44,492 nt of DNA from Verrucomicrobiota bacterium (GTDB lineage Bacteria > Verrucomicrobiota > Verrucomicrobiia > Limisphaerales > JBEHZA01): contig JBEHZA010000002.1 of assembly GCA_048497895.1 (NCBI GenBank), positions 1 through 44,492 of the forward strand, in the 5' to 3' direction. Positions 1 through 44,492 of this stretch are shown here, piece by piece. A program made the position numbers and the translations under genes. The notes under the pieces are model-generated. The model searched no databases. It was not told where the DNA came from and was given only the letters and a program-made list of their open reading frames with translations. Every line of letters starts with the position of its first letter. Position 1 is the first letter of the stretch.

Positions 1-2
1 TT

Positions 3-1229
3 TTCTTCCGCGAAATCACGGAACGCGCCCGTCTGGAACAGCAATTGCGCCAGGCAGAGAAGCTTTCCGCCCTGGGCCAAATGATCTCGGGTGTCGCCCA
101 TGAATTGAACAACCCCCTGGCCGTCATCAAAGGTTACATGGAGTTGGTGCTCTCTCGGCACGAATTGGCCACTCATACCCGCACGGATTTGGAAAAAGTC
201 GCTCGGGAATGCAATCGGGCGGCCAAGCTGGTCAGCAACTTCCTCTCATTCGCACGGGAACAGCCAGCCCAGAAGGAGATGGTTGATCTCAACGAATTGA
301 TTCAGCGCGTCACGGAACTGCGCCGCTTTGACCTGCGCGTGGCTGGCGTTGAACTGACCTTGCAACTCGCGCCGGATTTGCCCCAGACACTGGCGGATGC
401 GGACCAAATCCAACAAGTAGCGCTTAATTTGGTCAACAATGCCGCTCAGGCCATGGTGGAAGGTGAACCGCCTCATAAGCTCTTTATTGGCAGCCAATCA
501 CGGGATGGCATGCTGGAAATTGTGATTCAAGATAACGGCCCCGGTGTGCCGGATGAAATCGCCGCACGCATCTTTGAACCGTTCTTTACCACCAAAGAAG
601 TCGGCACCGGCACTGGCCTGGGTTTATCGATTGCCCACAGCATTATGGCCGACCACGAAGGGCGCATTTATTATGAACATGCGCCCGGTGGCGGAGCCCG
701 GTTCGTCCTGGAATTTCCGATTCGTCAAGCTCCTACGCCGCGCCCTTCGGTCATCTCCGACACTCAGATTATTGTCAGCACGCCCAAGCCGGCCACTCCC
801 ACGCCTGCTCCCAATGCCCGGATTCTCATCCTGGACGACGAAAAATCCATCGCCGAACTGCTCAGCGAAATGCTGGGTATCCTGGGTTACCAACCCACCA
901 TGTGCAATTCCGCTCCGCAGGCGCTCGAACTCATCGATCAAAAGGAATTTGACGTCATTCTCTCGGATTTCCGCATGCCGGTCATGGATGGAGAAGAATT
1001 CTACAAACGGATGGTCGTCAAAAAGCCGGCGCTCGCCAAACGGATCATCTTCCTCACGGGGGACGTAGTCAACGAAGTCACTCAGGATTTCCTCCGTTCC
1101 ACTGGCAATCCGCACATCGCGAAGCCATTCCAACTGGATAACGTGGAGAAAGCAGTTGCCCGCGTACTGGCCGAAGCGGAACGCAATGCGAGTCAGACAC
1201 CCGTTAGCACTGCTGAAATGACAGTCTGA
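3..1229 (+). CDS. Hybrid sensor histidine kinase/response regulator (HisKA + HATPase_c + REC), 5'-partial
   Basis: H-box [10 protein letters not shown]-box NLVNNA, G1 DNGPG, F-box FEPFFTTK, G2 GTGLGL; C-terminal REC (ILILDDE...[10 protein letters not shown]...KPF). The frame is open from the window start ([20 protein letters not shown], a PAS-kinase linker), so the gene begins upstream of the window. Confidence 0.92.
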
Positions 1230-1277
1230 CGCCTTCCGGATCAACCGATGGCCGCGTGACCGGGTAATTTAGAACTT

Positions 1278-2630
1278 TTAGAACCTTGGCCGTGGCATAT
1301 TCCCGCCCCCCATGCCGCCCATCTTGCCCATCATCTTTTGCAGCTTGCCCATCTTTTTCATCATCTGCTGCATTTGATTGAAACGGTTCAGCAGATTGTT
1401 CAATTCAGCCACATTGACTCCGCTGCCTTTGGCAATGCGCACGCGGCGTTTGGCGTTTAAGATATTTGGATTGCGGCGCTCTTCCAAAGTCATGGAGCAA
1501 ATCATGCCTTCCATGCGGCTGAACTCTTTTTCACCCTTGCTCAAGTCAGCCCCTTTGATGGCTTCCGCACCACCCGGTAACATGCCCACAATCTTTTCCA
1601 ACGGCCCCAGCTTCTTCATCTGGCGCAGTTGCTCAAGAAAATCCTCCAGCGTGAACTGCCCCTTGCGCATCTTTTCTTCCAGCCGTTGCGCATCCTCAAG
1701 GTCCACCGCTTCCGCCGCCTTTTCCACCAGGCTCACCACGTCACCCATCCCCAGAATACGGGAGGTCATGCGTTCCGGATGAAACGGTTCAAAGTCATCC
1801 AGCTTTTCGCCGACGCCGACAAATTTGATCGGCTTGCCAGTGACCGATTTCAAACTTAAAGCCGCGCCACCGCGCGCATCGCCGTCCAATTTTGTCAGCA
1901 CCGCGCCAGTGATATTCAGCGCTTTATCAAAATGCGTCGCCACATTTACCGCTTCCTGACCCGTCGCGGCATCCAGCACGAGCAGAATTTCCTGCGGCTT
2001 GACCAGATCACGCAAACGGACCAGTTCCTGCACCAAAGGTTCATCGATCTGCAAACGGCCAGCCGTATCGAAAATCAGCGTGTTGCGGCCATTCGCCCGC
2101 GCGAACTCCTGCGCTTCGCGCGCAATCTTCAGCACATCGGTCTCGCCCTTGATCAGAAACACCGGCACGTCGAGCTGTTTGCCCAGCGTTTCCAATTGAT
2201 CCATGGCCGCCGGACGATACACGTCACAAGCCACCAACAACGGCAGCCGTCCCTGTTTTTGCAGCAGCTTGGCCAATTTGCCCGAGGAAGTCGTTTTGCC
2301 GGAACCATGCAAACCGACCATCATGATCGACGTCGGGCTCCCGCTGAGATTTAAAGCGGCATTGGTGGACCCGAGCAGCGCGACCAGTTCATCATGAATA
2401 ATCTTGATGATCTGCTGGCCGGGATGAATTGTCTGAATTACCTGCTGACCGATCGCCTTTTCTTTGACCGTCTCAATGAAATCACGGGCGACCTTGAAAT
2501 TAACGTCGGCATCCAGCAGCGCCATGCGCACGTCCCGCAACGAATCGCTGACGTTGGTCTCGGAAATCTTTCCGAGCCCGCGCAAGTTCTTGAACACGTT
2601 CTGCAGTTTGCCGCTTAAGGAATCGAACAT
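1278..2630 (-). CDS. ffh: Signal recognition particle protein Ffh
   Basis: NG domain with GLHGSGKTT, DTAGR and TKLDGDARGG; Met-rich M domain with RRVRIAKGSG. Confidence 0.98.
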   Translation of the reverse strand: MFDSLSGKLQNVFKNLRGLGKISETNVSDSLRDVRMALLDADVNFKVARDFIETVKEKAIGQQVIQTIHPGQQIIKIIHDELVALLGSTNAALNLSGSPTSIMMVGLHGSGKTTSSGKLAKLLQKQGRLPLLVACDVYRPAAMDQLETLGKQLDVPVFLIKGETDVLKIAREAQEFARANGRNTLIFDTAGRLQIDEPLVQELVRLRDLVKPQEILLVLDAATGQEAVNVATHFDKALNITGAVLTKLDGDARGGAALSLKSVTGKPIKFVGVGEKLDDFEPFHPERMTSRILGMGDVVSLVEKAAEAVDLEDAQRLEEKMRKGQFTLEDFLEQLRQMKKLGPLEKIVGMLPGGAEAIKGADLSKGEKEFSRMEGMICSMTLEERRNPNILNAKRRVRIAKGSGVNVAELNNLLNRFNQMQQMMKKMGKLQKMMGKMGGMGGGNMPRPRF

Positions 2631-2770
2631 GGCGTTACGCTAGCTCGAATCTTTCTGGCTGTCATCGCGAAATATTACCGTGATGACAAACACTCGTGCC
2701 TCTGCCTTTCCCATTGAATTCCTGAAGAATCCGGCCATCCTGAACGTCATCACCTTGGCTCTGCGCGTTT

Positions 2771-3724
2771 ATGCGTCCATTAAACCAGCTTTCCCGTCGC
2801 CGTTTCCTCACCCGCTCCGCCATCCTGCTTGCTGTCAGCCAGCTTCCACCTCCGCTCGAAGCCGCTGACCTCGTAGAACCGATCATCGACATCCATCAGC
2901 ACACCCACTACACCGGCCGCACCGACGACCAGCTTTACGCCCATCAAAAAGCCATGGGTGTAACCCAAACCATTCTTCTGCCCGCCGGACGAGTAATCGA
3001 CCAGCCGTCCACTCACAATGGAAAGTCCAACGGCCTGGCCGCGCAATGCGGCGGCAATGAAACGGCGGTCGAATTCGCGAAACACTACCCGCAGGAATAT
3101 GTTTTCTTCGCCAATGAAGTGGCGGATTTACCGGATGCCCGGGCCGAAATTGAGAAATATTTGAAGCTCGGTGCGCTCGGGATTGGCGAACAAAAATTTG
3201 GCGTCGATTGTGATTCGCGCGCCATCGAAATTCTGGCGGAGTTGGCTCAAGAATACCACGTGCCCATCCTGCTCCACTTTCAGCATATGATGTACAATCT
3301 GGGCTTCGACCGTTTCCACAAGGTGCTGGAGAAGTTTCCCAAGGTGAATTTCATTGGTCATGCTCAAACCTGGTGGGCCAACATTGATAAGAATTATACC
3401 GATCCGACCGTGCTCTACCCGATGGGCAAAGTCACGCCGGGCGGCGTTACCGACCGTTTGCTGACGGATTACCCGAATATGTACGCGGATATGTCCGCGG
3501 GCTCAGGTCTGAACTCGCTCATCCGCGATGAAGAACATACGCGTGGATTTCTGGAACGGCATCAGGATAAAATCCTGTACGGCAGCGATTGCACCGATAC
3601 CATTGGCCGCGGTCCCGGTTGTCAGGGTGCGCAAACGATTGCGGCCTTGCGCCGTCTGGCGCCCACCAAAGCGATTGAACGCAAGATTCTTTACGGGAAC
3701 GCGAAAAAACTGTTTCGTCTTTAA
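2771..3724 (+). CDS. Amidohydrolase family protein (Amidohydro_2-like) with Tat signal
   Basis: SRRRFL twin-arginine motif, IIDIHQH metal motif, GIGEQK, ILLHF, FIGHA, ILYGSD and C-terminal ILYGNAKKLF. Confidence 0.85.
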   Translation: MRPLNQLSRRRFLTRSAILLAVSQLPPPLEAADLVEPIIDIHQHTHYTGRTDDQLYAHQKAMGVTQTILLPAGRVIDQPSTHNGKSNGLAAQCGGNETAVEFAKHYPQEYVFFANEVADLPDARAEIEKYLKLGALGIGEQKFGVDCDSRAIEILAELAQEYHVPILLHFQHMMYNLGFDRFHKVLEKFPKVNFIGHAQTWWANIDKNYTDPTVLYPMGKVTPGGVTDRLLTDYPNMYADMSAGSGLNSLIRDEEHTRGFLERHQDKILYGSDCTDTIGRGPGCQGAQTIAALRRLAPTKAIERKILYGNAKKLFRL

Positions 3725-3752
3725 TTCCCGGTTTCCCAAGCAACCGGTCTGG

Positions 3753-4697
3753 CTACTTCTTTAAATTCTTGTCGAAGAATGCCAACACGGCCGCGTTCAG
3801 CCCATTGCGATCCGGCTCTGCCGCAGGCTCACCCGGCGCGGCCTGCATATTGTGCCCGCCCCCTTTCACGGTAATGAGGTCTGCGGATACTTTGGCCTTT
3901 TGAAGCGCGGCCAATAACCGTTCGGACTGCTCATGCGGCACGGTGCGGTCTTTATCACCATGGACAATCAGGAATGGTGGCGCATCCGATTTCACGTATA
4001 CAATCGGGCTGCCCTGCTTCCAGAGTTCCGGCTTTTCCGTGTGCGAAGCGCCAAATAAACCCAGCAACGCGGGTGGATCCTTTTCCCCCGCCCCCTGAAT
4101 ATCGGACGACTTCATCGTAAAATCAGCCGGGCCACAATAATCCACTACGGCCTGCACCCGGCTGCTCACTCCTCCGTAGCCACCCTTCCCCTCAAATTGT
4201 TTTTCCTCCCCCATCGTGCCGAGGCAGGCAACCAGATGCCCACCAGCACTGGAACCCCAACACCCAATCCGGTCAGGATCGACATTGTATTTCTTGGCGT
4301 TGGCCCGCAGCCAGCGCACAGCCAGCTTGCAATCTTCAATCTGTGCCGGCCATTTGGCTTCACTGCTCAGACGGTATTCAATGCTGGCGGTAAAATATCC
4401 TTTCGTGGCAAGCATCATTGCCGAATTGGATTTATGCGATCCCGCCGACCAACCGCCTCCATGAATCCAAAGCACGGCGGGCATCGGGGTCTTCGCCGGT
4501 TCTTTCGGTTGCGCAATCTCGGCGTGAAGTGAGCGATCACCGCCTTTGCCGATCTCAACGTCGTGAATGATTTCCACTCCGGGAGGAGTGCGCGGCGCCG
4601 ATGAAGTTTTGGCTGCGGGCGGTTGACTGGCCGGTTCAGCCGCATGAACCAGGTTGAGTGAGCAAAATAGAACCAGAGACCAGCGCAGGGCTTTCAT
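3753..4697 (-). CDS. Secreted alpha/beta hydrolase (HSL/BD-FAE-like esterase)
   Basis: HGGGW oxyanion motif, GSSAGG nucleophile elbow, HGDKD and GGGH. Signal peptide from the ATG at 4697 (MKALRWSLVLF...HA), chosen over the ORF-track start at 4748. Confidence 0.88.
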   Translation of the reverse strand: MKALRWSLVLFCSLNLVHAAEPASQPPAAKTSSAPRTPPGVEIIHDVEIGKGGDRSLHAEIAQPKEPAKTPMPAVLWIHGGGWSAGSHKSNSAMMLATKGYFTASIEYRLSSEAKWPAQIEDCKLAVRWLRANAKKYNVDPDRIGCWGSSAGGHLVACLGTMGEEKQFEGKGGYGGVSSRVQAVVDYCGPADFTMKSSDIQGAGEKDPPALLGLFGASHTEKPELWKQGSPIVYVKSDAPPFLIVHGDKDRTVPHEQSERLLAALQKAKVSADLITVKGGGHNMQAAPGEPAAEPDRNGLNAAVLAFFDKNLKK

Positions 4698-4768
4698 GTC
4701 CGCTAGAAAACCAAAAAAGAAGTGTCGTTGCAACTCTGGTGAAGCCAACCACAGCGCACTGAATACTC

Positions 4769-5248
4769 TTACAGGACGGAAGCAATTTTATACGCGCTGC
4801 GCGAACCCCCAATATCCATTTGCAGCCGATCGCCTTGCTTTTTGCCCACGAGTTGCTGCCCCAGCGGAGATTGCGGAGTAATCACCAGAATCTCTTTTTT
4901 CAAATGCACGATCTCAGTTCCCCCAGCCCGTGGTCCGATGAAATAGTATGAATGCTCTCCCTTCCCTTCCAGCTCCACAAAAGCTCCCAGATCAACCGGA
5001 TCCTGAGCCCCGAAATCGCGCACGATCAATTTCTCAAACTGCTCAATGGCCAGTTCCATTTCCGTGATTTGCTTCGATTGGCCGCGGGCGAGGTAAGAAG
5101 CTTCCAGTCCGCGCGTGTCGTATTTGTTTTCAGCCTTGTTTTGCTCATGTGTGGCTTCGTCGCGGGAAGTGCGGGCGGCTTTGGTGTACAGCTCCAGCCC
5201 GGCAGTCAATTCAGCCACAATCTTTTTAACGAGCGCAGACTTGTTCAT
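4769..5248 (-). CDS. GreA/GreB-family transcription elongation factor-like protein
   Basis: N-terminal coiled coil with tip ENKYDTRGLEASYLA; C-terminal Gre domain (VITPQSPLGQQLVGKKQGD). Start reassigned to the ATG at 5248. Confidence 0.8.
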   Translation of the reverse strand: MNKSALVKKIVAELTAGLELYTKAARTSRDEATHEQNKAENKYDTRGLEASYLARGQSKQITEMELAIEQFEKLIVRDFGAQDPVDLGAFVELEGKGEHSYYFIGPRAGGTEIVHLKKEILVITPQSPLGQQLVGKKQGDRLQMDIGGSRSAYKIASVL

Positions 5249-5266
5249 AAAAAATGCCGGGGGGAT

Positions 5267-5297
5267 AAAACAAAAAGGAGCGCCCGGAGGCAACTCC
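5267..5297 (-). terminator. Rho-independent terminator after the DUF1080 gene
   Basis: Minus strand reads GGAGTTGCC-TCCG-GGCGCTCC followed by TTTTTGTTTT. Confidence 0.7.
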
Positions 5298-5330
5298 CAT
5301 TTGTCGTCCGCCAGAAAAAAGCAGCGCTGG

Positions 5331-5912
5331 TCAGGGCAATTCTTTGAGGCGAATATGGCGATATTCCATTTGGCCACGGTCGCCTTCCAGGCCGATGCCA
5401 CCTGTCTCCGGAACCTTGAGCGCAGCTTCGAGAACTTCACCGTTGCAGGTGCAGTAAGCCACCCCGCCCTTCACTGTGACTTCAATTTCGTTCCAATCCT
5501 GCGCCTTGTATTTCTTCAATTCTTTGTACGGCCCGGCCACGAGGTAATCGCGGCATTGCAACTGAGGTTTGCGAATGAAAATCCCGCTGTCGGCGTTGAT
5601 TTCCGCGCGAAACTCCAGCTTCAGGATGAAGTCTTTGGGAAACTGTTGCGTGGTCCACAGTTGTTGAATCAGGCGCGGTGTTTTGGGATGCACCGTGAGA
5701 ATGCCATCCTTGGCCGAATAACGCTCATCCATACTTACGGTTTTCCCATCGAAGTTATTCGTCTTGTAACCCCAGCCTGTCAGGTCTTTGCCGTTGAACA
5801 GACTGACGTAACCGGGTTCGAGTTTAAAATCATCGGCGTGGACAACGGTGATCGCCAGAGCAGCCAGACACAAGGCGATGCTGCCACGGCACAGGTATTG
5901 AATCAGGTTCAT
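5331..5912 (-). CDS. DUF1080 (3-keto-disaccharide hydrolase-like) secreted protein
   Basis: Signal peptide; LFNGKDLTGW, DFILKLEFR, DSGIFIR, WNEIEV, NG, GGIGLE, YRHIRLKEL. Confidence 0.88.
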   Translation of the reverse strand: MNLIQYLCRGSIALCLAALAITVVHADDFKLEPGYVSLFNGKDLTGWGYKTNNFDGKTVSMDERYSAKDGILTVHPKTPRLIQQLWTTQQFPKDFILKLEFRAEINADSGIFIRKPQLQCRDYLVAGPYKELKKYKAQDWNEIEVTVKGGVAYCTCNGEVLEAALKVPETGGIGLEGDRGQMEYRHIRLKELP

Positions 5913-5927
5913 ATTTTTAAAACCGGT

Positions 5928-6722
5928 TTAAATTTGTGAATAGCTGGTGGGCACGAGGAAAATATTAGAACTCTTCGAAACCGTGTCGGTGTATTGCGGA
6001 TCGTTTTTCAATTTACTCCAGGTGGCGTTTTTACCGAATCCGCCCCACTTGGCTTTGTGAGCCACCAGACTCTCGCTGGAAACCATGTAGGTCAGATGCG
6101 GCAGATTGCTGCCAATCAGCGCTTGCCCGTAGAAAATGGGGTTCAACCCCACTTCGTGCATGACCTGGATTTCTCCGGCATTAAACATTTCCACTTTCTT
6201 GAGCGCTTTCGCTTCGCTGAAGCTCTCGTAGGTGCGCAGCTCAAAAATGCGCGCCGTCTTTTCGCGCGAGTAAGCCGGCAGTTCGATCTTCGGCATGCCG
6301 GCAAAGGCGAGCAGGAACCAGCTCTCAATCCGGTCGAAAGCCGGACTGGCCTTGGTAACTTGCAGGTAATCTGCACCCGCTTTTTGATATTCCGGGTCGG
6401 CATGAAGTTGCGCCGTGACCGTGGCAAAAGCTTCCAATGAAGGATACGGAATCAGCACGTAAACGGCCGGGCCATCCTTGGGCTCGGATTCAGTAAAAAC
6501 ACCCACGGGTTTAACCCCCAACCGGTTCAGCGCCGGAATCGCAGCTTTCTCTAAAAAGGCATCCAGTAAATCGTGACTGGCGCCAGCTTTGAAACGGTAC
6601 ACCCGCAATTCATAATATTCGCGCGTGCCAGATTTTGCTTCCGCAGCCGTAACCGCTGCCGGACTCAAACCCGCCAGAGTAGATACAGCCAGAGAGGTTT
6701 TTAAAAACTCGCGTCTTTTCAT
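5928..6722 (-). CDS. NIPSNAP family protein with Tat signal
   Basis: MKRREFLK signal; two NIPSNAP repeats (YYELRVY, IFELRTY); ends LVPTSYSQI. Confidence 0.85.
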   Translation of the reverse strand: MKRREFLKTSLAVSTLAGLSPAAVTAAEAKSGTREYYELRVYRFKAGASHDLLDAFLEKAAIPALNRLGVKPVGVFTESEPKDGPAVYVLIPYPSLEAFATVTAQLHADPEYQKAGADYLQVTKASPAFDRIESWFLLAFAGMPKIELPAYSREKTARIFELRTYESFSEAKALKKVEMFNAGEIQVMHEVGLNPIFYGQALIGSNLPHLTYMVSSESLVAHKAKWGGFGKNATWSKLKNDPQYTDTVSKSSNIFLVPTSYSQI

Positions 6723-6871
6723 AAATGCCAAAGAAAAATCGTATCGGTGTTGGTAACGCGAACCATTGAAGCGATTTCCCGAAAACAAGGCCATCAAAAT
6801 CGCATCCCGGTGAAACTGGAATGACCTGCATCAACGGCTATCTACACCTTAAAAACCCGCGAACCCGCAGA

Positions 6872-8338
6872 CTATCGCGGCTTGATCTGTCGCAGCGGAC
6901 TGGACAACGTCAGCGTTGAACCATTCCGCGTGTCCTGATGCACGGTGACAAAATCGACTGTCTCCAGATCTCCCGCCAGAGTCACTTCGCCGGTAAAAGT
7001 TCCGCGCGCGGTCGGCTGGAGCGTTACGGATTGCCAGGCATCGTATTCCATGGCCAGCGTGTAATCAGGATGTTTGTTAACGCTCCACCACAGAGTATTC
7101 TTCTGCGGTTCGGAGTGATCCGGAAACGTGACCATGACGGTGAGCAACCGGACGGACTTATCCCAGCGCCATTTGATTTTCGGCGTGGCCACCAGCGGAC
7201 GGGCATGAAAGAAATGGTGCTGAGCGAAAGCATACAGATTTTCATTCACTTCCGGCAAAGAACCGACCTGCCGCAGAAAACCGGTTTCTTTGGAACCGCC
7301 ATGCTGACCGCCGGGAACTACATAAATCGGAAGATCAGGAAACCGTTCACCAAGTGTCGCCAGGCCGGGACTGACGTTGTCGTTCGCGCCTTCGTTATAG
7401 AAAATTTCCAAACCGCGCTTCCGCAAAGCCGGCAGGTAATTGGTAATACGCGAAACTTCCCAGGCCAGTGTGCTTGCCGCGCGAATCTCGCTCTCACTCC
7501 AGCCCGCTTCCCGCGCTTGCTGCAAAGTAATCCGTTCATCCGCGCGGACTTTCTGCCGGTACACGAGCGCCGCTTGCGCTGAAACCGGGGCATTGGTGAT
7601 TTTGCCCGCGCCCAGATCGGCGAGAAATTGCTCATTCATCCGGGTAATTTCGGGAGGCGCAGTCCCTTCCACATACGGGCCACCCGGACTATCGATAATG
7701 GGTGCCACCACCGGCAGAATAGCCGTGACGCGACTATCAAATATTCCCGCCGCGGCAGTCGCCACGCCCCGCTTGGAACCTCCGGTCACCAATACCTTCT
7801 GCGGCTGAAACACGTCCTTTTCGGCCATCGCAGCCGTAATCGCCCGCATATCACTCATGCCCCAAATCCACGCGGGCGTGTATCGGGCATCTTTGGTCTT
7901 CAGGAAATGCTCCTTCATCCCCACGTCCAGTTTTCCCACCGGTGCCATGGTATCCACAGTATCCATGCCAATCAGCACCACCCCCACTCCATTTTCTTTG
8001 AGCAGACGCAGCATCGCGCCGGAAGGTAGAGCGGCCTTCACCGGCAGCCCGGCATTGCTGATAATCACGTTGGTGCACACGCCGCCCGTGGCCAGAACGT
8101 TGAAAGTAACCGGCAGGCGCACCTTTTGGCCCGCCCACCATTCACAGATCGTAATCTCAACCAGCTTTTGCTTCACGGTGGGATCTTTGGCAGCGGGATG
8201 CCAATCCTCCACCACGCGCGTCTCCAACGTCGAAGCATCTCTCACCGCGGCCAGATCATATTTGCCAGCGACAACTTCCGCCTGCAAAGCGGTGAACCCG
8301 ACGGATAAAGCCAACGAAAAAGCGATAAGGGATTTCAT
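6872..8338 (-). CDS. Secreted PqaA-like alpha/beta-hydrolase-fold protein
   Basis: Signal peptide; VTGGSKRG elbow resembling the PqaA GxSKRG motif; candidate acid (GANDN) and His (GGQHG). Confidence 0.6.
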   Translation of the reverse strand: MKSLIAFSLALSVGFTALQAEVVAGKYDLAAVRDASTLETRVVEDWHPAAKDPTVKQKLVEITICEWWAGQKVRLPVTFNVLATGGVCTNVIISNAGLPVKAALPSGAMLRLLKENGVGVVLIGMDTVDTMAPVGKLDVGMKEHFLKTKDARYTPAWIWGMSDMRAITAAMAEKDVFQPQKVLVTGGSKRGVATAAAGIFDSRVTAILPVVAPIIDSPGGPYVEGTAPPEITRMNEQFLADLGAGKITNAPVSAQAALVYRQKVRADERITLQQAREAGWSESEIRAASTLAWEVSRITNYLPALRKRGLEIFYNEGANDNVSPGLATLGERFPDLPIYVVPGGQHGGSKETGFLRQVGSLPEVNENLYAFAQHHFFHARPLVATPKIKWRWDKSVRLLTVMVTFPDHSEPQKNTLWWSVNKHPDYTLAMEYDAWQSVTLQPTARGTFTGEVTLAGDLETVDFVTVHQDTRNGSTLTLSSPLRQIKPR

Positions 8339-8485
8339 GTTTAGTGAACGAATGGACGTTGCGGCGGTAAAAGATATTCGGAAGGCGATGCGGGCGTGGC
8401 TTTTTAGCGGCGTCCTTTGACCTGTCTCCTAGCCAGAAAGCAGTTGTGCTTCCCCCCTGTTTCACCTACTAATGTCATTACTGCC

Positions 8486-9763
8486 ATGAATGCACGCCCT
8501 ATGCAATTGGTCGCCAGCCTCGTCTGCGCCGCTTCCGTTGGAACTACCCTTTTTGCCGCCTCTTCGGATTGGCCGCAGTGGCATGGGCCGGCACGGGATG
8601 GTTATGCCGCGCCGGATGCACCCGCCGTCGGCTCGCTCCCCGGTGAATTGAAGCCCATCTGGAAACTGAACATTGGTGGCGGCTTTTCCGGGGCCGTGAT
8701 TGCGAATGGCAAACTCATTTACCTCGATGAGGCCGAAGGTCAGGAAATCGCCCATGCCGTGGATGCCGCCACCGGCAAGGAATTGTGGAAAACGCCTTAC
8801 TCCCCGGTCTATACAGATGAGTGGGGCGCTGGCCCTCGTTCCACTCCCATTATTGAAAACGACCGTGTTTACGTACAGTCCTGCTCCGGTGAATTCCGTT
8901 GTTTGAAACTGGCCGATGGCAAAGTGATTTGGGGCACCAGCTTTGATCAAAATTTCGGGGTTAAATTTCTCGGCAGCAAAGCCCAATCCGGCACCGCCTC
9001 GCGTCGTGGCAATAACGGCTCCGGCGTCATTGATGGCAACTCCATCTACCTGCCCGTAGGCAGCACCGAAGGCGCCAGTGTGGTGGCCTTCGATAAAATG
9101 AATGGCAAGGTTCTGTGGAAAACCGGCGACGATGAAGCCGCTTATTCTTCGTTCCGCATGGCCACGTTTGCCGGTGTGAAACAAGTCGTCGCATTTACCG
9201 CCGATGCCTTGATGGGCGTGGAAGCCAGTTCCGGCAAAATCCTGTGGCGCCTGCCCTTGAAAACCGGGGCCAAACGTCATGCCTGCACACCAGTCATTAT
9301 CGGGGACACGATCACTGTTAACTCGCAAACCATCGGCCTCGTCTCCTTCAAAATCACCAAAGGCGCGGACGGTTTTCAAATCACCCAGCTATGGGCCAAT
9401 AAGCAACTGAAGATCAACCTCTCCACCCCCGTGTATGTAGATGGTTATTTCTACACGCAAGGAGCGGCTAAAGATTTTGTGTGTGTCGATGCGAAAACCG
9501 GAGCCACCGTTTGGTCGCAACCGGGCTTCGGCAAGGATTACTCCTCTACCCTGGTTGCCGGCAAAAACCTGCTCGTGCTGTCCGATGACGGCCAATTATT
9601 TCTGCTCGCGGCGGACCCCCAGAAATACCACGAAATCGCCCGCTTGCAGGTTTGCGGCAAAACCTGGAGCTTTCCGGCGTATGCTGGTGGACGGTTGTAC
9701 GTGCGCGATGGCAAACAACTGCTCTGCATCGATCTGCTTCCCGTTAAGACGGCTTCCCGTTAA
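8486..9763 (+). CDS. PQQ-binding-like beta-propeller repeat protein
   Basis: Signal peptide; DWPQWHGP; repeated DAxTGxxxW blades; ends GRLYVRDGKQLLCIDL. Start set at the ATG at 8486. Confidence 0.88.
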   Translation: MNARPMQLVASLVCAASVGTTLFAASSDWPQWHGPARDGYAAPDAPAVGSLPGELKPIWKLNIGGGFSGAVIANGKLIYLDEAEGQEIAHAVDAATGKELWKTPYSPVYTDEWGAGPRSTPIIENDRVYVQSCSGEFRCLKLADGKVIWGTSFDQNFGVKFLGSKAQSGTASRRGNNGSGVIDGNSIYLPVGSTEGASVVAFDKMNGKVLWKTGDDEAAYSSFRMATFAGVKQVVAFTADALMGVEASSGKILWRLPLKTGAKRHACTPVIIGDTITVNSQTIGLVSFKITKGADGFQITQLWANKQLKINLSTPVYVDGYFYTQGAAKDFVCVDAKTGATVWSQPGFGKDYSSTLVAGKNLLVLSDDGQLFLLAADPQKYHEIARLQVCGKTWSFPAYAGGRLYVRDGKQLLCIDLLPVKTASR

Positions 9764-9832
9764 TTTGTTCTCTCTTCGTCTGAAGCCTTATTTCCTTCAA
9801 GGTATCGGAACACTTTAGTGCGTCTTTACCTG

Positions 9833-9861
9833 TTGAACCCGCGTATGTCGCGGTTTATGCT
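9833..9861 (+). promoter_or_regulatory. Putative sigma70 promoter of the DUF1549/1553-DUF1501 operon
   Basis: TTGAAC-17 nt-TATGCT about 60 nt upstream of the ATG at 9921. Confidence 0.45.
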
Positions 9862-9920
9862 TTCACCTAAGTTCGGGACAAGTGGTTTTCTGTGGTCATC
9901 ACTGGGCCCATTAAACATTC

Positions 9921-12218
9921 ATGAATCGCCTCACGGCTAATGTTTTGCGCAGCGTTATCCTCCTGCTTTGCTGGCTGGCGGGCAACGGGGCCTTGCTGAC
10001 GGCCGCAGATGAGTCAGGCAAGCCTGCTGACAGTAACCCGGAAGCCGCTACGACGAAGGACCAGCCAATCCCCAAAGAAATTGCGGAGGCTTTTGCCAAC
10101 GTCGAGAATAACGAGCAATTGCTTGTCGCCCGGCGGGCATTGCGTCTCACGCGCCTGCCGCACGCGCCGGTTCCACCAACTGTCACCGGTCCCATTTTCA
10201 ATCCGATTGACGCCTTCATTACCGCCAGTTGGGAATCCAATCATCTGGCCGAAGCCAAACAAGCGCCGGAAATCTGTGACGACAGCACGTTTATCCGGCG
10301 CGTCTATCTGGACCTCATTGGCGCGATTCCCAAAACTCAGGATGCCCAGCGTTTCGTCAGTGATCCGTTTTCCCATAAACGGACGCGCCTTGTGGATGAC
10401 CTGTTGGCCCGCAATTCAGATTACGCGGCCCACTGGACACCCTTCTGGGAGGAAGCACTTGGCAGCGCCAACGTGAACACACAAGGCGGCATTCTCACCC
10501 GCGGTAATTATCGCATCTGGATTCTCAATAATTTTGCCAGGAATCGGCCTTATGATGTCATGGTGGCGGAACTGATCGATCCGACCATGCCCGGCCACCT
10601 TCGCTTTCAGGAACAGGAAGTTTTTGGCCAGAAGTTTCCCATTTCATTTATCCGCAACAGCACTCACACCGCGACTATTCAAACTGCGTCCGACATCGGC
10701 CAGGTCTTTCTCGGCACCGCGATGAAATGTGCGAGTTGCCACAGTCATTTTGAAAACAAAGAATGGCCGCAAGCCCGTTTCCTCGCTTTTGCCGGCATGT
10801 TTGCTCCGCAAGACCTGGAATTGATTCGTTGTGAAAAGCGCAGCGGTGAAATCATTCCCGCCCGCTTTCCGTTTGAAATTCCGGATACGGCCCTCGACGC
10901 CCCGGCTGATATTAACGCCCGTTTACATCGGGTCGCGCAACTCCTGGTGGACCCGGCCAATCCGCGCTTTGCCAAAACCATTGTCAACCGGCTTTGGAAA
11001 CGTTACTTCGGGCTCGGCTTGTTTGAACCAGTCGATGATTTTCGTGCGGATCGATCCGCCGCAAATCCGGCTCTGCTGGAATGGCTCGCCGACGATTTCA
11101 TGCGGCACAATTACGACCTGAAACACACCATCCGCTTGATTCTGACCAGCCGGACTTATCAGCTCAAATACGATCCCACGCTGGAAGATAAGTATGATTC
11201 CGCCAATCCCGCCCTGCCACGTTATTACCGTTCCCCGGCTTTGCGGCGACTGACGGCGGAGCAACTGCTCGACAGTGTAGCCGTCGCCGTGCGTCAGGAA
11301 TGGTCACCCGGCAAACGGCTTTATCTCCGTTCCACTTCCAGTGCTTTGACCCGCGCGCTCGGACGCCCTTCGGTGCGTAATGAAATCAGCACCGCACGCT
11401 CGGATGAGTCTGCCATCGTTCAGGCGCTCGAACTTCTCAACGGCGACGAGTATCACGAACTCATTTATTCCGGACGGGTATTGGACGTTTTTGCGGAGGA
11501 AAAAGATTTTCGTGTGACGGTCGAGCAAGTTTATCGCGCAGTGCTGGGACGCGCTCCAAATGCGCCGGAGTTAACTCTCGGAGTGAAGTTCCTGGAAACG
11601 AACCGGATTTCTACTCCAACCACATCTGGGCCGCCGGTAGAAACGGTTCTGATTGATGACCAACTTCCTTTTCTGAGCGAACCGGATGGCAGTCTAGGCA
11701 CGAATTCCTGGAAATGGGTGTCCGCACCGGATTACCCCGTATTCAGCGGCCAACGCGCTCATACCTTTGCCGGCACCAATGAAGTGCATCAGCACGCCTT
11801 GAATCTGGACCGGCGACCATTGTCGATTAACCCGCAGGACGTCTTTTTTACTCACATTTATTTAGACCCGAAGAATCTGCCCAAACGCATCATGATCCAA
11901 TGGCATGAAGGGAATATTTATTATCAGGGGTTGTGGACGGATGAGCCAAACCCGCAGCTTTATCCGAGCGAAGGCCGAATTCCTTTTTTTCTGGGCAAGC
12001 TGCCTCCACCCGGCGTCTGGACCCGTCTACAAGTCCCCTTTCAATCCGTCAAACTGGAGGGCGGACGCATTACCGGTATTTCATTTGATGAACTGGGGGG
12101 CACGGTTTATTGGGATAAAACTGGCATCACCCGAACTCCGCGCAACCCGATGACCATTCCGTTGGGGGATATGGTGTGGGCTTTAATCACCAGTCCGGAG
12201 TTTCAATATATTAAGTAA
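9921..12218 (+). CDS. DUF1549/DUF1553 (PSCyt2/PSD1) domain protein
   Basis: NPIDAFI, FIRRVYLDLIG, CASCH, NPRFAKTIVNRLW, RRLTAEQLLDS, terminal WALITSPEF; N-terminal signal peptide. Confidence 0.9.
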   Translation: MNRLTANVLRSVILLLCWLAGNGALLTAADESGKPADSNPEAATTKDQPIPKEIAEAFANVENNEQLLVARRALRLTRLPHAPVPPTVTGPIFNPIDAFITASWESNHLAEAKQAPEICDDSTFIRRVYLDLIGAIPKTQDAQRFVSDPFSHKRTRLVDDLLARNSDYAAHWTPFWEEALGSANVNTQGGILTRGNYRIWILNNFARNRPYDVMVAELIDPTMPGHLRFQEQEVFGQKFPISFIRNSTHTATIQTASDIGQVFLGTAMKCASCHSHFENKEWPQARFLAFAGMFAPQDLELIRCEKRSGEIIPARFPFEIPDTALDAPADINARLHRVAQLLVDPANPRFAKTIVNRLWKRYFGLGLFEPVDDFRADRSAANPALLEWLADDFMRHNYDLKHTIRLILTSRTYQLKYDPTLEDKYDSANPALPRYYRSPALRRLTAEQLLDSVAVAVRQEWSPGKRLYLRSTSSALTRALGRPSVRNEISTARSDESAIVQALELLNGDEYHELIYSGRVLDVFAEEKDFRVTVEQVYRAVLGRAPNAPELTLGVKFLETNRISTPTTSGPPVETVLIDDQLPFLSEPDGSLGTNSWKWVSAPDYPVFSGQRAHTFAGTNEVHQHALNLDRRPLSINPQDVFFTHIYLDPKNLPKRIMIQWHEGNIYYQGLWTDEPNPQLYPSEGRIPFFLGKLPPPGVWTRLQVPFQSVKLEGGRITGISFDELGGTVYWDKTGITRTPRNPMTIPLGDMVWALITSPEFQYIK

Positions 12219-12227
12219 GCGCTGCTC

Positions 12228-13715
12228 ATGAACGCCCAAATCAATCGCCGTCAATTTCTGCAAGCCAGTTCCGGTGCGCTGGCTGGATTGAGTCTGGCGG
12301 GCCACTTGCCGGCGGCCGAAACGGAAACCAAAGTTAAAGACCCGCTAAAGCCCAAAGCCGACTCGGTTATCCTGATTTGGCTGCCGGGAGGCGTCGCTCA
12401 AACAGATACCTGGGATACCAAGCGCTTCACGCCCTACCGCCAGGGCATGAAGGGCAACGAGTTGTTATCCACCTGTGAATCGATTCCGACTGCGGCCGAC
12501 GGCATCCGGTTGGGCCAGGGATTGGAAAATCTCGCCACGGTGATGGATCAGGCAACTGTTCTGCGCAGCCTGACGAATAAAACCAAATTTGGAGCCGTAC
12601 ATCTCCGGGCCCAATATTATATGATGACCGGCTACATTCCGCCGGTAGGTGTGAAAGCGCCGAGCATCGGTTCCATTGTAGCGCGCACCCGGGGACGGCG
12701 TCATCCCTATGTGCCGGGGTATATTTATTTGGGCCGGGACATTGATACCAGTGATGAAGAAAAGCTGTTCATCAACGAATATATCGGCTCCGGTTTTTAC
12801 GGCATTAATTACGCGCCGTTCATGATCCCCGAACCCGATCAGGGTTTACCCACGCTCCAAACCATGGCAGGCATGGACCAAAACCGCTTCGACCGGCGGC
12901 TGGCATATTTGCGCGGTCTGGTCGATCTATCCGGCAATGAACTGCATGATTCGCCCAAAGCGAACGCCTATTTAAAGATGATCGAGGACGCCCGCGGGAT
13001 GATGGATTCTCCGGTCAAAAAGGCTTTTGATTTTGCACGTTACGAAAAACCGGAAACGCTGGCCGCATATCAATCACAGGTCAGCCCGCTCGATCTGCTC
13101 GACAAATCCTATTACAACGGCGATCGCTTCGGCCCCAGCCTGCTGTTAGCCCGTCGTCTGGTGGAAGCTGGCGCGCGGTTCGTGCAGGTGGAATATCAGT
13201 ATGGCCCGTTCAAAGGTTTTGACACGCATGAAAACGGACGGGACCGGCTGTTTGAAATGAAGAAACAAGTCGATCGACCGGTTGCTCAGTTGATCCGTGA
13301 TTTAAAGGAGCGCGGCTTGTTGGAACGCACTCTGGTGATTGTGGCCACGGAATTTGGACGGACCATTGCCAGCGCGCCTTCCGCCGGCAAAGAACCGGAA
13401 GGTTTTGCCGAACACCATAACGGCTCTGAACTCGTGATTGAAAACGAGGCGATGTACGGCTTGCATGGTCACTTCAGCAGTTGCAGTTCAATGCTATTTT
13501 TTGGTGGTGGATTCAAAAAGGGATTCGTTTATGGCAAGACCGCACCGGAACATCCCATGATCGCGATCGAAAATCCTGTTACGCTGGAAGACGTTCACGC
13601 CACCATTTACAAGGCGCTCGGCATTCCCGCCGACACGATGTACGAAACCGAAGGCCGCCCCTTCTATGTCACCAATAACGGCAAAGGCCAGCCGATTGAG
13701 GCTTTGCTGGCGTAA
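12228..13715 (+). CDS. DUF1501 domain protein with Tat signal
   Basis: NRRQFL, LxGGxxQxDTWD, LLARRLVEAGARFV, FDTH, TEFGRT, DVHATIYKALGI; directly follows the DUF1553 gene. Confidence 0.9.
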   Translation: MNAQINRRQFLQASSGALAGLSLAGHLPAAETETKVKDPLKPKADSVILIWLPGGVAQTDTWDTKRFTPYRQGMKGNELLSTCESIPTAADGIRLGQGLENLATVMDQATVLRSLTNKTKFGAVHLRAQYYMMTGYIPPVGVKAPSIGSIVARTRGRRHPYVPGYIYLGRDIDTSDEEKLFINEYIGSGFYGINYAPFMIPEPDQGLPTLQTMAGMDQNRFDRRLAYLRGLVDLSGNELHDSPKANAYLKMIEDARGMMDSPVKKAFDFARYEKPETLAAYQSQVSPLDLLDKSYYNGDRFGPSLLLARRLVEAGARFVQVEYQYGPFKGFDTHENGRDRLFEMKKQVDRPVAQLIRDLKERGLLERTLVIVATEFGRTIASAPSAGKEPEGFAEHHNGSELVIENEAMYGLHGHFSSCSSMLFFGGGFKKGFVYGKTAPEHPMIAIENPVTLEDVHATIYKALGIPADTMYETEGRPFYVTNNGKGQPIEALLA

Positions 13716-13769
13716 GATTAACTCATTGGATTAACGCTTAAAGGAGACGCAGTGGCCACTCGCGTCTCT

Positions 13770-15431
13770 TTATCGAGGCAGATTGCTCCTGATTTTTGTT
13801 TCGATTTCCGCACGCAATTCTTCCGTGCGTTTTCGCACGTTTTCAATTTGTGCTGGTGACATGGTTTTCTCCAAGGTTTTGCTACGTTGAGCGGCTTGGA
13901 TATTCCTCGCGACGCAGAGGTTGAACCACGCGTCTGCTTCGACGGGATTTTTATCCACGCCCAAACCTTCCTGATAGCATATGCCGAGATAAAACTGCGC
14001 CCGATCGTCATTGTGGTTGGCCGCCTTTTGCAGCCATTTCAAGCCTGCTGCGTAATTCCGTTCCGAACCTTCAGTGGTGAGATAGAAGCCTCCCAGGTTT
14101 GCTTGCGCGTTAAGATCGTTCTGTTCGGCCGCCCGGGTCAACCATTTCATGGCTTCGGCTTGGTTCTTCTCTATTCCGAGTCCAGAGAAATAACAGGCCC
14201 CGAGCATCGATTGCGCCTCGGCGAGATTTTGATCGGCGGCACGGCGGAACCATTTGACTGCTTCGACCTGGTTTTTCTCCACGCCTTTGCCCTCCCAATA
14301 ACTGCTACCTAAATGAAACTGAGCCTTGGCGTAACCCTGATTGGCGGACTTTTCCCACCACGCGGCTGCTTCTGCTGTGTTCTCCTCCATTCCTTCGCCA
14401 CGGGCATAGCAATTACCTAATGAGAATTGGGCTTCGGGATCATTCTGCAAGGCGCCCTTTTGATACCATTTAACAGCTTCGTCATAATCTCTGGCCACGC
14501 CATTGCCGTAGTAATAGCACGCGCCCAGAGCACATTGAGCCGGTGGAAAATTTTGTCCCGCCGCCTTGAACCACCATTTGACCGCCTCATTCCAACTTTG
14601 CTCTATGCCTTCGCCACGCGAATAACTTTTGCCCAAATGGAATTGAGCTTCAGCATTATTCTGTTCCGCTGCCCGCTGCCACCATTTGACGGCTTCCACA
14701 TCACTTTTATTAACGCCCTGGCCGGTGTTGTAGCTATTGCCGACGATCAACTGGGCTTCGCTATGTCCCTGGTCGGCTGCCTTGCGATACCATTTGAATG
14801 CTTCCGCATAATCTTTGGCTACCCCCTGACCATTACCAAAACAGGCGCCGAGACCAGCTTGAGCAAAGGCAAAATTCTGTAGCGCCGCCAGGCGAAACCA
14901 TTGCACCGCTTCGGTATAATTCGTCTCCACGCCGCGGCCGAAATAATAGCATTCGCCCAACATGGATTGTGCTTCGACAAGGTTTTTTGCCGCCGCTTTC
15001 CGGAAAAAATGCAGCGCCGTGGAATCATCTTTCTTCACCCCTTTGCCTTCCTGATAACACAAGCCGAGATTATATTCCGCTTCGGGATAGTTTTCCGCCG
15101 CTGCCCGGCGATACCATTTCAAAGCCTCGGTCATGCTTCGCTCCACGCCCTGGCCCTTTTCGTAACAGAATCCCAAATTTAATTGCGCTGCGAGATGATT
15201 TTGCTCCGCCGCCTTGCGATACCATTCGACGGCTTCGACAAAGTTGGTCTTCATTCCCAGACCACGCATGTAATAGATTCCCAGATTGTATTGCGCGTCC
15301 GCCTCGCCATGTTCAGCCCTGACTTTATACTCCTGAAACTGGTTTAGAGCCGGTTCGCCTTGCTTGGCCTGGGCAAAGGCCAAAAGGAAGCCGGTCAGGC
15401 AACAGCCAAGAATGCCAGAGTGACCTCTCAT
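13770..15431 (-). CDS. Secreted SEL1-like repeat protein (13 repeats)
   Basis: Thirteen 36-aa AAxQ...AQxxLGxxYxxGxGV...AxxW repeats after a signal peptide. Confidence 0.93.
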   Translation of the reverse strand: MRGHSGILGCCLTGFLLAFAQAKQGEPALNQFQEYKVRAEHGEADAQYNLGIYYMRGLGMKTNFVEAVEWYRKAAEQNHLAAQLNLGFCYEKGQGVERSMTEALKWYRRAAAENYPEAEYNLGLCYQEGKGVKKDDSTALHFFRKAAAKNLVEAQSMLGECYYFGRGVETNYTEAVQWFRLAALQNFAFAQAGLGACFGNGQGVAKDYAEAFKWYRKAADQGHSEAQLIVGNSYNTGQGVNKSDVEAVKWWQRAAEQNNAEAQFHLGKSYSRGEGIEQSWNEAVKWWFKAAGQNFPPAQCALGACYYYGNGVARDYDEAVKWYQKGALQNDPEAQFSLGNCYARGEGMEENTAEAAAWWEKSANQGYAKAQFHLGSSYWEGKGVEKNQVEAVKWFRRAADQNLAEAQSMLGACYFSGLGIEKNQAEAMKWLTRAAEQNDLNAQANLGGFYLTTEGSERNYAAGLKWLQKAANHNDDRAQFYLGICYQEGLGVDKNPVEADAWFNLCVARNIQAAQRSKTLEKTMSPAQIENVRKRTEELRAEIETKIRSNLPR

Positions 15432-15575
15432 TGTTTGGAAAATAACGTTAGCACGTTGTTGTCAGCAAGCAGATGTCTGCACGTTTTCATCACAGTCGAA
15501 TTGACGATTTATTTAAATAAACTTCACAGGAAGGCAATGAACTGTGGAAACTTATTGTGCCTCGAAAGGTTCTGC

Positions 15576-17177
15576 TTATTTCAACTCCGGCGGGACATTG
15601 CCATACGCCCAGGGCGCGCGGAAAGGCGGAGCTTTCTTTGGTTCCGGCACTTTGCCTGGAGTTAAGCTGTTGGCGAGTTCAATGCCTGTGTCGGCCATCT
15701 GACGACCCGCAGTGACTTCCAGATTGCTGTAACTGGTCAGGCGGGTTTCGTAGCCGCCGCCATGGGGGCCCATGGCTTCTTCGGTTGGAACATAGCCCAC
15801 ACAGCCGTTGGCCAATTCAACCGGAAATGTGAATGGGAATTTACTCCCCTTTTTAATATCGAGCCCGTATTGCACAAAGTATTCGGCGGGATCAGAGACA
15901 AAGACCGCTGGCCCTACTTGAATCACCTGCACCTCTGCTTCCGCGCTGGGATGTTTGGCCAGAATCGCATCCAACATCACGATTTCCTTGGCAAAGGTCC
16001 ACTCGGTGGCTCCCACTTCCTTGGGATCTTTCTGCACCAGCTCGATGCTCGCTTTTACCCGCTCTGGTGCTGGCACGCGACGTTTGAGATTCAGCACTTT
16101 CGCTTTGGCATTCAGCGTTACTTCATCGCTGGCGGCTACGGAGAGCAATACTTTCACCGCTTCAGCGCCCACACGGCCACCAACCAGTTGTGACCATTTT
16201 TCTGGCGCGGGATTGTCGTAAGGACTGAGGTTATCAACTTGCGTAATATCACCGCACGCGCCTTGCAGATAGACCACTGGGGCTTCGGTGCCGAGCGCAC
16301 CTTGAATGGTTTTCTCCAAATAATGAATCCAGTTCGCGGAGATGCCACCGGGATTGGTGGTGGCATGACAGGCATAATTCACGAGGCAGCCCAGTAATTT
16401 ACCTTCTTTATCCCACACGCCAATCACTCCCACTTGCGGATCAATTGGCCCCGCATACTCGAAAATATCGGGATTGCCCTTGCCGGGATGAGAAAACGTG
16501 AGGCCATTTTTCATTCGCAACCGCCGGTTAAAGGCCGCCTTGTCTTCCAGGCCGGAACCAAAACCGCAACGCGCTTCCACCCGCGCCGCATTGGCCTGGC
16601 ACACTGCATTGACGAGTTCCGTCCGCACCAATTCCAAATAACGCGAATCGGCTGCGGAAGAATCTACGTACGCCAGTTTCCTGACCAAAGGCGAGGCATC
16701 ATCAAATTCGCCCGGTTGCACCATGCCGGTTGGCCCTGAAGAATGCGAGTGTGAGGCCCCAATCAGAATGGCTTCCGCGGGAATGCCGCAACGGGCTTCG
16801 ATTTCGCGGCGCACCGCTTTGACCAGATCCCGATGAATCATCAAGGCATCAATCCCCACCAGCGCCACCCGTTGGTTGCCATCATCAAATACGACCGCCC
16901 GCACCTTGCAGGCATCATGGAGACTGCGGTGGAACGCTTTACCGTAACCACCCGGTTGTTCCATGCCGATTTCCGGAGTGATGTCCCGTTCGCAGAAGCC
17001 GGCTTTAAGCTTCAGCGGAGGCTCTGCCGGTTTAGCCGCAGGAGCGGCCAGGGCGGAATTTACCATGAGTGACAGAACGGCGAGGTTCCTCACCAGCCAA
17101 CGCAGTGAGCCAACTCGACCACGAGGGCAATTCCGAATAAACTGAGCCGTTTCACAGACTTGAATCATAGGGTTCAT
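15576..17177 (-). CDS. Neutral/alkaline ceramidase-like family protein; start uncertain
   Basis: AGFCERDITP, SHSHSSGP, NYACH, LQGACGD, GYVPT...GGYE. Alternative starts lie between about 17066 and 17252. Confidence 0.72.
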   Translation of the reverse strand: MNPMIQVCETAQFIRNCPRGRVGSLRWLVRNLAVLSLMVNSALAAPAAKPAEPPLKLKAGFCERDITPEIGMEQPGGYGKAFHRSLHDACKVRAVVFDDGNQRVALVGIDALMIHRDLVKAVRREIEARCGIPAEAILIGASHSHSSGPTGMVQPGEFDDASPLVRKLAYVDSSAADSRYLELVRTELVNAVCQANAARVEARCGFGSGLEDKAAFNRRLRMKNGLTFSHPGKGNPDIFEYAGPIDPQVGVIGVWDKEGKLLGCLVNYACHATTNPGGISANWIHYLEKTIQGALGTEAPVVYLQGACGDITQVDNLSPYDNPAPEKWSQLVGGRVGAEAVKVLLSVAASDEVTLNAKAKVLNLKRRVPAPERVKASIELVQKDPKEVGATEWTFAKEIVMLDAILAKHPSAEAEVQVIQVGPAVFVSDPAEYFVQYGLDIKKGSKFPFTFPVELANGCVGYVPTEEAMGPHGGGYETRLTSYSNLEVTAGRQMADTGIELANSLTPGKVPEPKKAPPFRAPWAYGNVPPELK

Positions 17178-17355
17178 AAGCCGTTGTTGGGGAATTGAGG
17201 TGATAATAATGGGTTCGCGTCGGCTTGAAAACCACTTTGTGGCCAACCGCAAGCTCCGGAAGAAGAGACGGCCCGCCCACCACGATAATTCATTCCCCTT
17301 GCGGAGCGGGTTTCCATGATTGCAAAACCAGTGGAAAACCCATTAGTTTACCCCT

Positions 17356-17865
17356 ATGTCGTCCGTTGCTGAACAACTCCGCACTGCTCGCGAGGCTCAA
17401 AACCTCTCGATTCATGAGGTGGCTGAAGCCACCAAAATCAAATCTGACCACGTGCGTGCGTTGGAAGAGGGCAACTATGACTTCTTTGCAGCTCCGGTTT
17501 ATATTCGCGGCTTCGTCCGCACCTACGGCAAGCTGCTGAAGCTGGACGAACGGGATTTAATGCGTGAGTTGGACCTGGAACTGGCGCTAACCAAGCGCTT
17601 CAGTGAACCGCCCAGCCTCACCGGACCTGCCAAAGGGCCCTTGGATTGGGTTTTGTTCCGGCTTTCGCGAATTAACTGGAGCGTCGTCCTGCCTGTGGGG
17701 GGGCTGATTATCGTGCTGACCGTTTCGATCTTCAGCTATCGTGCCTGGCGGCACTATAAGACCTCCGATCCACTGGCACATCTGGGACCCGGCATCTATC
17801 AGCCGGAAAAGCCCCAACCCGGTGAAACGTTGCCTTTGCCCACGGGCACTCCACCGCATCGCTGA
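17356..17865 (+). CDS. RodZ-like HTH membrane protein (short form)
   Basis: HTH_25 motif (ALEEG...VYIRGFVRTYGKLL), one TM helix, short Pro-rich tail; conserved position before rimO-pgsA. Confidence 0.82.
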   Translation: MSSVAEQLRTAREAQNLSIHEVAEATKIKSDHVRALEEGNYDFFAAPVYIRGFVRTYGKLLKLDERDLMRELDLELALTKRFSEPPSLTGPAKGPLDWVLFRLSRINWSVVLPVGGLIIVLTVSIFSYRAWRHYKTSDPLAHLGPGIYQPEKPQPGETLPLPTGTPPHR

Positions 17866-17911
17866 TTTTTTAAAGCGGCGTTCGGGTTACGGATATTTAA
17901 CTTTTCCGTTA

Positions 17912-17939
17912 TTGCCATAACGTCGGCCCGTTGCATAAT
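17912..17939 (+). promoter_or_regulatory. Putative sigma70 promoter for rimO
   Basis: TTGCCA-16 nt-CATAAT, 19 nt upstream of the ATG at 17959. Confidence 0.4.
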
Positions 17940-17958
17940 TCGCTCCCTTTGTGAAAAT

Positions 17959-19638
17959 ATGACTGACTCGAAAAAACGCCCCGTGCGCGTGGGTATGATT
18001 TCTCTGGGTTGCGCCAAGAACCTGGTGGACGCAGAAATTATGCTCGGCTCGCTCATGAAAGAGGGCGTGGAAATCACGAATGATGCCGCCTCGGCTGACG
18101 CGGTGATCGTGAACACTTGTTCCTTTATTGACGCTGCCCAGGAAGAGAGCGTCGATACCATTCTTGAATCCGCCGAAGTCCGCGAAGCGAAGAATCGCGG
18201 TCAGGCACTCATCGTTTCCGGCTGTTTGCCGCAACGTTTCCGGGAGGATTTGCCCAAGCTCATTCCGGAAGTGGACGCTTTCATGGGCATCGATCAAGTC
18301 GCTCAGGTCGGCCAAATTGTTCAACAGGCGCTGGATCATCGTGCCGCGCTATTAGCCGCACCGCCGGCCAAAGGCAAAAAGGCCAAAGCGAAAGTTGTAG
18401 CGCATCTGGCTGAGTTGGAAAAAGGGCACAAAACCTCGGCGCACGAGGAGGAAGAGAAACTGCGCGGAACCGATAAATTCGGAAAAACCAAAACAGTGGT
18501 TGTTCCCGGCGCCTCGGCGAAGTCAGAACCGTTGTTCAATGTCACTCAACGCCCGGTTTACATTCAGGATTTTGGCACACCCCGCTTCCGCCTCACGCCA
18601 AACCATTTCGCTTATGTAAAGATTGCGGAAGGTTGCAACCATACGTGCAGCTTTTGCATCATCCCCCGCATGCGCGGCACTCACCGCAGCCGCACCCAGG
18701 CAGACGTAGTGCAGGAAGCCCGGTTATTGATTGCCGATGGCGTCAAAGAGCTAAATCTCATTTCGCAGGATTCGACTTATTACGGGCTCGATTTGCGGCC
18801 CAATCACAGTCGCAACATTGCCTCGCCGGAGAAGTTCAAAGCCGCCGCCAAATCGCTCGCGGCGGATGCCACCACCCTCTGCACACTGTTGCGTGAATTG
18901 AACGCTTTGCCCGGTGATTTCTGGATTCGCCTGCTTTACACCCATCCGGCGCACTGGACCGATGAATTAATTCAGACCATTGCCGAGTGTCCCAAAGTGG
19001 CGCGCTATATCGACATGCCGTTGCAGCATATTCACCACACCATGCTCGAACGGATGCGGCGCGAAACCTCGCAGCAATATATTGTCGATTTGATCGCGAA
19101 GATTCGTGCAGGCATTCCGGGTATTGCGATCCGCACGACGTTCATCGTCGGTTTTCCCGGCGAGACCGAAGCTTATTTCCAAACGCTGCTCGATTTCATT
19201 CGCGATACCAAATTTGAACGTCTCGGCGTATTTACTTATTCGCATGAGGATGGCACGCGGGCAGCCTCTATGCAGAGCCAAATTACCGATGAGCTCAAAC
19301 AGGAACGCCGTGAACGCGCCATGGCAGAGCAGTTGCAGGTGGCACGGCAGATTTCCGAATCGTTTGTGGGCAAAACCATGCGTGTGCTCGTGGAAAGTGA
19401 AGCCAGCGCGCGCGATTTGAAGAACGCGAATGTCAGTTCGTGGGAACACGGCCTGATTCGCAATGCAGATGAACACACCGAAATGTTAAAAGGCCGCTAC
19501 CTCGTCGCCCGGGGCGAAGCCGATGCGCCGGACATTGATGGACGGGTTTATGTGCGCGGCAAATTGCCCCTGGGCAAATTTGCGCAAGTGAAGATCATCG
19601 GCCATACGGACTATGATTTGATCGCCGAGCCAGCCTAG
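17959..19638 (+). CDS. rimO: Ribosomal protein S12 methylthiotransferase RimO
   Basis: SLGCAKN, VNTCSFI, SGC; radical SAM CNHTCSFC; RTTFIVGFPGET; TRAM domain ending APDIDG...YDL. Confidence 0.95.
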   Translation: MTDSKKRPVRVGMISLGCAKNLVDAEIMLGSLMKEGVEITNDAASADAVIVNTCSFIDAAQEESVDTILESAEVREAKNRGQALIVSGCLPQRFREDLPKLIPEVDAFMGIDQVAQVGQIVQQALDHRAALLAAPPAKGKKAKAKVVAHLAELEKGHKTSAHEEEEKLRGTDKFGKTKTVVVPGASAKSEPLFNVTQRPVYIQDFGTPRFRLTPNHFAYVKIAEGCNHTCSFCIIPRMRGTHRSRTQADVVQEARLLIADGVKELNLISQDSTYYGLDLRPNHSRNIASPEKFKAAAKSLAADATTLCTLLRELNALPGDFWIRLLYTHPAHWTDELIQTIAECPKVARYIDMPLQHIHHTMLERMRRETSQQYIVDLIAKIRAGIPGIAIRTTFIVGFPGETEAYFQTLLDFIRDTKFERLGVFTYSHEDGTRAASMQSQITDELKQERRERAMAEQLQVARQISESFVGKTMRVLVESEASARDLKNANVSSWEHGLIRNADEHTEMLKGRYLVARGEADAPDIDGRVYVRGKLPLGKFAQVKIIGHTDYDLIAEPA

Positions 19639-19642
19639 AATT

Positions 19643-19670
19643 TTGACAGCCACGCAAAAATGAACACTAT
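19643..19670 (+). promoter_or_regulatory. Putative promoter for pgsA
   Basis: Perfect TTGACA, 16 nt spacer, weak -10 CACTAT. Confidence 0.4.
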
Positions 19671-19730
19671 TAACACTATGCCGTTCGCCTGGGTGAAACC
19701 GGCGAGCGCGGTTGTCGAAGCTGTTGCCTC

Positions 19731-20321
19731 ATGAATCTGCCCAACAAATTAACCCTCTCGCGGTTGGTGCTGACCGTGGCCTTTTTAATGGTCATGTTTT
19801 CTCAGATGCCCCACCACGAGACCCTGGGGTTGATTTTGTTCAGCGTAGCCAGTCTGACCGATTATTTCGACGGCATGATCGCCCGCCGGGATAAGCTGAT
19901 TACCAATTTTGGTATTCTGATGGATCCCCTGGCAGACAAAATCCTCATTTGCTCTGCCTTCATTGCGTTTGTGGATCGGGATTTGATGCCTGCGTGGATG
20001 GTCGTGGTCATTGTCTCGCGGGAATTGGCTATCACGGGCCTGCGGTTGCTGGCCGCTTCCAAGCAGGTCGTTTTAGCTGCGGAGGGTTATGGCAAGCACA
20101 AGACCATTTCGCAAATTGTCTGCATCCTATCCATTCTGGTAATGCTCAGTTATCCCAATTGGGGCGCGCTGGGCGAATACACTTTCGGACTCAAATTATT
20201 TGGCGTGGCCTGGGTAGTCTGGTTCACCGAACTCTCCAAATGGGTTGCGGTGCTGCTCACCATTATCTCTGGCTCACTCTACCTTTGGCGAAATCGCCAG
20301 CTCTACTTGCAGGATATGTAA
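19731..20321 (+). CDS. pgsA: CDP-diacylglycerol--glycerol-3-phosphate 3-phosphatidyltransferase
   Basis: MNLPNKLTLSR; CDP-alcohol motif TDYFDGMIARR...FGILMDPLADK; GKHKT. Confidence 0.96.
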   Translation: MNLPNKLTLSRLVLTVAFLMVMFSQMPHHETLGLILFSVASLTDYFDGMIARRDKLITNFGILMDPLADKILICSAFIAFVDRDLMPAWMVVVIVSRELAITGLRLLAASKQVVLAAEGYGKHKTISQIVCILSILVMLSYPNWGALGEYTFGLKLFGVAWVVWFTELSKWVAVLLTIISGSLYLWRNRQLYLQDM

Positions 20322-20339
20322 TTTAACTGGGGGCACAGT

Positions 20340-21026
20340 ATGTATGTCATCCCATTACTGGGCGGAATAATTGGAGGTTTCGAGCTGGTGTTGATCTTGG
20401 CGGTCGTAGTCTTGATGTATGGCGCACGAAAACTGTCAGAACTAACTACTCGACTTCAAGATCTGGAAAATTCCCCGCACGAATCCGACCGGGAAAAAGC
20501 GCAGGCTCTTTCGCTCCGTGATGGCTGGGTTCTATTTTTAGCTCAAGGATTAGGCGCGGGCGAAATCCCGTTTGCCCCCGGCACCTTCGGTTCGCTCATC
20601 GGCATCCTTTTTTTTGGCCTGCTGGTTTCAACCGGTAGCATTTGGCTTTATGCCCTGGGCATCATCGCCGGATTTTTCGTATCCGTGTGGGCTTGTGGCG
20701 AAGCCGAAAAGATTCTGAAGCAGTCAGACCCCTCCTCCGTCGTCATCGACGAAATCATTGCCATTCCGATTTGTTTTACGGCATGGGTAGTCATTCTGAT
20801 GTTGAAAACCGGTCAATTCCCTACGCCAGACGATTTCTTTTCTGAATCCACCGCTTTATGGACGGTGGCCGTATTCGCTGCGTTCCGCTGCTTTGACATC
20901 GCCAAGCCGCCGCCGGTGTATCAAAGCCAATCTTTGCCCGGCGGTTGGGGGGTGACCATGGACGATGTGCTCGCCGCTCTCTATGTCAATCTGGCCACGC
21001 TGATCGTTTATTGGGTCGCCCGTTGA
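20340..21026 (+). CDS. pgpA: Phosphatidylglycerophosphatase A with TatA-like N-terminal extension
   Basis: APGTFGS, DPSSVVIDE, FRCFDIAKP, GGWGVTMDDVLA; follows pgsA. Confidence 0.9.
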   Translation: MYVIPLLGGIIGGFELVLILAVVVLMYGARKLSELTTRLQDLENSPHESDREKAQALSLRDGWVLFLAQGLGAGEIPFAPGTFGSLIGILFFGLLVSTGSIWLYALGIIAGFFVSVWACGEAEKILKQSDPSSVVIDEIIAIPICFTAWVVILMLKTGQFPTPDDFFSESTALWTVAVFAAFRCFDIAKPPPVYQSQSLPGGWGVTMDDVLAALYVNLATLIVYWVAR

Positions 21027-21157
21027 AAGAATCAATCCGTCACGGACCTCCGGAATTACCTCCATTACGGTTGGGCATGAATTTATTGATAAAAAATCTG
21101 CTGGCAGAAGCGGCCTGCTTTTGTATGGTACCCGCCTATTTTCGAGGATAACTAAAA

Positions 21158-22627
21158 ATGGAACCTATAGCTGATATCGCACTGATCGGTCTGGCCGTAA
21201 TGGGTCAGAACCTCATCTTGAACATGAACGACCACGGTTACACCGTGGTGGCTTACAACCGCACGACGGCCAAAGTGGACGAATTTTTGGCCAAAGAAGC
21301 CAAAGGGACGAAAGTCGTTGGCGCGCACTCCATTGAAGAGATGGTTGGGCTGCTCAAAAAGCCCCGTCGCGTCATGATGCTGGTCAAAGCCGGCAAACCG
21401 GTGGATGAATTCATCGACCAACTCATCCCTCACTTGGAAGCGGGTGACATTATCATCGACGGTGGCAACTCCCTCTTTGATGACACCAACCGCCGTCAGA
21501 AGTATGTGGAAAGCAAAGGCTTGCTCTACATTGGCACGGGCGTTTCCGGTGGTGAAGAAGGCGCTCGTCGCGGTCCTTCGATCATGCCTGGTGGCTCTCC
21601 GGCAGCCTGGCCGCACGTGAAAGATATTTTCCAGGCGGTTTCCGCTAAAGTCGATGGCGGTGCTCCCTGCTGCGATTGGGTCGGCGAACAAGGCGCGGGT
21701 CACTACGTGAAGATGGTGCATAACGGCATCGAGTACGGTGACATGCAGCTCATCTGCGAAGCCTACAACATCATGAAGAACGGCCTCGGCATGAGCGCCG
21801 ACGAGATGCACGAAGTGTTCTCCGAATGGAACAAGGGCGATCTCGACAGCTACCTGATCGAAATCAGCCGCGACATTCTCGGCACCAAAGATACTGACGG
21901 AGCGCCGTTGGTGGACAAAATTCTCGACACGGCCGGCCAAAAAGGCACCGGCAAATGGACCGTCATTAACTCGCAGGAACTCGGCATCCCCATCACTTTG
22001 ATGGCTGAAGCCGTGTATGCCCGCTGCGTTTCCGCGTTGAAAGAAGAACGCGTGAAAGCCGCCCGCAAACTCAAAGGCCCGCGTCCCGCCATTGGCGCTG
22101 CGAACAAGCCGGAAACCAAGAAAGCCTTCATCGAAGACATCAAGAGCGCGCTCTACGCCTCCAAGATCGTCAGCTATGCTCAGGGCTACATGCTCATGCG
22201 CGCCGCGGCCAAGGAATACAACTGGAACCTGAATTACGGCGGTATCGCCCTCATGTGGCGCGGCGGCTGCATCATCCGTTCCCGTTTCCTCGGCAAGATC
22301 AAGGACGCTTACGACGGCAACCCGAAACTGTCCAACCTCATGCTGGACGATTATTTCCGTGGCGAAATCAAGAAGTCGCAGAAGGGCTGGCGCAATGTCG
22401 TGGCCACGGCAGCCAAAAAAGGCATCCCGGTGCCTGCTTTTAGCACGGCGCTGTCGTTCTACGATCAATACCGCAACGCGGTGTTGCCGGCGAACCTGCT
22501 CCAGGCGCAACGTGATTACTTCGGCGCGCACACCTACGAACGCGTGGACAAACCGCGCGGCGAATTCTTCCACACCAACTGGACCGGCCGTGGTGGTGAC
22601 GTTTCGTCCAGCACGTACAACGTCTGA
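21158..22627 (+). CDS. gnd: NADP-dependent 6-phosphogluconate dehydrogenase, decarboxylating
   Basis: GLAVMG, DGGN, VSGGEEGA, MVHNGIEYGDMQ, QKGTGKW, QAQRDYFGAHTY. Confidence 0.98.
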   Translation: MEPIADIALIGLAVMGQNLILNMNDHGYTVVAYNRTTAKVDEFLAKEAKGTKVVGAHSIEEMVGLLKKPRRVMMLVKAGKPVDEFIDQLIPHLEAGDIIIDGGNSLFDDTNRRQKYVESKGLLYIGTGVSGGEEGARRGPSIMPGGSPAAWPHVKDIFQAVSAKVDGGAPCCDWVGEQGAGHYVKMVHNGIEYGDMQLICEAYNIMKNGLGMSADEMHEVFSEWNKGDLDSYLIEISRDILGTKDTDGAPLVDKILDTAGQKGTGKWTVINSQELGIPITLMAEAVYARCVSALKEERVKAARKLKGPRPAIGAANKPETKKAFIEDIKSALYASKIVSYAQGYMLMRAAAKEYNWNLNYGGIALMWRGGCIIRSRFLGKIKDAYDGNPKLSNLMLDDYFRGEIKKSQKGWRNVVATAAKKGIPVPAFSTALSFYDQYRNAVLPANLLQAQRDYFGAHTYERVDKPRGEFFHTNWTGRGGDVSSSTYNV

Positions 22628-22630
22628 TTC

Positions 22631-22697
22631 AATTGCGAATTGGCGATTGCGGATTGCGGATTTAACTCCCGCCGCAATCGCCAATTCCAACGAAACT
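22631..22697 (+). repeat. Left arm of inverted repeats around the four-helix-bundle gene (7-mer array plus local hairpin)
   Basis: AATTGCG AATTGGC GATTGCG GATTGCG GATT (22631-22662). 22638-22652 is the exact reverse complement of 22672-22686; CAACGAAACT lies at 22688-22697. Confidence 0.9.
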
Positions 22698-22706
22698 CAG
22701 TAAAAA

Positions 22707-23069
22707 ATGAATGCGGCGGAATTCAAGAACCGGACCAAGACCTATGCCTGCCGGGTCGTTCGGGTCGTCAATTCTCTCCCGCATTCTTTGGCAGGCGATT
22801 ATTTCGGCCGACAACTACTCCGAAGTGCAAGTTCCGTAGCTGCCAATTATCACGCCTCCTGCCGGGCCAAGTCGCGCGCCGATTTCATTTCCAAAATGAA
22901 TACCGTTGAAGAAGAATGTGACGAATCCCTCTTCTGGATGGAAATGTTGGTCGATAATGAACTCGTCAAGCCGAACAAACTTTCCGGTTTGATGGATGAA
23001 GGCAGTCAGATTTTAGCGTTGGTTGTCGCCTCGGCGAAAACCGCGCGCAGCAACAAATCAGTTAACTAA
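22707..23069 (+). CDS. Four helix bundle protein (23S rRNA IVP / TIGR02436-like family)
   Basis: QLLRSASSVAANY...RAKSRADFISK...EECDESLFWME...LMDEG; 120 aa. Confidence 0.92.
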   Translation: MNAAEFKNRTKTYACRVVRVVNSLPHSLAGDYFGRQLLRSASSVAANYHASCRAKSRADFISKMNTVEEECDESLFWMEMLVDNELVKPNKLSGLMDEGSQILALVVASAKTARSNKSVN

Positions 23070-23098
23070 GATAAACCATAACTCAGATTGCGCCCGGA

Positions 23099-23159
23099 AG
23101 TTTCGTTGCCCACCCGCACGTAGCCAATCCGCAATCCGCAATCGCCAATCCGCAATCGC
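23099..23159 (+). repeat. Right arm of inverted repeats (AATCCGC/AATCGCC 7-mer array)
   Basis: 23126-23156 is the reverse complement of 22632-22662 at 30/31 positions; AGTTTCGTTG (23099-23108) is the exact reverse complement of 22688-22697. Confidence 0.9.
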
Positions 23160-24038
23160 ATGTCAGATCCCGCTCAAGTTCTACGTGACTTCAAGCCCTC
23201 CAAAGAGTTCTTCGTCGGCATTGATTCCGACGGTTGTATTTTCGATAGCATGGAGATCAAGCACCAGGAGTGCTTCACGCCCATGTTCATCAAACATTTT
23301 CACCTGCAAGCGGTGAGCAAATACGCCCGTGAAACCTGGGCGTTTGTGAATCTTTACTCCAAGACCCGTGGGGCGAACCGTTTCCCCGCACTCGTCCGGG
23401 CCTTGAATCTGTTACGTGAACGCTCACAGGTAAATGCCCGCGGTGTCACTATCCCTGACACCAAGGCACTGGATGAATGGATCACCCGCGAAACCAAGCT
23501 CGGCAATGCCACGCTGGCCGCTGAAGTCAACCGCGGCAATAAGGGTCTGGAGCAGGTCAAAGTCTGGTCGGACGCTGTGAATGCGACGATTGAAGACCTC
23601 GTGCATGGGGTGCCCCCCTTCCCGCTCGTGCCCGAGAGCCTCGCAAAATTGAATCAATTCGCGGATGCGATGTGCATTTCCCAAACTCCGGTGGATGCCT
23701 TGCAACGGGAATGGTCCGAACACGGCATCGAGAAATTTGTTAAGATCATTGCTGGTCAGGAAATGGGCACCAAGACCGAGCATTTGAAGTTCGCCGCCAA
23801 AGATAAATACGCGCCGAATAAAATTCTCATGATCGGTGACGCTCCCGGTGACTTCAAAGCCGCCAAATCCAATGGCGCGCTGTTCTTCCCGATTAATCCA
23901 GGCAAAGAAGAAGCCTCCTGGGAACGGCTGCATAACGAAGCTCTGGATCGTTTCTTCAAAGGGACTTACGCCGGCGATTACGAAAAGACACTCGTTCAGG
24001 AATTCGACGCCTGCCTCCCGGAACACCCGCATTGGTAA
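23160..24038 (+). CDS. HAD-superfamily hydrolase
   Basis: Motif I GIDSDG, motif II ISQT, motif III K (GTK), motif IV MIGDAPGD. Confidence 0.88.
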   Translation: MSDPAQVLRDFKPSKEFFVGIDSDGCIFDSMEIKHQECFTPMFIKHFHLQAVSKYARETWAFVNLYSKTRGANRFPALVRALNLLRERSQVNARGVTIPDTKALDEWITRETKLGNATLAAEVNRGNKGLEQVKVWSDAVNATIEDLVHGVPPFPLVPESLAKLNQFADAMCISQTPVDALQREWSEHGIEKFVKIIAGQEMGTKTEHLKFAAKDKYAPNKILMIGDAPGDFKAAKSNGALFFPINPGKEEASWERLHNEALDRFFKGTYAGDYEKTLVQEFDACLPEHPHW

Positions 24039-24061
24039 TCAACTGTTCTCTGTAACCGGCC

Positions 24062-25132
24062 ATGCAGTCCACTTACAACCTCCACGTAACCGAAACCAAA
24101 CGCTTGCTGCCTCCGCGTGCGCTGAAAGACGAATTGCCGCTCGGCAATGCGAATGCAGAAACCGTCGTTGAAAGCCGGGAGGTGATTAAGCGGATTCTGG
24201 CCGGGAAAGACGAACGCCTGTTGGTGGTCGTAGGCCCCTGCTCCATTCACGACCCCAAGGCTGCGCTGGAATACGCGAACCGGCTTGCGACGTTGCGCCG
24301 CGAATTGATCGATCAACTCTACATCGTGATGCGCGTTTATTTTGAAAAACCGCGCACCACCATTGGCTGGAAGGGCTTGATCAATGACCCGCATCTGGAT
24401 GGCAGTTACGACATCGAAACCGGTTTGAAGATCGGGCGCCGCTTATTACTGGACATCACCGCGCTCGGTTTGCCTACCGCCACGGAATTCCTTGATCCGA
24501 TTGTGCCGCAATATCTCGCGGATCTCGTCAGTTGGGCCGCCATTGGAGCGCGCACCACGGAATCTCAGACGCATCGGGAAATGGCCAGCGGGCTCTCCAT
24601 GCCAATTGGATTGAAAAACGCCACCGATGGCAGCTTGCAGGTGGCGATCGACGCCATGGCCGCCACGCGCACCCCGCACAGCTTCCTGGGCATCGATCAG
24701 GAAGGGGTCACCAGTATTGTCCGCACGACCGGCAATCCGGATTGCCACGTCGTCCTGCGCGGTGGTCGTCAGCGCACCAATTACGATCCTACGAGCATTG
24801 CTGAAGCCAACGCTCAACTCGCCAAAGCCGGTCTGCCGCCCGTATTGATGGTTGATTGCAGCCATGCTAATTCCGGCAAACAACATGCGAAGCAGGAAGA
24901 AGTCTGGCGTAGCGTCATCGAACAGCGCGTCGCCGGGGATAAATCTTTGATCGGTGTCATGGTGGAAAGCCATCTGCACGAAGGCAGTCAGGCTTTCCCG
25001 CAAGAACTTTCCAAACTCAAGTATGGAGTTTCCATTACTGACGCCTGCGTGAATTGGGAAACCACCGAACGCATCCTGCACCACGGAGCCCAAAGGCTCG
25101 CACCTTCACCCGCCATCGCCGTCCGTTCCTGA
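24062..25132 (+). CDS. 3-deoxy-7-phosphoheptulonate (DAHP) synthase, class I-alpha (AroF/G/H type)
   Basis: [51 protein letters not shown]. Confidence 0.96.
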
Positions 25133-25167
25133 CTGGATCAGGCCGTATCGTTTCATCACGGGACTTT

Positions 25168-26556
25168 TTAGTCCTCCGGCATAGGCTGGCCCTTGGTTTC
25201 AGGCGCAAACGGCAGGGCGATCAAACCCAATAAGAAAATAGCGCTCATCCAGCCACAGGCATTGCGAAATGCTTCAAGCTTTTGCTCTGGAGTCGTGCTC
25301 CCCTTGGCAAGCCAAGCCGTCAAATTGCCCATGAACAACGGGCCTGAAGCCGCAATAAACCTGCCCACGTTATAGCAAAAGCTCGTGCCCGTGCTCCGTA
25401 AACTAACAGGGAATAACTCCGGCAGATAAATCGCGAATCCCGCAAACAGTGAAAGTTGGAAAAAACCCATGATCGGAATCATCCAGAAAATGTCTGATTT
25501 TTGATTCAGAAATTTGAACACCGCAATGGTGCTAATCATGGCGCAAATATATCCAATCGCAAAGACCGGCTTGCGGCCATAGCGGCTGGCCATCTTGGTA
25601 AATACCATCATTCCGGCAAACGCGCCGATGTTTTGGATGATCATATTCAATCCCGTCCACATCGTCCGGTAGCCCGGCAATTTTTCCGGCGTAACTCCCT
25701 CCGCCTTCAAGGCACGCCCAATAACATCATTAATTAATTCCGGGCTAAAGAAACCGATTCCCCACAGCCCCACGACCGCCGAAATGCACATCAGCATCCC
25801 CACAATCGCCCGGGAGCGCCACCGTTTGTCTCCCAGCAGGGATGCATAAGATCCGAATTTTACCCCACTCACCCGTCCCGCCTCGCGGGCTTTCACCCAT
25901 TTTTCCGGTTCTTTTAGCCGGATTTGAATGAAGACACACAGGAAGGCGGGCAGTGCTCCAATCAGGAACATATAGCGCCACGCACTGCCCGGTACGATTT
26001 TAAAAGTTTCCAGCCAGCCAACCAAAACGCCAATCAATCCCGCCGTGACATTTCCCACCGCTGACAATGCTTGAAGCAAACCTAAGGCGTGCGGACGTGC
26101 CGAATCCGGCAACGCATCTGCCACCAGTGCAACCGACAAACCGAACACCCCGCCCACTCCCAGCCCCGTCACAAACCGGAACGCCTCAAACATCTCCACA
26201 CTCTGCGAAAATGCCGAGAGCCCTGTAAAAACCGAATACATCAACACCGTCAATGTCAAGGTCTTCGCCCGCCCGATCCGATCCCCTACTGAACCGAAAA
26301 TCAGCCCGCCCATGGCCCAGCCCGCCACAAAAATCGCTGTCGCGGTGCCCCCCGCCTGCTTCAGAATTGCCGGATCGGTCCCCTTCGGCAGCAGCGCAGA
26401 CAACGCCGAGTTGCGTGCCAGGATGAACAACTGTTGATCTAAGCAATCAAACAGCCACGCCAGCGAAGCCACCAGGAACACAAACCAGTGATAACGGCTT
26501 AATTCTTTCCACCAGGGTTTGGCGCCAGCGGCATCCGTAGCAGGCATGGAACTCAT
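25168..26556 (-). CDS. MFS transporter
   Basis: About 12 hydrophobic segments; motif A GSVGDRIGR; RFVTGLGVGG; PELFP..LRSTG; PETKG. Confidence 0.92.
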   Translation of the reverse strand: MSSMPATDAAGAKPWWKELSRYHWFVFLVASLAWLFDCLDQQLFILARNSALSALLPKGTDPAILKQAGGTATAIFVAGWAMGGLIFGSVGDRIGRAKTLTLTVLMYSVFTGLSAFSQSVEMFEAFRFVTGLGVGGVFGLSVALVADALPDSARPHALGLLQALSAVGNVTAGLIGVLVGWLETFKIVPGSAWRYMFLIGALPAFLCVFIQIRLKEPEKWVKAREAGRVSGVKFGSYASLLGDKRWRSRAIVGMLMCISAVVGLWGIGFFSPELINDVIGRALKAEGVTPEKLPGYRTMWTGLNMIIQNIGAFAGMMVFTKMASRYGRKPVFAIGYICAMISTIAVFKFLNQKSDIFWMIPIMGFFQLSLFAGFAIYLPELFPVSLRSTGTSFCYNVGRFIAASGPLFMGNLTAWLAKGSTTPEQKLEAFRNACGWMSAIFLLGLIALPFAPETKGQPMPED

Positions 26557-26664
26557 ATTCTATCTCGGTAATTTCGGTGTGAAAACAATTTATTACCTAC
26601 ACGTATTTCTTTGCCGCGCCAAGGCTTTATTTCGGAATGCGGCGGTTTTGTTTGGCGGAATGGT

Positions 26665-26699
26665 AAAAATAAAAAAGCCCGTTCCGAAGAACGGGCTTT
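26665..26699 (-). terminator. Rho-independent terminator of the ribosomal super-operon
   Basis: Minus strand reads AAAGCCCGTTC-TTCG-GAACGGGCTTT then TTTATTTTT; cUUCGg tetraloop about 25 nt after the rplQ stop. Confidence 0.92.
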
Positions 26700-26723
26700 G
26701 ATAAGAGCTAAGTAAGCGGGCGT

Positions 26724-27146
26724 TTAGGCCTTCGCTTCTGCCGGTTTGGCTTCCGCAGCGGCGTCAACGACAACCGGAGCAGCTCCAGCCGGAGCGTCCA
26801 CGAATTCGAGGATCGCAAGTTCCGCTGAGTCACCCTGGCGTTGATGCAATTTCAGAATGCGGGTATAGCCACCCGGACGTTCTTTTTGCGCCGGAGCGAT
26901 TTCAGTGAAGAGCAGCTTCACAATATCTTCCTGGTGCAAACGCGCAGCCGCGAGCCGGCGGTGATGCAAGGTGCCCTTCTTGCCGAGGGTCACCATCTTC
27001 TCCGCGACGGAGCGGGCCGCCTTGGCTTTCGCCAACGTGGTCTGCACGCGCTTGTGCTTGATGAGGCTGCAAACCAAATTGGCCAACATCGCATTGCGAT
27101 GCGAACTGGTACGCCCCAGTTTGGCTGTTCTTTTAAGGTGTCGCAT
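26724..27146 (-). CDS. rplQ: 50S ribosomal protein L17
   Basis: MRH...LGRTSSHR, TTLAKAK, RPGGYTRI. Confidence 0.97.
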   Translation of the reverse strand: MRHLKRTAKLGRTSSHRNAMLANLVCSLIKHKRVQTTLAKAKAARSVAEKMVTLGKKGTLHHRRLAAARLHQEDIVKLLFTEIAPAQKERPGGYTRILKLHQRQGDSAELAILEFVDAPAGAAPVVVDAAAEAKPAEAKA

Positions 27147-27150
27147 AAAA

Positions 27151-28170
27151 CTATTCCAGAACCGGCTTGATTTCTTCCTTGGCAGCTTCCAGCAACGCCG
27201 GATCGATGTTCATGCCCAAGGTCAGTCCAAGGCCGGAGAGTTTCTCTTTAATTTCGTTCAGTGATTTCTTGCCGAAGTTGCGGTATTTGAGCATTTCCGC
27301 TTCGGTCTTCATCGCCAATTGACCCACCGTGGTGATATTGGCGTTGTTCAAGCAGTTGGCGGCGCGAACGCTGAGTTCGATTTCATTCACGCTCATGTTC
27401 AACAGCTTCTTGAGCTTGGCCTTTTCTTCGTCCTGCTTGTCCACCACTTCTTCAAACTCAACGGCGTTCTTGTCGTAACCGACGAACACGTCGAGATGGT
27501 GTTGCAGAATCGCCGAGGCTTGCGTCAAGGCGTCATCCGGAGTCAAACGGCCATCCGTCCAGACTTCCAGCAACAGGCGGTCATAATCCGTGCGCTGGCC
27601 GACACGCGCGCTCTCCACCGCGTAACGAACGCGGGTCACCGGAGAGAACAACGAGTCAATGGCGACCACGCCAATGGGTTGATCCACCTTCTTGTTCTCG
27701 TCCCCAGGACAGAAACCGCGGCCTACTTTGACCTCGAGTTCCATCGTCAATTTCTTCTTCTTGTCGAGCGTGCAGATCAACTGCTTCGGATTCACCAGTT
27801 CAATGTTCTGGTTCAGCTCGATGTCTTCGGCCAGCACGGCCCCGTCCTTGTTCACCGACAGAATCAACATCTGCGGTTCACGGGAGTGCGCCTTGAAGAG
27901 GACTTTCTTAAGATTCAAAACCACATCCGTCACGTCTTCCACCACACCTTCAATGGTGGTGAATTCGTGCATCGCACCGTCAATCTTTACGGAAGTGACA
28001 GCCGCGCCTTCCAGCGAGGAAAGGAGCACGCGACGAAGGGAGTTGCCAATGGTATGGCCGTAACCGGTTTCAAACGGTTCGGCAACAAACTTGGCGTAAG
28101 TGGGCGTAGCTGTTGACTCATCTTTGGTCAACCGCTTCGGCATTTCAAAACGACCTAAACGTACTGGCAT
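27151..28170 (-). CDS. rpoA: RNA polymerase alpha subunit
   Basis: EPFETGYGHTIGNSLRRVLLSS; CTD ELSVRAANCL, NFGKKSLNEI. Confidence 0.98.
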   Translation of the reverse strand: MPVRLGRFEMPKRLTKDESTATPTYAKFVAEPFETGYGHTIGNSLRRVLLSSLEGAAVTSVKIDGAMHEFTTIEGVVEDVTDVVLNLKKVLFKAHSREPQMLILSVNKDGAVLAEDIELNQNIELVNPKQLICTLDKKKKLTMELEVKVGRGFCPGDENKKVDQPIGVVAIDSLFSPVTRVRYAVESARVGQRTDYDRLLLEVWTDGRLTPDDALTQASAILQHHLDVFVGYDKNAVEFEEVVDKQDEEKAKLKKLLNMSVNEIELSVRAANCLNNANITTVGQLAMKTEAEMLKYRNFGKKSLNEIKEKLSGLGLTLGMNIDPALLEAAKEEIKPVLE

Positions 28171-28275
28171 AGTTCTTTATTGGAGCAATTTTAATCTGAC
28201 CGGCGGCGGTTTTATTCCCGCCACGCCGACGGTCCGTATAATTGCGTTATGTTCCCCTCGCGGGGAACGGGTTGA

Positions 28276-28884
28276 TTAGCGGGAATAAAATTCGACGACC
28301 GCCTGCTCATTGGCAACCGGCTGGATGTCATCCCGGGAAGGGATGCGGACGATGGAACCCTTGAAGGCTTCCTTGTTCACCGTCACCCAATCCGGCACCA
28401 CGCGGCTCGTGGACAATTCCAGATTCTTGGTGACGATCTGACGGGAAACGGTCGTGTCTTTGATATCGACGACGTCGTTCACCTTGAGGGCAAAAGAAGG
28501 GATGCTGACCTTGCGGCCATTGACGCGCACGTGACCGTGCGAGACGAGCTGACGGGCAGCAGCGCGAGTATTCGCGAAGCCCAGGTTGTAAACGATGCTG
28601 TCGAGACGGGTCTCGAGGATTTGCAGCATGGTTTCACCCGTAACACCGCGGCGGCGCAACGCGCGTTCATACACACCACGGAACTGGCGTTCCATCAAAC
28701 CGTAATAGTAACGGAGCTTTTGCTTTTCGATCAGGCCGAGGGCGTAATCAGTATTCTTGCGACGGGCCTTCGGGCCGTGCATGCCGGGGCCGTAGTTGCG
28801 GCGTTCCAGATATTTCGAGGGGCCGAAAATCGGCGTGCCAAAACGGCGGCTGATGCGGATGCGGGGACCTGTATAACGTGCCAT
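28276..28884 (-). CDS. rpsD: 30S ribosomal protein S4 (no Zn cysteines)
   Basis: MARYTGP, EKQKLR, LETRLD, ARQLVSHGH, VVEFYSR. Confidence 0.97.
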   Translation of the reverse strand: MARYTGPRIRISRRFGTPIFGPSKYLERRNYGPGMHGPKARRKNTDYALGLIEKQKLRYYYGLMERQFRGVYERALRRRGVTGETMLQILETRLDSIVYNLGFANTRAAARQLVSHGHVRVNGRKVSIPSFALKVNDVVDIKDTTVSRQIVTKNLELSTSRVVPDWVTVNKEAFKGSIVRIPSRDDIQPVANEQAVVEFYSR

Positions 28885-28917
28885 GGTAAAATCTCGGTTT
28901 AGAGTTGAAAAAGTGGT

Positions 28918-29496
28918 TTACACGCGGCGTTGTTTGCGCGGGCGGCAGCCGTTATGCGGCACCGGGGTCACGTCCTTGATGGAGGTGATTTCCAAACCAA
29001 TCGCCTGCAAAGCGCGGATGGCGGATTCACGGCCGGAACCCGGCCCTTTGACGCGAACTTCGACTTCCTTCATGCCGTGTGACATGGCCTGGCGGGCGGC
29101 GTCCTGAGAAACCTGCTGCGCGGCAAAAGCCGTGCTCTTGCGGGAACCCTTGAAACCGACGCGGCCAGCGCTGGACCAGCCGAGGATATTCCCCTGCATG
29201 TCCGTGATGGAAACGAGCGTATTGTTGAAGGTAGCCAGAATATTCGCCACGCCGGTGGTGATGTTCTTGGCACCTTTGGCCTTGACGATTTTCTTACCGG
29301 CATTTTCGTCCGCCAGCAATTCAGCGGCAGTCGGTGCGGCCACGGCGGCCGGAGCGATCGCATCTTCTGCTTTGGGCGCTGCTGCGGCTGCTGCTTCAGG
29401 CTTTTTCGCCGCTTTGGCTGATTTCTCAGCCGCCGGAGCGGCTTCGGTTTTCGCTTCCTTCTTCGGAGCTTTAGGAGTCTTGGATTCTTCTGCCAT
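28918..29496 (-). CDS. rpsK: 30S ribosomal protein S11 with long N-terminal extension
   Basis: [40 protein letters not shown]. Confidence 0.97.
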
Positions 29497-29509
29497 AACA
29501 AATCAAATT

Positions 29510-29905
29510 TTAGTGAATGCCCGTCTTGGCGTTCGGATTACGTTGCACGCCGACTGTCTTACGCGGACCTTTGCGGGTACGGGCGTTGGTTTGAGTGCGT
29601 TGACCGCGCACCGGCAGGCTGCGCAGATGGCGCACCCCACGATAGCATTTGATACCCTGGAGACGTTTCAGGTTCATGCCGATTTCCCGGCGGAGATCGC
29701 CTTCGATCACATACTTGCCCGCCTGAATGGCGTGCACGATCTGGGAGAGCTGTTGTTCGTCAAGGTCCTTAGCCCGGATCGCGGGGTCAATCTTGGCGTT
29801 AGCGAGGATCTCTTTCGCGTTTACCGGCCCAATGCCGTAAATGTAGCGCAGGGCGATGTCGATCCGTTTGTGACCCGGAATATCAATACCAATAATGCGT
29901 GGCAT
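29510..29905 (-). CDS. rpsM: 30S ribosomal protein S13
   Basis: [28 protein letters not shown]. Confidence 0.97.
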
Positions 29906-29915
29906 AAACTTGTTC

Positions 29916-30029
29916 TTAACCTTGACGTTGTTTGTGACGGGCGTTGCTGCAAATGACGCGGATAACGCCTTTGCGTTTCACGATTTTGCAATGCTCGCAC
30001 ATCTTTTTAACTGAAGCGCGGACTTTCAT
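29916..30029 (-). CDS. rpmJ: 50S ribosomal protein L36 (Zn-binding form); absent from the ORF track
   Basis: Manual translation gives [37 protein letters not shown]. Confidence 0.97.
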
Positions 30030-30039
30030 ATTTCTCGAT

Positions 30040-30258
30040 TTAACTTTCCGTAAATATTATTCTGCCTGTGGACATGTCGAACGGCGACATCTGCACAGTT
30101 AATTGATCACCCGGCACTACCCCGCGTAACCGCGGTTGCAGTCTCGCTGGCGCATGCGCCAGAATCCGATGACCATTCGGCAACACTACCCGAAATAACG
30201 TGTTCGGCAGCGTTTCCGCCACCGTGCCGACTACTTTGATGGCGTCTGTTCCGGACAC
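30040..30258 (-). CDS. infA: Translation initiation factor IF-1, divergent
   Basis: 72 aa, GTG start; [12 protein letters not shown]...PGD...SPFD...GRI; canonical position between map and rpmJ. Confidence 0.85.
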
Positions 30259-31007
30259 GTCAAAATCTCTGGCTCACCTTCGGTGATCAAAACCGTATGC
30301 TCAAAATGAGCGGACGGTTGACCATCAGCAGTCACCACCGTCCAACCATCATTCAATCTACGCACTTGAGCCGTGCCTGCATTGACCATTGGCTCAATCG
30401 CCAGGGTCATCCCGGGCTGCAATTTTGGAGATGTTTTAGCATCAACAAAATTCGGCACCTGCGGGTCTTCATGCAATGATCGACCCACACCGTGACCGAC
30501 AAATTCTCGCACTATGCCGAAGCCATTGGCTTCGACCAGGGTCTGAATCGCGCGCGAAATATCTGACACGCGCTTTCCAGCGACAGCCTGAGAAATACCT
30601 TCATACAAGGCTTTCTCGGTTACATCAATCAGTTTTTGCGACAAAATTGCACAGCCACCGACTGCCACAGTCCGGGCTGTGTCGCCTATAAAACCGTTGT
30701 AAACCACACCTACGTCGAGGCTTACGATGTCACCAAACTGCACCCGCCGGTCATTCGCCAGCCCATGCACGACTTGTTCATTAACCGAAATGCACAAGTG
30801 GCACGGATATCTCCGGCCTTCTACCCGATACCCTAAAAAAGCACTTTTGCCGCCGTAATGACTGATGCGGCCCGCCGCAAAATCGTCAATCGCCTTCGTG
30901 GTGACGCCCGGAGTAATCCAAGCCGCCACTTCGCTTAACACCTGGCCAGCTACCTTGCCGGCTGCCCGCATTCCGTCCTGCTCCCGCGGATTTTTTAAAA
31001 TAATCAT
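30231..31007 (-). CDS. map: Methionine aminopeptidase type I
   Basis: SVNEQVVHG, GDIVSLD, GDTA, GHGVG..LHEDP, AIEPM, SAHFEHTV; start at the ATG at 31007 (MIILK). Confidence 0.96.
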   Translation of the reverse strand: MIILKNPREQDGMRAAGKVAGQVLSEVAAWITPGVTTKAIDDFAAGRISHYGGKSAFLGYRVEGRRYPCHLCISVNEQVVHGLANDRRVQFGDIVSLDVGVVYNGFIGDTARTVAVGGCAILSQKLIDVTEKALYEGISQAVAGKRVSDISRAIQTLVEANGFGIVREFVGHGVGRSLHEDPQVPNFVDAKTSPKLQPGMTLAIEPMVNAGTAQVRRLNDGWTVVTADGQPSAHFEHTVLITEGEPEILTCPEQTPSK

Positions 31008-31040
31008 AGCGCGTGTTCCATCACGCCCGCCATTGACCAC

Positions 31041-32417
31041 TTAAAACCGGCCGCGGAGACGTCCCTTTTTCAGGAACCCATCATAGTGGCGCATCAGCAG
31101 ATGGGATTCCATTTGACGCATGGTATCCAGCATCACACCCACCAGAATCAACAAACTCGTGCCACCGAAAAAGGTCGAGACTTCAAACGGAATGCCCATG
31201 GCATGGCTCAAAATAATCGGCAACGTCGCGATGGCCGTTAGAAAGACCGCTCCAGCCAGCGTGATGCGACTCATCGCAAAGTGGAGGAACTCGGTCGTCT
31301 TGGCGCCCGGACGCACGCCCGGAATGTAACCGCCATACTTCTTCAAATCGTCAGCAATCTGCAATTCATTGAACTGCGTCGCCACCCAGAAATAGGAGAA
31401 GAACAAAATCATGCCGCCGAACGTTAACAGGTAAAAGACCGAGCCTTCACGAAAGTGCATCGCCCACTGCTGGAGTGCCGTCACATCCAGACTCTTACCC
31501 AGCATGCTCAGCAACCGTTCCGGGAACATCAGAATCGCCTGCGCGAAGATAATCGGCATGACCCCCGCGTAATTAACGCGCAGAGGCATGAACGAACTGT
31601 TGCCAGCGTAAACTTTACGGCCCACGGCGCGCTGCGCGTATTGAACCGGAATTTTACGTTGCGCCTGCGTTACCGCAATAACACCTGCAATCACCACGGC
31701 CAACAGGAACAACAAGGCCAGCGCGTGAAAAATATTCTTATGATCACCCTGACCAAAGAACATGCCGTAAATCGCCTGCATAGCCCGGGGTAAGCGAGCC
31801 AAAATGCCAATCGTAATCACCAGCGAAATACCGTTGCCAATGCCGCGTTCGGTGATTTGTTCACCCAGCCACATCAATAACAACGTTCCCGAGGTCAGGA
31901 TCATCATGGTTTCAAACCGATACCACCAGATGTGATCCGGATTCAGCACCAGCGTGCCCTGGAAACCCTGGAAAATGTTCGTGGCATTTTCCCAACCCAA
32001 GGCCATCACAAACCCCTGCCCCAGGCAAAGAATCACGGTCAGGTACCGTCCGTATTGAACGATCTTGGCCCGACCACCTTCTTCACGGGACATTTTGCTT
32101 AAGCTCGGGATCACCGCGCTCAGCAATTGAATAATAATGGTTGCACTGATGTACGGCATGATGCCCAGCGAACCAACCGCGCAACGCTCCAGAGCGCCAC
32201 CGGTGAACATGCTATACATACCCAACAGCCCGCCACCACCGTCATCTTTGGGGAGCGTGTCGAAAAAGTGCTTCAAAGCCGCACCGTCCAGACCGGGAAT
32301 GGGAACCAATCCCACCAGACGGCAGATGATCAACACCAGCATGGTGAAGACAATCCGCGACTTCAATTCAGGAATTTTGAAGCAATTCGCGAACGTGTTA
32401 AGTATGGATGAAAACAT
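31041..32417 (-). CDS. secY: Preprotein translocase subunit SecY
   Basis: LGIMPYISATII, WLGEQITERGIGNGIS, AGVMPIIFA, IPGVRPG, GGTSLLILVGV. Confidence 0.98.
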   Translation of the reverse strand: MFSSILNTFANCFKIPELKSRIVFTMLVLIICRLVGLVPIPGLDGAALKHFFDTLPKDDGGGGLLGMYSMFTGGALERCAVGSLGIMPYISATIIIQLLSAVIPSLSKMSREEGGRAKIVQYGRYLTVILCLGQGFVMALGWENATNIFQGFQGTLVLNPDHIWWYRFETMMILTSGTLLLMWLGEQITERGIGNGISLVITIGILARLPRAMQAIYGMFFGQGDHKNIFHALALLFLLAVVIAGVIAVTQAQRKIPVQYAQRAVGRKVYAGNSSFMPLRVNYAGVMPIIFAQAILMFPERLLSMLGKSLDVTALQQWAMHFREGSVFYLLTFGGMILFFSYFWVATQFNELQIADDLKKYGGYIPGVRPGAKTTEFLHFAMSRITLAGAVFLTAIATLPIILSHAMGIPFEVSTFFGGTSLLILVGVMLDTMRQMESHLLMRHYDGFLKKGRLRGRF

Positions 32418-32444
32418 GCGCCGGAAGTAATCGGGAGAAATACT

Positions 32445-32915
32445 CTACTTGGCCGCTGCCGCTTTCGTCTTGGCGACGACTTCACAAGCCCCACCCAGAG
32501 CTTCGATCTTGGCCCGAGCGGCCGCGCTGAAAGCGTGAGCACTAACGGTCAATTTCTTGGTGAGTTCACCACGAGCGAGAATCTTAATGCCAGCCGCTTT
32601 GCCATTAGCCAGACCAATGGAACGCAAGGCCGCTTCATCAACCCGGGCGCCGTCTTCAAAACGGTTCAAACCATCCAGGTTCACCGGAATGTATTCGACC
32701 GCGTGCGAGGCATTATTAAAGCCGCGCTTGGGAATACGACGGATCAAAGGCATCTGACCGCCTTCGAAGCCAATCCGGATAGAACTACCGGAACGGGCGC
32801 TCTGGCCCTTGCCACCGCGACCGCTGGTTTTGCCGTGACCGCTGGATTCACCCTGGCCTAAACGCTTGCGGCGATGTTTGGCTCCCGGACGAGGTTTTAA
32901 ATCATGTAAACGCAT
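32445..32915 (-). CDS. rplO: 50S ribosomal protein L15
   Basis: GKTSGRGGKGQ, FEGGQMPL.RR.PKRGF. Confidence 0.97.
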   Translation of the reverse strand: MRLHDLKPRPGAKHRRKRLGQGESSGHGKTSGRGGKGQSARSGSSIRIGFEGGQMPLIRRIPKRGFNNASHAVEYIPVNLDGLNRFEDGARVDEAALRSIGLANGKAAGIKILARGELTKKLTVSAHAFSAAARAKIEALGGACEVVAKTKAAAAK

Positions 32916-32920
32916 ACAAA

Positions 32921-33523
32921 TCAGCTAATAGAAGGGGTTGTGGCTTTAATTTCGCGACCACGGGAACGATAGATCTCTTCACGCAAGCGCAACTGTTGGA
33001 GCGCGGCCAGAGTGGCCTTGGCCACATTGGCGGCATTCTTGGAGCCGAGCGATTTCGTCAAGACGTCCTTGACCCCGGCGGATTCCACCACGGCACGAAC
33101 AGTCTTGCCCGCGATGATCCCAGTACCAGGAGAGGCAGGGCGCAATAAAACTTTGGCGCCACCGTAAGCCGAAATCACTTCGTGCGGAATCGTGCTGCCG
33201 TTGAGCGACACGCTCAGCATGTGCGCCTTGGAAACTTCACTGCCCTTGCGAATGGCGTCCGCCACTTCGCTGGCTTTGCCAAGACCCAGGCCGACGCGGC
33301 CCAGCTTGTCACCCGTTACTACGAGCGCGCTAAAGCTGAAACGACGACCTCCTTTGACAACTTTGGACGAACGATTGATGAAAACTACTTTTTCAGTCAA
33401 TTCGTTGCCGGTCTTGCTATCCGTATCCGGAGTTTCGCTCGGACGGCCACGGCGGCCACCGCGTCCCGGACCGCGACCGAAGCCGCGCTGGTTGTTCTCG
33501 CTAGTATTTGGTAGATCAGCCAC
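32921..33523 (-). CDS. rpsE: 30S ribosomal protein S5
   Basis: [24 protein letters not shown]; GTG start preceded by AGAGGAG. Confidence 0.97.
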
Positions 33524-33543
33524 AGTAAATTCTCCTCTTGCAG

Positions 33544-33909
33544 TTAAAATTGAAGTCCCGCTTCGCGCGCGGCATCCGCGAGCGCTTTGACCTTGCCGTG
33601 ATAACGGAGACCGCTGCGATCAAACACAACGCTCTTGATTCCTTTGCTCAAAGCCGCTTCGGCAGCCGCCTGCCCGATGCGTTTGGCGCTGACGACGTTG
33701 GCCGCCAGAGTTTCGCGGTCGGTCAGGGCTTTGCTCAACGTGGACGTTGCGGCCAAAGTCTGCCCGGCAATGTCGTCGATGAACTGCACATGAATGTTGC
33801 GGCCGGTAAAACGGACGCTCATGCGGGGACGTTCTCCCGTGCCACGAACTTTCTTGCGCGTGCGCCAGCGGCGCAACTGTAATAAATGGTGCTTCTTGTC
33901 TGTTCTCAT
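33544..33909 (-). CDS. rplR: 50S ribosomal protein L18
   Basis: [28 protein letters not shown]; ATG at 33909. Confidence 0.96.
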
Positions 33910-33951
33910 TGTTTTTGGGCACACGGATTTTGCCGTGTGCCCGGATAATTG

Positions 33952-34488
33952 TTATTGGACTGTCTTGCCTTCCTTGCGGATGACCTTTTCGTCCGAGTAG
34001 CGAACACCTTTGCCCTTATACGGCTCCGGCGGGTAATAGCTGCGGATTTCAGCCGCGACTTTACCGACGACCTGTTTGTCAGGTCCTTCGATGGTTAACT
34101 TGGTGTTTTCTTCCACCGTTACTTTAATCTGGTCAGGAATCGGGTAGGCAATCGGGTGAGAAAAACCCAAGGTCAAATTCACCAGCTTGCCGGCCACCGC
34201 GGCCTTGAAACCGACGCCCTGGATTTCCAGCTTCTTGCTGAAACCCGTGGCAACCCCGATCACCATGTTATTGATGATGGAGCGGCTCAAACCGTGCAGG
34301 GCCTTCGCTTCTGCGTCCTCGCCTTTGCGGGTAACGACAACTTTGGCGCCTTCCACTGCGGCCGAAGTGCGTTTGGGTAATTCGAAGCTGAGTTTGCCCT
34401 TCGGCCCCTCAACCGCTACTTGCTGGCCTTTGACTTCCACCTTTACTTTGGCGGGAATATCAATCGGCATTCTTCCAATTCGTGACAT
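33952..34488 (-). CDS. rplF: 50S ribosomal protein L6
   Basis: MSRIG, GPKG, LGFSHP, PEPYKGKG. Confidence 0.97.
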   Translation of the reverse strand: MSRIGRMPIDIPAKVKVEVKGQQVAVEGPKGKLSFELPKRTSAAVEGAKVVVTRKGEDAEAKALHGLSRSIINNMVIGVATGFSKKLEIQGVGFKAAVAGKLVNLTLGFSHPIAYPIPDQIKVTVEENTKLTIEGPDKQVVGKVAAEIRSYYPPEPYKGKGVRYSDEKVIRKEGKTVQ

Positions 34489-34505
34489 AAAATATTAAAT
34501 TAGAG

Positions 34506-34892
34506 TTACCAGACGAAGCAGACCAGCTCGCCACCGAGCTTCTGCTTGCGGGCGTCAACGCCCGTCATTACCCCCTGAGGAGTGGAAACAATCGCGGTTC
34601 CCATGCCGCCCAAAACGCGCGGAATCTCAGTGGACTTCACATACCGGCGCAAACCGGGCTTGCTCACACGGCGCAAACCGGTGATCACACCTTTGCGGCC
34701 GGTAAACTTCAACTTCAATTTCAGGCGTTTAACAGGCGCGCCTTCAACAGTGCATTCTGCAATATACCCTTCCCGCTTGAGGATCTGGGCAATGCTTTCC
34801 TTCAACTTGGAGTGGGACATATCCACCGTAGGCAGCAAGGCCACATTGGCGTTGCGGATTCGCGTGAGCATGTCGGCGATCGGATCAGTCAT
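34506..34892 (-). CDS. rpsH: 30S ribosomal protein S8
   Basis: [23 protein letters not shown]. Confidence 0.97.
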
Positions 34893-34896
34893 AAAT

Positions 34897-35166
34897 TTAC
34901 CAGCTAGCTTTGGTCACACCCGGAATCAAACCGTTCAGGGCCGCTTCCCGGAACGTCAAACGGGAGCAGGAGAATTTGCGGAGATAGCCGTGACGACGGC
35001 CGCTCATTTCACAGCGATTGGTCAACCGTGTGCGGCTGGCATTGCGCGGCAATTTGGACAAGCCGGCATAGTCATGCTTCGCTTTCAATTCCGCCCGCAA
35101 GGCGGCGTATTTCTTAACCGTTTCGCGCTTTTTCTTTTCGCGCTCAATCCATGATTTCTTGGCCAT
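34897..35166 (-). CDS. rpsN: 30S ribosomal protein S14 (89-aa non-zinc form)
   Basis: [25 protein letters not shown]; no CxxC pairs. Confidence 0.96.
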
Positions 35167-35171
35167 AAAAA

Positions 35172-35717
35172 TTATCTTCCTTCCGCAAATGGCATGCCCA
35201 TCAGTTTCAACAGTTCCAAGGCTTCCGCATCCGTCGGGGCGGTGGTCACGATGGTGATGTCCATACCCTGAGTGCGCTTGATTTTGTCCATTTCGATTTC
35301 CGGAAAAATGGTTTGATCAGCAATCCCGATTGAGTAATTGCCCCGGCCGTCAAAGGAACGGCTGGAAACCCCACGAAAATCACGGATACGCGGCAGCGCA
35401 GCGGCCACCAGACGATCCAAAAATTCATACATTTGATCGCGCCGCAAAGTCACCCGGCAACCGATCGCCTGGTTTTCACGGAGCTTGAAGTTCGCGATGC
35501 TCTTGCGTGACATGCTGATGACCGGTTTGCGGCCGGTAATCGTCGTCATATCCCGGGCCGCGTCTTCCACCGCGTTCTTTTCCAGGCTCGCGCTTACCCC
35601 CATGTTCACCACGATCTTTTCGATGCGCGGCACCTGGTGCACGTTCTTGTATTTGCGTTTCTCGATCAACGCGGGCTTTACCGAGTTGATATATTTTTCG
35701 TAAAGTCTGGACTTCAT
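35172..35717 (-). CDS. rplE: 50S ribosomal protein L5
   Basis: [28 protein letters not shown]. Confidence 0.97.
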
Positions 35718-35726
35718 ACACTAATC

Positions 35727-35999
35727 TTAGCTTGCGACCACAGCGCCGCGCTTGGCTGCACGGGCGTCATAGGTTGCGGCCAACTCAACGTTGGAAATGT
35801 GAATGGTGCCTTCGCGTTCCACGATCGCACCCTGCGGTTGCTGCTGGTTCTTGCGGACGTGCTTTTTGATCATCCGCGCGCCTTCAACGATGACGCGCTG
35901 CTTTTCCTTCAGGACTTCGATGATCTTGCCGCGCTTGCCCCGCGCGGTCCCGGCGATGATCACGACTTCATCGCCCTTTTTTACATGAGCTTTCGGCAT
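35727..35999 (-). CDS. rplX: 50S ribosomal protein L24 (short)
   Basis: [19 protein letters not shown] motif; IHISNV. Confidence 0.95.
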
Positions 36000-36003
36000 A
36001 ATA

Positions 36004-36369
36004 TCAAATCACTTCTGGAGCGAGGGAGATGATCTTCATGAACTTCTTGTCACGCAATTCGCGCGCCACCGGTCCGAAGATGCGGGTCCCCCGCGGGTTG
36101 TTTTCCTTGTCGATAATCACAATGGCATTGCTGTCAAAACGCAGGTAGGAACCATCGTTCCGGCGGATCGCCTTGCGGGTGCGCACGATCACGGCGTTGA
36201 CTACTTCACCCTTTTTCACGGTGCCGTCCGGCGCCGCTTCCTTGATGTGAGCCTTGATCACATCGCCCACTTCAGCGTAGCGCTGATTGCGTCCGATGAC
36301 GCCGATCGCCGCGGCCCGTTTGGCCCCGGTGTTATCGGCCACATCCAATATGGAACGTATTTGTAACAT
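36004..36369 (-). CDS. rplN: 50S ribosomal protein L14
   Basis: [26 protein letters not shown]. Confidence 0.97.
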
Positions 36370-36384
36370 AAGAACAATTCCCGG

Positions 36385-36672
36385 TTAACTTGCCAGCGCG
36401 ACATCGCCGCTGCGCTCCACCACTTCGACTAAACGCCAGCACTTGGTCTTGGACAGCGGGCGGGTTTCTTCAATGCGAACGCGATCACCAACTTTGGCTT
36501 CGCCCTTTTCATCGTGCGCGTAGAACTTTTTATAGCTCGTCACGATTTTTTTGAACTCGGGATGGCGGAAACGGCGTTCCACGCGCACCACGATCGTCTT
36601 GGTCATCTTGTTGGAGACGACATCTCCCACGCGCTCTTTGCGGGTTTTGCGGGCGATTTTATTCTCTGGCAT
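36385..36672 (-). CDS. rpsQ: 30S ribosomal protein S17
   Basis: [22 protein letters not shown]. Confidence 0.97.
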
Positions 36673-36685
36673 ATAAAAATTCCAC

Positions 36686-36892
36686 TCAGGCTGCCTTCTT
36701 GCGGAGAAGGGAAATTTGGGTTTCTACGCGGGCTATGTCCCGGCGCAACGTGCGAAGGCGCGACGGCTTTTCCAACTGGCTGCTGGCCTTCTGCAGGTTC
36801 AGGTTAAACAACTCCTGGCGCAACTCGCGGCTTTTGCCGGCGAGTTCCGGAGCGGTCATTTCGTTCAATTGCTTTAATTCAGTCTTCTTCAT
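36686..36892 (-). CDS. rpmC: 50S ribosomal protein L29
   Basis: [14 protein letters not shown]; position between rplP and rpsQ. Confidence 0.94.
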
Positions 36893-36907
36893 CGCGAAAT
36901 CCTCTGC

Positions 36908-37327
36908 TTAGCTGATTTTGTGGCGCGAGATGAACTTCGTGCGGATCGGCAGCTTGTCGGCCGCCAGGCGCATTGATTCACGGGCGACCGCTTCCGGCAC
37001 GCCATCCACTTCAAATAATACGTTCGCCGGACGGATCACCGCCACCCAGCCTTCCACCCCGGCTTTACCGTGACCCATGCGGGTTTCCAACGGTTTCTTG
37101 GTATAGGATTTGTCCGGGAAAATCCGGATCCAAACCTTGCCCCGGCGTTTCATGAAGCGGGTAATCGCCACACGGGCGGCTTCAATCTGCTTGGCGTCCA
37201 GCCAGCAGCGCTCCAAAGCTTGCAAACCATACTCGCCGAACGCGACATTCGCGCCCCGGGTTGCTAAACCGGTACGGGCGCCGCGTTGCATTTTGCGGTA
37301 CTTAACTCTTGCGGGCATCATTGCCAT
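36908..37327 (-). CDS. rplP: 50S ribosomal protein L16
   Basis: [23 protein letters not shown]. Confidence 0.97.
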
Positions 37328-37360
37328 ATCAAAATCCTTACTTTCTGGGTTCCACTGGCC

Positions 37361-38029
37361 TTAGTTCGCCGCGGTTGTTACCGCCGGAGTGGGCGCCTTT
37401 TCCTTCTTCATTTCACCTTTGCAAATCCAGCACTTGACTCCGAGCTTGCCGTAAACCGTTTTGGCTTCAGCAAAACCATAGTCAATGTTCGCACGCAGGG
37501 TGTGCAACGGCACACTGCCTTCGTGATAAATTTCCACGCGCGCCAATTCCGCGCCGCCCAGGCGGCCAGCGCAACGGATCTTGATGCCGTCGGCACCGAA
37601 GTCCATCGCCGTTTGCACGGCTTTTTTCATCGCGCGGCGGAAAGAAATACGGCGTTCCAATTGCAAGGCCACGTTCTCGGCCACCAATTGGGCGTCGAGT
37701 TCAGGCGATTTGACTTCCTGGATGTCGACATAGATTTCCTTGCCGGTCATCTTGCTCAATTCTTCCTTGAGCTTGTCGATTTCCGAGCCTTTGCGACCAA
37801 TCACCACACCCGGACGGGCGGTGAAAATGGTGATGCGGCAACGGGTGGCAGCGCGCTCAATCTGAATCTTGGGAACGGAGGCCGACTCAAGCTTCTTCTT
37901 GAGTAACTCCCGGATCTTGCGATCTTCGTTCAGCAGCTTGCCAAAGTCTTTTTTGTCGGAATACCACTTGGAGCGCCAGTCTTTCGTGACGGCGATCCGC
38001 AGGCCTATCGGATTAGATTTTTGACCCAT
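37361..38029 (-). CDS. rpsC: 30S ribosomal protein S3
   Basis: [34 protein letters not shown]. Confidence 0.97.
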
Positions 38030-38035
38030 AGGTAA

Positions 38036-38371
38036 TTATTCGTCTGATAACACAATTTTCACGTGGCAGGTCCGTTTTAAGATCGGGCCGGCGGAACCGC
38101 GCGCTTTCGGCGTGAAACGCTTGAGCGTCGCTGCCGTTTGCGCTACCGCTTCGCGCACTTTCAGGTTTTCCGCCTTCGCGCCGGGCGGGTTGTTTTCCGC
38201 GTTAGCGATGGCAGATTTCAAAGTCTTGGCCACGACCCGGGCGGATTTGCGCGGCACAACCGCGAGAACTGCTTGCGCCTGGAGGGCAGGCAGACCCTGA
38301 ATCTGACGCACGACTTCGCGCATCTTCTGGGCTGACATGCGCACGTTGCGCGTAATTGCTTGGACTTGCAT
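38036..38371 (-). CDS. rplV: 50S ribosomal protein L22
   Basis: RMSAQK, LKSAIANAENN, PKARG. Confidence 0.95.
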   Translation of the reverse strand: MQVQAITRNVRMSAQKMREVVRQIQGLPALQAQAVLAVVPRKSARVVAKTLKSAIANAENNPPGAKAENLKVREAVAQTAATLKRFTPKARGSAGPILKRTCHVKIVLSDE

Positions 38372-38378
38372 AAAATGA

Positions 38379-38660
38379 CTACTTGGCTTCGGCCTTGGCG
38401 GTGTGAGCGCCGTGTTTCTTGAAAGTGCGCGTCAGGGAGAATTCACCCAGACGATGTCCCACCATGTTTTCGGTGACGAACACCGGGTTGAACACCTTGC
38501 CATTATGGACGTTGAACGTGAGCCCCACGAAATCAGGGGTAATCATCGAACGGCGTGACCACGTCTTGATCGGCGTCTTGGACTTCGTTTCCTTCGCCTT
38601 GACGATTTTGTCCAGCAAATGTTGGTCGACAAATGGACCTTTTTTAATCGAGCGTCCCAT
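38379..38660 (-). CDS. rpsS: 30S ribosomal protein S19
   Basis: [24 protein letters not shown]. Confidence 0.97.
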
Positions 38661-38666
38661 ATAATA

Positions 38667-39512
38667 TTATTTCTGTTTCATCGGACGGCCATCACGGCGA
38701 ACGATGATAAAGCGGTTTGAATACTTGCGCTTGTTACGGGTCTTGTAACCCTTGGTGATAACACCCCAGGGAGTCACCGGATGACCACCACCGGAAGTTT
38801 TGCCGGCACCGCCACCCATCGGATGGTCCACCGGGTTCTTCGCCACCGCGCGGCTCATCGGGCGCTTGCCACGATGACGGCTGCGACCAGCTTTGCCGAG
38901 CACCACGTTTTCATGTTCCGTATTGCCCACCTGGCCAATCGTGGCGTAGCACTCTTCGTTGACTTTGCGGATTTCACCGGAAGGCAAACGAATCTGCGCG
39001 TAACCTTCATCCCGCGACATCAGCGTGGCAGACGAACCGGCGGAACGCACGATCTGGCCACCTTTGCCGGCGTGCAGTTCGATGTTGTGAATCATGATGC
39101 CCACCGGAATGTTCTTCAACGGCAGGGAGTTGCCCAATTCCGGAATCGCATTCGGGCCGCTCAACAACTTCGCCCCAACCGCCAGACCACTCGGAGCTAC
39201 AATATAACGCTTGTCGCCATCCTTATATTCAAGCAAAGCGAGGCGCGCGGAACGCATCGGATCATATTCAATCGCCGCCACAGTGGCTTCCACGCCATGC
39301 TTATTGCGTTTGAAATCAACCAGACGAATCTTCTGCTTGTGTCCACCGCCAATGCCACGGCTGGTCACCCGGCCAAAGGAATTGCGGCCACCCGTCTTTT
39401 TCTTGATGAAAACCAGCTTCTTTTCCGGCTTGGTCTTCGTGATTTCGTCGTACGACGCGATCGTAATATAGCGCGTCGAGGGCGTCAGCGGTCTAAAGCT
39501 TTTTACTGCCAT
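38667..39512 (-). CDS. rplB: 50S ribosomal protein L2
   Basis: [31 protein letters not shown]. Confidence 0.98.
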
Positions 39513-39527
39513 AAAATCTTAATCGGT

Positions 39528-39809
39528 TTACGTGAGGCTGATCTTATCGCCATCTTTCAAAGTAACGATGGCCTTCTTCCAGTTCGGGGTCTTGCCCGCT
39601 TGCGCCGTGCGTTTGCGACGGTCCTTGCCAGTGACATTCAGCGTATTGACGCTGAGCACTTTGACGTTGAACAATTCCTGCACTGCCTGACGGATTTGGA
39701 TCTTATTCGCGCGCGGATCAGCCACCACCGTATATTGGTTGCTCTTCTCAGCTTGCGTGGCGCCCTTTTCCGTGAGGCGAACACTCTTAATGACAACAAA
39801 CGATTTCAT
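39528..39809 (-). CDS. rplW: 50S ribosomal protein L23
   Basis: TEK, ANKIQIRQAV..LF.VKV..VNT, WKKAIVTL. Confidence 0.96.
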   Translation of the reverse strand: MKSFVVIKSVRLTEKGATQAEKSNQYTVVADPRANKIQIRQAVQELFNVKVLSVNTLNVTGKDRRKRTAQAGKTPNWKKAIVTLKDGDKISLT

Positions 39810-39814
39810 GAAAA

Positions 39815-40441
39815 TTAGTCCTGATTCAGGCGTTGGCCAACTTGTTCAAACGCGCTGCGAGTGAACACCAGCTTGTCGCTGCGCAAGATTTCGTAGGTAT
39901 TCAGGTTTTCGCCCGTGGCGATTTCCACTTTCTCGATGTTGCGCGCAGCCAGAAGAAGATTCTTCTCGACAGCACTGGCCACCAGCAAAGTCGTACCCTT
40001 GAGTTCGAGCGCCGCCAGAATGGCAACCAATTCCTTGGTCTTCGGCGTGCTGAGCTTCAAGTCGTCCACGATCAGCACATCCCCGGCTTTCAAACGCTCA
40101 CTCAGCGCCTTGCGCAAGGCAAGCTGCTTGGTGGATTTGGAAACCTTCTTGGAGAAATCACGCGGTTTCGGACCGAACACCACACCACCGCCACGCCAAA
40201 GCGGCGAGGCGAAGGAACCGGCGCGAGCGCGACCAGTGCCCTTTTGGCGCCAGGGTTTCTTATTGGTGCCGTTGACATCGCCAACGTTCTTGGTGCAAGC
40301 CGTGCCGCTGCGTTGAGCCGCCCGATAGGCGACCACGGTATCATGAACGGCCTGGGTGCCTTTCCCGTTTTCAATGAGCTGGAAATTGACATCCAGTTCA
40401 CCCTGGCTTTTGCCCTTAATATCTTTAACTGTGAGCTTCAT
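39815..40441 (-). CDS. rplD: 50S ribosomal protein L4
   Basis: [27 protein letters not shown]. Confidence 0.97.
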
Positions 40442-40456
40442 CGGAATTCTTCCTGA

Positions 40457-41110
40457 TTACTTCTTGGCAGCCGCAGCAGCCTTAGGGTTCTTCTTGGATT
40501 CACGGATGACGACGTAATCGCCCTTTGCGCCCGGAATCGCACCTTTGATCAATAAAACATTGTCCGCTTCACGAACCTGCACGACTTGCAGATTCTGCGT
40601 GGTGCGGCGCACCTGGCCCATGTGACCGGGCATCTTCATCCCGCGCATAACCGTGCCGGGGAACAAGCGCTGACCGATCGCGCCAGAGCGGCGATGCCAG
40701 CCTTTAGCACCGTGGGTCGAATCACCACCGGCGAACCGATGACGCTTAACGACACCTTCAAAACCGCGGCCTTTGGTGACGCCAATCGCGTCCACATAAT
40801 CACCGGCGGCAAAAATGTTCACTCCGACGACGTCGCCGGGTTTGACATCCAGCGTGAAGTCGCGAAATTCGCGGACCTGCTTGACCGCTTTCGAGCCACC
40901 TTTTTTGAAGTGACCGAGCAACGGCTTCGTCACGCGGCTTTCCTTCTGATCAGCGAAACCGAGCTGAACGGCATTGTAGCCGTCGCTTTCCACCGTTTTG
41001 CGCTGGATAACCCGGTTCGGGCCAGCCAATACGACGGTCACTGACACAGCGTTACCCGCCGCATCATACACGCGGGTTTGTCCAATTTTTTTTCCGAGCA
41101 AGCCTATCAT
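40457..41110 (-). CDS. rplC: 50S ribosomal protein L3
   Basis: GKKIG.T, KGRGFEG, KMPGHMG, KGAIPG; ATG at 41110. Confidence 0.97.
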   Translation of the reverse strand: MIGLLGKKIGQTRVYDAAGNAVSVTVVLAGPNRVIQRKTVESDGYNAVQLGFADQKESRVTKPLLGHFKKGGSKAVKQVREFRDFTLDVKPGDVVGVNIFAAGDYVDAIGVTKGRGFEGVVKRHRFAGGDSTHGAKGWHRRSGAIGQRLFPGTVMRGMKMPGHMGQVRRTTQNLQVVQVREADNVLLIKGAIPGAKGDYVVIRESKKNPKAAAAAKK

Positions 41111-41115
41111 AAAAC

Positions 41116-41424
41116 TCAAATCTTGATGGTAATGTCCACCCCGGCCGGGAGGTTCAGTTTCTTCAATTCATCGACAGTTTTTGCCGTGGGGTCGATAATG
41201 TCCAGCAGACGCTTGTGGGTGCGTTGCTCGAAAGTTTCCTGGGACTTTTTGTCAGCGTGAGGGGAGCGCAGTACCGTGAAGCGTTCCACGCGAGTCGGCA
41301 GCGGAATGGGGCCCGCGACGCGAGCACCGGTGCGTTTGACGGTCTCCACGATGTCGTGGGCCGATTGATCGATCACCCGGTGATCGTACGCCTTTAAGCG
41401 GATGCGAATTCGTTGTCCAGCCAT
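41116..41424 (-). CDS. rpsJ: 30S ribosomal protein S10
   Basis: [26 protein letters not shown]. Confidence 0.98.
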
Positions 41425-41453
41425 AAGAAAGAACAGTTAATCGGTTTACGTTG

Positions 41454-43637
41454 TTATGAGCGCGCCGCCGGTTTTTTCGCCGCCGCGTCCAAAATTGTTG
41501 TCAAAACACTATTCGGCACTTGTTCGAACGTGGAGGGTTCCATGGAATAGGAAGCCCGTCCCTTCGACAGCGAGCGAATCGCCGTCGCATAGCCGAACAT
41601 TTCTGCCAGAGGCACCTTCGCATTCAGAATGGTCTGACCATTCTTCGCATCAATGCCGTTGATCACACCACGGCGACGGTTAATGTCACCGAGCAGATCA
41701 CCCTGATATTCATCCGGGGTGGTCACTTCCACCTTCATGATCGGTTCCAACAGAATGGGACCGGCCTTTTTGAAGGCTTCTTTCAGCGCGAAAATACCAG
41801 CCATCTTAAACGCTAACTCGTTAGAGTCAACTTCGTGGAATGAACCGTCGATGACGTTCGCTTTGAGATCGATAACCTGGTAGCCGGCGTAAACACCGCT
41901 ACGGATGGCTTCTTCGATGCCGTTGATGACCGCCGGGACATATTCCTTCGGAATCGCGCCGCCGACAATCTTATTATTGATCTCAATGCCTTTACCGGGT
42001 TCATTAGGCTCAATCGTGATCACTGCGTGACCATATTGACCACGACCACCCGATTGGCGAATGAATTTGCCTTCACCTTCAGCTGCCTTCGTAATCGTTT
42101 CACGATAAGCGATTTGCGGCGCGCCGGAATTGGCTTCGACTTTAAATTCGCGTTTGAGACGGTCGCAAATGATTTCCAAATGCAACTCACCCATCCCCGC
42201 GATAATTAATTGACCGGTCTCTTCGTTGGTGAAGCAACGGAAGGTCGGATCTTCTTCCGCCAGACGTTGCAGACCTTCGCCCATCTTGTCGCGGTCAGCC
42301 TTCGTCTTCGGCTCAACTGCCATGCTGATCACCGGTTCAGGGAACGTCGGCGGTTCGAGCATCACGTCGAAATCTTCATTACAGAGGGTGTCACCCGTAG
42401 TAATGTTACGCAGACCCACCAGAGCCGCGATATCACCCGAGTAAGCAACTTCCACGTCTTTGCGTTCGCTGCCTTGAATAACCATCAAGCGGCTGACGCG
42501 TTCACGTCTGCGCGTGCGGGGATTATAAATCGTGTCACCCTTCTTCAAGGCACCGGTATAAACGCGGAAGAAAACGAGCTTGCCCGCGTATGGGTCGGTC
42601 CAAAGTTTGAAAGCCAAGGAGCAAAACTTGTTATTGTCATCCGGCTCAACTGCCACCTGGTCTGCAGTGCCCGGGACGTGACCGGTTGCCGCCGGAATGT
42701 CCAGCGGAGAAGGCAGATAGTCCACCACCGCGTCGATCAAAACCTGAACACCTTTTTTCTTAAAGGCTGAACCGCACAGCACGGGAACCAGTTCAATTTT
42801 GCAGGTCAAACGGCGAATCGCATTCTTCAGCGTGACCGCATCAATCGGCTTCTCTTCGATCACTAATTCAGCAATCGTATCGTCTTTATTAGAAACCGCT
42901 TCGATCAATTCCTGCAAAGCATCCGCGGCCTTTTCCTTCAGGTCAGCCGGAATTTCTTTGGTTTCGTACTTCAAACCTTCGTTCGTTACGTCACCAGGGC
43001 CCCAAACGATCGCCTTCTGGTTCACCACGTCGATCACGCCGGCAAAATTATCTTCCGCACCGATCGGCAGGAAAATCGGGAACGCGTAAGCATTGAGCTT
43101 CTTACGCATGTCATTCAAAGCGTTTTCAAAATTCGCGCCAGTACGGTCCATCTTGTTGACGAACGCGATCCGGGGAACTTTATATTTGGTCGCCTGACGC
43201 CAAACCGTTTCCGATTGCGGCTGAACCCCAGCCACACCGCAGAACACAGCGACAGCACCGTCCAAAACCCGCATGGAACGTTCGACTTCCGCCGTGAAAT
43301 CCACGTGACCCGGAGTGTCGATAATATTGATCCGGTGCGGGATAGCCGAATACAATTTGGTCAGACTTTCTTCCTTCTTCTGAGTCCAGAAGCAGGTGAC
43401 AGCAGCCGAAGTGATCGTGATGCCGCGCTCGCGTTCCTGCTCCATCCAGTCGGTGACGGTATTGCCGTCATCAACGTCACCGATCTTATGAATAAGACCG
43501 GTGTAGAAGAGGATACGCTCCGTGGTCGTGGTCTTGCCGGCGTCAATGTGGGCCGCAATACCAATATTGCGGGTCCGCTCCATCGTATATTGACGGTTCG
43601 GCGAGTTGATCGCTTTATTTTCTGCTACAGCTTCCAT
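41454..43637 (-). CDS. fusA: Elongation factor G
   Basis: [48 protein letters not shown]. Confidence 0.98.
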
Positions 43638-43653
43638 CTGATTTCTTAGAGAC

Positions 43654-43689
43654 TAAAAGCGCCCCGTCGACATCGGCCTTCGGGGCGCT
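43654..43689 (-). other. Intergenic hairpin between rpsG and fusA
   Basis: 9-bp stem AGCGCCCCG (43658-43666) / CGGGGCGCT (43681-43689) with a short U-run downstream on the minus strand. Confidence 0.6.
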
Positions 43690-43706
43690 AAATTAAACCG
43701 CAAAAA

Positions 43707-44180
43707 CTACCACCGGAAATGGGCGAAGGCCTTATTGGCCTGGGCCATCTTATGCACTTCGTCACGCTTACGAATCGCACTCCCCTGCCCTTGATAGGCT
43801 TCGAGGATTTCAGCCGCCAGCGCTTCACGCATCGGCATGCCCTTGCGATTATCAGCATTTTCCACCAGCCAACGCATGGCCAGCGAGAGCTGACGATCCA
43901 CTGTCACTTCGACAGGAACCTGATAAGTGGCACCGCCCACGCGGCGGGCTTTGACTTCCAGGCGGGGCTTGGCGTTATCCACCGCGCGCTGCAAAATTTC
44001 CAGCGGGTTGGAGTTGGCCTGCTTTTCCGCAATCTGGTCGAACGCGCCGTAAACGATGCGTTGAGCCGTGGTCTTGTTACCGCCCTGCATGACGGTGTTC
44101 ACAAGCCGCGAAACGAGCGTGCTCTGAAACTTGCCATCCGCCAGGAGCGGCCTTTTAGTTGCTTGACGACGTCGAGACAT
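43707..44180 (-). CDS. rpsG: 30S ribosomal protein S7
   Basis: EVKARRVGGATYQVP, HKMAQANKAFAH. Confidence 0.98.
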   Translation of the reverse strand: MSRRRQATKRPLLADGKFQSTLVSRLVNTVMQGGNKTTAQRIVYGAFDQIAEKQANSNPLEILQRAVDNAKPRLEVKARRVGGATYQVPVEVTVDRQLSLAMRWLVENADNRKGMPMREALAAEILEAYQGQGSAIRKRDEVHKMAQANKAFAHFRW

Positions 44181-44190
44181 ATCAAATTAA

Positions 44191-44451
44191 TTATTTAGCA
44201 CCTTTAGCGGCGGCAGCTTTGGGGCGTTTCACGCCATACTTGGAACGGCTGACACGGCGTTTTTCAACCCCCGCGGCATCCAACGTCCCGCGGACGATGT
44301 GATAGCGCACACCCGGCAAATCTTTTACCCGGCCGCCACGAACGAGAACGATCGAGTGTTCCTGAAGGTTGTGACCTTCGTCAGGAATGTAGGCGATCAC
44401 TTCGTAACCGTTGGTTAACCGGATCTTGGCGACCTTACGCATAGCCGAGTT
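44191..44451 (-). CDS. rpsL: 30S ribosomal protein S12, C-terminal portion only
   Basis: [42 protein letters not shown]. Homology stops at 44451, 41 nt before the window end. Confidence 0.93.
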
Positions 44452-44492
44452 TTCATCCGCTCCGCGAAATCCCGTATCCGGATTCCGTCGCG

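Follow-up and report, generated by a model that had tools for sequence, protein, structure and literature searches.

A four-helix-bundle gene bracketed by inverted heptamer arrays between gnd and a HAD-family hydrolase gene: a candidate IVS-type cassette whose arms may be matched to its own protein

In the window (the whole 44,492-nt stretch of DNA analysed), a small gene for a four-helix-bundle (4HB) protein lies between gnd and a HAD-family hydrolase gene and is bracketed by complementary arrays of tandem heptamers. We read this unit as a cassette of the intervening sequence (IVS) type, with arms that are specific to its lineage and form sites matched to its own protein; judging from the sequence comparisons below, we give this explanation a probability of about 0.6. 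In the mechanism that we propose, the design of the S23p-bearing 23S rRNA IVS would be used in an operon spacer: a gene with no promoter of its own encodes a protein of the S23p/Avd fold and has on either side a terminal inverted repeat of ~4-5 tandem heptamers. The cassette would be transcribed together with gnd, and its arms would form a 36-bp stem in the RNA that buries the start region of the HAD gene. RNase III would then cut this stem as it does in rRNA IVSs, releasing the 4HB message and freeing the HAD start. The arms would also be recognition sites of the cassette's own protein, the same site standing inverted at both ends by analogy with transposon ends, and ~five units per arm would fit the pentameric ring known for the fold. 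The action of the protein on the arms might serve mobility, protection against cleavage or autoregulation.

The gnd–HAD cassette and its protein

An inverted-repeat search delimited the outer arms at 22627-22662 and 23126-23161 (36 nt, 92% complementary, spacing 463 nt), and Tandem Repeats Finder returned period 7 in both of them, with 4.6 copies at 22631-22662 and 4.7 copies at 23125-23157 (Table 1). A preliminary description of this DNA had reported a 31-nt core, 22632-22662 against 23126-23156, with 30/31 nt paired, and the alignment agrees, containing a single mismatch. The same description placed this core 4 nt past the gnd stop and 3 nt ahead of the HAD ATG. Both distances are correct: the gnd stop codon, TGA, has its last base at 22627, and the HAD ATG begins at 23160. 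The further claim that the cassette exactly fills the gap of 532 nt separating gnd from HAD holds in its coordinates, and the 36-nt arms even overlap the last gnd base and the HAD start codon. Thus the final base of gnd is already paired within the 5' arm, and the last two bases of the 3' arm are the first two of the HAD ATG, which puts the HAD translation start region inside the arm. The alignment score of the window arms was 57; in a null in which flanks of different cassettes were paired, the median was 18 and the 99th percentile 30.

Table 1. Features of the gnd–cassette–HAD locus, in window positions.
Feature	Position	Strand	Evidence and remarks
gnd (6-phosphogluconate dehydrogenase)	21158..22627	+	ORF list; PF00393 453.9 bits, PF03446 167.7 bits; upstream, co-directional
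5' arm	22627..22662	+	~4.6 tandem heptamers, unit ~GGATTGC; sense strand G-rich, C-poor
Local hairpin	22637..22687	+	22637-22652 pairs with 22672-22687, 16 nt, 100%; alternative to the long-range stem
Inner 10-bp pair, left half	22688..22697	+	perfect with 23099-23108; within the MFE fold
4HB protein gene, 120 aa	22707..23069	+	TIGR02436 / PF05635; S23p / Avd fold
Inner 10-bp pair, right half	23099..23108	+	inverted-repeat search
3' arm	23126..23161	+	~4.7 tandem heptamers, unit ~GCAATCC; C-rich
HAD-family hydrolase gene	23160..24038	+	ORF list; PF13419 28 bits; downstream, co-directional

The second, nested pair that had been described is present as a perfect 10 bp (22688-22697/23099-23108), but it is not a class-wide feature, since inward extension exceeded the 99th percentile of the null in 3/99 cassettes. 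Other extras are not class-wide either: among 99 cassettes, with 5 expected, outward or inward stem extension was found in 4 and 5, and a copy of the upstream gene end inside the cassette in 9. A local hairpin next to the 5' arm, which in the window competes with the long-range stem, is uncommon in the class: 8/100 cassettes have a comparable one. No T run follows the hairpin at 22637-22687 and no terminator was called there. Rfam gave no family match in 22000-23800 at E values up to 1, and ORFs, profiles and Rfam together site this copy between gnd and HAD, not inside a 23S rRNA helix.

The assignment of the 120-aa protein to the 23S_rRNA_IVP family (TIGR02436), made from the sequence alone in the preliminary description, was upheld by scores above the curated HMM cut-offs for both TIGR02436 (69.5 bits, cut-off 24) and PF05635 (47.4 bits, cut-off 33.8). 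Its sequence matches PDB 2RLD (E 1.9e-14), a structure with five chains, and its AlphaFold2 model has four helices (pLDDT 97.7). A Foldseek search with this model returned 2RLD (TM 0.88), 2GSC (TM 0.80-0.89), Avd 4DWL (TM 0.74) and the Avd chain of 8UB7 (TM 0.81). The predicted fold is a four-helix bundle like that of the solved TIGR02436/PF05635 members. Xcc0516, from the same family, is cited in PMC4990558 as a homopentameric ring. The 4HB protein was the only ORF family match inside the cassette, and the element holds no transposase.

Arms across the family and in known elements

We scored flank complementarity around other TIGR02436 genes against a null of mismatched partners, in which one cassette's flank is set against another cassette's flank. 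Among 140 evaluable genes from the same order, 100 lay above the 99th percentile of this null and 116 above the 95th; 24 of the 40 that fell short of the 99th percentile also fell short of the 95th, and the 40 include a paralog from the window genome (L001, score 20). Across ~ten phyla, 71/78 family genes were above the 95th percentile of that set's own null and 49/78 above its 99th, as counted from the listed scores; this broad set was seeded by a 12-sequence alignment of one subfamily (motif A[VIA]S[IV]..N[IL]AE), which is not the window's own. Isolates with cassettes in this set include Adhaeretor mobilis HG15A2 (L190, arm score 63), Pseudoxanthomonas wuyuanensis (L213, 56) and Thiohalocapsa halophila (L195, 44), and Bacteroides thetaiotaomicron also has a match to the family. 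None of the 40 cross-phylum loci tested for location in rRNA was found there. The proposal that the stem-enclosed IVS design is used outside rRNA is therefore supported well beyond the window, complementary flanks being the rule for the family (100/140; 71/78). By this measure of complementarity, the stem-bracketed design around this gene family is general and extends over many bacterial phyla. We found no prior description of such a cassette in the literature searched, which treats IVSs as a feature of rRNA and states no rule that copies outside rRNA have lineage-specific heptamer arms.

The best repeat period was 7 in 74 of 100 cassettes, 8 in 20 and another value in 6. The repeat unit varies from cassette to cassette, and the median length of the paired arms, in units, is 4.6 for the order set and 4.7 for the broad one. 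Genomes of the same order carry up to 14 copies of the family. The preliminary description had suggested that paralogs in the window genome be inspected for complementary 7-mer arms of their own: four of five good paralogs have distinct, mutually complementary arms of the heptamer type, but those of the fifth (L001) are weak. Arms with inward-reading stop codons in all three frames were also in excess over shuffles (52/200, shuffle mean 23.7, maximum 33; 53/118, shuffle mean 16.3, maximum 26), with a mean number of frames with an inward stop of 1.55 in the order set versus 1.50 in shuffles. We rejected inward stops as a feature of the arms, because tandem repeats alone give such an all-or-none pattern.

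Heptamer arrays scattered through the genome independently of these genes had been named beforehand as evidence against the cassette, and they do occur in part. Besides the window's two arms, 10 solo tandem arrays were listed and about eight were examined; but both inverted pairs enclose family genes. In the 5.05-Mb assembly, 2/330 loosely defined period-7 arrays had an inverted partner 100-1100 nt away, and both enclose TIGR02436 genes. Arrays of period 7 are not over-represented genome-wide (12, compared to 11 to 77 for periods 5 to 11). One solo array (C158) adjoins a gene that neighbours a full cassette in G018, with different units, and another (C173) lies ~940 nt from a matching flank.

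In the 23S rRNA IVSs of Coxiella burnetii, Leptospira and others, as in the window, a gene of this same family is looped out by a long inverted-repeat stem, and the sizes are similar (~430-530 nt). The available text of PMC4990558 describes for Coxiella a terminal stem of 28 bp, in which RNase III cuts at the first repeat, as well as tandem heptamers of variable copy number at the 5' end before the S23p start; the window cassette shares tandem heptamers in its terminal region (4.6/4.7 copies). The rRNA IVSs differ in that they sit in rRNA, whereas the window copy lies between protein-coding genes and its putative excision would cut an mRNA. Avd, the accessory protein of diversity-generating retroelements (DGRs), has the fold of the window protein (TM scores above). 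One study (bioRxiv 10.1101/2023.10.23.563531, as far as its available text goes) describes Avd as a pentameric barrel with positive charge that acts together with RNA, and looked through DGR sequences for stem-loops that Avd might bind. DGRs differ in having a reverse transcriptase and template and variable repeats; none of these stands beside the 4HB gene, the genome's RVT_1 matches being confined to contigs C182 and C569 and the window lying on C2.

Another likeness is to the REP/RAYT systems, in which a small gene, for an IS200-like tyrosine transposase, is placed between inverted repeats thought to be its own substrates. The scan that finds cassettes also picked up seven IS200/RAYT-like genes flanked by inverted repeats in the window genome, four confirmed by HMM and three assigned by sequence likeness only. 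RAYT flanks are without tandem repeats, whereas the arms of 4HB cassettes are tandem heptamers; the catalytic fold of RAYT is established, whereas no catalytic residues are known in the 4HB protein; and REPs have one sequence per genome, whereas each 4HB cassette has its own unit. The Correia elements of Neisseria are miniature inverted-repeat elements that are co-transcribed and cut by RNase III as hairpins in operon transcripts. They thus resemble the cassette, if it is indeed co-transcribed, in having terminal inverted repeats inside operon transcripts. They differ from it in being non-coding, in sharing one common consensus and in having target-site duplications, which were not found around the cassettes. 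The cassette likewise departs from DDE-type transposons and MITEs: it shows no target-site duplication, no transposase and no set of identical copies, the five copies in the window genome having arms that differ from each other. Finally, intergenic arrays of TAACTGA in Beggiatoaceae, Cyanobacteria and Bacteroidetes, and of GGGAATC in Xanthomonas (70-75 convergent pairs), are similar to the arms in consisting of 7-nt units in short gaps near start codons, sometimes as inverted pairs. They differ in having a single unit per genome and no linked gene family, and the searched text of the two reports (PMC4679880, PMC4692102) makes no mention of S23p, 23S or four-helix proteins.

Insertion sites, placement and RNA fold

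If the cassette was inserted, relatives should include empty sites, and the gnd-HAD junction had been singled out for this comparison. HAD homologues were present in 21/40 genomes of the same order, with gnd directly upstream in nine. In four of these nine loci the two genes overlap or lie 0-3 nt apart, so that junctions without the cassette do exist in same-order relatives. Two other loci have a solo tandem array right before the HAD ATG, two have a hairpin of ~100 nt, and one (G025) has a 337-nt remnant in which the heptamer arms are retained and the 4HB frame is truncated. At a second junction, that of thrC and aspartate kinase, paralog L001 lies inside in the window genome; among four relatives that keep the two genes adjacent, three have a gap of 2-20 nt and no 4HB gene. 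On the evidence of these junctions, the gnd-HAD unit is a discrete insertion. Since one cassette type is found in unrelated contexts and sites are filled or empty among relatives, such insertion has happened repeatedly.

The compared genomes belong to different families within one order and some cassette-bearing contigs may be bin contaminants; consequently, insertion ages are not readable from taxonomy. In a tree of the HAD proteins, 11/19 inner branches were open, and so poorly resolved a tree does not settle whether the G025 remnant and the window cassette go back to one insertion. Target-site duplications were not found in a search for direct repeats outside the arms, which exceeded the 95th percentile of the null in 6/99 cassettes (5 expected); the window cassette scored 10 versus a null median of 10. 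Within genomes, 9/433 cassette pairs reached an identity of at least 60%. Recent mobility is thus not evident from these comparisons. An apparent insertion hot spot (L005, L030, L054, L056, L057) was set aside: these loci look like multi-copy DUF1553/DUF1501 gene pairs, recognised by eye, and are therefore not evidence for a single junction hit repeatedly.

The upstream neighbour is co-directional with the cassette in 76/95 cases. Median distances are 1 nt from the upstream stop to the beginning of the 5' arm and 3 nt from the end of the 3' arm to the start of a gene read in the same direction. As judged by these distances, the cassette directly adjoins the stop codon of an upstream gene with its own orientation. 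Neither a sigma-70-like promoter nor a terminator was called within the cassette. Folding of the locus, another check suggested at the outset, gave the expected long-range stem in both the MFE and the centroid fold; the 601-nt RNA had a z score of -4.24 and none of 20 shuffles folded equally well. The genome encodes RNase III and, by analogy with the rRNA IVSs, the predicted stem is likely a substrate of this enzyme. In 24 public sequencing runs, of which two are on record as RNA and a third is a guess, each run held at most 0.07 of the locus's sampled words, and these small shares most likely reflect conserved gnd sequence.

Arm conservation, competing readings and wider meaning

The sequence of the arms follows the identity of the protein. 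In non-syntenic pairs at 70-80% protein identity, 9/17 had common arms (score 28 or more), compared to ~0.1% of unrelated pairs, and matches per shorter arm reached 0.78 for pairs at 75% protein identity or above versus 0.34 for unrelated ones. The nearest relative of the window protein (L126, 62.7% identity) lies in another context and has the identical repeat unit. Related cassette pairs show dN/dS values of 0.03-0.19 and synonymous differences of 0.53-0.77 per site, yet their arms are identical at up to 38/40 and 39/40 positions; in one pair (L035/L058), an arm mismatch is common to both members. From these comparisons, the arms are lineage-specific and travel and evolve jointly with the protein gene, and arms and protein are both under purifying selection. 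Conservation of the arms together with the protein, and beyond that of synonymous sites, leans towards arms matched to the protein, with the caveat that joint inheritance of gene and arms would alone yield a correlation between them. The preliminary description had left two alternatives, an mRNA module excised by RNase III and a mobile unit without transposase whose protein recognises the 7-mer. Between these, the sequence evidence leans to arms matched to the protein.

Were the cassette purely an RNA-processing module, the arms would only make a stem for RNase III, the protein would be unrelated to the repeats and it is the pairing that would be under selection. This is what one might expect from the IVS precedent, where the cut is mapped in the stem (PMC4990558, available text), from the strength of the predicted long-range stem, from the 80% co-orientation with the upstream gene and from the RNase III gene in the genome. 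A stem maintained by RNA pairing alone is, however, disfavoured by the arm mismatches, which show no excess of G:U over A:C: on the sense strand, the order set has 87 mismatches of G:T plus T:G and 116 of A:C plus C:A, and the broad set has 47 and 48. Moreover, the arm sequence itself is conserved despite saturated synonymous sites, including the mismatch shared by L035 and L058, and a substrate of RNase III needs neither tandem heptamers nor a length of ~5 units. We consider this explanation unlikely.

The protein might instead act on its own repeats as an RNA-binding, immobile and domesticated regulator that sets flanking expression, here that of HAD, the cassette being retained because the host operon would be misregulated without the protein. 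Such a role is consistent with the strong purifying selection that acts on the proteins (dN/dS as above), with synteny retained in several genomes, with the old age of nearly all within-genome copies (the 9/433 pairs at 60% identity), with the position of the HAD start inside an arm and with the way in which arms adjoin stops and starts. It is difficult to reconcile, however, with one cassette type in unrelated contexts, with sites filled or empty between relatives and with the very different genes that neighbour the cassettes, and we judge it improbable. There is little room for a third possibility, that the inverted arrays were made once at insertion (for example by fold-back or template-switch) and are now a functionless relic. 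The missing G:U bias would suit DNA-level copies decaying by mutation, and arms are weak or absent in some copies (the 40/140 below the 99th percentile of the null), but arm conservation between related cassettes is far above that of synonymous sites, and in the decayed G025 copy it is the gene that is truncated while the arms are retained. The idea that a small gene merely happens to lie among generic intergenic heptamer repeats, for which one could cite the solo arrays in this genome and those of Beggiatoaceae, Cyanobacteria, Bacteroidetes and Xanthomonas (PMC4679880, PMC4692102, available text), is rejected by the controls: the window arms far exceed the mismatched-partner null (57 versus a 99th percentile of 30), both inverted heptamer pairs of the genome enclose TIGR02436 genes, period-7 arrays are not over-represented and the pattern recurs across phyla.

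We therefore return to the cassette with arms matched to its own protein. The same bracketed design recurs in many phyla, so that the rRNA IVS looks like a single example of a far broader class of elements. A broader reading, which we offer only tentatively and regard as doubtful when all its parts are taken jointly, is that S23p/Avd-fold proteins and heptamer arrays form pan-bacterial, self-contained mini-elements with a protein-to-repeat 'code'. Each pentamer would read ~five copies of its own 7-nt unit, inverted at both ends of the gene, and the 23S rRNA IVS would be a copy that landed in rRNA. Genes of the GxxExxY type (PD-(D/E)XK) would be a sister class with units of ~10 nt, and the solo arrays of Cyanobacteria, Bacteroidetes, Beggiatoaceae and Xanthomonas would represent either cassette footprints or non-autonomous elements derived from cassettes.

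To our knowledge, the purpose of the 23S rRNA IVS and of S23p has been open since the early 1990s, and the meaning of intergenic heptamer arrays for even longer. If the rule holds, IVSs and heptamer arrays would be one kind of element, common (up to 14 copies per genome) and present in many phyla. The rule predicts that the proteins bind their cognate repeats, that RNase III leaves RNA ends inside the arms and that a gene starting in an arm is affected. It also bears on annotation. Family genes wedged in operons have been assigned a functional link with the genes beside them, Cas-associated genes being one example (PMC3936711, in its available text); such operon-embedded genes may simply be inserted cassettes, not functional partners. 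If true, small proteins each matched to their own short repeat would be of interest as orthogonal nucleic-acid-binding parts.

The gnd-HAD cassette and its protein

The cassette between gnd and HAD is real (coordinates in the table). Both outer arms have period 7, with 4.6 and 4.7 copies of the unit (Tandem Repeats Finder), and they enclose a four-helix-bundle (4HB) gene. The gene ends agree with the preliminary description, according to which the cassette fills the gnd-HAD gap, and the repeat finder recovered the perfect 10-bp pair that had been noticed inside the arms. Folding of 22600-23200 as RNA, as had been proposed, retained the outer stem in the minimum-energy structure and in the centroid alike; the fold, at -199.1 kcal/mol (z = -4.24), was more stable than shuffled sequences, which averaged -168.9 kcal/mol and of which 0 of 20 were as good. 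The local 16-bp hairpin is a competitor of this long-range stem. No sigma-70-like promoter or terminator was called within the cassette, and no Rfam family matched the cassette region. The 3' arm ends on the first two bases (AT) of the HAD ATG; consequently, the initiation region of HAD would be buried once the stem formed and, we infer, released if the stem were cut.

Features of the window cassette and of repeat-bearing loci elsewhere in the window genome (C, contig; L, locus)
Feature	Position	Partner	Remarks
Outer arms	22627-22662	23126-23161	36 nt, 92% complementary, 463 nt between; repeat finder
Inner perfect pair	22688-22697	23099-23108	10 bp; repeat finder
Local perfect hairpin	22637-22652	22672-22687	16 bp; repeat finder
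4HB ORF	22707-23069		120 aa; TIGR02436 69.5 bits, PF05635 47.4 bits, both over cut-off
gnd end	22627		ORF list
HAD-family gene start	23160		ORF list
Echo of gnd end	22598-22617	23097-23122	imperfect direct repeat
Armed GxxExxY locus L250	C1:16900-17750
Armed GxxExxY locus L251	C228
Armed GxxExxY locus L252	C124
Armed GxxExxY locus L253	C378
Armed GxxExxY locus L254	C4:15150-15900
Armed GxxExxY locus	C173:2944-3282
Armed GxxExxY locus	C367:4073-4420
DUF559 gene L255	C492:2750-3480
IS200/RAYT-like loci L256-L259	C23, C20, C287, C432
IS200/RAYT-like loci	C59, C380, C585
Solo array	C158:507-534
Solo array	C173:8833-8857
Solo array	C87:7194-7223
Solo array	C211:560-587
Solo array	C291:8-35
Solo array	C105:3-28

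An AlphaFold2 model of the 4HB protein (pLDDT 97.7) has four helices. Its nearest solved folds are BT_0352, annotated 'S23 ribosomal protein family' (2RLD, TM 0.88), and Xcc0516 (2GSC, TM 0.80-0.89); the modelled fold is also like that of Avd, the accessory protein of diversity-generating retroelements (4DWL, TM 0.74), and of the Avd chains of the retroelement ribonucleoprotein (8UB7, TM 0.81). Both Xcc0516, according to a citation in the available text of PMC4990558, and Avd, according to that of bioRxiv 10.1101/2023.10.23.563531, are reported to form pentamers. The match between about five units per arm and the five-fold ring of a pentamer is only a lead.

Insertion at two junctions and generality of the arms

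We compared the gnd-HAD junction with that of relatives. Among 40 same-order genomes, all from separate families, 21 had an HAD homologue, and gnd lay directly upstream in 9 of those 21 loci. In four of the nine (L012, L013, L018 and L020), gnd and HAD overlap or stand 2-3 nt apart with no cassette, which provides the empty site that the preliminary description had suggested seeking. L021 and L026 have a hairpin of about 100 nt in the junction, and L016 and L024, that is, 2 of the 8 relatives without a cassette, carry a solo tandem array right before the HAD ATG, with units of 7 and 8 nt, respectively. In the ninth locus (L011, genome G025), 337 nt separate the two genes, and this spacer has heptamer arms whose unit is related to, but differs from, that of the window cassette; it also contains a truncated 4HB frame, about 60 residues of which aligned, with a full-length G025 copy of matching unit at another site as the best hit. 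On an HAD tree, the G025 and window insertions were compatible with a common origin as well as with separate ones. A second junction, thrC-aspartate kinase, is filled in the window genome by a weak-armed paralog (L001); four relatives keep this adjacency, three of them with a 2-20-nt gap and no 4HB gene. These comparisons show that the window cassette is an insertion between gnd and HAD. In two bins, a second aspartate kinase copy lies on a short contig (G002:C182 and G018:C197) and resembles that of the window genome (81-90% identity) more closely than the bin's main copy does; both contigs carry cassettes and may have entered their bins as contamination from a closer relative. Since some small cassette-bearing contigs are possibly contaminants of their bins, taxonomy does not date the insertions. 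The end of gnd in the window is echoed just inside the 3' arm as two 10-nt blocks (90% identity, spacing 6 nt wider in the second copy), and by eye the G025 remnant similarly echoes the end of the gnd beside it. Echoes of this kind do not characterise the class (9 of 99 cassettes vs 5 expected).

Of 41 same-order genomes, 30 had TIGR02436 matches, as many as 14 in a single genome. Among the matches listed (33 more lie outside them), and with one duplicate removed and 7 partial, contig-edge or stop-containing entries left out prior to counting, there were 144 cassettes, 140 of which had sufficient flank for scoring. The arm score came from aligning a cassette's 5' flank with its reverse-complemented 3' flank, and the null used 3' flanks from other genomes' cassettes. 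The median score was 38 vs 18 for the null, with 116/140 above the null 95th percentile (24) and 100/140 above the 99th (30). Among the latter 100, the best period was 7 in 74, 8 in 20, 6 in 3, 9 in 2 and 12 in 1; the median arm was 34 nt and the median whole cassette 493 nt, the 3' arm began a median of 1 nt past the 4HB stop, and the inward-reading strand was G-rich in 90. Paired arms in this order set had a median length of 4.6 units. A broad set of 80 loci, seeded from one subfamily of 4HB proteins, covered Verrucomicrobiota, Planctomycetota, Bacteroidota, Acidobacteriota, Armatimonadota, Synergistota, Bacillota and others, as well as Alpha-, Beta- and Gammaproteobacteria. Here 71 of 78 evaluable loci exceeded the 95th percentile of their own null; counted from the loci listed, 59/78 scored >30, 49/78 exceeded the null 99th percentile of 34, and period 7 was best in 51 of the 59. 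None of the 40 broad-set loci tested for rRNA location lay within rRNA. The complementary-arm design is the rule for the TIGR02436 family, and the earlier proposal of a stem-enclosed design, like that of 23S rRNA intervening sequences (IVS), in a protein-coding context was right and, on these counts (100/140 and 71/78), general.

Several variants were seen. A Planctomycetota MAG record (L206) has arms of about 140 nt with about 20 heptamer units (score 189), where 4-5 units are usual. In one protein clade (L045, L046, L047, L075, L094, L124, L131, L115 and L122) the best arm period is usually 8 nt, not 7; L045-L047 and the related L044 have one extra residue between helices 2 and 3 in a 31-sequence protein alignment. 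The closest within-genome pairs are L050/L100 (G020) and L038/L059 (G010), with 96.8% and 88.8% protein identity; arms were not detectable at L050 (score 16) or L038 (score 18), and this type is possibly an armless subtype, duplicated more recently.

The upstream neighbour was co-directional in 76/95 cassettes, and the 5' arm then started a median of 1 nt past its stop (interquartile range -4 to 8), with the stop codon within the array in many cases. By arrangement of upstream and downstream neighbours, the median distance from upstream gene to 5' arm was 1 nt for (+,+) (45 cassettes), -1.5 nt for (+,-) (28), 124 nt for (-,+) (12) and 68 nt for (-,-) (7); in the (+,+) arrangement the 3' arm ended a median of 3 nt ahead of the downstream start. 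Such placement would suit a promoterless gene riding on the upstream transcript. Five unrelated cassettes (L005, L030, L054, L056 and L057) lie between gene pairs that, by eye, resemble the multi-copy DUF1553/DUF1501 type; this common context is probably paralogy.

Pairing and constraint in the arms

If pairing in the sense transcript maintained the stem, G:U should exceed A:C among arm mismatches. The order set had 87 G:U vs 116 A:C mismatches, the broad set 47 vs 48. The absence of a G:U excess would fit a sequence-specific site placed inverted at both ends, like transposon ends, and would also fit a DNA-level copying process. RNase III cutting may nevertheless occur, as it needs only a duplex. 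Among 99 cassettes, neither target-site duplications as a class feature nor complementarity extending past the repeats was found. The cassette was inverted relative to its flanks in 2 of 69 syntenic pairs, both related (L051/L070 and L077/L097), which would be expected from recombination between the inverted arms or from two insertion events.

Arm similarity grew with protein identity, in syntenic and non-syntenic pairs alike. Arms were common to 9 of 17 non-syntenic pairs at 70-80% protein identity vs about 0.1% of unrelated pairs, pair counts that include kin, are not independent and so overstate the number of events. The nearest relative of the window cassette (L126, 62.7% protein identity) lies in another gene context and has the identical unit. 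Related pairs had dN/dS of 0.03-0.19, with 53-77% of synonymous sites different and arm identities up to 38/40 and 39/40; one pair (L035/L058) has a common arm mismatch. Matches per shorter arm were 0.78 at protein identities of at least 75% vs 0.34 in unrelated pairs. This near-identity despite synonymous divergence, together with the latter contrast, argues that the arm sequences themselves are constrained. Within-genome copies are old, only 9 of 433 pairs reaching at least 60% identity.

Other armed genes and known systems

The assembly containing the window (5.05 Mb, 601 contigs, 88% complete) has 5 TIGR02436 genes above cut-off. The expectation that each paralog would have complementary heptamer-type arms held for 4/5, which are flanked by their own, mutually different heptamer-like units, and failed for L001, whose arms are weak only. 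Period-7 arrays are not common in this genome (12 at the threshold used; across periods 5 to 11 the counts range from 11 to 77). Arrays independent of 4HB genes do exist, as solo arrays. Only 2 of 330 loosely defined period-7 arrays had an inverted partner at 100-1100 nt, and both enclose TIGR02436 genes. The solo arrays (7- or 8-nt units; table) occupy contig ends or short gaps between genes, with neither gene nor inverted partner; like those of L016 and L024, they could mark sites from which a cassette was lost.

An unbiased scan for inverted repeats 250-900 nt apart (score at least 40) gave 27 clusters and, among the matches listed (25 of 27), 21 loci: 7 with IS200/RAYT-like genes (4 by HMM; C59, C380 and C585 by sequence likeness only), 5 with GxxExxY genes (TIGR04256, PD-(D/E)XK), 2 with 4HB genes, 1 with a DUF559 gene and 6 with other or unknown content. 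The DUF559 and the 7 IS200/RAYT-like genes each have long non-tandem inverted repeats around them (scores 49-102), which for the latter fits the known REP-RAYT pattern. Inverted arms of tandem 8-11-nt units (scores 28-70) surround 7/7 GxxExxY (TIGR04256/PF13366) genes of the window genome, so tandem-repeat-armed small-gene cassettes are not confined to one protein family. The GxxExxY cassettes, for which no paper was found in the literature searched, constitute a sister design to the 4HB cassettes with heptamer arms.

In the available text of PMC4990558, the Coxiella IVS is a 428-nt element with an RNase III-cut, 28-bp terminal stem and three tandem heptamers, strain-variable in copy number, ahead of the S23p start. 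Its S23p-family gene lies inside rRNA, whereas the window cassette occupies an operon spacer, and an RNase III cut there is predicted only. PMC4679880 and PMC4692102 describe arrays of heptamers between genes, among them inverted pairs in Xanthomonas; the terms S23, 23S, intervening and four helix are absent from their available text, and the window arms, in contrast, enclose a 4HB gene. Genes of the 4HB family wedged within cas operons were interpreted as Cas-linked in the portion of PMC3936711 available. Open-access PMC and bioRxiv full text held no description of heptamer-armed 4HB cassettes outside rRNA. The IVS design itself was known; new, within the literature searched, are its occurrence outside rRNA and the family-wide rule of lineage-specific heptamer arms, for which putative processing of the stem and putative recognition of the arms by the protein would be the steps we propose.
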